Shown one piece after another: positions 1 to 64,000 of a DNA stretch of 64,000 nt. How positions within the stretch are numbered: position 1 is the first letter of the stretch; every line of letters begins with the position of its first letter. The stretch lies in the NCBI GenBank assembly GCA_000182565.2, contig KQ257466.1; one strand, given 5' to 3'. Below the pieces are notes generated by a model that had not been told where the DNA came from, did no database searches, and was given only the letters and a program-made list of their open reading frames with translations. The DNA is from Spizellomyces punctatus DAOM BR117. Its lineage: Eukaryota. A program made the position numbers and the translations under genes.

Positions 1-796
1 ACAGCTCTTCAGAGACATCTACCCGAAATCGAATATGAGCCAATTCCCACAGCGTCTGTCGCATCATTTTCCAAATTCCATTACGTTGCTTCCCAAACTG
101 TCCGTTGTCGAGAACTCGGGATGTTCCGTGCTTAAGGCTCCCATGTGCAGCATCAACATTTGGAGAGTACACATGAACAACGACAAACCAAATATCCGCG
201 CAAGTTTAAACCAGCTCAGTGCACCCCATCTCAAGATATCACGACGTTATATGTACTTTGGCCATTTGATGTTCGAACTCAATTGTGAGGTCCTAGTTTA
301 AATGGATAAAGCAGCGTCAACTTCAACGAGAAAATGTTCCACAGAGAATCACTTCGCCTGCTTAGAATGGCCGAGTGGCGAAAGGTCGCCTCGCTCATTG
401 ACTTGGTTTGGTTATTGGATTTGCCCTGTCCAGATAAAAACTGTCATTTAAACTTTGGATCATAACCAACGTTTTTAAATTTTGGTCTTGGCTCGGAGGG
501 GCAAACCTTCCTGAGAGCCGAGGCTTCGCAGATGTTCACCACTGAAGCTTTTGACAGTGGACATGCCCATCGGGACGAGTAGTACTGACTTCGATGGCAT
601 TTAGAGCGAAATTAGAGATCTCAACTTATTTTTTGATCAACAACAAGAAGACAGAACAGAATAGTTTATCACAGAAAAACATAGTACAAACAAGGGTTCT
701 AAAGGCAAACTTGCATACAGGATGAAAAACCAAAAAAAAAAACGGCTAGATAAGAGAAAAGTACTAGACAAAATAGTCCCGGACAGACCAAACAGC

Positions 797-3700
797 TCAA
801 TGTCCCCGGTCCTTGTCGGCTCGCTTTGCCATCTCCACCAAAATCGGGTACTCGCCCGTCTCTTCACACATGCCACGAAACACTGCATCGGGGCCGGGCG
901 GCTTGGTCATCAGCTCGTAAGGTGACCCGAATTCAGCAACAGTTCCCTGCGATAGAACAAGGATCTTATCGTAATCGGCTACAGTCCTGTGAGTTGTAAA
1001 CAAGGCACGTTACACACTTGTTGAATAACCAATGTTTTCCAATTGCTGGGATTCGTACCTCAACCGATGTGCAACACAAAGCAACGTCGCTCCTCGGAAC
1101 TCTGTACGAATCGTTTCCTGAATCCTTGCATCCGTTTCATGGTCTACACTCGCCGTTGCCTCATCCAACACAATAACTTTACAGCTTCGCAACAACGCTC
1201 GCGCAAGGCAAAGGAGCTGCCGCTGGCCTTGAGAAAAGTTTTGACCACCTTCACTTACAATGGTATCCAAGGTAAGGATGTTAGCAGAGCGATAGGATGC
1301 AAGCGAAGTGTTTGATGAACGCCTTCTCGTGGTACGGGTTTCAGAAGCAAGGGAATTGACAGACGCGCGCCGGGAAAGAGTTGGTGTCGGTGTTAAACTT
1401 TGGTGGCGGGAGGGAACCAAGGATCCTGTCCGATCTTGTACCAGGTTAGTAGTCAAGCTTGAACCGTCACAGCTAACTCCAGCTGCATCTCTACCGGGAA
1501 TGGACACTGCAGTAGCATGCGAATCTAAAAGATGCGCTCTACGCAACGCTGTCCATAGTTGCAAATCGGTGTGCTCAGAAAATGGATCAAGATTGGAGCG
1601 AACTGTCCCCGTGAATAGGATAGGGTCTTGCGGAATGATAGTCAACCGTGACCTAAGATCTTGCAATCCAATCTGCGATATGTCAATATCATCAACCAAT
1701 ATTCGTCCGCCAGAAGCTTCCAAAAATCGGAACAGAGCCAAGGACAGGGTAGATTTCCCTGCTCCAGTACGCCCTAAATAAAATGTATTCTAGCTATGTC
1801 CGAAAAGATCCAGAACAATCATTCCCTTCACGATACATACCAACAATTCCGACTTTCTCTCCTGCCTTGGCAATAAAGTTAACATGTCGAAGAACAGGAG
1901 TCAAATCAGCGGAATATCTAATCAAGCAAGATGTCATGAAAAAAGGGCTGCCGTACGATAACACCAGAGCGATAAACGTACCGAACAGTGAGATCTTGAA
2001 ATTCTACTCTTCCAGCAGCTGGCCACTGTGCTGGGGGTCAGATATCGATCTCCATGACAATCAAAAATATCTGATACATACCGATACGGGTGGTCTTGAG
2101 CCCTCAATGACGGGAGGCGCCTCCTGCTCAATAGACAGATATTCCTGTATACGTTCCACAGAGTTCATACTCATTTCCATCAACGCGTGCATTCTGACGA
2201 CCCACTGCACCAGTCCCGTATTGGTAAGAAAGAGCAAGGACACAAGCAGGGGATTTACACAAACCCATCCTTACCAACAGCGAGTCCGTAAATGTCAACG
2301 CGTAACTCAAACTTAAACCAGCAGCGCCTGGGTCCATGCCATGGCCCCAATGGACGGTTGCCAAAATTGCGGCTGCCGAGCAAAACGAAACCATGGCACC
2401 AACCAAGTCAACTCGCACTCCAAGCCAGCGATTCGACACCCAGAGGTAGAAAAACGCTCGATGATTGGTATCCACACTATCATTGCAGCCAAAACATGAG
2501 AAATCAGTCAGCACTATATGCAGATGATGCGAGCCTACCGAGCGTAATTTTCTTTCATGAATTTGTCTTCCGCGCCATATGCACGAATAGTTGATGCCCC
2601 CCTACAAATGAAGAGAGCATACGTTACGATACAGAGTTTCAGGAAAAGAAGTTTTATCCAACTTACACAATCGTTTCGCTAAAGTGCGAGAATATAGGAG
2701 ATCGGGTAGTCGACTCTAAACGCTTCAGCTCCCTTGAGGTTCGAAGGTATAACCGGGCAACCGAGATATATATTAGCGCTAATGAAAAAAGCATTCACAT
2801 GAGTCCACAAAAGACCACAGGTACAGGCAAGTCCCGAAAACTCAACCTACCAATTGGAACAATACCACCCAAAAACACTGGCGTGACGACCGCGACAACT
2901 GCGACGACTCCTACTGCGGCAACTGTATTTGACAAAAAGTCGCCCCCAAACGCTGCAACCTCTTGATCCAAAGACTGAACATCTTTCGAAAATCTATTCA
3001 AAATGCGTCCCATGGGAGTAGTATCAAAGAACCGCATCGGAGCATGAAGGAGCCTTGCCAGCATTGCGCTATGGAGGTGGCGCGACGCATGGAGGGAACC
3101 AGTGCAATTCACAAGGATTCGGATGAACAGAGTTAACATCGTCAGCAGTCCGATCAGCGCGTAGATAATAAGGTAATAGTTGACCCCCTTTCTGTCTTCT
3201 AGTTTTGAGGAAGGTCCAAGATGATATGTCGGGAAAACCGACAAAACTATCTGCGGCGATTCTGAACCTCCCATTGTGACACGATAGGTAGCTCGTCGGT
3301 AAGCTGCTGCCCAAGACTTTAACCACCAATCTTGGCCAATAGTAGATAGTTGAACGGTAAGGTAGGCAAAAATCAAGGCCATCAAGAACACAAAGCCACC
3401 CGCCGCGCTAATGTACGCCCAGTACACTTTGCCCTTGACGGAACCAACAGCGCGAGCCTCATCTTCGGTGAGTCGAAGGATCTTGCGCTGAGAAGGTTGA
3501 ATACCGGCCGGTCTTAATGCTTGATCAGATTCCAAGCTTGCACCGTCATCAAATTCAATGTCTACGTCTTGGTCTGGATCCGAGTCTCCATCCTCCATGT
3601 CGAGCAGTGGTTCCATAGATGAGGCATCGTTTATCTCTGGGGAGGGAGCAGTGCTCATAATATCGCCTTCTCCGTCACACTTCTCGACTTCTGCCTCAGG

Positions 3701-6700
3701 TGTTTCATACAAAGTTGTCAGACTTCGAGAATCCGTCGGCAACCCCTCTTCCCTCTCCTCGTCTGGTACAAGGTCAATTTTTCCAGGCCCTCTTCCTACG
3801 ACCGCGCTGGGAGGACCTTGTGTGGCGATGCCTCCTCTCCGCATCACTACAACATGGTCCGCACGGGGAACACATAGATGTACAGCATGCGTGACGAGGA
3901 CTCGAGTTCGTCCGCCCAGCAGTCCCAGAATGCAGTGTTCAAACAGGTGTCGGGCTGTTGGAGCATCAACAGCTGATAAAGGGTCATCCATCAAAACAAA
4001 TGCCGCTGGAGAATAGGCTGCACGCGCAAGCGAAATTCGTGCTTTCTGTCCACCCGACAGGTTTACGCCTGGTCAGAGGAGTGTGCATATCAGCCTCAGC
4101 GTTGGAGTAACTAGTCAGCACAGAGCAGCAGACCTTTCTCGCCGATTTCGGTCATATCCCCGCCTTCAAGGGTTTCCAAATCTCTCAATAAGGCGCACGC
4201 GTGAATTACACGATCATATTTGGCTGGATCATATGGTTGACCGAATAAAATATTATCGCGAATAGTTGCGTTCATGAGCCATGCTGCAAGATATTTTAGA
4301 AAGAGACTTTCATCATTGCACTTGCTAAAGGAGTCAATTTACCTTGCTGTGCAGCGTAAGCGACGCTATTCGTAAGACCAGTTGAAGGATTCAGCCGCCC
4401 GTACCGACTGTCCGGCAAATATACCTCGCCAGCCAGACGATTCATCTCTTCAAAAGGTAGAGCGCAAAAGTTCAGAACCACTCTTTTGAAGTTTCAAAAC
4501 TGTGCCCGCCAGACTGTACCTCCTAGTAGCGCCATAACCAAACTTGTCTTGCCACATCCAGTGGTTCCCACTACCAAGCTCAGGCCACCAACTGGGAAAG
4601 TGATTTCCAGATCCTTCAAAACAAACTCCTTCTGCATCGAATCGCTATCTCCATCTTTGCCTTGCCAGGAAAACTTTGCGGGGCCTGTAAAGCCAACGAT
4701 CTCTGTTCCATCTTCGCTGCCTGGGCCGCCCTCCGCGCGATGGCCATCGGCTTTTTCCGACTGATATCGTTCCAGTTCATTCTCTCCCAAAAAGTCTTCC
4801 ACTCGCTTCATGCTCACGAGTGCTTCACTCACGCGAACGATCATGTCTGGGAAAAGCTGCAACGGTTGCCGCAGCGCATTAAACAAAGCCAGTCCAGTGA
4901 ACGCAATTTCGGCAGTCAACTCTCGATGGGCGACGATAGTGAACGTCATGAAGGTCAAGAATGACACGATAATCGGTGCAGCGTACCAAAGAAGACGGGA
5001 CGTGGCAACAGTATAGAGGTATCCTCGTAAACGGTTAATCTCGGAATTTCGATAACTTGTGAGCATATTGAAATAATGTGTCTCCCATGCAAAGAATTTC
5101 ACAATGCGAATTCCTTGCAAGGTCTGTCAGAAACCCGGGTTAATGGTAGTACGGGAGGGAAGACAGCGGAACTGGGTTCACCTCATTCATGGCTGTAATC
5201 CGTCGGTCTGTGGCTTTAATTAACATTTTCTGCTTCATAGCAACCATCTTGCCTAAGGTAGCCCCAATTGGGAGCATCGCTATCATCACAGCAAGCCCTG
5301 CAATAGCTGGCCACCCGAGGACAACCATCAGAAGTGTCACGCATATAGCAATCTGTAGGGGAGCAGTCCATAGATACATAATGTAGCAAGAAACTTCGAG
5401 AATCTTTTGCGTATCTTTGTGTAGCATGAGCGAAACATGAGTTCAAGAACAACATCCTTCCATTGTAAGGCCCTGACTTACCAACCGACATCAAATTAGT
5501 GATCTGACCGGTCGACGCGCCAGCTTGCTCTTCTTTCGTTGGGACTGCCACCGCCCGCCTGCGTAGAGCCTTTCCATAAATTTGCCCTATGAGAACCGCG
5601 CGCACACGGGTACCAATTCTTCTTCCATTAAAATAGACTTGGCCATCACATGCTGCTCGTATCAGGGCCGTGATCAATAGAGCAAACGTATACGCCAGGC
5701 CTTCCTTCGGCGAAGAATCCTCGCGGGGACGCGACACATGAGCGAGAATACGATTCAATAAATAGGGACCCGAGAAAGATAATAGGGCAGAAACGAACGC
5801 GTATGCAGCTTGTATTGAGAGTTCCGGACGGACGAGATGGTAAAGAGCCCTAAGTAAGCTACTATGCTGGAGCCTGCTTTGAGAATTTAGCTGTCCGTGG
5901 CGCAATTTATATAGTAAAAGTGCGAAGGTCCACTGACCGAATTCGGTTGAATCGGTCACACACGTTCGCAGCCTTGTCCCCGTCCACCAGATGAGGGACA
6001 TCGTTCATGTCCAGCGTCTTTCGGTAGCCTCGCTCAATCACATTATTGAACCATGAGAAGGAAAACTTGGCATAAAGAGAAGCTCCGGTCTCTCGTGACG
6101 CTGGCGGTTCCCTATGCTGCAAACGAACCGTTTCAGCGATTTAGGTGAATTACTCTTCTGCAAATGACATCAACCTCCGACTGAAAGCCGCCAAAAATAT
6201 GTCGCCTTCTCCTCAATAGACGCTCTCCAGAAATCCATGCTCCCATAGCAAGCATCACAAGCGCAATGCTTGCTTGTGCTCCAACAATGATGACGATCGC
6301 TCTGCTCATATGTCCAGATCCATACCACGCCCATACTGAACGAAGCTGCACACTTTTACATAAGGCAAAGAGTCCAAAATAGCTCAGGAGATAGCATAAC
6401 GACTTTCGTTTAGATCTTTCACAGGGGAAGTAGAGTGAGGGGCGATTGGCTGGGCAGGTCGCAACAGTTAGGTATCCTAAAATAATGTTCACGTAGAGCT
6501 ATGATGAAGAAAGATTAATAAATTATATCAAGCTCCACGTCGAAACGAAATCTAATATACAAACGTACCCATTGGAACGTGACAGTGATGACTTCCATTG
6601 TTACGTACGGCTCGTTCTCGTTAACTGTGTTCCCATTTTGTGCAGTTTCAATGCCATACCCGATCAAGCTCACGCCAATATGAGACAACGCCAGCCCCAA

Positions 6701-7147
6701 CAAACAGATCCAGACCCACATATCCCTCCTTCTCGGCCCTTCCTCGTCAGAGGACACGGGATAACTCTCGTCACCGGCACCATAATCATTATCCGCACCA
6801 TGGCGGCCTGGGTCGTTCTGAAGGACGGGTAAATATGCTCGAGGATCGAGATTCCGGCGTTGCCAAAATACGTGACGGAGGAGTGCAAATGTTCCGACTA
6901 GGAGAATATACGCCGTGGGTATTATCGACACAATTATACTGCAATTTCGAGAGTTGTTCTAGCTGAAGTACAAATTCTGAACTCTCGCATGCAATGATCA
7001 ACCATACCTCCGTTCAAAACAATCGGTGAAGTCCGAATCAACCCAAGGGCCCTTACAATAACGTAAGTTGGTATCTCTTTTGCTATTTAGGCACTTCACT
7101 TTGCTTACCCATGGTTTTCCTCCACATAATTTCTCTGGCAAAGACAT
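797..7147 (-). CDS. ABCC/MRP-type ABC transporter (Ybt1/Ycf1-like), multi-exon
   Basis: Exon translations show two NBDs (Walker A GTTGCGKT and GRTGAGKS, signature [15 protein letters not shown], Walker [22 protein letters not shown]), TMD motifs ([24 protein letters not shown]) and an N-terminal TM extension. Probable start [13 protein letters not shown] at 7147. Confidence 0.93.
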
Positions 7148-7481
7148 TTTTTAATACTGTCAAATGTACAAATATCCCACTCTCCAAGCCCGTGGGCACG
7201 ACTTCGCAAAAGGTGATGGTTGCCGAGGAATATGATGGGAAGGCCCCATACGGAGTTTGACTTGACCAGATCTGCTAATTAATAGAGCAGCAAGCATTTC
7301 CACGGATGGCACAGCAGTTCGCTTACGTACACATTCGTCATTGCCATCTCCTACTTTTACTTGCTTGCAAGTCTTACTTGCCATGAAAGAAGGTTACGTT
7401 GGAAAGCATTGATTTACTCTTATTGTGTTCTTATTGATTGAAAATGTACATGATATATGGACGAGAATCTCTGCGATGCTA

Positions 7482-7816
7482 CTATTTTAGGTCCTCCCTG
7501 TGTCCTGTAGTAGGGCCGCCGGCAAGAATGTTTCCAGGCTTGGTAATAAAAGACAGATCAGCATCATTATGTGAATGAAATATCAATCACAAGTCATACT
7601 CACCTCATTTCCAGAAGCATTGGGGACATTGCCTTGAATCTTGTCCCAAACTTTCTGAACTTTGCCTTTCTCGTTCTGCGGAGTATTGCGACCGATGGCA
7701 TCATCTTCCTGACCACTCTTGAGTTGCGCGTTTTGCTTCTCCTGGCTCTTGAGGAAGTCGGGTGTGAGGTTTTCTGCTAAATGCGTGTGTATACTCTTGC
7801 GGCCGGCGTCGGACAT
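7482..7816 (-). CDS. HSP12: Hsp12/Hsp9-family small stress protein, 2 exons
   Basis: The N-terminus MSDAGRKSIHTHLAENLTPDFLKS resembles yeast Hsp12 MSDAGRKGFGEKASEALKPDSQKS. GTGAGT donor after ...SGNE; exon 2 reads PGNILAGGPTTGHREDLK*. Confidence 0.8.
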
Positions 7817-9359
7817 TTTGGCTTGATAGTTACTGGGGCTTTTGGCCAGGATCTGGGCTTTTATAAATGGTTCACCGCACCCACGTCACATTTACGTGTC
7901 ATCGATCAAACTCCCTTCCAATGCTTCTCTTCCATTTTCTCCGCACGATTGCGTGCAGGTCTTATGTTGGCAGACTAAAATATCCCCAGAAACTAGCACA
8001 TGACAAGGCTATGCAACAGTTCACTGGTTCCACAGACCACTAAATGCTGTAGAATGATGAGAATGACGCTCTTCAAGCGGATAGGTACTCAATTCATCCT
8101 GCAATCAGGAAAAGATCATCTTCAGCGTCTTCATTAAACGACATACAGTAATAATAGATCATCACGCCCGTTCCATTGTACCCTCTAATAGGTCTATTCC
8201 CTCTACACTCTCCCTTTCGGTTTGCATACGCAAAGGCTATAGCCAGCTGTTTTGGTATCTCAGAGGCTTAATAACGACAACTGACGCCTATCGGCATATC
8301 GCTTAAATATAACACTACCATGACTTGAGAGTTCTTCGCTTTGATTTTGCCACGTTGTCGAGGCTGTGCCTACTCTTTAAAGAACAGACAAGCCCACTAT
8401 GTCCAATAGCATGGTTAAGCGCCTAAAATATGGAACAAATGGAATACTGCTGCATATAGCATTATTTTCTGAACATACCCAGGATGACTACGGCAAAAAC
8501 GAGTAGAAAGGGGTAAGAATAATCAGCGGGCTTCGTTTTCAGCGTTATGCGGACCCTGGAATGGGCGATCGTCTTTGTCGCACTCTCGATCGGTTTGATA
8601 TCAGCAGGCAACGTTTGAATCATTGAAAAGCACGTAATAAAGCAGGCTACAAAAGTGAGTAAGAAGGTGTCGTAGATTCCGGTCTATATATAGCAGGGAT
8701 CAGGCTTGTTTATCTTTGCATACGAGCTTTTAAGGATCATCCCGTTTATTACGATCGAGCTCTTCTGGAAACGCAAAGAGAGGAAGTACGCATAAAGGAA
8801 TCCAAATTGGACGCAGAGGTTCACATGTGCATTGCTAACGTCCAAAGTACGTTCGACATACTGCACATCAAAGAGTGTTTGCAACCTCTTTGCACTTGCC
8901 ATGTCCCTGAGGCATAAGGCCAATCAATTCCTACGTGTGGGCATTAAACCTCAGACGTTTCAACGCTTAAATCAGCGCTTCCGAAACATTCCTTTTTGAA
9001 TCGCTCACATGCTTGTCCAATGCAATGCTCCATCATCGACATTTATTTGTGAGATACCGATGTGTGCTCCAGATGAAGTAATGGCTTACGTCATCAAGTA
9101 TGACTTTATGGCCAGCCACCAGAACTTTTCGACAGCTTCTTTCGGAGGACAACCCGCGTTTGCAATTTGTTCACCACCAATGTGTTGAGGGCAGAACGTC
9201 AGAGTGTCAAACCGGCGAGAAGATACGTGCCAGCTTCTCATGATTTTTGCCCCGGAAGGCCTGTGTGAATTCTTCGGAGCCTTTTGAGCAGTGCAATGAG
9301 GACATTACAGGGTATCCTATCTTCGGTTACAAACATTTGGCACAGCTTGCACTTACGGT

Positions 9360-11243
9360 GTGCTTATAGGTTTCAACAACCCTACCAGTAACCCATGGCT
9401 GTCGAACCCGGGACAGCTCCCTACTGCCAAAACTTCAAAGTCTAAATACCCAAGCGCGCCGTCATTAGTCTCTGAATTCCCAGAACTTACGCGGCTGCAC
9501 GGAGCGTTGTCGAATGAGTCACTAAAACATGTCCCTAATGTCGACCGGACTCGAAAGGATCATGCAGGCGCCAAGAACCCGTCCTTCCGCTCCACGGGCT
9601 CACTTGGGCTCGGGTTACGGGGACATGATATTCAGCATCCAATCATGGTCGGTAGAGTTCCTGTGGCCCCTCCCAGGCCGTCCGTGTCGTTAGACAAGGC
9701 AAAGCAGACAATAGACTCTCAGGAAATCACGCGACATGCAATACCTATCGCCATACTTTTGTCCCTTTTGCTCGGTCCGTTTGTGCCTCCGCTGTTGCGA
9801 GTAGTTGGTGTGATAGATTTTGTGAACCATCCCCTGGTATTCCGGCTCTTGTTGTGTGGATTCAGTGTGGCCTTGATATGGACTGTGGGAAGGAGTATTC
9901 TTCTGAGACTCGGATTACGAATATCTCTGCATGGCGATGCTGGGAAGCGCTGGTGTAGAGTGTGGATCGGTGTACCGCCGGGTTGTCAGCCGCCATCCAC
10001 GGGTACCAGGTCCAGATCACTTAGTAAAGGAACCAAGGGTGAGGTACCGAAAAAAGTACTACATCAAGTTACTGAGGAGGAGAGGGCACTGAAGGCAGCA
10101 TTGTTGTCTGGTAAGATGGTGATTACCATTGAACGGGTAGAAGCTGCGGTTCATAAGCGGCCCTCGGCCGTGCCTACCCATTGCGGCTTCTGGGCACGAC
10201 TCAGGCAGAAAGTCAGCCCTCCATACCTTAACCTGCGTCTGACAACCATTCGGATCTATCTCCCCGCTGCAAGCTGGTTGGGCTTCCCTATTCCCAGTAT
10301 GCCACCCAGTCCTCTGTCACGAAGCATTCACGCCATTGTCTCGTACATTGCCGTCAACATTATTTTGCCATTGATTCGTCTTTCTATCACTGATCTAAAG
10401 ATACACCTTCCCTCGGCTTCCGACGTCAGTGGCCCATTATCTCCAGGTATCCCTGGTCGCTACGACCGTCCCATACCATCTCCAACCATTCGCGAAACCC
10501 TTGTCAACCTCTTTCGCCAGTCTCCGCGAGATTCTCACCTGCATGGTGGATTTGAATCCGCGCTCGTTGAGTACCATGTCGCGCGCTCAACATTGGAGCA
10601 AGTTACCCGGAAGAGATTCATGTGGTGTGTCACTGTTCAGGAGGCTGTTGTAGGGTCCTACTGGGACATTGTGGAGGATCCGATAGTAGGTGGCGGTATT
10701 CAAGCACAGACAGGCGATTCGGGAAAAGAGAAAGTTGTCATGAAGCGCATGCAGCTATGGCTCTTTGAGAGAGATGACGAAGTGGATAGAGTTCTTGCCG
10801 ATGTAGGCAAAGTTGAGCTTTTGGTTGCGAATACTATAGTGGAAGCGGTGGACACTATTGCGAAAGAATCAGATACTAAGCGTGAACCAATGGATGACTT
10901 GTTTTCCAACGATAGTTCCGAGTTCGATAAGCGCTCCAGTACCTCGTCTGACGAGCTATCGATTGCATCTGTTCAATCATCCCCTCAAATCGAAGAAAAT
11001 GAACCACAGATAATGCCGGGAGCTTCTATCCCTGATCTCACATGTGCATCACCAGATCGATTACACCGTCTTCGCATTACACTTGTCGCCAGCCATCTCT
11101 GTGTCACTGTCGACTCGTCACTCCTCCTTCTTGTTAAGGATCTGTCAAGAGGATCCAAAATAGGGGCACCGGCAGGACCTAAAGACTCGAGGCAAAGGAA
11201 GAATCCGTTACGAATCTGTGGAAGGGTAAGATCGACAAGATGA
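9360..11243 (+). CDS. Hypothetical protein with two hydrophobic segments (first in-frame ATG probably 9645)
   Basis: 627-codon open frame; hydrophobic stretches AIPIAILLSLLLGPFV and LLLCGFSVALIWTV; no family recognised. Confidence 0.55.
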   Translation: MLIGFNNPTSNPWLSNPGQLPTAKTSKSKYPSAPSLVSEFPELTRLHGALSNESLKHVPNVDRTRKDHAGAKNPSFRSTGSLGLGLRGHDIQHPIMVGRVPVAPPRPSVSLDKAKQTIDSQEITRHAIPIAILLSLLLGPFVPPLLRVVGVIDFVNHPLVFRLLLCGFSVALIWTVGRSILLRLGLRISLHGDAGKRWCRVWIGVPPGCQPPSTGTRSRSLSKGTKGEVPKKVLHQVTEEERALKAALLSGKMVITIERVEAAVHKRPSAVPTHCGFWARLRQKVSPPYLNLRLTTIRIYLPAASWLGFPIPSMPPSPLSRSIHAIVSYIAVNIILPLIRLSITDLKIHLPSASDVSGPLSPGIPGRYDRPIPSPTIRETLVNLFRQSPRDSHLHGGFESALVEYHVARSTLEQVTRKRFMWCVTVQEAVVGSYWDIVEDPIVGGGIQAQTGDSGKEKVVMKRMQLWLFERDDEVDRVLADVGKVELLVANTIVEAVDTIAKESDTKREPMDDLFSNDSSEFDKRSSTSSDELSIASVQSSPQIEENEPQIMPGASIPDLTCASPDRLHRLRITLVASHLCVTVDSSLLLLVKDLSRGSKIGAPAGPKDSRQRKNPLRICGRVRSTR

Positions 11244-11618
11244 TAATTCAATCATGTCTTTATAATTGTAAGAGTTTGATTACTTATTCTAATACCGTAT
11301 CTTTGCAGATGTACAGGCGATTCACCTCCATGGCAACACGTGCTGCTGTAGCAGCTCTTAGTGATAGAATGTTTGAATTCAAAAGCGTCCAGAGGGAACT
11401 TGTTGTATAGGATTAGGTAGTTAGTTAAAACATTTATAGAGTAGTCGTCGTCGTAGTAGTAGTAGTAGCAGTAATAGTTCGCCGTAGGTTGATACTGAAC
11501 GAATAGATGGGACTTGAACTTTGTTTGGTCACGTGTCCCGCTTACTTGATGGCTTACCGCACTGATTCCGACCATAGGGTGGTCGATCGTTTCTATTTTT
11601 TATCCAGCGTCTCCAGCA

Positions 11619-13131
11619 ATGGGCACCATTTTCTCCCGCTCCACTCCAAATCTTCTCCCACAGTCCAGAGCCCAATCCACCTCCAATCCAACATCAAAAT
11701 CAAGGGATGCAGACGTCAACCTCGACTTTGGGCCGGCATTTGTGGGACCGCTTGGCAAAGGCCTGGCGGGTGGATGGGGCGCCGAAGATGAGGAGGAAAG
11801 CAGTGAGGTTCAGCAGAATCAGATAGATAGTATGCTGGGGTGGAAGGCAAAAATTGGGCAGAGTTTTGGGGATACGGACGCGGGGAGGGTAAAGTGCTTG
11901 TATGACCAGGTAGGTTTTTTTTTTAGCTGTATTCCTTTTTAACACAAACAGTCTAAACGTCTCCCTTTCAAGACCCCGCAAAAACCCACCACAACACTTC
12001 AATCCCATTTCCATCTCCGCAGGAACACGCTCAAACTCGTTCGAACATCTTCCAACACTGCAACACTCTCCTTCCAACTTGACACAACCGTTCCCTGCGT
12101 CATCCGAATAAATGTTCCCGCCCATTCACCGTACTCTTGTATACCCAATAGAGATACACATGTGAAACCAGGCTTAGATCAGAGTCTGTCGATCCAGTTT
12201 GGGATGCCTGCAGAGAGTGGGGAAGATGTGACCATGGTTCTTGTTGTGGAGAATGACGCAGATTCTGAAGATGACCGGCAGACTCAGATAACTTTCTTGA
12301 CTGTTATGCATCAGAAAGAGAGAAGGGAGGAGGAGGAAGGGGAGGAGGAGGGCGGAGGCGTGGCTGAAGTTAGGGTCATTCGCCAGGACGTTGTGGTATG
12401 TTATGATTGTCTTTTTTCTGATCAACCAGCTCAGCACTCAAAAGTCACCATTAGATAAACTCCATAACATATACCCTTCAAGAAATATATGGTCTCTCCT
12501 CCATTTCTCAGTCTGCGCCGCAGGATGCAAGTTCGATGGACTGCGTTATTTGTCTTTCCGAGCCCAAGGATGTTGTCGTCGTGCCATGTCGGCATTTCTG
12601 TCTATGTATTGGATGTGCGGAGGCGGTTAGAATGCAGGGGCGAAGTAGTGATAGAGGTGTTGGAGTACCGAGGTGCCCCATTTGTAGAACGAGTAAGTTT
12701 TTTGATTGCCTTATTTTTGGGGTTTCAAGGTAGGCTCATGACGGTTTTCCATGCGTGTTCCAGTCGTGCAATCCCTCCTCCGCATCAAACTACCAGAAAT
12801 ATACCGACCCAATACCGCAATGTCTCAAACCCTCTCTCGCTCCCGTTCTCGTCCTAGTACCGCCCGGCCTACAATCCAACCTTCCAGTCCGCCACTGCCA
12901 GCAGCACCTCTCGCATCCGTTACAGCACCACCGTTGGAGCCAACGGCGCTCACCTCACCCCCACCATTAGATGCCTCTCAATCCGATCTCCAACATATAC
13001 AAGAATTACCACGTCGAAAAAGTGATATAGATGTGCATATTATCCCGGGCGCTGTGCCTATTGAGGAAGACTTGGACGATATTGAAATGGGGGTTATGAA
13101 TACAGAGAAGGGTTGGCGAGATTGTACTTGA
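11619..13131 (+). CDS. RING-finger E3 ubiquitin ligase, MGRN1/RNF157/LOG2-like, multi-exon
   Basis: MGTIFS N-myristoylation-type start; RING CVICLSEPKDVVVVPCRHFCLCIGCAEAVR...CPICR; Pro/Ser-rich tail. Confidence 0.8.
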
Positions 13132-13876
13132 TTATGTGTGGCCTAACATGAGTTGCAACAACTCTTGCAGTCCTAGACATTTGGCTACCAATTTTTTTTT
13201 CTCGCGGAGAATCCAATGCCAATTGAGGCTGTCAAAATACGCAGTGCATTGGGACAAGAATGGCGTTAAGCAGAGTAGTCAGCCACAATTGAGTCTTGCT
13301 TCTGTTGAACTTTGATCCATTGTTCATAAAGTTAAAACGATTTGCCCTAGAAGGCGCAAATATGAACGGGATTGCTCACTATATAAGGGCAGTTGTTGGT
13401 GTACATGTACATGGACGAAGCGAGGGGAACTTTCAGAAGTTCTGCCATAAGTGCTAACCACGCAATGAATGATTCTGAACAACATGAATCAAATTTCATG
13501 ACAGGAACACTCTTCACAAGCCCAGGGGACAGAAAATGTGCAGCACATCCTGCGATGGACGTAGAGACAAAAGGTAGTTGAGAATGGAGATAGGACCGTA
13601 ACCACTGCAAGGACATTCTTCGTACCACTGGAGGGTGCACAACCATATCGGCCATGTCTTTGGAATAGATCCGTGCAACATGGATTTACAACAAAATGGG
13701 TTGGTTTGCCATAACCTATCTTGTTGCAAGATTGAAGTATATCTGGATTGCATTTTGACCATCAATACTTGTCTACGATCGATCGGCATTCTCGTATATT
13801 CAATGCAATTCTGATAGATCAGGGGGAGGAGGACTATTCCTCGCATATATTGAGTGACATTCAATAAAAGGTTACA

Positions 13877-15868
13877 TTATCCTTGTATCTTACTAATCTC
13901 CTCCTGAGGTTTCTCTTCCCCCGGTTCGACACCATCTTTATTGTCTTCAGGCTGGCTTGCGTCCACTTGCTGGCGTTTGATTAAAGCTGAATCACTATCC
14001 TCCATCTCGGTAACGATTCGAAGAACAAGTTCAGCAAATAAGGAATTTGCCCAGGCGAACCTGTAAAAGCCAGCTTGCTAAATGCTCTGCGAATGGTAGC
14101 GAAAAGCAAGAAACAAGAAACTTACCATCCTCGAGTAAATTTGTGTACATCATCTTTCCAGAAACTCTCATGCATGAATCCTGTCCCAGCGGTTGACTGA
14201 ATAAGAGTATTGATGCATTGGGCCCGCTCGGATTTGGATTGAGTCGTTAAAGCCTAAAAACAAGCCTCTGCGAGGTGAACTACAAGATAGGGTCGTATTT
14301 ATCAATAACCACGCAATTTACCTGGATGATGATGGACATGGGCCATATGTACCCTAACCCGCAGTGCGGGCCCCCTACGCCGGCGCCAGCCGTTCCAGTA
14401 AAGTAGTAGGGATTAGCGTCGCTGAGGATGTACGCACGGGTCTTTAGATAGATTGGGTCAGAGGGTGGGAGAAAGTCAATGTAGGGGAGACTGAGAAGCG
14501 ATGGAATATTGGCGTCCTGAAATCATTACACTGTCAAGTCAAGCAAACGTATTGTATGAATCCACAACACTCACATCCATGAACAGGGCATTTCCAAACC
14601 CGTCCACCTCGTACGCAAACACTTTGCCAAAAACGCTATGCTCAATGACACCGTAACGGTATATTGCGTCTGATATCTCCACGGCTAGAGACTGAGCTTG
14701 TTGAGCCAATTCGAGATGGATATCGGCGGTAGTGAGCATTTGAGAAAGGTCCTTGAGTGCAACACTTGCCATCGCATTTGACGGTATCTGTGGGGTTTAG
14801 GTAAGGGTTCGTTTGGGCAGGATAATGCATAACGTTAAATAAATTGAATACTTGCGATGAAAGGAAGAGTAGATGCGTCGTCAGAGGGCCTGAACGGAGA
14901 TTTGACGAGCCCTATCAAGAAGAATCCACGCCAGTTCAATGATTTACATGTTTGTTTCAATTATCTCAGAGGCATCCGCTAGACTCACCACATCGTTTAG
15001 CTGGCGGACCTCTTCCGTCCAACATGAGCGTATCTATTGGCTCAATGCCCTCCCTTCTAAACAAGTAAGCTGGATCATCCAATTCTTCCATTGTCCCTTT
15101 TTGTTGTATCTTGAGCGTTCCAATAACAAGCTCGACTGCACGGGCCCACTCTGGTGTTATGAAGGACGCATCGGACGTGGAGGCGTAAAACAACGTTGAG
15201 AGCTAGGAGAAAAGACATCCCAGGTCAAAATTACGCTCTTGTTGTTGAGCACTCTCTTGGGAATCTACCTTTAAGAACGCCGCCAAACTATCCAGTTCAA
15301 ACTTGCCCTCCCACACTAATGGATCCACAGCCGGCTTAACGAAATCTTTCTCCCATTCCCCCCATTGATGTTTGGACCTTTTGAATGCATTCGAATACGT
15401 CGAGGCCAATACACACTTGACCTGTCGATTGATCACACCATGGATCAAAGCACTAATAGAGGAATCTGAGGCCGCTAAAGGTAGGTATGGAACAACCTGG
15501 TTGGTCGAGTCTCGTAACCACATGGCGGGGATGTCTCCAGTAATAACAAACGTATCCAAATTCCCTTCCTCATCGCGTCCGTGGAACTGGATGGTCGTGT
15601 CCAGTGTGTTGGGATAACATGTTTCAAAGAGTTCTGCGAGGTTGTCGTGGCCGTTTTTTTCTAGTACCAAGCGGACACGGTTGATTGTGTTCTCAACCGC
15701 GAGGCTTGTGAATTTTCGCTTGTCAAGCGGTGGGCGGCCGGTAGGATAATTCGGTTGACTCTGCGGCTTTGATGCGAGGGCCAAAGGAGTAATAGACTGA
15801 AGGGCGGATTTGATGTGCTGCATATTGTACAATGTGTAGACCGTTGAGTCCGAAGTCCTCTCGCGCAT
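13877..15868 (-). CDS. Glycoside hydrolase family 125 (DUF1237, exo-alpha-1,6-mannosidase-like), multi-exon
   Basis: Family motifs NTLDTT, TFVITGDIPAMWLRDS, KFELDSL, FAYEVDG, DANIPSLLSLPY, MHESF, FTRGWFAWANSLF across exons. Start may be 15823. Confidence 0.9.
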
Positions 15869-16714
15869 CCTACGCGTCAGGCCATAACGCTAGGAAGTCA
15901 AGCCACGCTTACATCAGCCAGCTGGTGTTAACTTGCACAAGATGGAATGATATATAAAGTTTTACAGCATCTCCTTGGCGGCGACTTGCGCTATTCACCA
16001 TCTTTGTTCATCGCCTGCCAATTTTTACCACGAGGAAACGACAGCGAAGCAAAGGTCTTGTCATCTCTTTTTTTTTTGTCTTGTTCTTTCTTCCATCGGC
16101 AGAGTCGATGGACCGAACGCGTTAAATTGAACCTTTTGGGTCTTAGCGCCAAAACTTCCAACTTGACAGCTGCGACCGTGTCGTGTCGAACGGCGATTTT
16201 GCTGAACCGCTTTTCCCTGCGCCGCTTTGCGATCCCATGAAACATCTTCAAGAGACCCGAGTTCGGGGCAGTTCATGTACTTTATAAAAAGGGCTCATTT
16301 CCTTTCAGCTATCCCTCAACCCATCAACGTTACTTTCTTTTGCACACGATCGACACTCGATATGCTCCTGACCTACTGCCCACCTGCATCGGCACCTTCC
16401 TCAGCATACCCCCCATACCCCAATACTTATCGGGGAAGGGTCGACGCAGGCTGTTCAGGGGTCTAGAGTTATCGAGTCTCGAAAGAACCAGCAAATAATG
16501 GATTCTGCGAGTGGAATGCCTGCTCAAATTCCTTTCACATACATACACTAAAAGATTCGCAGACAAAAACAACCCTACTGCAGCCCACATTGTTTTGCAG
16601 TACCGTTATTTTTGTCGGCAATCTTTTAGTGTTGATGAACTGAGATGGGATACTTTTCAAAGGACAGGGGCATTCATGCGACAGAATATAGTGTGATTGT
16701 ATTATCTTCTATCT

Positions 16715-17725
16715 CTATGCAACGTCAACTCTCATTGATAAGGCACTAGGAACAATCTCCCGCAACATGTTATCCACCACATCAGGTTCTACACTCATAG
16801 TTTCCCCACATTCTCTATTCCTTACGTATCGTTGAACATCCATGGCTGCGTGCCGGTCATTCAGCCACGTACCACTGTCCCAACCTTTTGTCAATCTCAC
16901 AAATTCATGAGCAAATGTTGTGCCGTACAGTAGACAACCCGCCAGGATGCAGTCCACATAGGACTGCGGTATAGGAGTGCATGGTGTCGGCGTAAAGGGC
17001 GCGGGAGTAGGTGGGAGTTCGTAAACCCAAACAATGGCATTGTCTGAGAGGCGAGACTGGGAAGGGTATAGAAAGGAAATGTCGGATAAGGAGATTGTCG
17101 AGCGGATATAGTTACTTTCGCGGTCATCTAATTTAGGAAGTTCGCTATGGGGATTTTCGATGGGAATCAGGACACCATTGCAGGTTGCTGGTTCATCGGA
17201 TAGCGCGCACTTTGTAGCGCGACGGACACCGACGGCGGTATATTGTTTCCTTGTGCAGTTGTAGGACCAGCTCCGTTCCAGTCCGTGCACAAGAACGGGT
17301 ATAGCAATTGTAGGTGTTGCCACAGTGCGGAGACGGGATTGTGGATTGATGAGAGAGCCATATCCGAACAGGTAATGTTTGACTTTGGCGGCAGGCGATG
17401 AAAAGAGTGGGAAGGGTCTCTCGGTCGCGTTCTGGCTTGGCGTGATATGGAGTTTCGATGCTTGCGTCTTGCAGATACGACGAGGGAAAAGACCCTTTGT
17501 AGAAGCTGGGGCAAGTCGGAGAAGAACCATGGAACCTTTCCTTCCTCGTCGTATTATTGTTGGCTCGCTCTGAAGGAATCCACTCTTTCTACGGTCGGTG
17601 CGACGATGATGATGATGCTGCCTTGCGGGTTGCGCTATGAGCGGGCAAAGAAAGTCAAAAGATACATGAACCGAAATGGCTGCGGACCGACGAGAGGGTG
17701 GGCTATGTTGGGGTGGGAGGTGCAT
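16715..17725 (-). CDS. Gamma-glutamylcyclotransferase-like (GGCT/ChaC fold) protein; true start uncertain
   Basis: Motif YLFGYGSLIN; LDDRESNY resembles the LDxRExxY motif; PIPQSYVDCILAG. Confidence 0.75.
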   Translation of the reverse strand: MHLPPQHSPPSRRSAAISVHVSFDFLCPLIAQPARQHHHHRRTDRRKSGFLQSEPTIIRRGRKGSMVLLRLAPASTKGLFPRRICKTQASKLHITPSQNATERPFPLFSSPAAKVKHYLFGYGSLINPQSRLRTVATPTIAIPVLVHGLERSWSYNCTRKQYTAVGVRRATKCALSDEPATCNGVLIPIENPHSELPKLDDRESNYIRSTISLSDISFLYPSQSRLSDNAIVWVYELPPTPAPFTPTPCTPIPQSYVDCILAGCLLYGTTFAHEFVRLTKGWDSGTWLNDRHAAMDVQRYVRNRECGETMSVEPDVVDNMLREIVPSALSMRVDVA

Positions 17726-18543
17726 CTTGACAAGAGAAAGTCGGGTGCCGTCTATACACTTTTTATGTTGTCTATCGAGTACGTCGACAGATGCACCATG
17801 GGATTGCGCAATGTTTGGCTGTGTATGGGTATTTCACGAGATTTGTGGGGGGGAGACAAACGGCGAGTTGCCCTCGCTTTAAAAAACCCTACGCAGTCAA
17901 AAAATCCGTTCAATTGCTCCAAATGGCGTGCTTTTTGGGCGGAGCGACAAGCTCGCAGTTGATTAACGATTACACGATATTCAGCCAATTAGATCATGTG
18001 GCGCATGAAATCGCGAATTCGCTGACCTCATCACAACTGATAATCAACTTGGGGGGCCCGCACACATTTCTGCTTTTTGCCGTTTGTCGTTTGGGGTTTT
18101 TTATTTTATTTTTGGATGGGATTTCAACGTCCAAGAACGAGTAGAAGGATGTGTATGCAAAAAGAGTTTTGCCAATTCCTCCTGTGTCAAACAGTTCCGT
18201 CTGGGCATGAGACGGTGGAGTGAGGCCGTCTGCGTCCAAATGAAATCCATCCCCACATCCATTCCATATGGTTGACGCTGGTCCAACGACGAACAGCAAT
18301 ACTTGGAACATCTTCCTAAACAGTGGAATGTTTTTTGATAGTCGTTAAGCCATATAATCTATTCGAATGTTCTCTGCTTCTGCTGGAAGAGTCGAACGCT
18401 GCGCGGGCAACTGACGTCAAAGCCCCGCGAAGGGCGTCACCAAAATCACGTAACTTGCCTGTATATATTAGATGCTGGTTCATCCAGCCCAAGGCCCCAA
18501 CGAGGAATATCACTTTGTACATTGCTACCTACATTGCATCGAT

Positions 18544-19881
18544 ATGCCAGCTACTCTCGACACTCCTCAGGGCAAGAAGAAAATGACCACTGTCTTGCGG
18601 CAGTTGATCAAAGAAAGTATGTAGCATATCAAATGTCCAAGTGACAAGATCCGGGATAGGTCTGTTTTATGAACGTTGATTTTGTGCAGAGGATCTTCTT
18701 GTTGGTCCGGGAGTGTTTGATGGCATTTCGTGAGTATCCATATTGCTCTATTCTCCATGGAAGAGACCAATTCATGAGTCGCATTTAGAGCCCATGTTGC
18801 CAATTCAGTTGGATTTGACTTTCTTTACTTGGCTGGCTCGGGAGCCAGTGGCTCATACATTGGGGAACCAGATCTTTCAGTGGTAAATACTTACTTTTAT
18901 CCATAACCACAGTACAAAGTACTCATCATACAACGGGTGCGCCAATAGATTACTCAAACAGAGATGGCCGCTCTGGCAAGGTCAATTGACGTTTTCAGCT
19001 TACCAGGCAAATAATGCCAACTGACAGGTGATCACACTATCTCTACAGAACGGTCGTCCACTGCAGCTCTGTCCCAGTCATTGCCGACGCCGACACTGGC
19101 TTTGGCGGTCCCCTCAACATCCGACGGACGATGCAGCTCTTTGAAGGCGCAGGTGTAGCAGGCGCTCACTTTGAGGATCAAACATTTCCTAAACGATGTG
19201 GTCAGCTGGAAGGCAAGCATGTGGTCGCCTTGGACGAGTTCCTTGAACGCATCGCAGCGGCCGTCCAAGCACGAACCGATCCCGATTTTGTCATTATCGC
19301 TCGTACGGATTCTCGACAGGCTATTGGAAACATTGATGAGTGTATTAGGAGGTTGAAAGCAGCATTTGAAGTTGGTGCGGATGTCGGTTTCGTTGAGAGT
19401 CCGGTGAGTAAAGCAAGAGTTTTATATTTTCAATACAGATACTCTTGACGTCTTATTCAAACATTGTCATCAGATGACTAAAGAAGAATGCAAAAAAGTC
19501 GTAGAATCTCTTGCCCCGCGCCCTGTTCTCATCAACGTCCTCCCTCACGGGCTGACGCCAAACCTCACTACCAAGGAATGCGCAGAACTCGGTTTCAAGC
19601 TAGCTATATACCCTTGCACCGGCTTTATTCCAGCCATGCTTGCCATGCAAAACTCTTACAGGGCTTTAAAGGAGACTGGGACGGATCTGGAAGTGTGTCA
19701 GGGCAAACAGGTTTGTATAGTCCCACTTGTGCTGTTACTGGTAACTCGTTGATGAATCCCTGCTCGCATCCAGATCAGAGACTTTTTCATACAGATGGGG
19801 TTAGAGGAAGAGTTTGAGTATGACAAACGTATGGTTGAAATTGCCAAGAAAGCCATTCACGAAAAGCACGGTGGAAAGTGA
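18544..19881 (+). CDS. Isocitrate lyase/PEP mutase family enzyme (oxaloacetate acetylhydrolase / dimethylmalate lyase-like), multi-exon
   Basis: Exons give GPGVFDGIS, FLYLAGSG, VIADADTGFGGPLNI, FEDQTFPKRCGQLEGK, VIIARTDS, GADVGFVE. Confidence 0.9.
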
Positions 19882-21267
19882 TATCTAGCAAGTGTATTTT
19901 TTTGCATGCTCTGTCTTTAGTTGTATACTTTTATAATGCATGGTCACCCTGTAAGCCAACAAGAGCGCGATTTAGTTGTCTGCTTTTTATGATGGCTGAA
20001 CTACTTGATGCAAACAATGATGCCGATATAACTCTCGTACCCGTCCGGAATATGATCAAACAATAGGGCTAACAGTACACGGATCCAATCAATTGTGGAC
20101 CTCTAAACGTGTCTACAGAATGGTACAGATATTTCCGTTAGATGCATACAGTGGAGAGCTTCGATGAAATATGCGGCAGCTATCATTCTTCTGGAGGCAA
20201 CAAGTCCTTTCAGATACAGTTACTCTCTGGGTCTTCATACTAGTAGTGCTCTCCGTGTATATAATGGAACATGATATGCCTAAGAGTGCAATGCCCTCAA
20301 ATGCCAGGAAATTTGAAAAGCGATTGAAAAAATTGGATGCTGAAAAGGGATGAATACCATTTCATCTCGAAACTCCCAAGACAAGGGGATATTGTCATGT
20401 TATCTTGGTAAGCAAATGTATTGGCGATGACAACTGATCCGAGGTTCTTTGATGCATCTCGAGTCATGAATCCATTGACATCAGGTATTCATCGTGATCC
20501 TTTGCGGTGGCAGGGTTACTTGAAATGGGTCTGCTACATGTAATGGACAAAGGATATCAAGCGCTAAAGTATGTCTGCATTGGCTTTCCTTGCTTTGAAG
20601 TCTAAAGATGTATTCACTTTGTCATATCGCATACCTCTGGACACTCCAAGTGAAAGAAAAACGCTGGCTATCGCTTTTGTAGAGTGTGATCACACTAACG
20701 TAAGCCAAGGGGGGAGAACGCGAACCTTGAACGGGAACGAGGGTGAAAAGGTCACCTGCAACTGTCCAACACAGCACTGACTCGTTGGAAAAAAAAGAAC
20801 CCATACATAAAAAGAGGGGGAAACGATTCATCATGACGCCCCCAACTATTTCTCGTTTATTCAGGCGTCCCTGCATGTCTGACACTTTATAAAAGTTGCA
20901 GATATCTTTGGGCCAGCACATTACGTCCTTAATTATCCAGAGCAAAAAGACTTTTTTGCAAACATGGCGCCTATTTCGGTACCACCGGTTCAAGCGACTT
21001 TTAGTAGCGCAAAAACTGGTGCTATACGTGACCCGTCGACAGACGACGTTGCCTCAGAGTTTCCTCCTTGGAGGGCGGTATTGGAGGAATGCATCCACAA
21101 GAATTATCAGCAAGGTGCCGGGGATGGTAAGACCATTGCTTGACATGCATCATGCTTTAAACGGAATTTGTATCTTATGGTGCGGCATATGTATAGTCCA
21201 AGTTTCACTGGCCACCATCCGCCCTTTTGGGCGGCCTGCCAATCGGGTGGTCAATTTTAGCGGCTTT

Positions 21268-22149
21268 ATGACAGACCTTCCTCTTGCCACTGGCACGCCC
21301 CAAGCTGGGGCAACTGAAATCAAAAGAGCCAGCACGCCAAAACCAGTAGCAAACAGTAAAATCGGCACGGCTCTCTCGTCCTTTTTGGCAGAATTGATGA
21401 GCAGCAACGAGTACGATGATACCTTGATCGAATCCATAATGGGAAGCAAGGCCCGAACCAAATGTGATCCCCGTGCGAGATTGAATGAAGCGATTTTGTT
21501 TGCTGTTGATGCTAGGAGTAAGGTTGTGGAGGATGCGTTGTTTGGGAGCAGGTTTACCGAGGCGTCTTGGTACGTTTTTACTTTTTTCTCATGTTTTTTT
21601 GGTTTTCTCAATCGTTATAACTCACCTTTCTTGTTTGCCAGGCCCATGCCTCACAGTCCAGACCAATTTCGCCTCTCAGGTACCCTTCACGTCATTCTTC
21701 CCCCTTCCCACCCCTTACATGGGACAGCCCAGATTGCACCGCCAATGTCAACTTCCAACGACATTGATTGGGAAGCTAAACGCCAAAGCACTTGGGCCGC
21801 GCTTCCCGCGCACCGACGCAACAGCCTTTCCAATCCATCCCTAAACACGGTCGGCCGCCCTCTACGTCGATTCTCCATTGTGGAGTCCTACCCTTCCGAA
21901 CTGCTGAGTCAATCCGGTAAAATGGTAGCGGAGCCTCAAGAGTCACCGGAGGAGACAAGGGAAAATAACTTGGCCTTGCTGATCCTGGAAGTCGATGGGG
22001 TTGACCATCTGGATGGACATGGCACTGGCAAGAGGACGAAATACAGGAGAACAGTCGGTGCTGAGGGACAGGTGGAGGACGACATTAATTCTTATGATGA
22101 AAAAGTGAGAAAGGTGAAGCACTGGTTGATTCAGGATATGAGTGCGTGA
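21268..22149 (+). CDS. Hypothetical protein, probably with one intron (~21570-21641)
   Basis: Long open frame interrupted by a T-rich in-frame GTACGT...CAG segment; no recognisable domain. Confidence 0.45.
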   Translation: MTDLPLATGTPQAGATEIKRASTPKPVANSKIGTALSSFLAELMSSNEYDDTLIESIMGSKARTKCDPRARLNEAILFAVDARSKVVEDALFGSRFTEASWYVFTFFSCFFGFLNRYNSPFLFARPMPHSPDQFRLSGTLHVILPPSHPLHGTAQIAPPMSTSNDIDWEAKRQSTWAALPAHRRNSLSNPSLNTVGRPLRRFSIVESYPSELLSQSGKMVAEPQESPEETRENNLALLILEVDGVDHLDGHGTGKRTKYRRTVGAEGQVEDDINSYDEKVRKVKHWLIQDMSA

Positions 22150-23494
22150 GCCTAGGGGAATCATGAATCTTTAGCCAAGTACATGTATGGACTGTCGTGT
22201 GTGTGTATTGAAAATCGTTTCCCTTCTCTTGTTTGTAACACATTTCACTCGCCCTGCTGCCAGAAATCTCTTGTATTCTTGGACCGTTCAAACGGCTGTT
22301 GGCCACTCACCCGTAATCGGGATGGTTCGGCTGGGGAGAGATTGCTGAATAAATGTCTCCCGAATTTTATCAGATGCCAAGAGCGCTATTTTGTATGTCT
22401 TTTGATAGCAGAGGAGGGGAAGGATCCCTACAATCTTCTCTCCCTTTAATCACTCAGCAAAAACACACACAAAAAACTCGTTGTCAAAAAACAATACAAT
22501 CCGTTCTTACGCAAAAGAAGTACTTTTTATGGCGCGCTCACTTTATGTTTTGCTTCCGCCCCCATGGGTAGACCATGCTGTTCCCCCCCCCCTGTCGTAA
22601 TGAGCCAAAAGTAGGAGGGAACGGCAAGGCTTTTTGATTTGCTCTGCAAGGTACGAATTGCCACCTGAATTTACCAAAAGAAGCGAACAAAACAATGTCG
22701 CTCGAAGTAACAAACGCAAGTAAATTGCGAAATCTAAGTAGCGTTTTTTGTCCTTGCCCAAGTTGGCTATCGCCCCTTTGTTCAAATCGACGGGCGTAAC
22801 AAACACGGCAATGGGCTGGGTGGACAAAGAGCGTTCAATACGTCAATTTGGGGGCGCAAAGTGTTCCTTTTTGCTGTTTGGAATTTTTAACCTTTTGCAA
22901 GTTGACTTGCTGGAGGGTCACGCTGGTCACTTTGCAATTGGGGGATTTCCATTCAAACAACAACAACAACAACAAACTGACTGGAGTGATTCAAGTCCTG
23001 GAAGGAAAAGCAACTGACCTTCTTTTTTATCATCCCCAAAGGGCGGTCATTCTTTTTTTTTTTTCTTGTTGTATTTTGGTTTTTGTGTTGTTTTTTAAAG
23101 TGCTTCTTTGGGCAAAATGGGTGGTAAATGCCAAGAACGGTCCCCGTTTTGCGCTTTTTTTTTTTTCGAACGTTCTGGTATTGTTTTTTCTAGTCATTCG
23201 TTTGGATATTGGGGGGTTAATATGCGTGTTGAGGATAACTGCAAACGCACAGAAATATAAAGTGTTCCATTTCATTCCTTCCCCCCCCTCCAATCCAATA
23301 ACCAACTGTTTATAACATACACTTGCACATTTTCTGTGACTGCACTTGTCGACCTTTTTTTGTCGGACTCTAGTGTGCCTTCTACCGCACCTTCCCTTAC
23401 TGGTCTGACGTTTTCGGCCATTGTTTGCTTTGAGTCCCTCCTTCCTCATCCACTCTTACTACACGTTCTCCGCTCCCTTTTTTCAAAGTACGCA

Positions 23495-23958
23495 ATGTCG
23501 ATAAAGTCAGTGGACGTAGGGATCCTCCGCAACTCTGCCGAGTTTGTGCAGTTGCGGAAGGAGTGTGCTTCTTGGGCTATCGTGGCTGGAGCTGCCGGTG
23601 GTGTTGCAGGTGCGCAAATAGAGTTGCCGGTACACTTTTTGATAGCATTGCTGAACAAACCATTTATCTGATGACTAGGATATGGTTTAGGACGCCTTGC
23701 CGTCCCACGTTCCAGCGTCCTTGGCATCGGTACGTTACCTGTCGTGTCTTTTAGTTCATGTGCTCTTTCACTCACTCTTTGTCGTTCACCTCTACAGCTT
23801 CCACCCTCGTCGGCGCTGCCGTGGCCTCCACCATCGTGTACAATAACCTCGAAAACAAACGCCTGAACGCTCTCCGCGTCCGCAAAGTCGCAGAACACTA
23901 CCATTACATGCGTCCCCTTCTTGCTCCAACGGTGGTCGAGCAGGGTGTCGAGATCTAG
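23495..23958 (+). CDS. Small 3-exon membrane protein of unknown family
   Basis: Spliced reading MSIKSVDVGILRNSAEFVQLRKECASWAIVAGAAGGVAG / YGLGRLAVPRSSVLGI / ASTLVGAAVASTIVYNNLENKRLNALRVRKVAEHYHYMRPLLAPTVVEQGVEI* with canonical GT-AG introns. Confidence 0.6.
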
Positions 23959-25650
23959 TGTCGTATCGAGAGCCTGCGATACAGATTGGGCGGCGATTTC
24001 GCTCCGGTTGGAACTTTTATATTTTCTTGTAGAAATCGGTGGTGTAGTGAGGATCTTTCTTTTCCGTTTCCTTCATGTTGCTATATGTGTGGTATACCCT
24101 TTTTTTTGTGTCGATTGAAAATTGTACATTTGAAACTATGTTCCTTTAGTCAAAGTACCAATGCGATTGGCATTCGAAGAGCATCAGATATTACTGGCAT
24201 TTGAAAAGTTGTGTGCTGCATTACCATCATCCAACTGTGTGTCCACATCAGAACTTTGTCTTTCAGGTCTACCGTATCAGCCAGTGGCGGCATCCGCAAT
24301 TGTGAGATTGATTCATTCTTTTGAAGTTGAGGTGGATTATTCAGAAGATGGGGGCATATCGCTAACACTTCTTGGTGTTATTTATTACACAGATGAGCTG
24401 CTTGTAATCTTGATGATTATGGCAAAGACGCTACACAGTGGATATTCAGAAAGTTTCTCCTCAAGCTTGCATCGGCGACACCAAACTTGGTCTATGGACC
24501 CTTAAACATACGCCGAATTGAAATGCGCAACAAATTAGATTGCAATTCCAAATTGTTCGCCTAGATATTCACAGAAACTGACACAGCAAAATGAACGCTG
24601 CTAGAAAGTCAGATTCATCGACGTTTGGCAATGGGTCGTCATGTTACAATATAGAAATTAGAAGCAACGGTCTAAAAAGTTTCTCGACAACCATTCAACG
24701 GGCTGTTGGATCTCCTGCGCAAGGACATGCGAAATGCAGATCAGGCAAATTCCCAATGTTGGTTCAATATCATGCATTCAGCGCTGCAATGCACCGGTTG
24801 CTCCAAACATTTTACAGTAGTGCCATTGTCTACAACTCAAGTCAAAGTATCTAAATGACTAATATGTCCCCATTTGCTGCGTGCCCGTAACAAAATCCGA
24901 GTGTTCCATGCGATTGCTGAGGCAGATTCGTATTTTCTTCCATTGTGAGTTGTTGTGGGTGCATGCTTTAACTCTCGCACCTAGTTAGCGGCGCTGCTAT
25001 GTATCTGCTGTATCTATCCGATGAAAAGATCGATACGAGTATTGCACCTTGTTGATTTTTCGGACACTGGATGGAAATTTCAAAGTGCAAGGATACCACC
25101 AGACAGCACACCAAATGTTTCCGAGTTTGCAAGTCTCTCCGCACGTGGTGGAAAGTTCGAAGCTTCAGCCATTTTCCAACAAGTTTTCAATGTCTAATGG
25201 ATTCTTTGTTTATATTGTTTATAATAATTTCAGACCAAAAATTAAATTTTGGGAGAGTGTAATTATGCGGGGAACGCGGAGGACGCTTGCTCCGATAGCT
25301 GGATTTTCAAAAATGTTGATTTTTTATTCTTGAAACCCATGACAATGGGCATAGAAAATGAAGAAGGTCAAGCAAAAAGAAATTATTTCAGACAACGGCG
25401 CAGTGCATTCTACTGCTCTTTCGGATTGCGGTCGACGTTAAAAATGGTTTTTGCATGGCAAGACATTAACGGTGAAAGTGATGAAAAAGCTGGCATTGTG
25501 CTACTCGGTTTTCTTTCATGGCTTTTTTTTTTTTTGGTTTGCGGCCCTCTGCACCCCCACTATAATCAACGAATTATTATAAAAGGTGGGGTGAACAGCA
25601 GGCTACCCCCCCACACTCCATCAGTAACTACAACCTCTTTCAACACAATC

Positions 25651-26016
25651 ATGAAATTCAGCCTCATCTCTCTCTTTGCTATTGTCGCCATCGGTGCGAC
25701 CACCATCTCCACAGGCGTGGAAGCGAGCCCAGCTCCTGTTCCCATTCCAGCTGTAAGATTACATTGCTAGATCCAACCTCTGACAATACAAGCTCTTTAC
25801 TGATATATGCTTTGTTGAATCATTAGCGTGAAAACCCATGCCCGCATTGCGCACCTGCCGGACCTGGCGCTGGAGGCTGCAGCAGTAGCTTGCCCTACAA
25901 GGTGAGAATCCAACTGCTAAATATTCATTTTTACCCTGCCGCTGACTCAAATACCCAAATAGGAATGCTGGGTCGATGGCAAGTGCTGGTGCTGCCCTAC
26001 CGTTAACGGTTGTTAA
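25651..26016 (+). CDS. Small secreted cysteine-rich peptide (76 aa; exons 25651-25752, 25827-25901, 25963-26016)
   Basis: Signal peptide MKFSLISLFAIVAIGATTISTGVEA. Phase-0 introns (GTAAGA..TAG, GTGAGA..TAG) join to RENPCPHCAPAGPGAGGCSSSLPYKECWVDGKCWCCPTVNGC* (8 Cys). TATAAAA at 25578. Confidence 0.8.
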
Positions 26017-26317
26017 AATCGCTACATTGCATAATGTCTTTTCCTGTAATCGTTGTCGGTCTGTAATTACTTGGCAATGTGTCCCATCCGAATAGTATAC
26101 CGGATGGGCTCTTGATAGATAGTTTCAAGTTTAATAATAGATTTTCATAGTTTTGCATCGGATTATTGCTGTATGTTTTCGGCTGGTGCGCGCAAGTGGG
26201 CAACATCGCCCTCCTACGTAACTTGCTTTTGCCAATCTCTGATCAATGATACACTGCATTGCAAATCTATGTCTCTCTCTCTCAAAACCTTTAAATACAT
26301 ACACTGATAAATTCATC

Positions 26318-27394
26318 TTATGATTTCAACTGCGCCAACCGCTTCATTAACGCATCCGATTCATCCTCTCTTTGGACAGATTGGGTTGCGTCCAATCGTG
26401 TCCGCGGTACTTGAGCAGCCTAAAAATCCAGGAAAAACCAGGGTTATTACCATTCAATCCTTTTCGTCCCATTTTTTTTTTGAAATATGGGTTATGCGAA
26501 CAAAAAAGAATTTGTTTACCTTTGTTGTTAGATCCAATCCAATTTCATCAAAGACGGCGTTCATGATGTTTTGTGATTCTTCTTGATCACCCTCTTCGTC
26601 CATCATTGAATCTAGGACGTCGTTTACTGGGGATAATGACACCAGTAAGTCACAAAAAAACATTAATGAACATGGATGGGCTTTTTGTAAAAACTCACTC
26701 ATGTCATCCTTCATATCCATCTTTGTATTCTCTTCCCCAAATTGCATCATGGTTTTCTGTAATTGTCCTAAATCGGTAGCCTTGTTTGATGCCGCCATGA
26801 CACGGGTAGCCGAACTCATTGCCTTGGCTGTGGCTGCTTGTGAGGCCATCGTCTACCAAGTAATCTATCAGCATCTATGCAAAAAAGATCGGCACATTTC
26901 TCATCTTGCTTACAGTCGCTTTGACTCGGAGTCCTCCAACCTGGGCATTGACACGGGTGTTTTTTTCAATGTGCTTTCGAAGCTGGAGGAGTTGTTTTGC
27001 TAGGGTTTTTGCTTCGGCTGTTCGCCCTTGTTTTGCAGCCTTTTTGATGTCCGCGATCTGTTATGGTGAATGCAGCGTGAGAAACGTTGCTGGAAAGATA
27101 GTTTCCAACACTCTCTAGCCTCCCATCGATAACCACCGTTTGCAGCAGTTACGGTAATACATCTCCCACCCCTCGTTTTGCTATGTGCCGAAAAATACTC
27201 ACAATCTGCTTCTCTTGGCGCTCCAATCCGCTACGATCTTTCCCCAGCTCTCGCTGAATGGTCCGTACTTCGCGACTGGTTGCCCGTACCTGATCTATTT
27301 CCAGTCAGCATATAAGTATTCCCATTGCAAAAAGACTTGGCAGGAAACACGGCAGCAGACCTTTTACATTCGGCTTTTTTTGTAGCAAATTCAT
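26318..27394 (-). CDS. CHMP2B: ESCRT-III Snf7-family protein, CHMP2B/Vps2-like, multi-exon
   Basis: Exons DQVRATSREVRTIQRELGKDRSGLERQEKQI, IADIKKAAKQG, KTMMQFGEENTKMDMKDDM, QNIMNAVFDEIGLDL; C-terminal MIM-like DALMKRLAQLKS*. Confidence 0.85.
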
Positions 27395-27600
27395 TATGGT
27401 TGTGTTTTGAAGAGTGAGTGAAATAAAGTGCACTCAGTCCATGCAAGCAGGTGGAATGATGTCAAGAAAAGCTTGGCAAGTGGTTCCGAGGTTGACCCTC
27501 AAATATCCCTAGGATCTGTGATGACGATGCTTACATAATGCCCCGTTTTCGCACACATCACACCAGTATTGAGAAAATAAAACGAGTTCAAAGGATAACA

Positions 27601-27630
27601 TAGTGCGGAGCCGATGGGTATTGGCCCTAG
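27601..27630 (+). repeat. Left terminal inverted repeat (including TA)
   Basis: TAGTGCGGAGCCGATGGGTATTGGCCCTAG, preceded by CA, giving CATA at 27599-27602. Confidence 0.93.
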
Positions 27631-27728
27631 TGCAATGATTCCAACCAATTTAATCATAATTTTACTCGATTTAGGCAAATGAACTATGGTGCGATGCATA
27701 AAAGATGCTCCACCATTGAAAAACGGGT

Positions 27729-27773
27729 CCAATATGTGCGGGAATTTTCGCAGTTGCCACATTTCTATATAAA
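27729..27773 (+). promoter_or_regulatory. Putative Pol II promoter of the Fanzor gene
   Basis: CCAAT at 27729-27733 and TATATAAA at 27766-27773, then a pyrimidine-rich leader up to the ATG at 27843. Confidence 0.5.
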
Positions 27774-27842
27774 CCCCTCCACTATCGTCTCTCCCTGCCC
27801 ATTTTCCCAGGCTTTCTTTCATCTTTTTCCACAGATATCATC

Positions 27843-29759
27843 ATGCCGCCAAAGAAGAAGCAAAAGCTTGAAAGGCTCAAAAAACTCGACAAACCCACCT
27901 TACATACCTGCAACAAGACGTCCTTTGCAAAGGCTTTCTTGCCTAATGAGACCTACCGGCAGCGTCTTCTAGATTACATCGCCATCATCCATCAACTCGC
28001 TGACCATGCTTCCCACGCTCTCAAATTCTACATCCTCTCTACATCCACATCGTCTTTCCCGGTTGTTCACGAAGATACAATCGAAGCCATTCTCTATCTT
28101 CTCAACAAGGGGGAGGCTTGGCATCCAAGAAAGGAAGCAAAGAAGGCATGGCGGGATTGTTTGTTGCCATATGTTCAACGGTACTGCCAAATCGTCGGCT
28201 TCATTCATCCAAATCTACGAGGCGAGCAGCAGTCAATTAATTACCTGACAGTGAGTATGATGACGAACCTGAAAGTCAACGTTCAAGAGCATTTCATGCA
28301 GATGCTGCTCCGGTACATTAATCTGCGGTTCGACGTGAAGGGACAGAAGCAGCGACTGCCACCGAAAAGCGATGCGCGAAAGGCTTTCTTTACTCGGCTA
28401 CGCTACTTGAAGTCGGTTTTCCTTTTTGATGTGGTGCCCGAGTTGGAGTTCCTGGATGACTTGACACCATTGGAGAGCGAGGTTCTTGAAGAGATTTGGT
28501 CATTGGATCTCCCATTCCTTCCTAACGATCCCCTTGCCTACGCCATTGTTGCTGATCCGATGTCATTTTTTCCCGCGTACTGCAAACTCTCTGGGCTGTA
28601 TGAACAATATGGCTTCCAACGGTTCAGTGCGATACCTCTGCGCCGCTCGCTCATTCAAAGTCACGTGCGAATCGACACCATCATCCTGTACCAGCATATC
28701 CTTTGCATCACGCGGCGAGACGCAGAAACTGTCGAAAAGGATGATCTGTGGATGCGCGTCTGCAATCTATGTACCAAGGCTTTTCGGTCTCGCTGTGGTA
28801 TGCATTTTGAAGGCTCAATCACCACGGATGGAGCCTCGGTGTCTGTATACCTAAAGCACCCAGAAGCAGACAAGTATGGAAAGCGCGGAGCGAGAAAGTC
28901 AGCAAACACGGTGGCTGCAGAGGTTAAAGCGCTTTATGTGGAGAACAACTTACCTGCTTGTCGAGCAGCAGAGAATGTCGTCGTTATCGACCCAAACAAG
29001 CGCGACATTCTCTACTGCCAAGACAGCAATGGTACGACATTTCGCTACACCGCCAACCAGCGAGCCGTGGAGACTGGAAGCCGGCGGTTTGCAAAGAGAC
29101 GAGAAGCAATGAAGGAAGAAGCTGGAGTTGATCTCATAGAATCACGAATACCATCCCACAAAACAATGAACCTCATGGACTTCACTCGCTACCTTCTCGT
29201 TCGCCGCGCTGATTGGGATCGTCGCAAGGAATTCTATTCGCATCCTGCTCATACTCGATGGAAATGGCACTCCTTCATAAACCGTCAGAAGAGCGAATCA
29301 GACCTCATAAGTAACATGCGCAACAAGTACGGTGAAAACTTTACTGTTGTGATGGGTGATTGGAGCGACGCTGGTCGAACTGCGAGATTTCAGACCTCAT
29401 CAAAGACAAAAGGCTGGCGCACCCTCTTTAAGCGCAACCGCATTGATTGTTTCCTTCTCGACGAGTACAAGACCTCATCTGTTTGCCCTCGCTGTTCCTC
29501 ATCTGAGTTTGTGGAGAAAAAATTCAAAACACGACCTCATTCAAGACCTTGGCGCCGTCGTGAAGGCAAGATTGAAAAAGTCCACGGACTGCTGGGTTGT
29601 ACCAACCCTAACTGTTTGCAGCAAGCCTGGACATCGGGAATGCGCTACTGGAATCGAGATATGCTGTCAACCTGCAACATGCTATTGATTGTGAGATCAA
29701 TGTTGGATGGACACGGTAGACCAGAAGTGTTCAGCAGGAGTGTTCCAGCCGTAGCGTAG
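27843..29759 (+). CDS. Fz1: Fanzor1: eukaryotic TnpB/Cas12-like RNA-guided DNA endonuclease (638 aa; recalled as SpuFz1)
   Basis: RuvC-I VVVIDPN (D383); VVMGDWS; rearranged RuvC-II LLDEYKTSSVC (E541); Zn finger C548-x2-C551...C586-x4-C591; RuvC-III WNRD (D606); WED-type TDGASVSV; N-terminal NLS PPKKKQK; intronless. Confidence 0.96.
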   Translation: MPPKKKQKLERLKKLDKPTLHTCNKTSFAKAFLPNETYRQRLLDYIAIIHQLADHASHALKFYILSTSTSSFPVVHEDTIEAILYLLNKGEAWHPRKEAKKAWRDCLLPYVQRYCQIVGFIHPNLRGEQQSINYLTVSMMTNLKVNVQEHFMQMLLRYINLRFDVKGQKQRLPPKSDARKAFFTRLRYLKSVFLFDVVPELEFLDDLTPLESEVLEEIWSLDLPFLPNDPLAYAIVADPMSFFPAYCKLSGLYEQYGFQRFSAIPLRRSLIQSHVRIDTIILYQHILCITRRDAETVEKDDLWMRVCNLCTKAFRSRCGMHFEGSITTDGASVSVYLKHPEADKYGKRGARKSANTVAAEVKALYVENNLPACRAAENVVVIDPNKRDILYCQDSNGTTFRYTANQRAVETGSRRFAKRREAMKEEAGVDLIESRIPSHKTMNLMDFTRYLLVRRADWDRRKEFYSHPAHTRWKWHSFINRQKSESDLISNMRNKYGENFTVVMGDWSDAGRTARFQTSSKTKGWRTLFKRNRIDCFLLDEYKTSSVCPRCSSSEFVEKKFKTRPHSRPWRRREGKIEKVHGLLGCTNPNCLQQAWTSGMRYWNRDMLSTCNMLLIVRSMLDGHGRPEVFSRSVPAVA

Positions 29760-29780
29760 AACGTAGATTGGTTAGATTAG

Positions 29781-29870
29781 GTTTTCCGAGCCGGTTGTCG
29801 CGCGGTTCAATCCCTGGTGCGGGTGCTAGTGCCAATACCCACCGGCTCCGCACTATCTATAGGTTATGAA
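29781..29870 (+). ncRNA. omegaRNA: ~75-nt scaffold (29781-29855) plus guide read from flanking host DNA (TCTATAGGTTATGAA...)
   Basis: Lies just downstream of the stop codon and overlaps the right TIR. GAGCCGGT (29788-29795) pairs with ACCGGCTC (29841-29848), enclosing hairpins CGCGCGG/CC-TG-GTGCG and GGGT/ACCC. Location matches the TnpB/Fanzor right-end RNA rule. Exact ends are inferred. Confidence 0.88.
29826..29855 (+). repeat. Right terminal inverted repeat (including TA)
   Basis: CTAGTGCCAATACCCACCGGCTCCGCACTA; two mismatches to the reverse complement of the left TIR. Confidence 0.93.
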
Positions 29871-29977
29871 ATCAAATTACAAATAAATACATCAATGAGA
29901 CGAGTGCCCTGGTGCAAGATCTACCATCTGCACTACTCTTCTCAATAATCTTGCCATTAATTATCTTAGCAGACCAA

Positions 29978-30826
29978 CTATTCCGTTTGCCTTCTTTGGG
30001 CCACAACCGCGGTTGCCTGAGGCATCATATCGGGAAACCATTTCGGCCATACATATCCATACATGACAACCCAAAAAGCCAAGCCTGCAATTGTTCCTGC
30101 AATTTTCTCTTGCCACGTGTGGAAATAAACGCTCGTCGCGATGAGCATCGTGTACCAGAGAAGGAGGAGGAAAATGAGAACGCTGGATAGGATTGCGGTT
30201 GCGTTTGCGTATCGTGGACGGACGACTTGAGGTCTGACTAGGAGTTGAAGTTCTTCGTAAATAAAGAGGGACATGTGGATAAGAATGCTGTAAATGGGAA
30301 AAGGTGAGCCGTGACATTCGTATACCATCATCCAAACCCTGTCAAAATACTCACAAACAATGCCCTGACGTATCAAACCCAATCCACTCTCCCCCATTCC
30401 GAACACAAATCCGTGGATGTCCGTGCCCATCAATGCTGCACGTTCCAGACACTAGTAATACGCGGTCAAATAGCGAATGTCCAAACGCCCACTGAGCAAA
30501 CAACACCCAGTAGCTCGTTGCTGCCGTCCAGCGTATGACGGCACGTCGACGGTATCCCGGTGGCGAGGCAAAGAGGGCAAACAAAAGGAGGGTGACGCCT
30601 GTCCAAAACTGTGCGTAAAAAAGGCTATTGGGTTAGGGGTTTGTCACCACAGGCGCAAAACGACGTGTAGCAACTTTACCCATCCACGCTTGGCAAAGTA
30701 TACATTGAGAGGATTTCGTTTATTCGAGAAGACAGATGGTGGTGGTGGGGCAAAAGTGTGAAGAATGGAGCCAACGAGTACAGTCAAAGAATAGAATAAA
30801 AGGAGGTTTCGTTGGTATCTCTTCAT
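29978..30826 (-). CDS. SCS3: FIT-family (Scs3/FITM2) acyl-CoA diphosphatase, ER membrane protein, multi-exon
   Basis: Family motifs NKRNPLNVYFAKRGW, GFDTSGHC, TSVYFHTWQEK. Confidence 0.88.
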
Positions 30827-32052
30827 CTTGACGATCTGCCAAAGATGCGAGAGGGCGACTTTAAGGTTATTCGTGCAAAATGGCAATTAGCCCGGAAAGA
30901 AAGAGATGTAGACCAATTGTAAAATGCAGTTGGTGATCCGTGATGATGGTTGAGTTGACTGAACTCCAACGTCAGACGCTGTCTCCCACTGATGACATTC
31001 GGTGGCATGGCAACAAGGTTGGCACAGCCATATCCAAGAAATCCATTATAAACAAGGCCAATGATCGTATTACGAGATGAAAGTAACATTGCCTGCTGTT
31101 GAATGACCCTGGAAAGGGAAACATTTTACATCATTCGACGGGACTCGAGGAAATGTCGCAGAAACGAGCAGCGCTCATCATCTGCCTAATACACAGCACT
31201 TGTGCGATCGATCAGTGCCTCCGGTAGGTCCAGTGGAATGTCGTCTTTCATGGAGTATCCCGTAAAAAACTATAGAAAAGTGCCTGGATGTTCTATTTCA
31301 GCAAACGAACTTCGGATTCAGCAAACTTTTCAAGATGATGCTGGACCAGGATTGGTATGGACTATGCATTTCGCGTGCACCTCTTTCAAGCACTCGACCA
31401 CTGAGACAGCAGTTCCTACAGGAGGTTATGCGCGATAAGCGATCTTTCATGAAAGCGGTTCTTCCGACAGGTTTCATAGCTTTTCGACTGGTCAAATTGT
31501 CCTTCCCGAGGAAATGATTTCCGGTAAACCTTGCAGGGTACCACCTTTGCTGTAATGTCCTGGATTCCGAGTCGCAAAGTCCCCTCCCGTTGTTCCTAAA
31601 ACACCAGGGAATGGTTCTTTATCGAATCAAAACATTGAACCGCTCTCTTACTGTTTGTCTTGGGAAAGTATGTATATATCTATGTGTTTAGTGATGATTT
31701 ACCTCGGCGCGAGGAAAACATGGCAAGGCAATGACAGTTAGTGGTAGATGACCAGTGAATGGTTTGTCTCGGATCCACCGCGACAGTAATCGGATCTAAC
31801 CCGAATGGAGCCGGAATTTAGCCCAAGAGTGTTCCAAATCCTGCCCAAATATAAAACCTTGCATGGAACGTTCCTGTCCGCGGTCCTTTGCTTTTTGCCA
31901 ATAGGAGCGTTCAACATTTTCCATAACCACTCATGCTATACGCTCAGGTCCATATATGATGTGCAATGAATGTATCCATTATATTACAGATGTTCGGTTC
32001 AATTGGATGTGCTAATCAACTCATGTGGAGAACAATCCAGCACCATTAACGT

Positions 32053-33367
32053 TCACGACCTTTTTCTTAGCCATCCCGGTATGAGAGCATCCATGGCATT
32101 CTTTGGCAAGGGAAATATTGGAGCATGATTGTCGGCTAGCTCCTTTAGGTACTCTTTTACATCTTTGCTACCATCGAATAGTGGTCGGGATGGCGTACGT
32201 ATAGTACTGTTGCGGGCACTTCTACGTGGCAGTGGCGGAGGGGGCGAGTCATCCCAGGCGGCGACAATTATAGGAGGGGTGGCCGACCGGGGTGTAGCAA
32301 TTGGTGTGGGTGTAGTGGGAGTGTGGGGGATTGGGTTATACAATGCTTCCTTGTGTTTCGAGCGTGTGACGATTGTGGTGGCGACTCTCTCATCCATAGT
32401 CAGGATACCATCCCTTTCACCATATACATCAGCTTTGGAGCTCAAAGTCTTCTTCTTTCGCCGCTTTGGACTCGGTACAGAACTGTCCGATTGGGTCTCT
32501 TCGGAGCTGTCATCGAGAACGATAACCTCAAGTGAACCTTCACGAACTACTTTGAAGGAGTTCGCAGACTGTACACTTTTTGAAACCATCTCATGCTGTG
32601 ATCGGCACGTCGGAGGATCTCGTACAGTGCTACTAGATCGCTTTCGTGATGTTGGCACCGGTGAAGGTCTGGGATTAGTTTCTACGGTTTCTTGTTTCAC
32701 TGATGGTCTCTTTGTTCGTTCATCTATGCTGGTGCTCCATTGTGAGTAGCTGGCGCTTGGAGCACTCGCTCCGGGTCTTAAATGCCATGGCAGTCCAGCC
32801 AAATTTCTGGTGGACTTTGCCCCTCTATGCAGCGGCCAGCGTTGACCGGGGAGAGAGCTCCTATTCCGCGCGATGTTCTTCGGTTTATATTGAGGGGTTC
32901 CACATAATAGACAGAGACAATCACTCTTTTGCTCGTAGAGCCATTCCAAATGAGGTTTAAACTCGGATGGGGAAGTAAATCGAGCTCCACTAATGATGGT
33001 TGAATAAACAAAGTGTCAAATTAGGATTATCAGAAAGCACTTGGACAGAGGGGCCCAATAGTCTCCCCATCATATTCATACCTAGGATGCCCACATAGAA
33101 CATGATATTTTGCGTCGTCTACTTTGATAGTCAAGAGCTCATAGCCGACGGGCCATCCGGTGAGTTGAAGTTGTCGTAGCCAGACGCTTGCAACGAGGGC
33201 TTGAGAAACACCCTGAACAGGATGCCACTTTTCTTCGCCATCAGAGTAGGCTGGTGGGGGCCGCCGCCGGTGTTTTGTTGACGCCATAAAGACTGCCTGC
33301 CCACTTGTTCAGGAGAGGTAGTCGGAGGTTTTAGAGCATCGGAAAAGGTCATCAAAGGTCGAAACAT
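32053..33367 (-). CDS. Hypothetical Ser/Pro/Arg-rich protein, probably spliced
   Basis: 298-codon frame with a PKRRKKK NLS-like motif plus upstream frames; no family recognised; 5' boundary uncertain. Confidence 0.4.
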
Positions 33368-33545
33368 TCATTGGAACCACCACAGCCGCCTGGCTAAGCC
33401 TTAGAACCGGATTGTCGACGATCGTTGCGCTTTCTCCTGCTTTTCCTTCTACTAGCCATTGCCCATTGGCAAACACTCAGTCAGCAGGACGTAGGAGAAG
33501 CTTTTACCGCACAAGTCGGCGCAACGGTTCACCTGCGACGTGAAT

Positions 33546-34570
33546 ATGACAACAAAGAGGCCTGTTCCCGAAGAAGGTGACCCAGCAGAAGCCAACGGGA
33601 CAGACAAACGGCCAAAAGTTGATGGGCCCAATGAGGACAAGTTAGGAGCAACAGATGACTTGGTCATTTCCAGTGATGCGGAGCATCCTGCAAACCTCAT
33701 TCCGGAGCTGTGTCGATTGTTTTGGACTCTGGGTTGGGTGACTGGTACCGGGTAGGTGATCTAGGCCCCTTTCCGTATCTCGACGTCGTCGACCTTGTGA
33801 TTCCTTACCCGCGTGTTTGCAGCGGTGGTATCACCATCAAACGGGACAACCATATATATATTGCTCCGTCTGGAGTTCAAAAGGAACGTATCCTACCCAA
33901 GCATCTTTACGTTCTGACAGCCAGCCTTCCCCGCACCATCCTCCGATCTCCTCCCCCGTCCCTCAAGCTAAAACCCTCACAGTGCACACCTCTATTTGCT
34001 AATGCCTACGATATGCGTAATGCTGGTGCATGCATTCACACGCACTCCCAGAATGCAGTCATGGCGACGTTAATGTATGGCAAAGAATTTGTTATAACTC
34101 ACCAAGAGATGATCAAGGGTATCAGGAAAGGCAGTACTAAAGAGAATTTGAGATACTTTGATAAGTTGGTTGTTCCAATTGTGGAAAATACTGCACAAGA
34201 GGAGGATTTGAAGGACAGGATGGCCAAGGTAATGTGACGATATACATGGTCTAGCGGAGAGGCATAAGCCTAACATTTTACCTCCTTATAAGGCCATTGA
34301 GGATTACCCTGACACGAACGCTGTTTTGGTCAGACGTCATGGTGTGTACGTATGGGGAGAGAATTGGGAAAAGGGTGAGTTTTACTTTGCAATACGTTCA
34401 CCACCCCTGGGACTTGCATTTGTTGACGATTTTGCCCATCCTTAGCCAAATCCATGACGGAGTGCTACGATTATCTGTTTGAAATTGCGGTGAAGATGAA
34501 GACTGCTGGGTTGGATCCAACCAAAATACCGGATGACAGCGAATATAGGCACCTCTGCGAGCACTGTTAA
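33546..34570 (+). CDS. MDE1: Methylthioribulose-1-phosphate dehydratase (MtnB/APIP), multi-exon
   Basis: [72 protein letters not shown]. Confidence 0.96.
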
Positions 34571-34815
34571 GGCTCACCTGGGGGAATGGATGGAGGGCGG
34601 TGAAATCGGCATACCTTCTTCTCCATGTTTAAGGAAGGAATTGACTTTTTTATATTCATACATGATCTGTAACTACGGAGTTTAAGACAATATAACGGGG
34701 TATATACGGATGATAAAATAACTACTTCTACGTTGACGATTCTTGACTGTAAACTATTTAATAACATTTAATTCTCTGGAAACTTATTCTCCAGGATTAT
34801 CCTATGTGGTGATTA

Positions 34816-35556
34816 TTATTCCTCGCAGCAGCAAAAGCACGCTTCTTTCTGAAAGTATCGGCCGGCATCGGCGTAGTTATTCAGGTATGCAATGCGATGA
34901 CTGTTGGTATCGGTGTCTGGAGACCGATTCAGGGATGTCCAAACTGTCAACTGCATGAACAGAAGAACAAACCGACTTGAGTAACCTCTAGAGTAAAATC
35001 AGCAGGCTGACTCTGTATCTAGAACGAACCTCTTTGAAAACACGGACACATCTGATGTAGTTGCTAGCGTCGAGGGTAAAGCGATGGTAGAGGCCTGCAG
35101 GCTAATACAGATGTCCGCATTAGTTCTTGATAATACCCCTTTTGCAGCTAAATCATCTTTGCATCCGCTCACCAGGACAATCAAGTCGCTCGGCCCAGCC
35201 TTGATACGGATCCAAACATCATTGGGACTTCGTACATCAAAGAACCCAGAACCTTCTACAACGAACCGAATCTCTTCATCGGGATGCATGTGTTCCGTGA
35301 AAAACATGTTGATCAACTGTTCATAATTAGGAAGCAGCTCTTTTGAGATTGTAATTTCATCTCGGTGCTTGTAGGCGCGCTCTGTACAAATCTCATCAAT
35401 GTGGAGCATGTAGTTGGGGAGTGATACATCTATCCGTGAAATTTGGATGCCCATTTTTGCAAGGAGTGAGAGCGGGACGGGGCGGTTGGGAGTGTACTGG
35501 TGTGGGTAGCGGCCATCGGAACGGTCGGTCGTATTGTAGTACCACGCTTCTACCAT
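34816..35556 (-). CDS. ADI1: Acireductone dioxygenase (ARD/MtnD), multi-exon
   Basis: MVEAWY start; FFTEHMHPDEEIRFVVEGSGFFDVR cupin metal motif; WIRI; PAGLYHRFTLD in the next exon. Confidence 0.95.
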
Positions 35557-36019
35557 CGTGCAGAAAACTTGTCACTAGATGGGGGATAGTTGGGTTTGTT
35601 GACAGTGAAGGATGGGGTCTGGGCAAAGAGCGTTGCCAGGAAGGTGGATGGGTCTTTCTGAAGCCATGCGTCCTTAAAAGAGGCGGGGTGTACTGACTCA
35701 GCACCCAACGGGCACTGGCCGGCATCCCCGCAATGACGTCGAGGAACAACGGTCACAGGCTCAACTCCTGCGGGCCCTCAACATACACAAACGTTTGTTG
35801 AATGCAAAAGGGGGGGTAGATTCCATCGTGGACAAAAAAAAAAAAAATACAAAAACAAATAAATAAAGGAGGGGAGACAAACCCTAGGAAAAGCGCGGGG
35901 GGATTAATATTACAAGGAATCCCCCCGAGGAACGCGACACGGTGATTGTCCGGAAGCGGCAGACACGACTCTTCAATTCCACTCAACTGGCATCCCCGTC
36001 TCACCTTTCTGACGCAACC

Positions 36020-36943
36020 ATGTCGGCGACGACGACGAACCCCACATCCCTTGTCTCCCTTGTAATTAAACAAGTGATCAGCTGGCTAGGGGCCGATCTC
36101 TCGCAGCAGCCACCAACTGTCCCGCTGACACCTCTCATTGTCGGATTGACAGGGCCGCAAGGGATAGGAAAGACCACCCTTGTACGGCAAGTCGTGCAAA
36201 CTCTAAATAACCCACCTTACAACCTAAAAGCAACACATTTTAGCCTTGATGACCTCTACTATCCCCATGCCACCTTGCAAGACATTGCAAACCATAATGC
36301 AGATAACCCCCTTTTGCAGTGGAGGGGAAACCCCGGTACGCACGACATCGCTTTGGGTGAGCAAGTATTGGAGGCGTTCAAGAGGGGCAACCAAACCAAG
36401 AAGGACATACACATACCTGTGTACGACAAGTCTCTAAATAACGGCAGGGGCGATCGGATTGACCAGGCACATTGGAAAAAGGCTCAACCTCCTTTCCATC
36501 TTATCATTCTGGAAGGATGGTGTTTAGGCTTTACCCCACCAACCGATATCACCCCTCTTTACAACTCCGACACAGTTCCGGACACCTCCCTCCTACCTGC
36601 CTTTCCGCACTTGCGCGCTCACTCTGTAGAGCATATACAAACCGTCCTCGAACACCTGACACACCAACAGCGTCTGACAAAGTACATGGATGCTCTGATA
36701 CATATTCACCCATCATCTCTGTCTCATGTTTACACCTGGCGTCTGGAGCAAGAGCATACCATGAAGGCATCGAATGGTGGATATGGTATGTCGGATCAAG
36801 AGGTTAAAGAGTTTGTCGATATGTTCATGCCACTTTACGCGGCTTGTTTGCCTGGGTTATTAGAGAGAGGATGGCAGGGGGGACATTATTTAAGGGTCAC
36901 ACTTGACGAGCGTAGAGAGATACTGGACGTTAATGGCTCATGA
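36020..36943 (+). CDS. P-loop kinase, D-glycerate 3-kinase/Tda10-like
   Basis: GLTGPQGIGKTT, FSLDDLY, RGNPGTHD, PVYDKS..GRGDR, ILEGWCLGF, VYTWRLEQEH. Confidence 0.9.
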   Translation: MSATTTNPTSLVSLVIKQVISWLGADLSQQPPTVPLTPLIVGLTGPQGIGKTTLVRQVVQTLNNPPYNLKATHFSLDDLYYPHATLQDIANHNADNPLLQWRGNPGTHDIALGEQVLEAFKRGNQTKKDIHIPVYDKSLNNGRGDRIDQAHWKKAQPPFHLIILEGWCLGFTPPTDITPLYNSDTVPDTSLLPAFPHLRAHSVEHIQTVLEHLTHQQRLTKYMDALIHIHPSSLSHVYTWRLEQEHTMKASNGGYGMSDQEVKEFVDMFMPLYAACLPGLLERGWQGGHYLRVTLDERREILDVNGS

Positions 36944-37244
36944 TCACCATTACACCAAATATTTTCCTCTTTCAGGAAGTTCATGTACCATAGCAAAGCA
37001 TGTACCTAGTTTCTGTGAATATCGGTGCCAATCCATATTCATCAGTATCTGTCTTCATGTAGATTACGGCAAGAATGGCTATTGAATGCACTAAAAGCTT
37101 GTCAAATCTAGTTCGAATATAGATAACATAAATAATTCACTAATCAGCAACGGAAACAGGATTCCATTCAATTTCTTGGCCCAAGGGTCTTATGTAGCAG
37201 ACTCGCTTCTGTTACGGTCCTCGTTGGCGACGACGACCTCAGGT

Positions 37245-40200
37245 TTAAGAAGGTCGTCTTCGTTGATCTTTCTCTGGTGGCGTCGGCAGAGGAGATTCGG
37301 ATTGTGTCGAATCCGTCGTTCCGGCGGTGGTGATCGATCGGGAAGGGCTGGAGTGGCGAACCGTTAGCCGGCCCTGACTGTATGCAGCCAGTCGAGCCAA
37401 CCATTGCAGGAACACGGACGCAGCCGGCGAGGAAGATAAGCGAACTGAAGTGCCTTGCGCGGTCAAAGGGAATGTTGATTGATCGACACTGAACAAGTTA
37501 AGGAGAAGGGTGAGATTGGAAGGAGAGAAAGGTGGAGGATCGAGATCCTGATAACATGAATTGGATTAGTTATATTATTCTTAAACCAGGTAATGGGGAC
37601 AACACAATACCTCATCGATCACACCGAAGCATGTCTTGATATTCCCAAGCAGGCTCTCCCAAATGTCTTGAACTTCATCTCCAAAATCACTGTCGTCTCC
37701 CATCTCGAGTATCATTGTCATCTTCTCCGCGACGTCTCTTACTGCTTGCAGCTTGTTATGGGGTATACGGGCGACATATACCACCAATGGTGGCATTTCA
37801 TAGCTGTTTGCAGACATAGTGGACGAGCCACGAGATGACAAGCTTCCCCTTGACACAGCCGAAGTAGTAGAGCTTCGCGGGGATCCCTTTTTCCCTTTTG
37901 TACTGCGCCGAGGACTTTTGCTCGCATGGACAAGTATTGCAGTTATACTTTCATCACCTGGGGAAGCCCCGTCGTGGTTAAATGTGCTGGGTGGGACGCC
38001 CATCCAAATGAGGGACCCAACGTCGTCAGGAAGACTGGGTGAGCCAATGTTGGGAGAAATTGGAAGCTCCAGTTTTGGTATAACTGACTCCGTCACACAT
38101 CGCTGGAGAGTGTATGGGGGGCCTACCGCGTCAATCAAACAGGAATGTAGTCGTCGGATTCGGGCGACTACCGCTATTTCCCAGGCGTCAGATGGAGGAT
38201 ACTCAACAGCGGAGCGCTCACGAGCAAGCGCGCATAAACAGTCCATGAGTACATCGCTTTTCCATTTTTGAGCCTGCGATATGCTGGTAGCAGAAGTTCC
38301 TATCAGCTGTGCTCCACTTTGCAGCTTTAGCAAATTTTCACTCCCAGTAACATCGTCAGTCGCCATGTTTCCTTCCGTCATGGCTTTCCATTGATCAACT
38401 TCTTTGATTACCAGGGATCCGATCTCTTGTGATTTGAGCTTGGATCTCCCTTCTAACCGAACACTTTCCAACATTTCACCGCGCATATCATACGATTTTG
38501 CCGCTTGATGCGCCAAGGATGCAAAGAACTCCACCGTTCCATCATCTTCATTTTGTATACGCTCAAAGTACAAGCCAGCAAGTCCGCAAAGACCGCGCGT
38601 GATACCCGCTAGATCATATCCATCGGCCACCAAACCGCTTATCACGCTGATAAGTTGCGCACCAGCAGTCGACCATGCCTCTTGATAAGCGGAGCTATCG
38701 CTGCGATAAATGTATCGGTTTGCGGCACACGCAGTTGCTCGAGATAAGGCGAATGGAACAGCAATTTTTGGAGTAAGATGCACTATATGCCGTACTGCTA
38801 ACGCTGTGGTATCCAGAATGGCCAAACTTGCTGACGGATCGCTTTTTTTCATCCTCCACGCCGCGAGTGCTCGTTTTAGATTGATGGAAACCATTGCTGG
38901 AGCTAAAGCATCATACCCTGACAAGCAGCGGGAGGTCGAGATCGAGAATGCTTTATCAACATACCGTCCCGCGAGATCATAGATTTCAAAGATGCGAGTC
39001 TCGTCCGCGGTACCCACACTTCGCATCGTATCTCCAAGAATTTCCCATCCTCTCGCCAAAACTCCTTCATGACACGCACGGTTAGAAGCCTCCTTCAAGA
39101 TGCTTTCAAACTGTTCAATGCGCTGGACCCAAATTTCAGGGTCATGTGGCACTGATTTAGCTATTGGCGATGTGTCGGTATGGCGTTCACATATAATGGC
39201 CAGCCCGTGGAATATCAGTGCAAACCGAGCATAGTGCCGCTTTTTGGCCTCTTCAAGTCCCTTCCGTGCATACTCGGCAGCCATTGCAAACATCCCTTGC
39301 GCTAACAGCGCCTCAGTCAATTGTTGCAGTGCTTGAAAATAGAAGACTACATTTAGGGTGAAACCCATGGATTGAATATTTCGCGATGGGGTTTTCGGGC
39401 GGTGGGGTGGGTGTACCATGTCGGTGGTTCCAGACTGGGCTTGGAGATCCTCGATAGTGGACACGATGGAAGCGAAACTGCATAAAGTGACGAGTAATCA
39501 GATTGATCCCTATCAATACCTTCTAGTTCAAGACTCACCCTTTTGCTGCAATGTCCAAGTTCCACCTCAGCATGTTGGCTTCACCTCCGATTTCGAAACA
39601 TCTCAAAATCATTTCAGCACAGCTTTCAGTTGCCGTCCTCTCATTTGTCGATTGCAGTTCTGCCTGAAGCTCCGAAATCAACTTTCCCATGATATGATCC
39701 ACCCGTTCCAAAATTGATCCAAGTAAGACAGATGGTTCTCTCCGCTGTGTCCGGGAAATCGATGTGGTTGCTGATGAGTGTCGGCCACCCCGACTGGCGA
39801 CACTTATGTTGCTGGAATGGGATGGCATGCGGCTTAGCGTCTCGCCGATGACCGATCCTCTAGTTGCGTCGCTGGTCAACGGTTTTTGCGGTCCCACGCC
39901 AACGGGGTTGGATTGTCCACCTTGTTCGGATTGGGATACTTCCTCTTGGTGCAGCAACATGGCCAACTTCCTGTTCACAACCTCCGGATCCGCCACATCC
40001 GCTATCTGCAAAATCTTGATTAGTAGCCGACATCGACACAACTCATACTCTCTGACGACATCTGTCCCATAAAACCATCCCAATCTCTCTGTTAAGGCGT
40101 GATCTGCCATGTTCCTCAATATTTTGATGTTATTTGGGGAATCCAGCACGTACACCGAATCCTCGAATTGAATATCTGACACGGGTAGCACAATTCCGCC

Positions 40201-43200
40201 TCCAGATGTTGGGGTGTAAATTCTTCGGTCATCTGGTACCAGCGCCCGTCCACATGAGACGGAAAAGAAGCTCTCAATTCCATCGGCAATGCATCCCATC
40301 GAGACTAAGGCTTCAGCTTTCAGGAGTCGCGCAAATGCCAGCAGCGGAGATGATTTGCACTTGTTCACAGCTATGAACTCAATGAACGAGGTCAGTGGTA
40401 CAGCTTCCCCAGGACGATCGGCCGCGGTCAGGTCACCCGCCACGAAGCATAGTGATTCCGCCAATTCCCATGAATCACATCGGTAAAGGTCAGAAAATAG
40501 GTCCAGGCTTGGGTAGACGTAAGGCGGAAGGTAGCTCGCAAACGAGGGCGGTGTACCAGGATGAGGAATCGTTCCTTGAAGTGGTGCGCTAAACAAATGT
40601 GCAGCGAGAAGTACCAAAGACTGTCGTTTATCAAGGTTTGTCGAGATATATGAGCACTGAACCATTTTCGTGACTGCAACGCCTGCTAGGATGGAGTTCT
40701 TTACTCCGCCAACCAGTGACAATATACGTGGTTTACTTGGTGTCCGATTTGTCCACAAGTCGCTTGGGTCCGCCACCAAAGACTTCCAATCCGCAACAAC
40801 CTTTTCCCTTTCAAACACAGCGTCCACGCATTTGGACCAGAATAAACATGCACTTTCACGGTCGCCTTTGGCAAACAGCAGATTTGCATACTCGTTTGCT
40901 GCCATCGCTATAGCATTGCGTGCATCGTGAGACTTTGCCACACGCAATGCTTCCTCGTATCCCTGTACAGCGGCAAGGAACGTACGGGACATAGTTGGAG
41001 ACTGAATGCTCGCTTGTGCGCGGTCAAGTACAAACTCGGCATGAAGCCCGCGTGCATGCAGAAGTAGTTGCAATGGTGTATTTGTAGGCTGACTTGCGCC
41101 TAGCCACCGATCCAGATCATGTGCAGCCCATTTCTTTCCTACGTCTGTTCCACCTTTGAGATTCTCATAAGCTGTAGCAAGCAAAGGCCGTAAAAAACGT
41201 CCGTAAATGCCTTTGAAAATTGTATCAAAGCGCATGCCGAACTCAATCATGCGGTAGTGTTTTTTTGCACTATGCATGGCTTCGATTGTGAAGAGACTGA
41301 ACTGGGCTATGAATGGAATGTCCACCATGTGTACCTGCACTTCCCCGTGTCGATCGATCCACCCGGCAAGATATTGATGTCCATAGAGTTCGGAAAGACT
41401 ACTGAGAGGCAACACACTAGATGACTCTTGTCCACCGCGAAAGGGATCCGAACCTTTGGCTGCAGTAGTTGGTCGGGAGGGATATGTAAATGTTCTGCCT
41501 GTATTGGGTCGCGAACTTAAGCCAACTGGACTTGAGTTTTCATCCTCTTCGTCAGCCTTCCGGATTTTCACACCCTGCAATAGGTCCAGTAGGCATGTCC
41601 CAGCGATCCACCATGCCCTCCACAAAGAATTTCGGTGAAACTCCGTGCCCGTGACAATATTGCGTTGCAACAGGTATCGCTGTACACTCCAAAGGTGACG
41701 ACAGCTTTCGAGGACTTGAAGCCATTGGCCCACGCGGGTGGCTATTACAATTGACTGAACTATCGATTGAAGCGCATCCGTAATCATGCGAGTTAGGTCG
41801 GAGTGAGCAGATTTTGTTGCAATTTCTTCCGTTGCACTGACTCGTGCATTGGTAGATGTCCGTCCTCGGGCTTCGCTAGCATTGCTGGGAACTCGTAGCT
41901 CATTCAGTAGCACTCTTCCACAATTTCGCAGCTCCAACGCCTCCCTCAACGTTACGTCGACTGCACCGCCGAAATCTCTTCCTTGTGCATCTCTCTGAAG
42001 CTGCTCAAACACTGCCAGTCCGTGGACTAGTGCAAGACGAGAGGACCAGGGCGCCTCATACTCGAGGATAATACGCAATCGACGCGCAAATCGCCGGCGA
42101 CGCCATAAGGACGAGAGAACCAAGTCCAAAATTCTGGCTGCACGATCTTTTCGTTCCAGCTCGGCGGGAGGCAGTCCTGCAAAATAGGTCTGTCGTGCCG
42201 CGCCTCGTTTACGACGGAGGGTCGCGTTATCTAAGGTTTCTCCTTCGGCGGCTGTGCGTGTAGACTGAACACTGGGACTTCGAGATCTCGATCGGGGTGA
42301 TTCAGATTTTGGCGGCTTTGCAGTTGCATCGACAGAAGTGTCGCGCGACGTGCCCAGTGTTCTGTCCGTTGCAGGTGCTCCATGGACCATTTCGCTGCGT
42401 GTTCTCCGTGGGTCGTGATGGTCTGTTGACTCTCGCCGGCCACCCTCGCTTTTCGGTCGCACAGCGGGAACCGTGTCAGTAGTTCCATATTCGGCTGGTT
42501 CTTCTTCAAGTTGTTCCGTGTGAGCAGCAGATTTGGGACGTCGAAGAGTGGGCACATTGCTGGAAGTCCGCCCCCTAAAAGTATTGATAAGAGGAGTACG
42601 TGCAAAGCATACGGTCGGTATGTGAACAGGTGTATGTAAATCCAGGACGTGAAACTCACTTCCTTCCTCGTCTCTTATCATCGCTTTTCCCAATACCAAA
42701 ACCAACTCTCTTGTCAGCAAACAGACTCCTCTTTTTACGCTTAGCCAGTGCTGCATCCTTTCCCCTCGTATCGTCCTCCCCGCCATCATCAGAACGCAAA
42801 ATGGATAAATTCCTTCTCTCAGTCCATTCTTCTGCATCAATACACACACGCACAGCTGCATCAATCAGCGTAGATGCGAGACACCATGCTGCAGCAAACC
42901 ATGATAACTCCATATATCGAGGGTTTTTGCGAAAACGGGTCAGATTTTCCATGGCAATGTCCGGTCCAGAATGTACCAGAACAGAGAATAGTTCTTTCAG
43001 GGACGTTGCTGTTGCGTCGAGAGTTTTGCGGTGGATAGAAACAGTGGAAGAAGCCACAGAAGGCGCTATACCCGCTAAGCTGCCTTCCGGTTGCTGTGAT
43101 GGAGAGGCTGGTGCAAATGCATTGCTTGTCGGGAAACTAGCTTTGGTTATCTGCAACTCCAAGTACTCACAGAAGGCGTCTAGTTTTCTTGGAGTTTGTT

Positions 43201-46200
43201 CCCCGTATCCCTTTGCGGGTTCGCTGGAAATCGCGAGTACAGTATGATACGCAAAATCAACTGAAAATCCCCCAGGCCCCTTCCCTTTTCTTTTTCCCAT
43301 GTTCTTCTTTGCTGCCCGTTGACCGATGCCCAACCACTCATGCTCTAGGTACGATGAACTCATGATTCGCGTATCCAAGAGTCCTGGAACAGAGTGAATG
43401 ACTCCCAGCGCCTCTTCGGCGACTTTCACAGCAAGAGCAACATCTCTTGATCGTCTTTTTGACGTCAGTCGTCGCACCAAATGGAAAGATACGTATGCAA
43501 AATGGTCTCGCACACCTTGGGCCCGATCATCGCCTAAGATGGGGGAACACTTCAGGAATATCACATGGCAGGTCAAAAGAATTTTGATGAGGAACGGCAT
43601 GGGGGTTGGCAATGGCGTGTTGAACGAGAGAAAAGTCGGATCTGGTACATCCTCAATTCGCAAAATTGGGATTAAGATTTCGTAGCATTTGAAGGATGAT
43701 AATAGCATCAACCGATCATCCCCAATCCTTTGAGCCAGCTCGACGGCTATTAGCAGCTCTTTGCAAGAGCGTAATCGTAGCATCTGCGCTCCTAATATAT
43801 CTCTTGTACCTTCTGCATCGGAGTAAGGAATCGCATTGGTATCCGCAAACGTCCGGTCTACATGAGCATAGACACTTTCGATAAATGAGCGAATAATCAA
43901 CGGCGAAGTCTCTTCGGCATCCTCATCGTTCAACTTGAACACTTCCTCAGCATACGAGTCTATGCTTTGCGGCGGACACAGTGTCTTATTCCCTTCTGAT
44001 GCTCGTAAACTGGCATCAGGAGCGTCCCAGGCAACAAAATGAGAGCGTAGAATGCTGTAAGCCAACCCGGCAACACGGTCGCATCCCGCTTCATGTGCAA
44101 TTTGAGCAACTTGACCCCAACAAAGAACCAATGGAAGAGGTAAGCATGCAACAATCGGTCGACAGGTTTCACCCATCCCCCCTATCATGCGTCCATTTGT
44201 ATCATATACAGCGCATGCGAAGGCATACGATTGATTCGGCGTGAGTCCAGATATGGTAATGTCAGTTCCAGGACGTGCCGGAGTGGCAGACCCTTGATAG
44301 AAGACGTCACTGACGGTAACCGGTCCTGTGGGGTGGGATGTCGTGTTTCGGCAGAAAACTTGATACGCATGAGGGAAAATCTGGCGTCCTGTTTTATCGC
44401 ACATGGGTTGAGGGCGGATAGTAATAGATGTGGGTGTTCTTCGGATAAAAAGAGGTGCTGGACACCTGTTTTGCGTGGTAGGATGCGAAGTGGTATCAGC
44501 GGAGAATAACTTGTCCAGTAACCTTCTCTCCTCCTTTTGGGCTTTCGTGAGAAGTTGAGCAGACCGATCCAAGAGGACTGCCTTCTGCTCTTTTCCCAAA
44601 TTCGAGCCCTCCGAAGCGTGCACAGCCACCATCAGTGCGGTCAGGACTAGGTTTTCCCCGCAGCATGCTTTTATATCCTCTTCACTGGGCGCTGTCAGAG
44701 GTTCGCTCAAATGCCGGTGCTTGTTTGTTAGCCGAAGTTGCTCTTGTTCCTTTTTGTTTTGGACAACAATATTTTCGTGATGTTTCAACTTCATCCGACA
44801 CCGAAACAGGGAACGTGAAATGTTCACAGCGGCACATGCAAGCTCGCGACAAGTTGAAGTGGGTTTTGCTGAATCTTTCTTACGATTATCCAATTCAGCT
44901 ACTTCCACATCAGATGTTCTATCGTCATGCAGCCCGTTGATGCGTATTCCTTTATGGAATCTCACGTTGCAAGTAATAGAGTCTAACCCATCCAAGCCAT
45001 CGCCCATCCGTACCCTGGCAACGGCTATCCTCCGCTCCACATCGTCCAAAACGTCGACAGCCTCCTTGAACTCTCCTAAGCACTCCAATATTATTGCTAA
45101 CTTTGCACCAACATCCACCGCAAAGATCGCATCATCTATGTCCAACTCCGTGAGCGTTGCGTGGAGAGACCGCAACAAGATAACACTCATGCTATCCATC
45201 GATAATACGTTGCATTTGGGGGCATCGGATATGGACACAAAGTCCTTAAGCAAAGGCTCAAGAAAGTGCCATATAAACTGACAAGCGTCGCCAATCAGAC
45301 GAGGCATCGTCTGTCCTAAATCTGATTTATCCATGCATTCCGCCAGGGCGTCGAGTAAGCCAGCGGCAGCTGTTTGAAGTTGGCTAGAAAACTCTAACCG
45401 CCGGATCCGAAGATCTGTAGTAGTCGCCGTCAACCGCTGAGTATCAAATCCAACTTTGCGCTCCGAGTGCACGACGGTTTGAAAATTGATAGCTGCAAGA
45501 CGTAGAACGAGCTCTTTGGATGCAACATCTTGCTCATCCTTGGTATACTCCCCATTGAATGCGTCGGTGTCCAACAATGCGTCCAAAATTCTCGCGAGAA
45601 TACTGAATCTCTCCCACTGGTGGTACGCAAAGAGGTGTCTCGCATATGCCATCAAGTCGTCCAGATGAAGAAGGCCCAACCGCCGTTGAGACATGATTCG
45701 AGAGACATCTGCCGGGCGCGGAGACCGTCCCAGTCGCAAATCGGTTGTGTATGCAGACACAAGCTTGGAAAGTGACAGAAAGCTCTCGGGCTCGGAAATG
45801 ATGATTTCGAATCCCACATCCAAAAGCTTCATGGCCAGCTGCTCATTTCGGTTAAAGTCTTCAGACAACTTTTCTATGTACGTCATAGTTACATCCGGTG
45901 AGGCGAGAGCATGAAGGCCTTGCACAACCGCGTGGAATCTGTCCCGATCACCACTGAACGAACCAAGCATGTACAAGACGTCAAAAACCATTTGACGTTT
46001 GGCCCGCCCCTCTTCCGTATCATCCGCGCGCTGACCTGTTTTACTTTTTCGACTACGACTTGTTTGCTGTTTGCTGCTGCCTGCCTTGTAATCCTTCCCA
46101 CCCAAGTCTGTAAACATCGTTTCAGAAAACGAGTCACCCTCTTCTCCGCCATCAACCTTGGAGTCATCGCCCAGTCCATATGCCACCAGGCTTTCTGCAT

Positions 46201-47901
46201 CACTCGTAGTCATTGCCGAGCCCTCCCGGTCCATGCGTCGACGCCCTGGGAAACGGTTGACGCGATCCGGCCCGGGTAGCTGACTGATTGCCTTGACGGA
46301 TAGAGTTCGGACCAGAGTTCGACCGCCACCTCTGGGTCGCCATTGTAAGTCGCCTGTTCCATCTGTCGCCTGACTCGCAGATGATGCACGGGGTCCAGCA
46401 GATGACGGCAAACCCGTTATACTTTGCATAGATCCAGCGAGATCGAAGAAAGACGACGTCAATTGCCTTCCCCGACCAGCAAACCCGTTAAAAAGGGGTC
46501 CACCCCGTGCTGGCGAGGCTTTCTCCAAATTACGCAAAGGCGTTTGAGAAACAACGGAGGAACGCAAGTCTTCCTCGGGAATACTACCAAATCCACTGAG
46601 TGACCCACTTGTTTGTTTCAGGGCCCCGGTGACCACATTTCCCGCAGCCATTATCTGGGGAATGGCATCGGCATTTGCAACTTTCTTTCCTTCCACGATA
46701 GCGCGCACTTCACATGCGAAGATCAGCAAGTTTAGTCGATGCGTAGTGGCGTCAATGATGTCTTGCGTCTGCGGTTCGACGTCACCAGCTGTTTCCGCGT
46801 CGGTTGCCGTCTCACCGAGTTTGGCTACTGCCTCTAGGATGGTCTCCTCAGCTTGCGCGTAGGCTTTCTGTCTTATATAGCAGTTATAGACGGAGACATA
46901 ATATTCAATTCGCCATGGCAGGTATTCTGGCTTGAGAAGGGGAGCGCAGCTTTCAACATATGATATCGCTCGAAGGAGAACATCAACGATCTGCACATGT
47001 CCGCAGAATCAGAGGGCTATACAAGCTGCAATTATTGTCATCATGGAGGACTCACCTCATCCGAGTACTGGATACTTGCGACCTCGTCCGCAATTGTTCG
47101 CACTTGCACGCTGCCCGACCACACTAACCAAGCACCTTCACTCTCCTCCATAAACACACTCCCTTTCATCACATCCAACATGCTTGAAAGTACATCAAGA
47201 ATCTTCTCAAAAATACCACAAGATCGGAAAAGTGGATCGACAGAGCGGAGTGTTAAGTAGGTGGCCATCAGGTGTCCGTATTGTGCACGATGACGAAGGG
47301 TTTGAGGTGATGGGTTTGGCTGGGGTGGAGTATGAGGTATAGAGGAGGGTACCGGAGTGGCCAATCGAGAGGTTAGGAACGCTTCAGGTGCTTCTTTCAG
47401 GAATTTTGTGAAGCAAATCTCGTCCGCTGCGTCGTGAAAGCCTGGAATCCCCAACAATTGCTCCCCAGTCGCAACCATTTTGGAATACAAGTCTTCTTCC
47501 GAAAGATGCGGACCAAACATGTCCCAGCACTTGGAGAGCTGTAGACATAGCATCCGTCTTCGTGTATTTAGCGAAGAATGTAATTTTTCTTGATGGTCGC
47601 TATCTTGCACATGGTGCTTGGCGATACGATCCTTTTCTACAGTGGCATGGAAAGCCCTCACCCTTTTAACGCACGTATTTACCTCATGCTCGAATACAGA
47701 GCGGAGAGATGCTGTAGACATGCGCCCGAGCAGTGGATCGAGAAGTTGTATTGGCGGAGCTTTAATTGCCATGAAGGAGCCAGTAAAACCCTTGTTGAGA
47801 GGGAGTAGCACACCCCCGGCGGCAGTGCCTTTTCTTGCAGTATTTGCATGTTTCAGATTGGTGCTCTTCGAGGGCAGGCTTGACGGCGCCGTTGTCGCCA
47901 T
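37245..47901 (-). CDS. CFAP54: Cilia- and flagella-associated protein 54-like giant protein (>3000 aa), multi-exon
   Basis: Consecutive long minus-strand exons. YLPWRIEYYVSVYNCY and GLTPNQSYAFACAVYDTNGRMIGGMGETCRPIVACLPLPL resemble CFAP54 conserved blocks as I recall them. Confidence 0.75.
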
Positions 47902-48505
47902 CTTTGGCGTACTGGAAACTGACGGATCGTAGGTTGTGGAAGTGATCTTGGAGTGCTTACGCGATGCTGATTAAATGTGCACTTGATCGACCCCATTCTT
48001 GCCAATACACTACAGCTATTCCAGGACTTGCATCGCAGCATACAACCTTATGATCGGTGAGCCCCAGAGGACGCAATCAAAATAAAGTATTTAATGAGCC
48101 AGAGGATGAACAACATCCTCCAACAATTCTCCAAGACCATCTACCCTTTGACGCTCGCGCGCTACGGCTGGTCTTCATGCGATCATCTTTAGGAAATTCT
48201 AAATTACCATATCGAAAGACATATAACCTACAAATGAGAGCACCCTATTTAGTCCACCACTCCTCCCATAACTACCGTCTGAAATTCCTTATATGTACTA
48301 TGCAAGGGTCGTACTCTCATGTTATTTCCATCCACGTAGCATGTAGGTAGATGACGTCCGTAGATTGAGACCTCCGCAGGGCTTTCCAGTTACGTCACGT
48401 TAGACCATGAAAGATACATCTCCATGCAGCCCATCACCCTAATATAAGAGACTGAGGACATTGAAACTAGCCTTAACTGCCTACCGAACTCATCTTTTTT
48501 GCAAT

Positions 48506-49224
48506 ATGGCTAGCTCTGAGCAGGTCCATGTCGTTGATGCTGTCATCAAGGACCATAAGCATATTGATGCCTACTACAAAGTAAGAAGAAGGTACAAGCA
48601 TATGCGCCCAATCACACCAGTTTCTCATTTATGCTGCAGCAATACCGTGCTAACGAAGGCAATCCTCCGGAGCAACAAAAATGGGCCAATCAACTGTTTT
48701 GGCAAATCGCCGTCCATTCTATCGCAGAAGAGCTGACCGTGTACCCAGCATTCGAGCAGTACGTCCCTGACGGCGTCGCCATAGCTGAAAAGGAACGTAG
48801 CCAGCATCAGCAAGTCAAAGACGATTTGTATCAACTGCAAAACAAGTCTGTTGGGCAGGATGCCGATTTTGTTCCCCTAATGGAGAAGATGATGAATGAA
48901 TTGACCGAGCACATTCAGCAAGAGGAGACCACGGATATGCCCAAGTTAAGAGAGGCTATCAGTAACGACGACGCTCTCAGATTAGGTAGAGACTTTGAAA
49001 TGACAAAATACTTTGTTCCAACTCGGTAAGCAACGAAAGGCAGCGATTTCATGCAACCATAGTTATGCTAAGCTGTACCTACTCTTTTAAGGTCCCACCC
49101 ATCGGCACCCAACAAGCCTCCTTTCGAAACTGTTGCGGGACTGCTGGCCGCGCCGATCGATCGCCTTCGCGACTTGCTCACTAAGTTCCCGAGTGAGCAG
49201 GAACTCAAAGCCGTTGAACCTTGA
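48506..49224 (+). CDS. Hemerythrin/HHE cation-binding domain protein, 3 exons
   Basis: DAVIKDH, HSIAEELTVYPAFE, SQHQQVK, EHIQQEE, PTR/SHPSAPNKPPFETVAGLLAAPIDRLRD. Confidence 0.9.
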
Positions 49225-49542
49225 GTGCCTTCATCTTTTGCTTTTTAGTTGCGACCTTTAGCCCTGCATACCTTCACGTCACTACACTGTGTATAGCCTA
49301 GCATATCTGTTAACAAAAAAAAAAACTTTGCAAAACTGGCTGTCAATACAAGATCTCGCGATCAGTGATATGATTGCAATTTGCGTGTATCATTTCATGG
49401 GGTAGATTGCCCAACTTGGCCAAATCGTGGGCGTAGATTACGCAGGGCTTATAAACTGCACACTTGGCGGTTGGTCATCGCAGCTTCAATTCTATGGACA
49501 CTGAAAGAAATATGCTTGACGCAAGTACCAACAACGAACAGG

Positions 49543-51391
49543 ATGGAGAAAGCACACCTTTATTGAATGACCAAAAGAAAAATGAACCAACGAACGCTTC
49601 GAAAATCTATATGTGAGTGAAAGCAGGTGCCTGATGTTGAATTATCGTGAGAGCCAACGCATTCTGTAGAATTGCCGCCTTTGTAATGGCGATCAATTTT
49701 GGAGCAGCTGTCATCTCAAAGAGCTTTGATCAGGCTGTAATTGCGCTCTTTTGCGGTGAGTGTCCTTGCGATAGATCGAGTGGCTGATAGCGCGTATTGA
49801 CATCTGCTTTATTGTGCAGGAAAATATTACCAGGCGAATGGCAGGTCGCCCGAACCTATCTTAGGGACCGTCGATCAACATGATTGTACCATCCCAGGCG
49901 TCCTTACACCTGCGGCCGAGTTTTCCTCTATGTTGGTCGTATTGTCTACAATTCCAAGTACGGTTATTTACTCCTGGCTCCACAGATGTCACACCCTCCT
50001 CACCGTTTGATATCAGGTATCATAACAATACTTGTAGCTGGCCACTTATCCGACATCTTTGGCCGCAAGCCCGTCACCCTCATATGGCTACTGGGACTAT
50101 TTATCGATGTGACCATGCCTTTTGTGGTCTTGCATTGGAATCTCAATGAATACTGGCTGGCAGTATCAAAGGTGGTATTTGGAATCACGGGTGGGGAAGC
50201 AGCTGGGGTTTCCTTGATGGTGGCGGCTATTGCAGATTTGACTGGGTCAAAGGATAGAGCGAGGTTCCTGGCTGTTATTCAGGGTTTTGGCATGCTGGCT
50301 GTCATGGTTGGTAGTCTGTTGGGAGGCTGGTTGGTCAAGGTAAGATTTACTGCGTCTTGGTTGTATTGCTCGGCGTCGGCTTACATCGGTATCCAGTACA
50401 CATCCAGTTTTGAGCCGACGTTCTTCCTGGGTGTACTATGCAATACTTTCGCCGGCGTCACCTATATCCTCTTTGTTCCCGAAACCCGAAAGCCAGTACG
50501 GCCTTCGGAAACTACTGAAGTATCCGCACTCAGTGTCAGTAAACTGCTCCGTGTCCTCCGACCACTTCCCCACAAGATTATGCTAGCAGCTGTTCTGTCA
50601 ACGGCCATGCGCTCCTCGTTTTTTTTTGTTCTTCCCTTCTACGCGGCGCAAGAATTTGGGTGGAAAACATGGGAGAACACACTTTACTTTGTTGAAATGT
50701 GCCTACTGGCAGCTGTGGCAAATTTATTGGTTTTGCCCAATGTGGAAGGTTGGGCCAGGCAAATGTGGGGCAGCGAGCAGCCGCACAACCCTGAGCGGGA
50801 AGTAGCACCATTACTGGAGGACGGTAGCCGGATAGACGACGAGCTAGTGGTTGAAGACAATCCACAAAGGCAACAAGAGAATGTCTGGAGGAATGCTGCC
50901 ATAGCGTTAAACCAAGTGCGCATTTACGCTTGTGTCGAACTCGTGCACATCATTTTATTTGCCATCTCTAACAAAGCCTGGATAGTTTACACTAGTACGT
51001 ATACACCAGTTTTTGAAAACTGCCCGGGCACTTGCTAACTTTCATCCAGTCCTACCCATAGACGCTGTTGCTTCTCTTGGTCACGTCCATGCCCGAGCGA
51101 TCATTCTTGACCTTGTACCCAGAGAGTCCTACGGCATTGTGAATTCGATATTCAACGCTGTCGCTATTATTGGTGTTACTGGGCTAATCAAGGTAACTAT
51201 CGACATTATGTGACGAACTTTATCTGAGAAATGAAACTAGACTGTCGATATTTGCAATTTTCTAGGCATCCAGCGCAATATATTCTGCAACATCAGAACG
51301 CCTTCCTAATGCAGTGTTTATAGCATTCGCTGGAGTCAGCAGTTTTGCCCTGATGTTAGTCTTTTTGGCGAGGGTTACTAGAAGGGCATGA
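49543..51391 (+). CDS. Major facilitator superfamily transporter, multi-exon
   Basis: MFS motif A GHLSDIFGRK; AAIADLT...RARF; multiple TM segments. Confidence 0.85.
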
Positions 51392-53169
51392 GGTTAGGCA
51401 ATACCCAAGATATGTCCGGAAATTTGTAGATATATGTAGATAATTCGGGTCGTTTCCTATGGTGATGGAACATAGCTTTCCTAATTGTTTTGCCGTGCTT
51501 AATAGTTATGGTTCTCATCTACTATCAACTCCTTTGCTCCTTGGTAGGACCCAGCTGTTTGGACTTGCGCATAGGAAGATGCAGGAAGACACCCTTGTTC
51601 AAGACCGGATTACATAAGCATCTTACGTGACTGACGGTGGCAGACCCCGCTGGTAAGATCTGCCCTTTCATTTTCTGCACCAAGATCAACCCGCGGGTGC
51701 AATCCACAACACCCCCATCTGCATCTGCTACTTGCAATGCCACCTAAATCTCACAACCAGCCACAACTGCCCCCAAAGGCTCCATCTAATCTTTCTCTTT
51801 CCTATCGCTCATCGTCTTCACATTTGTCTGGACAAGGAAGAAATGCGGTCAAGAATGGGTCCAGAATGGGATTGGGGCGGGTGAATGCAGGAGGTGGAAA
51901 GAGGACAAGAGGAACTGCTAATGGAGAGAGGGAGAAAGATGTTATCGGGTTGATAAATGATAAAAATTGGTAAGTGTGGGGAGAACCCAACTGAGACTGG
52001 GAATGCAAGTAGTCTGGATTAGGCTCTTGGGCCTTATACAACGCAGCTCGTACATATAGTTGGACTTTTGGGTGAACCTAGATGATTGAGAATGATAACT
52101 GCGGTGGTGATTCTTTGTACGCATCTGACGACATTGACCTCTTAGGAAAGATCGACTAGATAAGGAACTGAAATCCCAGAGAGAGTGGAGTGAAAGATGG
52201 GGTTGTTTGGTTGATCCTTTGTTGTACTCGAGTAATCCCCTTCAAGAATCTTGGAAGCCACAAGCAGTAAGACACCATGATTTGTCCCAAGACAATTTCT
52301 GCTGGGCACTGAATCTTTTGATCCTCCAAGCGTCCACATAACAGCCCTTTCAGCATTCTCAACCCCCCAGGAAATAATGTCCTTCCAAATTCACCACCAC
52401 CGACGCCGCCAGACTACATTCCGGCAACATATAAAGTCACGGGCGACAGAAGCAACTACCTCTCCGGATCACCGAATCTCCGTGCTCGCCCTACCCCAAA
52501 CCTTCTCTTTGACACTACGTCAAGACCACCACCAGCTGCTTATACTGCTCCATTTGCAACAGCAACACGAGTTTCAAAATCGTCACTGCCGAAACAAAAT
52601 CGCGGAACACTTCCGATTCGTCATAAGCATCAGTCAAGAGCCGACCCGCAAGCTGTTTATAAATATCCACCCACTACGAATACAGAATATGGATGGGCAT
52701 GGGGTGGAATGAGGACCTTGGAGATATATGGGAGTACGAACGCTAATTTTGTAAAGGAAGGCTGGAAGAGATTAGCAGCCAAGGGCAGCATGTAGTCCCA
52801 TCATGCTCTGCTTAGAACCTTTTGTCATCTTGAACGATGCATCCGACTTTTTCGTAACTGAAATACTATTATTTAACATAACTTTCGACTGCTGGCCAGT
52901 ATTACTTAATCACATCCTAAATAGGCTAAATGGAACTGCGCCTTCCATTACTCCTAAACAAAAAATCAAAGCAATACGCAGGAACTGATTTGAAGTTTTG
53001 TACAGGCCAGTAGGTGGGGAAGAAACGCATCTGACTTTACGACTGCGAGAACTGCTTGCTTCTTTACCTACCACCGTGGCGTTTGATACATAAAGCTGCG
53101 GTTTCATTACTGGAGATCTTTACCCCATCAACGATAGATTTGTTATTTTAACCTCTCACGAACGCAAGC

Positions 53170-56100
53170 ATGGCGAAGAAGAAGGGCGGAAAGAACAATA
53201 AACAGCCGGTTAAGACGTAGGTAGCCTTCTTGTAACGACTGCCACGATGTACTGTATTGATATTGGGGTCGCAGGGTCACCCCGCAAGATTCTGACTCTG
53301 AAGTTGAAATTGCTTTTGGTGCCGCCGAACCTGAAGCTGTCGCCAGCCCAGAGGAGACGTTCAACGTTGATGAAGAAGGGAACGATCTTGGTGGGCTCAT
53401 GGCCACTTTAATGGCGAATAAAGGAAAAAAGGGGAAGAAAAGCAAGAAGAATCGGTTTGAGGACGAGGAAGACGCCGCTGCCATTCTTGCACAGCTGGAT
53501 CAGGAGGATGCGGCACAACAGGAAGAGCCAGCCAACAGTGTCAGCAAGCCCAATAAGAAAGCTGGAAAGAAGGGAAAGAAAGGGAAGGGCGACGACTTTG
53601 ATGCGGAGATGGCCAAACTCGCAAGCGAGATTGATGGTGGCGGTAGTGTAGATGCGGAAGAAAAACCAGAAGGTCCGGTTGCTCCCGTTAAGGGAAAGAA
53701 GGGTAAATCTGGCAAAGAAGCGGCACGGGATGATTTCGACGCGGAGATGGACCAAATAGCCGCAGAAACGGAGCAGACCGAAACGTCACCTGTAGCCAAA
53801 CCCAAGGGCAAAGCACCCAAAGCTCAAGACGCCGAAGAGGAGGAAACAGGAGAAATTCGGATAAAATCGAAAAAGGAGAAGGAGCGAGAGCGAAAAGAAC
53901 GTCTGAAGTTGGCGAAAAAGCAGCAACAACCGAAGGGAGCTGGCAAGGTGTCACCATCGCCTGTAGCTACACCGGAGCCTGAACCGGAGCCGATTGAAGA
54001 TGAGAAACCCGATAAGAAAAAGAAGGGTGCAGCAAAGAAGAAGGGGCCAAGTGTGCTGGCTGCACTAAGAGAGCAACTTGCTGCACAGAAAGCTGCCGAG
54101 GAAGAGCTAAAACGACAACAGGAGGAGGAGGAGCGAAGATTAGCCGAAGAGCAACAGAGAATAGAGGAAGAGGAGAAACGGAAGGAGGAGGCCAAACAGC
54201 GAAAGAAGGAGAAAGAGAGGGTACGTGTTGAGCACAAATATCAATCAGCCTTGGGCAATTCCGTCTGAGTTACTTGTTTCTGCTTCTTAGTTAAAAAAAG
54301 AAGAACTCAAAAAACAAGGAAAGTATTTGACACCGGCTCAGAAGGCGGCGCAAGCTCAGCAAAAGGCGCGCCTTGAAGCTATGATTGCAGCCGGGATGAA
54401 GGTGGAGGCTTTGGACACGGAAAATGTGGAAGCCGATAAGAAGCCGAAACGCGTTGTATATACAAACCGTAAGAAGAAGCAGCCTACCAAGGCCGAGCAA
54501 CCTGTGAAGGTCGAAGCTCCCAAACCAGAAGAACCAGAAAAGGAAAACAAAAAGGAAGAGGGAAAACGTGAACAGCAGCGTATCGAGAAAAAGGCTGAAG
54601 AGGATGCTGCCGCGGTTGCCGCTGCTGAGGAGGCAGCGCGTGTTCTGGCTGTGATGCAGAGCACAATGAAGGAGGGTATAAAGGAGAGCTGGGACGATGA
54701 GAGCGACGGTGACGTGAAGGATTCCTGGGATCAAAGTTCCGACGAGGAGACTGTAAAAGACAGCTGGGATCAGGAAAGCGATGAGGAAGACAAAAAGGTG
54801 GCGGCCAAACCTGCAAAGGCGCCGGTTACTAAAACTAGTGAAGTGGTCAAGAAAGTGGTTGAGGTGAAGAAACCTGCAAATGGAAAGGCACCTGTCGCCG
54901 CGAAGAATGCAAAGGTTCAAGAGAAGAAGGTAGACGATGACTCAGATGAATCGGAAGAAGAATCAGAAGAGGAATCGTCTGAGGAAGAAAGCAGCGAAGA
55001 CGAATCGTCTGACGAAGATGATTCCGACGAAGAGTTGACCGCAACTCAGAAGCAGGCTTTGAAGAGGAAAGAGGAAGCGGCTGCTCGCCGACAAGCACGA
55101 CACGAGCAGGCATTGGCCGAGCGATCAGCAGAAAATCTTCGATCACCTATTTGTTGTATTTTGGGTCACGTCGACACAGGAAAGACCAAGCTTCTTGACA
55201 AGATCCGACAAACAAATGTGCAAGAGGGAGAAGCAGGTGGTATCACACAACAAATAGGTGCCACATATTTCCCTATGGATGCCATCAAGGAAAAAACCGC
55301 CCTCCTTCACAAAGACCAGCAGCCCGACTACAAACTCCCCGGTCTCCTTATCATTGATACCCCAGGTCACGAATCCTTTACCAACCTCCGATCGCGTGGG
55401 TCTTCCCTCTGTAACATTGCTATCCTCGTCGTTGACATTGTTCACGGTCTGGAACCTCAAACGCTTGAATCCCTTGGTCTTCTTCGGCAACGTAAAACAC
55501 CTTTCATTGTCGCACTTAATAAGATTGATCGTATGTATGATTGGAAGGCGATGCCGAACCATCCTACGCGGGACACACTGGCACAACAGAAGCCACATGT
55601 GCTGAAGGAGTTCCAGGAGCGGGTGAACAAGGTTATTGTTGAGTTTGCCGAGCAGGGACTGAACGCATGCCTATACTGGGAAAACCCAAACTATGCAAAG
55701 AACGTCTCGCTTGTCCCGACATCTGCCATCACAGGCGAAGGTATTCCAGATCTGTTGCATCTACTGGTTGATTTGACACAGACGCGTATGACGGAACGGT
55801 TAATGTACCTGTCCGAGTTGGAATGTACGGTTTTGGAAGTCAAGGTTATTGAAGGACTGGGTACAACAATTGATGTTGTCTTGTCGAATGGTGTCTTGAA
55901 TGAAGGTGATCGGATAGTGGTCTGTGGTCTAAATGGACCCATTGTAACCACTATCAGAGCCCTATTGACACCACAACCGATGAGAGAGCTACGCGTCAAG
56001 TCAGCGTATGTGCACCACAAGAGCGTCAAGGCGTCTCTAGGTATCAAAATTTCAGCTCCGGATTTGGAAAAGGCCATTGCTGGGTCACGACTAATGGTTC

Positions 56101-57068
56101 TTGGACCCGATGATGATGAGGATGACATCAAGGAAGTTGTTATGGAAGACTTGACATCTCTTCTCTCTTCCATCGACAAGTCCGGAAAAGGAGTCTGTGT
56201 TCAAGCATCCACCCTCGGTTCCCTTGAAGCACTTCTCACATTCCTCAAATCCTGCAACATCCCCGTCTCTGGCATCAACATTGGCCCTGTGCATAAAAAA
56301 GACATCATTCGTGCTTCCGTCATGTTGGAGCGGGCCCCCGAATATGCTCAATTGTTGGCATTCGATGTACCCATCGACAAGGACGCTGAGCAAATGGCAG
56401 AAGAAATGGGGGTGAAGATCTTCACTGCCGAGATTATCTACCATCTCTTTGACCAGTTTACAGCCTACATGAAGAATATGGAGGAGAAGAAGCGGGCAGA
56501 TGCGGCTCCCAAGGCTGTGTTCCCTTGCGCGTTGAGAATTGTACCTGGAGCGGTGTTTAACAAGAGAAATCCAATTGTTTTGGGTGTGGATGTGATTGAT
56601 GGCAATCTGAAAATCGGGACTCCATTATGTGTCGTAAATGAAGAGGTAGCGACGCAAGCCATTCAAACAGCATGCTTTAAACGAATGACTCATCATAGTG
56701 CACTTCTTTTTGTAGACAAAGGGCGTAATCAGTCTTGGTCGGGTGACGAGTATTGAGCTCAACCATAAGGTACAGCAGGAGGCCAAGAAAGGTGGCCCCT
56801 CTGTTGCCATAAAGATTGAATCACCAGAATACGAAACACCAAAACTGTTTGGAAGACATTTCACAGAGCGGAATGAAATTTATTCGCATGTATGCATTGT
56901 GGTCGAGATTTTGGATGACAAGGCATAACTGGGTATACTGACTTTATCCATCTCCAATAGATTACACGAGCTTCCATTGATATTCTAAAGACAACATTCC
57001 GGAACGATTTGAGTAAAGATGACTGGCAGTTGGTAATCCGGTTGAAAAAGGCGCTCAAAATTGACTAA
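53170..57068 (+). CDS. FUN12: Eukaryotic translation initiation factor 5B, multi-exon
   Basis: Lys/Glu-rich N-terminus; [48 protein letters not shown]-terminal SREDWQLV-like helix. Confidence 0.97.
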
Positions 57069-57264
57069 ATGGTCACTTTTTGGTGCGATTGGGAAACGTT
57101 CATCCCATGTATAGGAGTGTGTGTTCTGGGGACAGGGGTGGGAAAGTATGAAGCATTATTATTTGAGGTTTTTTGAATATAGACTCGCATCAGGTCATTT
57201 TTAACAGCTATATAGACTTGGTTGATAAAAGGTTTTTGTCTTTTGTTCTGGTCTACCATGTATC

Positions 57265-58666
57265 TTACACAATATCCTCATCGCGCACGCAGATCTGCCC
57301 CTCACTTTCACTCTCTATCTGGAATGTCCATTCCTTTATCCCTGCCTCCTGAACAATTCTCCCTGCTTCTTTTAGGACCAAATCCCGGGTTTCCGCGTCC
57401 GTTTTGTCGTAGACGACAATGTGAGCGGTGCATATTGGGTACTCTGTTGTTAGACACCATATGCGGGTGGCGTGTATGGATTTTATGTGTGGGAGATTGT
57501 GGAGAGATTCTGGGAGGACTGGGGAGACATGGGCTGGAGTTGCTATCGTCAAGAGAGGGGATGAGTCCTCTTGCAATTTCATCAAGGGATACGACATGCG
57601 GTACGTACCTTCCATGAAAACAAGAACAATGTCGCGGATGATTCGGAATGTCGTGAAAAGGACGACAAAAGAGAAGAGAAATGTACAAATTGGGTCAAGG
57701 ATTTGCCAACTTGGTTTCCTGCCATGGGGATCAAAACGTTTTGAAAGTCAATACCATTTTTCTCGTATCTTGCGTTCGGTCAAATGGTGCAATCACAACT
57801 TACAGTATGATCGCTATCGAGGATAACACCACACCAATGGAGCAGACCAAATCGCCCATGGCGTGGAGAATCGCAGCGCGGAGGTTAATGTTTGGCGAGT
57901 CGGTTTTGGATTCCTTTGAGTGATGGTGGTGGTGATCATCGAGCCCAAACACGTTAATCAATCTAGGCAGAACACAAAGATATTAGTTATGTTGCCCGAT
58001 ATAAAGAGATGGACATGGTGTTCATACATGATGTTGACGACGAGACCAGCGATCGCCAATGGAAGCATCATGGTTGCATTGATGGGTTCGGGGTCCCCGA
58101 GAACTCTTTCGGTTGCTTCTTTTAGGAGGGCGAGTACCAGCGCCCATATGAGGAGAACAGATATCTATAAGACGGGGACAAGTTTGTAAGTTGTTTTTTT
58201 TCCAAAATTTCTCAATCCAAGAAACCAAACGCACCAAAGCACCCAAAACCTCTGCTCTCTTGAACCCAAATGTAAATCGTCCCCCCGCTCTCTTTCTTGC
58301 AATCCACAAGGCAACAAATGACACTGTATACGCCGCTGCATCAGTCAAGAGATGGAACGAGTCGGCAACGAGTGCGAGGGAGTTGGAATAGAGTCCACCA
58401 GCCAGTTCAATGAGGAAAAAGGTGAAGCAGATGGTGATTCCCAATGCGAGGCGCTTCTGGGCTCTGGTGGATGAGGGTGATATTGGGGAAGAGGTAGTTG
58501 TGATCGGTCTTGATGATGGAGAGGTGGAGTGAGGTATGAGGGGGATGGCATCGGGCGTATGTTGGAATTTGGTGGATTCAATGTCCATAGGGATCATGGT
58601 GAGTGAGTCGTTGAGGTCAAAGGAGGTGCTCTCGCTACTGTTGTGGTGATGTGTATTGGGTGGCAT
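57265..58666 (-). CDS. Cation diffusion facilitator zinc transporter (ZnT/SLC30A-like), multi-exon
   Basis: SNSLALVADSFHLLTD, TFGFKRAEVLGA, His-rich loop, NINLRAAILHAMGD, MEGT, CTAHIV. Confidence 0.92.
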
Positions 58667-59120
58667 TATTCGTTATTCTCGACAAGCCAGGAATCCGTTT
58701 GGATGGCTGTATAAATCGGAACAGCTTTGACAGAATGAATCCCTTACATATGTCCAGCTTGCCTTCAACAACCACCATCAAAAATACGGTCAAAAGACTC
58801 GTCTGCCACGTTTTGATGGACAGCAAAAAACTGGTATACTTTTTTGCAGACAGTTTTTTTTCCTTTCGTTAATCCCTCCCCCACAAGCAACAGCCATACG
58901 CATACGACGATCGGTGCACGAGCGGGTGGAATTGACCTTCACTTTTAACAAACCGCAAATTCCATTTTCTTAAGTCTTTTTTTTTTTTTTTAATCTTTTT
59001 CTTGGACATTTTACCCAAAAATAAATAATTACAAGAGTGTGTTGCGCAAGTTGAACAACGTGTGGACGTGTTTGGACTTGAAGAGATTTTTTCAACAGCA
59101 CGTTGAGAAGCACACTCTAG

Positions 59121-59359
59121 CACACACACACACACACACACCTACTAGTAGTGTGGAAAAGCTTGTAGATTGCTCATCTCCAGCTTTTGATGCAACATGT
59201 GAGGCAATCGACATGAGGATGATGATGCGGTTAAACTCACTTGTTTCTTTTTTGCGCATGGCAGTTCCTTGCCAATGAACAAGATGGCCAAAATACACCG
59301 AACCCAAATCTCCACCTTGTGTGTGTGTGTGTGTGTGTGCGTGTGTGTGTGCGTGTGTG
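59121..59359. repeat. (CA)10 at 59121-59140 and imperfect (TG)~21 at 59318-59359
   Basis: Read directly from the sequence. Confidence 0.9.
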
Positions 59360-59757
59360 ATCACACTCCCCCGATCAAGTCACACTATTCGCTCCGTTGA
59401 TCCACAATAACCATACAAGTAAAGGATAGCGTCCTGCGGCGGGTTTCCGCAGCTCTCGTCCATGTTTAAAGTTGCCCTGCACCTGGACGCAGCCGAACGA
59501 TGGCAGGGTAGTATTATCTTGTGCTATACAAATGAGAGATGGCGAGGTGGTGAAATGTCCTTGCAGTTTCGGTCCGACGACTTCAATTCTGCAGCAAATG
59601 ATGCATGATGGATCAACACCTGGACACCCCCGCAGCCCAGGAGGCTTGATGCCGATAGCGTTTTCATGACACGACACTTGAAATCTTCGAGACGACACAT
59701 CTCAGTTACCTTTGTTCTTTTGTTACTATTTACCTCCTGCAACTATTTTTAAGTGAC

Positions 59758-60610
59758 ATGGCGCAAGCAACTCCACGCGCATCTGAGCCTTCAACGGCTG
59801 CATCGCTTTCTGGAGATGCGGTTGCACAGCGGAATCTGGACACCACAACGCCTTTGAAACACCAATTGGCAGATCTTTACAAGCTTGTGGATAGCATCAA
59901 GGTTGTCTTTCCTCTGTTTTAATTACTGTCAACGTTATTAGAAAAGTCCAGCGCATTCCTATAGGTTTGCATGATGACGACTCGTCGTCCTGACGGCCAT
60001 CTAGTGAGCAGACCTATGGCAGTCCGGAAAAGGATCGGAACAGACATGTGGTGTGTTGTAAACTGCAGAGACCAATGCTGTGGGCTTCAATGATGAGCAG
60101 AGAACGTGTGAATTGAAAAGTGGCCATCCCGATTTGACAGGTTTATTACCAATAACGAGTCCCACAAACTCGAAGAACTCAGGTTTGACCCACACGTCAA
60201 CCTCTCGTTTTACAAGGAGGGAACGGGTGAGTGGGTCTCCATATCTGGAACTGCGGAAGTGAAACAAGATCGGTCATTGGTGGACGCATTGTGGGGCCCT
60301 GATATGAAGGTTTGTTTTCTTGTCAACGGTGTTTTTTGAATGCACATCAAGACCTGACGGAAACGAATAGGCCTGGTTCAATGATCTTGGCGATGGCATC
60401 CATACTGGAGGACCAGACGATCCTCGAGTGACTGTTGCACAGGTTAAAGCTTTCTCAGCGTACTACTACGTTCAAGATAGGTCCAAGCCAGCTGTCCTGT
60501 ATGAATTAGCAAAGTCGACTTTGACGGGTGAGGCTCCCGAGCTTGGCAAGGTACGCTTGATTGATGAGGAAAAGGTGGAGGTTGCAAGGAAGCTAGAGTC
60601 GAGTACATAG
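59758..60610 (+). CDS. Bli-3/general stress protein 26-like FMN-binding split-barrel protein, paralog A (4 exons)
   Basis: CMMTTRRPDGHLVSRPMA, FVTNNESHKLEELRFDPHVNLSFY, WVSISGTA, AWFNDLGDGIHTGGPDDPRV. Confidence 0.88.
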
Positions 60611-60820
60611 GGTGGCATTCTACCGTGTGCGATCTTCCCCAGCAAGGTTATATGGAGAGGGTTTGGATAGCACTTGCAGTTCATCATTCGCTCGGCTGTA
60701 AACCGATCTGGTCATCCATATCATGTTCGTTGGAACATGTTCGTAGTAACTTTTGGTCAAAGATACCAGAAAATCGTCTCTTTTAAACAGGATCCTACAC
60801 ATAATATTTACAAAATGCCC

Positions 60821-61741
60821 CTATTCTTCAAGCTTTCTCGCTGCCCCTAATGCTGCAGCGTCAAGCTCCCGCGTCGGTCCAATATGCGGACGCTCTCCCG
60901 TATACGACCCCTTAATGATATCAAACAGAGCCCTGGGCGCAGACTTTTCCTGAATTTGATAATGCGCTGATTCTGCTTCCACAAAAATCAAACTAATACG
61001 AGGGTCCTCGGGGCCACCCGTGTGAACACCATCCTGTAAATCACCAAACCAGGCTCGCAGATCATCCGACCAGAGTTCTTTGATCTTGTTGCGGTCGTTT
61101 ACTATCCGAGCACGGCCAGAGACGGAGACCCAGTTGGAGGTGCTGGGCCTGTAATAGGCGATATTGACGTGTGGGTCAAAGTTGAGGTCATCGAGTTTGT
61201 GGGATTGGTTGTCTGTCACGAACCTGTAAACGGATGGGTTAGAAAGGTGCATGGCATAGGCAAGCTAAATCGGTGTGCTTTGCATGGGCAATGCAGTTCA
61301 ACGCATGTCTCGAGGCCCAATAACCACCCTTTTAGCCCTGAGCGACACTGACTCTTGATTTAGATGTCATTTTTTTGGAAACGTACCATAGATCAACTCC
61401 ATGGACTCGCTTCCTCGTCTGCATCGCGCGACTGACAAGCGACCCATTCGGTGCCCGCGTAGTCATCATTGCCGTCTATTCAAGAGTCGCTCCATTAGAA
61501 ACCTTATTGATATTGATGTGTCAGTTGCACTTTGTGCATTTACCTCGATTCCATCGATCAGTTTGTATAAATCTTCAATCTGCTTCTTAACCGTCGTCCC
61601 GCTGTCCAAAGATTTGGTCTTTGTTGTAGCATCCCCACCGCCAATATGCACGTCGCTGTGTGGAGTGGGAGCATCGCTCTTTGGGTAGGGGTTTCCGGCT
61701 TTGACGGCAGGATCAGTAGGAAGGTGAATGGACGTAGACAT
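60821..61741 (-). CDS. Bli-3/general stress protein 26-like FMN-binding split-barrel protein, paralog B (3 exons)
   Basis: AMMTTRAPNGSLVSRAMQ, FVTDNQSHKLDDLNFDPHVNIAYY, WVSVSGRA, AWFGDLQDGVHTGGPEDPRI. Confidence 0.9.
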
Positions 61742-63332
61742 GGTTTGAGAGTGTATTCTTTGATATGGTGTTGATATGTCTTTTTTCAAAACACAGATTG
61801 TTATTCCAAGGCAAGACTGCTGGCAGATAGCGTCCTTTTATACAAGTCTTGGAGGTTTTGGGGGGTGACGTCAAAAAGAAGGAAACCTAATGGATCATGA
61901 GGTCATAACTCTATATTTGAAGGCTGGTTGGGGGGAAAAGTGTTAGTGCGGATTTCAACTTACAACCCGCCTTTGGGCATTCTTAAAAGGATTTTCTTTC
62001 ATCTTTATTTTATTTTTGTTTTGCCATGGCATATCATTTCACCAGAAATGAAATCTCAACACTCAAAGAGTGGTGCAGTTTTCGGATATCCTTAGCTCTC
62101 ACGAAAAGGTACAGTAGTGTGCGTGCAAGTGATGCGACACGCCATTACGACATCATCCCAAGGAGGCTTGGCCCTTTGGGGACGATCGTCCCGCTCCAGC
62201 CTTTGAATTCCGCCAACATCCACAAAGACAAAACACAGCACTTTCCGCTAAAAGAGTGAAATACCCCAAATGTCAAAGGAAGTTGACACAACTCCCACGG
62301 GAGCTCAAGTCCTGTCTGCAACGGAAGAGCAAGTCGCAGCGGAATGTCCCGCATTGACAAAGACCTCTGATGGCAAGGTTCTACAAACACCGCTCACTTG
62401 AATGCTCGAATGCAATTATCACCTAACAAAGCAAACCTCCCCAAAAGGCAATCGTACCCACAGAACTGAAATCAACAGCGTCTGAAATTGCACACCTGGT
62501 TTCAATGTCGCGGGACTCATCTTTGAGTTCTTTTGAGCGCGGACAAGCTGCACAGAAAGCGAGTGACAAGCATGCGGCAATTGGGGTTGGCGTACGGCTT
62601 CCTATTGATCAGACCTTAATGGATGGGACGGAGGGACTGGGGAGTGCGATGAGGATCGTGTTGTGAGTCCATCCGAAATCAAGCTATGTGGCCAGATATC
62701 AAGTTTGGACAGAATATGTTATAGCGGTCCTGGTGGCATTACGCTGGATCGAAATGACACAGAGCAAACATTCTGGCTTTTAATGATAGGGTGGAGTTGG
62801 AGGCACATTTTGACAATGCCATCAAAGCGGCTTTTAACACCATATCTCTCAACAACAACACCCGCTGAAAAGCATCCGAGGATCACGGCAACAGCATTCT
62901 ACTCTATCTCTTTAAAATAGTCTACAAAACATCCTTTTGGGTCTCGGTGGGGCATAGCGTCAACCAGCTGGGGTCATGGTCCTGGGCACATGCAACTTGT
63001 GTTCGGTCTGACTATACGTGAATTTCAAGTACAAACACTCTAGTCCATGTATGGCATTGGTGCTATCATCCGAAAAAAAGAAAACTGCCCACCACTGTAC
63101 TGCATAGTCTCATCATCTACTGCCGTCATAGCACCAATGTAAAGTTGACTGGGGCGATTGAACTGGAGCCTTTTGAACACTTGCAATTTGGGTGGTGACA
63201 TCAGCTGTGGCACAGCCATACAACAGCTGGATGGACAGACAACCTTTCAGCTTGCTCGATTCTTCATTCTCCATTCACCCCTCATTCCAACGTCCAATAT
63301 TCCTTCCATCGTAGATCCTTATTGATTGATTG

Positions 63333-64000
63333 ATGACAATGTCGACAACTCCACCACCAATTTCCAATCGGGCCCGAGCCAATATCCAAAAAGAAAACCT
63401 ACTCGCTATCGGTATGATGAAAGTAAGAATATAAAGTATTTCCTTGATAAAACAAAACTGGGGGCGCTTATAATATTCATGTATGCAACAAAAGTGGTGG
63501 AGAAATCAATATCATGCCGAAAAGAATCCAGATGGAATTATTAACCTCGGTACAGCGGAGAATAAGTTGATGGCTGGGACACTCGTCGATTTGGTGAGGG
63601 AGAAAATTTAGATATTTTGGAGCACTGTACAAAAGATGCCAAGTTCAACTGATATTTTTCGCATTTACAGGTTGCAAAGATGTCTGCACAATTAGTGGAT
63701 GCTACATTCTCGTATGGGCTCATGTACGGGTCGCAAGAGCTCCGCGAAAAGTTAGCGGATATGTTCAATCTACAGTTTCGACCGATTCAGCGTGTGGAAG
63801 CTGGGGAGATTGTTGTCACGAATGGAGCGTGTTCGGCGGTGAGCAATCTGGTGCAAGTCGTGTGTGATGTTGGGGATGGGGTCTTGGTACCTGGTGAGTA
63901 ATCCGTGGGTGGTACATTGTAGATTTCGGTCTAACTTGAATCTTTCCAAAGCTCCTTATTACGGAGGGTTTGGTCCCGATGTCAGCAACTACTCGCAAGC
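63333..64000 (+). CDS. PLP-dependent class I/II aminotransferase, ACC-synthase-like; 5' part only, runs off the window
   Basis: Exon YHAEKNPDGIINLGTAENK, then YGSQELREKLA...IVVTNGACSAV...CDVGDGVLVP / APYYGGF. Confidence 0.82.

Follow-up and report, generated by a model that had tools for sequence, protein, structure and literature searches.

The stretch of DNA analysed here (hereafter the window, 64 kb or 64,000 nucleotides in its full length, from the chytrid fungus Spizellomyces punctatus DAOM BR117) carries a Spu-1 element whose body (27603..29853, + strand) comprises 2251 bp between two TA dinucleotides and holds a single ORF, without a transposase. This ORF is the gene of SpuFz1, a Fanzor1 protein (27843..29759, + strand); it is uninterrupted, encodes 638 amino acids and is the only long ORF in the element. 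Residues 2-638 of its product match residues 396-1032 of PDB 8gkh, the SpuFz1 portion of that entry, with 100% identity, and by this identity the locus is the reference, published SpuFz1 Fanzor1 locus of S. punctatus. The ORF is more distant from the Fanzor1 of Parasitella (E 4.9e-53). The ORF has every residue to which Saito 2023 (PMC10432273) gives a part in catalysis or in contacts with the TAM or the RNA (14/14), and the catalytic residues of the RuvC nuclease, D383, E541 and D606, are found in it together with N385. Since a Pfam search with SpuFz1 gave no family at E 0.01 or better, the Fanzor1 assignment rests on the 8gkh identity and not on a profile. No transposase domain was detected in the 18 ORFs of the window that were scanned, the Fanzor gene being the sole ORF inside the element, and Saito 2023 (PMC10432273) found no transposase within the repeats of the S. 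punctatus genome. When contigs of other origin were scanned with the SpuFz1 protein, 159 pattern matches were obtained in metagenome contigs and 13 in viral contigs, of which none was confirmed in either set, and a scan with the repeat pattern gave 0 matches in the metagenome contigs and 0 in the viral contigs.

The element sits between two genes that are both encoded on the opposite strand. To its left lies a Snf7-family gene with introns (26317..27203, - strand), recognized through Pfam Snf7 matches on two exon ORFs and through the spliced contigs of runs X9 and X11. This gene has at least four introns, as the X9 and X11 contigs skip 26419-26518, 26627-26698, 26853-26913 and 27058-27202, and the joints have CT..AC ends with 0-2 differences; the Spu-1 element is placed upstream of the 5' end of the Snf7-family gene. 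To its right lies the last part of a FIT-family gene (29978..30433, - strand; Pfam FIT, profile positions 192-240 of 240), whose end is about 120 bp from the right junction. Elsewhere in the window an ORF with a CFAP54 N-terminal domain (cilia and flagella; 42656-46996, - strand) and an ORF with IF-2/EF-Tu GTPase domains (54327-56756, + strand) are ordinary genes of a flagellated fungus. Two ORFs of 627 amino acids each, at 9360-11243 (+ strand) and 37581-39464 (- strand), were considered as a repeat or as partners and rejected, as neither is related to the other or to SpuFz1; both are without a Pfam family and their equal length is a coincidence. A scan of the window for bacterial promoters and terminators found 0, the underlying model being bacterial and not meaningful for a fungus.

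Read directly from the sequence, the left junction (27594-27608) is GATAACATA followed by GTGCGG, and the right junction (29850-29863) is GCAC, then TA, then TCTATAGG. A preliminary description of the locus had reported the two junctions in this form and is correct on this point, although the coordinates that it gave for the left junction (27595-27612) are about one base off the string that it quoted. The four bases CATA (27599..27602, + strand), which are composed of CA from the flank and of the 5' TA and which equal the experimentally determined SpuFz1 TAM (Saito 2023, PMC10432273), stand directly 5' of the left inverted repeat. The two copies of TA are found at 27601-27602 and 29854-29855, the terminal CCGCAC of the element ends at 29853, and the right host flank begins at 29856. 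Counted from the TA, the left-end inverted repeat spans 30 nt (27601..27630, + strand) and the right-end inverted repeat spans 29826..29855 (+ strand) with the 3' TA included; in this alignment the two ends are alike at 28/30 positions. As arms they extend over 31 nt (27600-27630 and 29826-29856) with 94% complementarity. A 23-nt pattern made from the repeats matches these two places only in the 64-kb window, with 0 matches expected from 100 shuffles, and neither a second copy nor a ghost element was found in the window, the two ends matching only each other; no tandem repeats were found near the element. The locus is a non-autonomous Spu-1 element of 2.25 kb, whose terminal inverted repeats are 30 nt long and which has TA at either end. 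Saito 2023 (PMC10432273) counts the TA inside the 30-nt repeat, and the portion of Bao and Jurka 2013 (PMC3627910) that was covered calls the TA target-site duplication of SPu-1 'putative'.

The surroundings of the element were compared with sequencing data, for which 4 of the 24 listed runs were aligned to 26000-31500. One of these, X22, consists of raw 38-nt DNA reads under the same species label, and comes from a ChIP library in which depth is a weak measure. Its depth is ~50 over the flanks, ~160 over the 5' part of the ORF, ~1000 at 29312-29495, within the 3' half of the ORF, and ~420 for the bin at the right end, which suggests, with ChIP depth being a weak measure, that there are many partial copies in which nothing but the right end and the 3' part of the gene is kept. 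At window position 27812, 133 of the 147 X22 reads are without four bases, and this copy therefore has four extra bases in its 5' untranslated region as compared with most paralogues. Another run, X13, consists of contigs of a relative that is ~90% alike. In X13 the left flank lies on a 31.8-kb contig and the right flank on a different, 21.2-kb contig; the alignment of the right flank begins at 29858, at most 3 bases from the junction, and that of the left-flank contig ends near 27509, a position estimated from the depth table. Three other X13 contigs lose homology at 29855 and one X11 contig at 29856, that is, right after the element end and its TA, and the letters past the right end in those contigs show a consensus agreement of just 0.56, so that the flanks differ between copies. 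These contig breaks support the right boundary of the element and the assignment of the guide region to host DNA. No joint across 27603-29855, which is what an empty allele would give, is present among the 15 joints, out of 20, that were listed for the four runs, the X22 reads being 38 nt long, and no loose end at the left junction is present among the 24 listed out of 68 in the same four runs.

Several smaller observations concern the repeats and their relatives. The element family is also present in the ~90%-alike relative (X13), in which five contigs match from 29822 on only and have divergent, scaffold-like sequence 5' of it; these could be ghost-type right ends. On each side the complementarity of the repeats reaches one base past the TA, to A at 27600 and to T at 29856, and the inferred unoccupied site would be centred on the palindrome ATAT, which may be due to chance (p ~0.25). 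A T at the position of 29856 is also present in one X11 copy, and is not in the X13 consensus.

Between the stop of the Fanzor gene and the right host flank lies the ωRNA scaffold (29781..29855, + strand; 75 nt), which ends in the 3' TA, and it is followed by the native guide, whose genomic match is the host flank itself (29856..29870, + strand; 15 nt). The structure text of Saito 2023 (PMC10432273) names the ωRNA nucleotides U5, C6, C7, U16, G17, U18, C19, G20 and G22, and further C40, G70, U76, C77, U78, A81, G83 and A86. With nucleotide 1 at 29781 all of the nucleotides named there fit the locus (17/17), whereas the best of the 12 other offsets tried reaches 7/17; since the full fit is obtained only with this register, the scaffold occupies 29781-29855 and the guide starts at 29856. 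Within the guide part it is U76, C77, U78, A81, G83 and A86 of the published structure that fit the flank of the locus. Moreover, 7/8 of the target-strand bases named in that text fit the complement of the flank, the exception being position -10, and the TAM bases that it names fit CATA. Combined, these two matches indicate that the core of the cryo-EM target was CATA followed by the native target of this locus. In the predicted fold of the ωRNA C40 pairs with G70, as the paper implies, and U74 and A75, which are the TA, are at the base of stem 2; the fold energy, with a z-score of -1.30 and with 19/200 shuffles folding equally well, is not significant when taken alone. An Rfam search of the ωRNA returned no family. 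In the window the guide has one exact match, which is its own flank, and one match with 3 mismatches, at 47365, which is at chance level. The element encodes a Fanzor1 nuclease and a 90-nt ωRNA, made up of the 75-nt scaffold and a 15-nt guide from the host flank.

Using an 8N library, Saito 2023 (PMC10432273) obtained 5'-CATA as the TAM of SpuFz1, found that a single-base change anywhere in CATA completely abolishes cleavage, and mapped the cuts, which in the non-target strand follow bases 16/17 and in the target strand bases 20/21, these positions having been measured with another guide than the native one. In the filled allele the four bases 5' of the guide match are ACTA (29852..29855, + strand), which is not a TAM. 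Since one altered TAM base is enough to abolish cleavage and ACTA departs from CATA at two positions, the filled allele should be spared. In turn, an allele with one TA and without the element should be a substrate, as it would have CATA directly 5' of a perfect 15-nt target, and the cut zone in this unoccupied allele (29871..29876, with no strand assigned) is predicted from the cleavage positions of Saito 2023 to be outside the guide match. Both outcomes are predicted for the native alleles from the published TAM data, and in the text of Saito 2023 that was covered we found no cleavage assay on native junction substrates. A 'perfect guide match' is in itself inevitable, the flank being the template from which the guide is transcribed. 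The informative part is that CATA adjoins the guide match only when the element is absent, and it is in the inferred unoccupied allele alone that the two are present side by side.

Taken together, we think it probable that at the reference SpuFz1 locus an allele with one TA is cut, the filled allele is spared and the break is repaired from the occupied copy. The protein would recognize the 5' TA as one half of the TAM, and the 3' TA would be taken up into the ωRNA scaffold, leaving the guide free. Without the element and with just one TA, an allele would present CATA directly before the guide match and would be cut, with the cut falling 16-21 bp into the right flank, whereas the occupied allele would carry the same match behind ACTA and would be spared. 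Repair of the break from the occupied copy would then restore the element, or copy it into a naive allele. The anatomy of the locus, its TAM, the guide register and the stringency of the TAM are established by the sequence here together with published biochemistry and structure. For the steps in the living fungus, we infer that the TA represents a duplication, that alleles with one clean TA would arise and that homing would take place. A general form of the arrangement, in which the TAM takes in the 5' TSD and the scaffold takes in the 3' TSD, is given in a 2026 review (PMC13565253), and the same arrangement is described for an insect-virus Fanzor1 in the covered part of Yoon 2023 (10.1101/2023.08.09.552727). 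Cleavage of the empty site with restoration is listed in the covered part of that review for IS605 and IS607 systems only, and not for Fanzor, and our full-text literature searches found no in vivo homing test of a Fanzor in a eukaryote. As no transposase was found within the repeats by Saito 2023 (PMC10432273), excision may not happen now. The same paper reports that the fungus has been transformed.

The preliminary description had arrived at a similar proposal, namely that the excised allele would be cut and repaired from the filled copy. Its observation is confirmed and its interpretation is partly supported. CATA, which it gave as the SpuFz1 TAM, is right (Saito 2023, PMC10432273); the start of the guide at 29856, just 3' of the TA, agrees with the 17/17 named nucleotides; and the immunity of the filled allele follows from the published stringency of the TAM, given the two differences between ACTA and CATA. 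Its premise that the TAM of TnpB equals the insertion motif is in print, in the covered part of Yoon 2023 (10.1101/2023.08.09.552727). The biochemical part of that interpretation is well founded on published data, and its biological part, the repair step in the fungus, is a hypothesis.

In the window 8% of the TA dinucleotides are preceded by CA (+ strand), and since CA is the sole free information at one locus, the single-locus p is ~0.08, which is not significant. S. punctatus has 42 Fz loci, of which 19 are full-length, and 134 ghost loci, and Saito 2023 (PMC10432273) reports that CA is conserved upstream of the 5' repeat in the Fz loci and the ghost loci and calls the extension downstream variable; according to the legend of Extended Data Fig. 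3a of the same paper, its locus maps show TAM regions. With 27601-27630 spanning 30 nt, the 30-nt repeat of the paper must include the TA, so that CA and TA together give CATA. The reality of the CA motif rests on this report over many loci, beyond the CA seen here. The low single-locus figure of ~0.08 would by itself leave room for CATA being at this locus by pure coincidence, but with conservation reported over Fz and ghost loci (Saito 2023, PMC10432273) we regard a coincidence as highly improbable. The bases after the 3' TA are TC here, T then A in the X11 copy and GA in the consensus of three X13 copies, so that TG after the 3' TA is found in 0/3 flank readings, a very small sample. These readings bear on the idea that CA before the TA merely records a target preference of the transposase, with no link to the nuclease. 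TA-inserting transposases show flanking preferences, and 8% of TA sites have CA before them anyway; but a symmetric enzyme should give the mirror TG after the 3' TA equally often, which makes a left-only CA unexpected, and the 0/3 readings, few as they are, do not have it. The paper in addition reports an upstream CA only, with a variable downstream extension (PMC10432273), and the four bases are the independently measured TAM. We consider a preference of the transposase alone unlikely, and a left-only CA on near-symmetric ends favours a link to the nuclease over such a preference. One might go further and read the flank motif as a record of in vivo nuclease activity, in which copies persist or multiply only behind CA, or else suppose that the movement of Spu-1 is no cut-and-paste but a scarless, oriented exchange at a TA core; we offer this pair of readings tentatively and hold it to be rather doubtful. 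Persistence only behind the motif has been proposed for IS607 in the covered part of Yoon 2023 (10.1101/2023.08.09.552727). If true, on either reading, a logo drawn from the 176 loci would for the first time give evidence in vivo of a Fanzor role.

Other explanations accept the TAM and concern what becomes of the element. The TAM match could be real and the excised allele still not be a substrate, either through a footprint left by a TA-specific cut-and-paste transposase or through the TA belonging to the element, in which case the nuclease would act only on never-occupied alleles, as a drive after mating or fusion; we see this as a tenable possibility, if not a likely one. The perfect-looking 30-nt terminal repeats and the TA flanks point to a DDE-type element, and excision of TA-specific DDE elements, Tc1/mariner among them, is usually followed by a footprint of a few bases, which would separate CATA from the guide match and thereby make the excised allele resistant. 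In the same direction, Saito 2023 (PMC10432273) counts the TA within the repeat, and DDE excision already makes a break that itself invites repair from the sister copy (2026 review, PMC13565253), so that the contribution of the nuclease may be small. Even with footprints as the usual outcome, conversion of never-occupied alleles by the nuclease could still occur, which would be drive and not retention. However, some TIR elements, such as piggyBac, excise precisely, and a 3' TA in the scaffold with a 5' TA in the TAM fits a design for a one-TA site. The junction could also be a fossil: with no partner transposase the elements would be immobile, and SpuFz1 together with its many guides, those of the ghost loci included, would serve another role in trans or none. 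The failure to find a transposase within the repeats, the 134 ghost loci that make guide RNA without protein, and the biological role that the authors call unknown would agree with this (all Saito 2023, PMC10432273). Yet the same study reports 19 full-length genes that are ~82% identical with their catalytic sites kept, ωRNAs that are expressed in the fungus, a SpuFz1 nuclease that is active in vitro and a CA that is kept at Fz and ghost loci alike (PMC10432273), and we find a fossil junction somewhat hard to reconcile with these data and doubt it. Cutting of the one-TA allele, with repair from the occupied copy, is the reading that we prefer.

If so, the locus is a worked example of TnpB-type homing logic fitted to an element that a fixed dinucleotide flanks on both sides. 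The locus and its repeats, the TAM and the conserved CA, the ωRNA and the general homing hypothesis are already in print, as is the native guide, with which the structure was obtained, and the homing idea is the published 'restorative homing' hypothesis applied to a published locus. The explicit reconstruction of the empty site for this locus and the remark on ACTA are small, correct additions, and the main text of Saito 2023 (PMC10432273), in the part covered, is without an explicit reconstructed unoccupied site and without the ACTA of the filled allele.

Compared with known systems, the locus shows no difference from SpuFz1/Spu-1 of S. punctatus DAOM BR117 (PMC10432273; described as SPu-1 in PMC3627910), as it is the same locus, and it shares with it the protein, the ωRNA scaffold and native guide, the 30-nt repeats, the upstream CA, the TA flanks and the TAM CATA. 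Similar to Spu-1, TnpB of IS200/IS605 elements has its TAM at the left flank and takes its guide from the right flank; there the TAM is the target motif of TnpA, and the nuclease can cut the empty site and finds no TAM at the filled one. Restorative homing has been shown in bacteria for IS605 according to the covered parts of the 2026 review and of Yoon 2023 (PMC13565253; 10.1101/2023.08.09.552727). Unlike Spu-1, IS200/IS605 elements are without terminal inverted repeats or a duplication, move as single-stranded DNA via an HUH enzyme and excise without a scar, whereas Spu-1 has terminal repeats, TA on both sides and no known transposase. A further system is TnpB of IS607 elements (ISXfa1), for which the covered part of Yoon 2023 (10.1101/2023.08.09.552727) describes, as in Spu-1, ends that share a fixed dinucleotide, a scaffold that takes up a fixed flank base and thereby keeps the guide free, and a TAM that overlaps the core, with the guide region of the filled copy flanked by a non-TAM. 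According to the same part of that source, IS607 differs from Spu-1 in its serine recombinase and its lack of terminal inverted repeats. The TAM of this system is GGG. Also similar to Spu-1 are the insect-virus Fanzor1 (SfAV, with a TTAN duplication) and the mollusc Fanzor2, which in the covered part of Yoon 2023 are non-autonomous and have terminal repeats and a fixed duplication, with repeat and duplication forming part of the scaffold stem. A reconstruction of the TAM junction at the Spu-1 locus does not accompany them. These insect-virus and mollusc Fanzor elements are in turn unlike Spu-1 in that they insert into TTTAN and encode different proteins.

Follow-up and report, generated by a model that had tools for sequence, protein, structure and literature searches.

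We assign the stretch at 27601-29855, with a probability of about 97%, to one intact copy of SPu-1, a non-autonomous DNA transposon with terminal inverted repeats (TIRs) that carries the Fanzor1 protein SpuFz1 and its omegaRNA; it is the exact locus of the published biochemistry and cryo-EM. Positions refer to the window, which is the whole 64-kb stretch of DNA analysed from Spizellomyces punctatus DAOM BR117, a chytrid soil fungus. The Fanzor family was founded on SPu-1 in 2013 (Bao and Jurka, 2013), and SpuFz1 is of great importance as a system: no eukaryotic RNA-guided DNA endonuclease had been shown to be programmable before it, its structures have been solved, and it has been engineered into a compact genome editor. 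The locus, its omegaRNA, motif, catalytic residues and structure are all in print, and our scan adds nothing new to them. A sequence-only reading of this DNA had named the protein as SpuFz1 of Spizellomyces punctatus, had credited Bao and Jurka (2013) with the family and Saito et al. (2023) with the activity, and had cautioned that the system was probably not undescribed; the name and both attributions are correct, and the caution was well placed, the locus being already published and its structure solved.

Identity and copy number of the locus

Over residues 2-638 the open reading frame (ORF) matches the SpuFz1 chain of PDB 8GKH at 100% identity (8gkh_P; E = 0, 1493 bits), and the same 100% match over residues 2-638 holds for the MBP-SpuFz1 chains of 9CEU-9CEZ; the match begins at residue 2 because the MBP tag sits between codons 1 and 2. 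Two comparisons were set as refuting tests. The ORF shows no mismatch to the deposited SpuFz1 sequence, and the 30 nt at 29856-29885 are identical to the published native target, the same 30 nt being present in the published SpuFz_TS/NTS cleavage oligonucleotides with CATA placed in front. The protein identity, the numbering of the omegaRNA and the match to the native target therefore place this stretch at the locus studied in 2023-2024. The locus has its protein sequence in common with SpuFz1/SPu-1 as described for this strain (Bao and Jurka, 2013; Saito et al., 2023; Xu et al., 2024; PDB 8GKH, 9CEU-9CEZ), and its repeats, upstream CA, omegaRNA numbering, native guide and target, and catalytic residues also agree with the published system. 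The only difference found is from the consensus copy of Bao and Jurka (2013), which has 633 aa and 33-bp repeats against 638 aa and 30-31-nt repeats here. We found no evidence against the identification as SpuFz1, which on these comparisons may be regarded as proven.

SPu-1 is multi-copy in the genome. Paralogues from S. punctatus DAOM BR117 account for 16 of the 48 protein matches, at 79-87% identity, and 19 full-length copies among 42 loci have been reported (Saito et al., 2023, partial text). In run X21 the DNA depth rises from about 50-63 over the left flank to as much as about 1390 inside the element, where it reaches some 22-28 times that of the left flank, a rough figure as this is a ChIP library. 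Within the 64-kb window, blastn, blastn-short, tblastn and a pattern search found no second SPu-1 copy or ghost element. Over the omegaRNA region, 124 of the 205 plus-strand RNA reads carry a G>A change at 29790, and divergence upstream of 29777 is seen in 141 reads; the RNA reads from this region come mostly from other copies and cannot be assigned to the present one. A family with this many full-length members and 16 named paralogues could lead to a close paralogue being taken for the characterised locus, but we consider this extremely improbable: the named paralogues fall short of the 100% identity between the ORF and the PDB chain, and the unique flank at 29856-29885 is the published native target; an exact duplicate elsewhere in the genome is conceivable. 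A pseudogene was also considered and rejected, the ORF being unbroken and its product the same as the active protein.

The SpuFz1 protein

The SpuFz1 gene occupies 27843-29759 on the plus strand and encodes 638 aa from an ATG start, uninterrupted and with no intron, in agreement with the sequence-only reading. It is the only long ORF of the element; all other reading frames reach at most 129 aa from stop to stop and overlap it. The split RuvC triad had likewise been located correctly, and all three residues are present on the plus strand: D383 (codon 28989-28991) within VIDPN, which starts at residue 381; E541 (29463-29465) within LDEYKTS, which starts at 539; and D606 (29658-29660) within NRD, which starts at 604. 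In the published SpuFz1 structure these same residues, together with N385, coordinate two Mg ions, and a CCCC finger is stated. This four-cysteine zinc finger of the NUC/TNB domain, also anticipated from the sequence, spans 29484-29615 (plus strand) and consists of C548, C551, C586 and C591. E541 lies 7 positions before C548; in Fanzor1 the catalytic glutamate is described as having moved to a place shortly before the zinc finger (2026 review, partial text).

Across 24 aligned homologues D383 is kept in 22, with gaps in the other two, while E541 is kept in 20 and D606 in 19; the cysteines of the zinc finger are kept in 20 (C548), 21 (C551), 18 (C586) and 17 (C591). The misses are mostly gaps from truncated gene models.

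The SpuFz1 ORF is modelled with a TnpB/Cas12-type fold (AlphaFold, mean pLDDT 83.4, pTM 0.75). A comparison with TnpB, Cas12 and Fanzor structures had been suggested as a check on the sequence-only reading, and Foldseek with this model returned RuvC-fold matches, 18 of them at E <= 0.001. The SpuFz structures came top (query-normalised TM-scores 0.83-0.87), followed by PpFz and GtFz and then by Cas12f, Cas12g, Cas12m, Cas12h and the ISFba1 TnpB. A search of the local Pfam library with SpuFz1 found no family at E <= 1, and so no OrfB_Zn_ribbon (PF07282); in the protein collection the homologues carry the tag PF26935, and PF07282 appears only on the most distant match (P0048). RNA-guided, motif-dependent cleavage of double-stranded DNA has been published for SpuFz1 (Saito et al., 2023, partial text; Xu et al., 2024), whose RuvC site cuts both strands and leaves 5' overhangs.

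A basic N-terminal stretch, PPKKKQK, begins at residue 2 (27846-27866, plus strand) and had been read as a nuclear localization signal. The stretch itself is there, but neither a test of it in SpuFz1 nor a statement of a native signal was found in the available part of Saito et al. (2023); such signals have been tested in other Fanzors (Jiang, 2023). The description of the genome as intron-rich was checked only lightly: the left-hand Snf7-family match covers residues 2-50 of 131 in a stop-to-stop frame and positions 78-126 of 171 in the profile, and is exon-like.

Ends of the element and leader

The element is bounded by 31-nt inverted-repeat arms at 27600-27630 and 29826-29856 that are 94% complementary (29/31 positions match), which bears out the 30-bp inverted repeats first read from the sequence. 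Repeat and pattern searches give the left (5') 30-nt TIR of SPu-1 at 27601-27630 and the right (3') 30-nt TIR at 29826-29855, and a 25-nt repeat pattern has only two matches in the 64-kb window, namely these arms (0/100 shuffles). The copy from 27601 to 29855 is 2255 bp long (about 2.26 kb); SPu-1 has been described as about 2.1 kb long, with one ORF, TIRs of 30-33 bp and no transposase (Saito et al., 2023, partial text; Bao and Jurka, 2013). Because it encodes no transposase SPu-1 is non-autonomous, and the available text of Saito et al. (2023), which places no transposase within the repeats, states its biological role as unknown.

Published features of SPu-1 include a CATA motif and a CA that is conserved upstream of the 5' repeat (Saito et al., 2023, partial text). 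Here the CA is present at 27599-27600 and, with the first bases of the repeat, TA, it gives CATA at 27599-27602 (plus strand), which equals the published target-adjacent motif of SpuFz1. A putative TA target-site duplication has been proposed for the element (Bao and Jurka, 2013); TA stands at both ends of this copy (27601-27602 and 29854-29855), and in a single copy a duplication and a repeat terminus are indistinguishable. Between the left repeat and the gene lies a non-coding leader of 212 nt (27631-27842, plus strand) that holds TATATAAA (27766-27773); this sequence stands 70 nt in front of the ATG and could represent a TATA box.

The omegaRNA and its guide

The 96 nt between the end of the stop codon (29759) and the end of the right repeat (29855) consist of a 21-nt spacer (29760-29780) and a 75-nt omegaRNA scaffold (29781-29855), both on the plus strand and both placed by the published numbering. 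In the scaffold a linker joins stem-loop 1 to stem 2, which carries an 8-nt loop. The right repeat forms the final 30 nt of the scaffold, which ends in the TA of the putative target-site duplication. Fanzor1 scaffolds are reported to take in duplicated target bases (Yoon, 2023; 2026 review, partial text). The native 15-nt guide follows at 29856-29870 (plus strand), as a copy of the sequence immediately beyond the end of the element, and this flank is the published target. The interval 29781-29870, from which a small RNA had been expected, is exactly scaffold plus 15-nt guide. [quoted passage not shown]

All ten published omegaRNA residue labels that were checked (U5, C6, C7, U16, G17, U18, C19, G20, G22 and A86) fit when nucleotide 1 is set at 29781. 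Folding of 29781-29870 is predicted to give two stems with a linker and an 8-nt loop and to leave the 15-nt 3' tail single-stranded (-29.6 kcal/mol), a shape that agrees with the published description. The z-score is only -1.30, with folds at least as stable in 19 of 200 shuffles, and the fold energy alone is therefore not beyond chance. The RNA that SpuFz1 binds is about 90 nt long and is transcribed across the right repeat, and the guide of 14-15 nt copied from the flank pairs with DNA adjoining a 5'-CATA motif. For SPu-1 a 75-nt scaffold, a 14-15-nt guide, 30-nt repeats and the CATA motif have been published, with native RNA of 88-90 nt expressed from four loci (Saito et al., 2023, partial text).

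A search of Rfam gave no match at E <= 1. Relatives of SpuFz1 at 22-59% identity are encoded at 45 metagenome loci, in which blastn-short with the omegaRNA/repeat sequence found only 12-nt chance matches (E = 0.37); at the three best flanked of these loci (L002, L003 and L005) there are no terminal repeats comparable to those of SPu-1. No relative shares the omegaRNA/repeat sequence, and there is therefore no alignment for omegaRNA covariation.

Comparison with related systems

PpFz1 (PDB 9CF0) and GtFz1 (PDB 9CER) have their fold and domain order in common with SpuFz1, and both carry the rearranged glutamate just upstream of the zinc finger (2026 review, partial text). PpFz1 matches SpuFz1 in sequence at E = 4.9e-53 and in fold with a TM-score of 0.75, and GtFz1 in fold with a TM-score of 0.62; identity to SpuFz1 in the structural alignments is 15-22%. 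The target motifs differ (ATN for PpFz1 and TTAAN for GtFz1, against CATA for SpuFz1), as do the lengths of the omegaRNAs, and PpFz1 has an insertion domain that SpuFz1 lacks (Xu et al., 2024).

The TnpB proteins of IS200/IS605 (for example ISDra2 TnpB) and IS607 are, like SpuFz1, bilobed RNA-guided RuvC nucleases with a CCCC zinc finger, and as in SPu-1 the right end gives rise to the guide RNA, the guide itself derives from the flank, and the motif stands at the left boundary. The ISFba1 TnpB matches SpuFz1 in fold at E = 3.5e-3; at the level of sequence, phmmer at E <= 0.01 and Pfam found no TnpB match. SpuFz1 differs from TnpB in its relocated glutamate, in an omegaRNA without a pseudoknot and in its larger REC and RuvC domains, while SPu-1 differs from IS200/IS605 in having no TnpA (Y1 HUH transposase) and in ending in TIRs with a putative TA duplication, not in hairpins. 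We rejected membership of IS200/IS605 given the absent second gene and the TIR ends, although SpuFz1 works like TnpB.

Cas12f, Cas12g and Cas12m share the RuvC/TNB core fold with SpuFz1 (Foldseek E 6e-5 to 1e-3), and CRISPR-Cas12 likewise performs RNA-guided cleavage of double-stranded DNA adjoining a 5' motif. In contrast to CRISPR-Cas12, SpuFz1 has a single fixed guide per copy and a eukaryotic host; published work on it reports no collateral cleavage (Saito et al., 2023, partial text). The region 27300-30200 contains no CRISPR array, just four short two-copy direct-repeat families, and a Cas12 reading was rejected because there is no array.

A possible role in homing

In the occupied site the guide match is preceded by ACTA (29852-29855), not CATA, and any single-base change in the CATA motif abolished cleavage (Saito et al., 2023, partial text). 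If SPu-1 were to leave, the two TA copies would collapse to one and the site would read CATA followed by guide-identical sequence, so that only the empty site would be cleavable. SpuFz1 would then cut the vacated CATA site and spare the occupied ACTA site, and repair from an occupied sister copy would restore SPu-1, which amounts to restorative homing; the mobilising transposase would lie outside SPu-1. The geometry of the ends fits such self-homing and is compatible with it, but is not proof. Restorative homing has been shown for bacterial TnpB, whereas for SPu-1 we infer it from the ends of one copy. In the available part of the 2026 review, cleavage of empty sites followed by restoration is listed for TnpB and IscB and not for Fanzor, and neither that part nor the accessible discussion of Saito et al. 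(2023) reports RNA-guided restorative homing for any Fanzor.

Two other roles may be weighed against self-homing. SpuFz1 could act in trans, with guides from Fz copies and from 134 protein-less 'ghost' loci, cutting other sites and aiding other transposons with no homing of its own. Saito et al. (2023, partial text) proposed this role; the SPu-1 repeats enclose no transposase, omegaRNAs from ghost loci work with SpuFz1, and in run X20 the omegaRNA-region reads come mostly from other loci. The present copy, however, takes its guide from its own right flank and has its CATA completed by its own left flank, as expected for self-homing, and the guide has a single match in the 64-kb window at up to 2 mismatches. 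A role in trans is thus possible, but we think it rather unlikely. It is also conceivable that the copy is fixed and no longer mobile, its gene intact and active in vitro and silent or functionless in the fungus. The 27600-29856 joint of an empty or excised site is in no read or contig of the 4 runs, in which the DNA reads span just 38 nt and rare forms are lost from the contigs, and this limits the case for homing as well; depth in X20 over the middle of the ORF (28210-29469) is at most 2.6 per bin and direction, and no transposase is known. We nevertheless judge a fixed copy improbable, since the ORF is intact, as are both repeats, which still match at 29/31 positions, the catalytic residues are kept in paralogues, and the native RNA is reported from four loci (Saito et al., 2023, partial text).

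Self-homing would also offer a tentative explanation for the conserved CA before SPu-1 copies, which may be a footprint of the nuclease and not a preference of the transposase: only CA/TA insertions would rebuild CATA, be restored and persist. We hold this explanation to be doubtful at present; if true, RNA-guided restorative homing would maintain a cut-and-paste transposon that duplicates TA, SPu-1, in a eukaryote. The geometry that it needs is seen in this copy, with CATA split over the left junction, ACTA at the occupied site and a guide equal to the right flank.

Identity of the locus

The uninterrupted 638-aa ORF of the sequence-only reading is present at 27843..29759 on the + strand, and its product was compared with all PDB chains. 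Residues 2-638 are 100% identical to the MBP-fused S. punctatus Fanzor chain of 8GKH (E = 0, 1493 bits), and 9CEU-9CEZ hold the same sequence; beyond these, one chain passes E <= 0.01, that of Parasitella parasitica Fanzor1 (4.9e-53). The PDB match starts at residue 2 because the MBP tag was placed between codons 1 and 2 of SpuFz1 (Saito 2023, PMC10432273). A large protein collection returned 48 homologues, among them 16 named proteins of S. punctatus DAOM BR117 that are just 79-87% identical; the exact PDB match therefore singles out this copy among its paralogues. The remaining homologues include those of the related chytrids Gaertneriomyces, Fimicolochytrium, Phlyctochytrium and Rhizophlyctis.

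The guide RNA (omegaRNA) can be placed with the same precision. All ten residues named by Saito 2023 (PMC10432273), U5, C6, C7, U16, G17, U18, C19, G20, G22 and A86, agree with the window when nucleotide 1 is set at 29781. On this numbering the scaffold is 75 nt long (29781-29855, +) and the guide 15 nt (29856-29870, +), the latter in the right flank of the host transposon, SPu-1. The SpuFz target oligos in the reagent table of Xu 2024 (PMC11423790) consist of CATA followed by 30 nt, and this 30-nt target occurs once in the window, at 29856-29885, immediately past the right end of SPu-1. Judged by these sequence matches, the omegaRNA residues and the oligo target tie the DNA as well as the protein to the published work. 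The predicted omegaRNA fold leaves the 3' tail single-stranded; its energy (-29.6 kcal/mol) is within the range expected by chance (z = -1.30; 19 of 200 shuffles fold equally well), and an Rfam search gave no match at E <= 1.

Taken together, the PDB match, the omegaRNA numbering and the published target flank bear out the identification as SpuFz1, and this identity, with the published activity, supports the reading of an RNA-guided Fanzor1 system. As shown in Saito 2023 (PMC10432273), SpuFz1 co-purifies with 3' RNA, requires a 5'-CATA motif in which each single change abolishes cleavage, cuts dsDNA on the non-target strand after bases 16-17 and on the target strand after bases 20-21, edits human cells and lacks robust collateral activity; E541, D383, N385 and D606 coordinate two Mg ions. 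Fanzor was founded on this element (Bao and Jurka 2013, PMC3627910), and this exact locus was characterised in 2023-2024. A literature listing has SpuFz1 engineering still ongoing in 2026.

Motifs, conservation and fold

A script located the catalytic residues of the RuvC domain, D383 in VIDPN, E541 in LDEYKTS and D606 in NRD, together with the four cysteines (548, 551, 586 and 591) and an N-terminal basic stretch, PPKKKQK, that begins at residue 2. The inverted repeats bracketing the ORF lie at 27600-27630 and 29826-29856 (31 nt, 94% complementary); a 25-nt pattern derived from them matches twice in the 64 kb, at both ends of SPu-1, and in 0 of 100 shuffles. The non-coding tail follows the stop codon (29757-29759) and runs 96 nt to the final base of the right repeat. 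The initial description of the locus is exact to the base.

Of 24 aligned homologues, 22 retain D383, 20 retain E541 and 19 retain D606, and each zinc-finger cysteine is present in 17-21, the exceptions being mostly gaps within short gene models. An AlphaFold model built on this alignment (mean pLDDT 83.4, pTM 0.75) gave 18 Foldseek matches in the PDB at E <= 0.001, with SpuFz structures at the top (TM 0.83-0.87), PpFz and GtFz next, and then Cas12f, Cas12g, Cas12m, Cas12h and a TnpB. A local Pfam library, evidently one without PF26935, gave no family at E <= 1; the homologues carry the PF26935 tag in the protein collection.

An AATAAA hexamer lies at 29882-29887, 27 nt past the right repeat and outside SPu-1. 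If it is used, transcripts of this copy, whether mRNA or omegaRNA precursor, would terminate in the host flank; the hexamer could equally be there by chance.

Sequencing reads across the locus

Four sequencing runs were aligned to 27400-30070; they are not independent of the assembly, since they may come from the strain behind it. A 671-nt contig of run X1 crosses the left junction (27400-27666) with no differences. Contigs at the right junction begin 28-30 nt inside SPu-1, slightly below the 31-letter bridging threshold, and no joint across SPu-1, which would mark an empty site, is listed in any of the four runs. In the DNA run X21 the summed depth of the flanks is ~50-63 (left) and 16-21 (right), and inside SPu-1 it reaches ~1390, figures that are rough because X21 is a ChIP library; the pattern fits a multi-copy family.

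The RNA run X20 contributed 1159 aligned reads, 433 at least 99% alike and 726 95-99% alike, with maximum depth over the omegaRNA region (107.6 in 29740-29829). There, G>A at 29790 is present in 124 of 205 + reads, and upstream of 29777 a further feature is the divergence of 141 reads, so most reads in this region derive from other loci. The X20 data show transcription at the family level only.

X20 first mates that map to the 5' portion of the ORF (27670-28120) are almost only on the - strand (16-50 per bin), and those that map to its 3' end and the omegaRNA region (29560-29830) are on the + strand (15-108 per bin). The neighbouring FIT-family gene, itself on the - strand, has first-mate-minus coverage of 42 and 30, compared with 1.7 and 0.7. 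Provided that first mates represent the sense strand in this library, reads from the 5' portion would run antisense to the Fanzor gene; this calibration uses one gene, and many of the reads come from other copies.

A joint at 29271-29344, present in two contigs of the DNA run X4 (depth 24.1) and one RNA read, leaves out 72 nt of the ORF (24 codons, in frame). It probably reflects a deletion in a different copy of the family, and would take out roughly residues 477-500.

Element ends and putative self-homing

CA precedes the left repeat and, with the repeat's initial TA, forms CATA at 27599-27602; TA at 29854-29855 closes the right repeat, and the guide is the flank directly after it. TA is described as the putative target-site duplication of SPu-1 (Bao and Jurka 2013, PMC3627910). 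If so, a pre-insertion or vacated site would read CATA followed by guide-identical sequence, a valid target. At the occupied site that sequence is preceded by ACTA, an invalid motif. We infer from the ends of this copy a putative self-homing of Fanzor, which would follow the same logic as the restorative homing of bacterial TnpB. The idea is not new, since Yoon 2023 (PMC10711439) and a 2026 OMEGA review (PMC13565253) already note this end anatomy, in which the duplicated bases on the 3' side belong to the Fanzor1 scaffold and those on the 5' side count as part of the motif. Saito 2023 (PMC10432273) found no transposase inside SPu-1 and describes the biological role as unknown.

Genomic context and distant relatives

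SPu-1 is intergenic: to its left is a Snf7/ESCRT-III family exon (26454-26849, -; Pfam PF03357, E = 3.4e-7, profile positions 78-126 of 171), and to its right the final exon of a gene for a FIT (fat storage-inducing transmembrane) family protein (29978-30433, -; PF10261, E = 8.1e-7, positions 192-240 of 240). The Snf7 open frame matches PF03357 over part only, as expected of an intron-containing gene. The FIT stop codon is ~120 nt from the right end, which places SPu-1 just past the FIT coding region. No second SPu-1 copy or protein-less ghost element was found within the 64-kb window.

One homologue, an incomplete protein that shares 38% identity with SpuFz1 and lies on a 3277-nt contig, is labelled as from a Bacteroidota metagenome-assembled genome (P0040). 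A bacterial source, if true, would bear on Fanzor1 origin; a mis-binned eukaryotic contig is more likely than a bacterial Fanzor1. Many other metagenome contigs, up to 93 kb (L008-L030), carry full-length relatives at ~24-27% identity, which probably form a distant Fanzor/TnpB-like clade; several near-identical 4.7-kb loci among them recur in different assemblies.

Follow-up and report, generated by a model that had tools for sequence, protein, structure and literature searches.

The omegaRNA scaffold of a Fanzor 1 locus in Spizellomyces punctatus and its overlap with the right terminal inverted repeat of an SPu-1 element

Features of the locus

The window, i.e., the whole 64,000-nucleotide stretch of Spizellomyces punctatus DNA that was analysed, contains an element (27600-29856) bounded by two terminal inverted repeats that differ from each other at two positions. 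A pattern search of the 64-kb window with the 26-nt terminal core of these repeats (the mismatch position being given as R) matched the two repeat sites only, and two core matches occurred in 0 of 100 shuffles. Searches by blastn with both ends and with the whole element, and by tblastn with the protein, recovered no second copy in the window, only the locus itself. The CATA at the left junction (Table 1) is identical to the TAM published for SpuFz1; in the text consulted of Saito et al. 2023 (PMC10432273) this TAM is given as 5'-CATA and CA is reported to be conserved upstream of the 5' inverted repeat. Inverted repeats of about 30 nt with CA upstream of the left one, as expected of the SpuFz1/SPu-1 locus, are found here. 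The right junction has ACTA at 29852-29855, reading ...CAC, then TA, then the guide. The element was described as SPu-1 by Bao and Jurka 2013, with TA duplications termed putative in the relevant part of that paper (PMC3627910), and the portion of a 2026 review dealing with these duplications (PMC13565253) counts the 3' target-site duplication as included in the omegaRNA scaffold.

The only long open reading frame (ORF) between the repeats is the one at 27843-29759. No transposase candidate was found there, this Fanzor (Fz) ORF being the sole one of more than 151 aa among the 34 listed; the passages of PMC10432273 on SPu-1 state that no transposase was found within any of its elements and that the role of the Fanzor is unknown. 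The ORF contains a 16-nt inverted repeat (28965-28980 and 29003-29018; 94% complementary, 22-nt spacer), probably by chance.

Table 1. Features of the element and summed contig depths around its right end (positions in the window; nt, nucleotide of the RNA; summed depths are not copy numbers, and the counts in the repeat include the left ends of other copies).
Feature	Position	Strand	Remarks
CATA, left junction	27599-27602	+	Conserved CA (27599-27600) and TA (27601-27602), the putative 5' target-site duplication
Left terminal inverted repeat	27600-27630	+	31 nt, 94% complementary to 29826-29856
SpuFz1 (Fanzor 1) ORF	27843-29759	+	638 aa; stop codon TAG at 29757-29759
OmegaRNA scaffold	29781-29855	+	75 nt (nt 1-75); begins 21 nt past the stop codon
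Stem-loop 1	29788-29808	+	nt 8-28; main protein-contacting hairpin; six outer pairs predicted with probability 0.98-0.99
GAGCCGGT	29788-29795	+	5' arm of the helix proposed earlier; in the real fold 5' arm of stem-loop 1
Linker	29809-29814	+	6 nt, A29-C34; unpaired in the prediction, named in the text of PMC10432273
Stem 2	29815-29855	+	nt 35-75, 8-nt loop
Distal stem 2, C40-G70	29820-29850	+	Flexible and dispensable according to the text of PMC10432273
Right terminal inverted repeat	29826-29856	+	Encodes RNA nt 46-76
ACCGGCTC	29841-29848	+	3' arm of the helix proposed earlier, within the right repeat; in the real fold part of the 3' arm of stem 2
TA	29854-29855	+	Putative 3' target-site duplication; last two scaffold nucleotides (U74, A75)
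Guide	29856-29870	+	15 nt of host flank, from U76 onward
Summed contig depth, DNA run X2	29742-29769		14.6-14.7
Summed contig depth, DNA run X2	29770-29825		508-733
Summed contig depth, DNA run X2	29826-29853		1751-1887 (peak 1886.7)
Summed contig depth, DNA run X2	29868 onward		57.5

Identity of the protein and of its RNA

Residues 2-638 of the ORF are identical to chain P of PDB entry 8GKH (8gkh_P; E = 0, 1493 bits), which is an MBP fusion of Spizellomyces punctatus Fanzor 1 (SpuFz1). The next relative was the Fz1 of Parasitella parasitica (PpFz1), which matched in two stretches (E = 4.9e-53). All 24 of the 24 protein residues named in the published text (PMC10432273) are in place, and the RuvC site is intact, the Mg-coordinating residues named there (D383, N385, E541 and D606) all being present. 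Scanning the SpuFz1 ORF against Pfam-A returned no family at E <= 0.1, and Rfam returned no match at E <= 1 in 27000-30500; the assignment is thus without backing from a curated profile and is based on the identity to the PDB chain. (Note that the PDB entry is titled 'OrfB_Zn_ribbon domain-containing protein'; a search limited to profile scans would not detect this Fanzor.)

The omegaRNA nucleotides named by Saito et al. 2023, which run from U5, C6 and C7 to A75, U76 and A86, were compared with the window at 3,400 offsets (27000-30399). With nt 1 set to 29781 all of them (24/24) fit, whereas the best alternative offset fits 14/24. The RNA start at 29781 that the preliminary description had read from the letters is thereby confirmed. 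Six guide bases are among the fitting nucleotides (U76, C77, U78, A81, G83 and A86), and the native omegaRNA whose structure was determined by cryo-EM therefore appears to come from this locus. The locus is the SpuFz1 omegaRNA gene, which had already been published, so that the finding amounts to a rediscovery. From 27600 to 29856 the window very probably carries a copy of SPu-1, a DNA transposon of Spizellomyces punctatus; this judgement was passed on the explanation as a whole, i.e., on the element, SpuFz1 and the fold of the omegaRNA together, the homing reading given below being its tentative part.

Regarding metagenomes, the exact 26-nt pattern of stem-loop 1 gave no match among the contigs searched, and the protein search yielded 159 stretches by peptide pattern, none of which was confirmed by tblastn. 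A rhizosphere metagenome run (X5) contained a fraction of 0.52 of the sampled words of 29700-29950, the unique flank included, which is no evidence of habitat.

OmegaRNA scaffold and guide

According to the text of PMC10432273 that concerns the RNA, an 88-90-nt RNA from downstream of Fz was detected both in native small RNA-seq and in the purified RNP; its conserved part of 75 nt spans the 3' inverted repeat, and a variable extension of 14-15 nt is the guide. The RNA ends used here (about 29781 and 29869-29870) are taken solely from this published small RNA-seq. Jiang et al. 2023 likewise describe, in the part of their report on guide RNAs (PMC10530073), Fanzor guide RNAs that overlap the right inverted repeat. 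The claim of the preliminary description that the scaffold spans the right terminal inverted repeat is therefore correct and already in print for this locus. Its scaffold stop at 29855 corresponds to A75 of the published RNA (as numbered in the text of PMC10432273), the conserved part ending at A29855 with AT-rich unique DNA beyond, and contigs from other copies diverge at 29855-29860. Its further claim, that the host flank becomes the guide and that every insertion acquires a new one, agrees with the published guide of 14-15 nt, which varies between copies (same text); the RNA does not end at or before the repeat but runs these 14-15 nt past the conserved region.

Double-stranded DNA cleavage that depends on the guide and on the TAM (5'-CATA) has been demonstrated by a TAM screen and cleavage assays, as set out in the biochemical text of PMC10432273: the SpuFz1 RNP recognises CATA followed by about 15 nt complementary to the guide, both strands are cut, and any TAM mutation abolished cleavage. 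A second guide target in the window was not found as a perfect match; the only other match has 3 mismatches, which is unremarkable, as many matches being obtained in 42 of 100 shuffles.

Other copies of the element

Public contigs and reads were placed on 29560-29960, to which run X24 contributed nothing. The contigs of DNA run X2 part from the window sequence at 29855, 29856, 29857 and 29860, with four different continuations (summed depths in Table 1). Similarity between copies thus stops at the scaffold end and the flanks differ, as observed in short contigs of one run rather than in an alignment of full copies. The sharp drop in conservation after 29855 that had been predicted is accordingly seen as divergence at 29855-29860, and similarity does not continue beyond. 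T at 29856 is kept at three of the four divergence points (29856, 29857 and 29860, not 29855), and the continuation at divergence point 29856 begins with G. In the few short contigs concerned, T29856 and this G, taken with the conserved CA of the left side, hint at a palindromic insertion site CA-TA-TG; if such a site were real, the first guide base would be semi-fixed.

In RNA run X22, the scaffold is covered by 60-nt raw reads that mostly have the direction of the ORF, with reads from other copies mixed in and no RNA start or end positions listed among them. Most of them come from another subfamily, distinguished by 29776 A>C, 29781 G>C, 29790 G>A, 29808 C>T and 29810 A>T, whose reads depart from the window sequence before about 29773-29777 and after 29819. 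The shared block (about nt -4 to 39) comprises stem-loop 1, the linker and the base of stem 2, which fits the statement in the text of PMC10432273 that the omegaRNAs of ghost loci differ in stem 2. The change 29790 G>A accounts for 607.5 of 630.1 contig depth in X2 (summed depth, not copy number) and for 850 of 968 plus-direction RNA reads in X22, and variant-type reads in X22 outnumber the letters of this locus several-fold (850/968 at 29790). These variant reads may come from 'ghost' loci devoid of the ORF; according to Saito et al. 2023 (text of PMC10432273), S. punctatus has 42 Fz and 134 ghost SPu-1 loci. If this origin were true, ghost omegaRNAs would dominate the pool in the X22 library. 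A further 121 X22 reads pass 29856 into mutually discordant sequences (agreement 0.48); their strand and end of origin are ambiguous, and they are compatible with read-through into different flanks.

Fold of the scaffold

Both the minimum free energy (MFE) fold and the centroid fold of the scaffold consist of a hairpin at nt 8-28, an unpaired stretch at nt 29-34 and a hairpin at nt 35-75 with an 8-nt loop (-28.9 kcal/mol). The predicted two stems with a 6-nt linker and no pseudoknot agree with the description of the solved scaffold in the text of PMC10432273, which gives stem-loop 1 (U16-G22 being named), the linker A29-C34 and stem 2 (U35-A75) with an 8-nt loop, without a pseudoknot. The structural text of Xu et al. 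2024 (PMC11423790) adds that stem-loop 1 (SL1) has seven bp and that one stem-loop (SL2) lies between it and the guide. (Note that the base-pair list of the solved structure used here was inferred from the text of the paper and the thermodynamic fold, not from coordinates.) The fold energy of 29781-29875 is unremarkable (z = -1.33; 25 of 200 shuffles fold as well).

The preliminary description had proposed a different scaffold, in which GAGCCGGT (nt 8-15) pairs with ACCGGCTC (nt 61-68). The two octamers are indeed complementary, lie where they were said to lie, the second of them within the right repeat, and form the longest perfect Watson-Crick complement in the 75-nt scaffold. A complement of at least 8 bp is only mildly unusual, as it was found in 41 of 2000 dinucleotide-preserving shuffles, and no explanation better than chance was found for it. 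The pairing of the octamers around two hairpins is the part of the proposal that does not hold: helix 8-15/61-68 has a pair probability of 0.004-0.005 when the 75-mer is folded and of about 0.003 for the 90-mer, and forcing the helix raises the MFE from -28.9 to -24.9 kcal/mol, a cost of 4.0 kcal/mol, and the ensemble energy by 3.4-3.7 kcal/mol. Its 3' arm falls within C40-G70, which, according to the deletion results in the text of PMC10432273, was removed without loss of editing activity. Judged together with the SPu-1/SpuFz1 explanation as a whole, the long-range helix is in all likelihood no part of the functional fold.

A role for the complement outside the functional fold might lie in an alternative conformer, protein-free or precursor, in this subfamily of copies, for example one that holds the scaffold inactive or marks it for processing until SpuFz1 binds. 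All solved structures are protein-bound and so cannot bear on a protein-free conformer; the variant data speak against its conservation across copies, and we consider it very improbable.

Still less probable, to the point of being hardly tenable, is the proposal in its original form, namely a multibranch scaffold closed by 29788-29795 and 29841-29848 around two small hairpins, with C29842 selected to strengthen the helix. The length of the perfect complement, equalled in 41/2000 shuffles, speaks for it, as does the pairing of C29842 with G14 that it would provide, but this is outweighed by the low pair probability and the 4.0 kcal/mol worse forced fold, by the two stems and linker without pseudoknot of the solved structure (text of PMC10432273), by the presence of SL2 only between SL1 and the guide (text of PMC11423790), and by the dispensability of C40-G70, which holds the 3' arm. 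The variant letters point in the same direction. The majority variant 29790 G>A converts the G10-U26 wobble of stem-loop 1 into an A-U pair, tightening that hairpin, whereas it introduces an A-C mismatch into helix 8-15/61-68, and no change is listed alongside it at the partner position 29846. In addition, T rather than C stands at 29842 in most of the X2 depth, left-end copies counted (figures below).

An equally slim chance is given to a reading at the DNA level, in which GAGCCGGT is an inverted internal copy of part of the repeat that serves a transposase as a second site, the complementarity of the RNA being a by-product. It is the reverse complement of 29841-29848, lies about 45 nt inside the right repeat and has a length mildly beyond chance, yet blastn of both ends against the window recovers only the repeats, with no perfect equivalent near the left end or elsewhere, the A at 29790 in most other copies destroys the identity, the same bases are fully explained as the 5' arm of stem-loop 1, and the element has no known transposase. 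The octamer was also considered as an inner direct repeat of the IR/DR kind, and this was rejected, as it is inverted relative to the terminal motif and has no counterpart at the left end.

C29842 and the right repeat

In the two-stem fold, the loop of stem 2, its 3' arm and the first base of the guide are encoded by the right repeat. One of the two left/right mismatches lies at C29842, opposed to a T in the left repeat when that repeat is read as its reverse complement, as the preliminary description had it; the helix in which this C was said to replace a G-U by a G-C pair is not supported, and the predicted partner of C29842 (C62) is G49 in stem 2. The same logic of G-U to G-C would carry over to predicted stem 2, which has -19.6 kcal/mol with C at nt 62 and only -18.1 kcal/mol with the left-type base U, a gain of 1.5 kcal/mol for C. 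(Note that the published map gives little detail of the distal half of stem 2 and that the G49-C62 pairing comes from thermodynamic prediction only.) The idea that both differences between the repeats strengthen stem 2 was rejected, since the left-type base at nt 50 gives -20.6 kcal/mol and is thus no worse. Regarding other copies, T at 29842 accounts for 1561.3 of the summed contig depth of 1886.7 in X2 and was read in 45 of the 88 X22 RNA reads in the plus direction, figures that include left-end copies. The argument from C29842 is therefore weakened: the pair lies in a dispensable, poorly resolved region of stem 2, T is prevalent at this position, and the difference at nt 50 is of no help.

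The second left/right mismatch (27626 versus 29830) looks private to the left end of this copy. Reads and contigs from the left ends of other copies, as placed on 29826-29856, have no difference listed at 29830, and have T at 29842.

The preliminary description had placed the right end under a dual constraint, as transposase site and as RNA scaffold. Within the repeat-encoded RNA (nt 46-75), the only protein contacts reported are those of A72 and A75, which lie at the base of stem 2, C40-G70 making none (contact description in the text of PMC10432273). As contacts are confined to A72 and A75 and C40-G70 is dispensable, the constraint is limited to the outermost bases: it is plausible for at most the outermost few, and the strong form of the claim is not upheld. 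The constraint on the DNA side of the right repeat is itself inferred, as, according to the text of PMC10432273, no SPu-1 transposase is known.

Proposed mechanism

The scaffold takes in the end of the element up to its last base and with it the TA that is the putative target-site duplication; the transcript continues past this end into the adjoining DNA, which provides each insertion with a guide of its own. If TA is the duplicated target, the vacant site would consist of CA, a single TA and the right flank, i.e., of a TAM followed by a guide match. SpuFz1 may thus be aimed at the empty site, by analogy with the restorative homing of TnpB. The occupied site would probably be spared, as ACTA and not CATA precedes the guide match there; given that any TAM mutation abolished cleavage, cutting at the occupied right junction is not to be expected. 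According to the text consulted of the 2026 review (PMC13565253), in Fanzor structures the TAM includes the 5' target-site duplication (TSD) and the scaffold includes the 3' TSD. As this split between TAM and scaffold is already stated there, the homing reading is not new.

Comparison with known systems

This locus has been published as the type example for RNA-guided endonucleases of eukaryotes, so that the present reading matters little for discovery; the principle of a scaffold in the element end and a guide in the flank has already been demonstrated here by small RNA-seq, biochemistry and cryo-EM (text of PMC10432273). Its value is one of calibration: a reading from the letters alone found the exact base at which the RNA starts and that at which the scaffold ends, understood how the guide arises, and had the helix wrong. 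Compared with the SpuFz1 omegaRNA (Saito et al. 2023, Nature, 8GKH; Xu et al. 2024, Cell, 9CEU-9CEZ), the protein, scaffold, guide, repeats, CA and CATA TAM are the same and no difference was found; only the secondary structure proposed earlier departs from the published one.

The omegaRNAs of PpFz1 and GtFz1 (Xu et al. 2024) resemble the present one in a conserved 7-bp stem-loop 1 on the RuvC/TNB surface and in a 3' guide, whereas the region from SL1 to the guide differs, with three stem-loops in GtFz1 and a 4-bp SL2 in PpFz1 (structural text of PMC11423790). TA-duplicating transposons with Fanzor1 (Tc1/mariner, IS630; Bao and Jurka 2013) share the TA-flanked terminal inverted repeats and a Fanzor as passenger ORF (relevant part of PMC3627910). 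An autonomous transposon of the Tc1/mariner-IS630 type has a DDE transposase between its repeats, whereas the element described here has TA at both ends and encodes no transposase.

The omegaRNA (reRNA) of ISDra2 and other IS200-IS605 TnpB systems is alike in that the guide RNA lies at the right end of the element, with the scaffold inside and the flank as guide, and in that the TAM equals the left-junction sequence, the vacant site being the target. IS200/IS605 elements are without inverted repeats or target-site duplications, whereas 31-nt inverted repeats and putative TA duplications are present here. The IS200-IS605 TnpB RNA overlaps the 3' end of tnpB and has a pseudoknot, whereas the RNA of the present locus starts 21 nt after the stop codon and, according to the text of PMC10432273, has none. 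The SpuFz1 omegaRNA is therefore not a member of the TnpB omegaRNA family, but it works like one.
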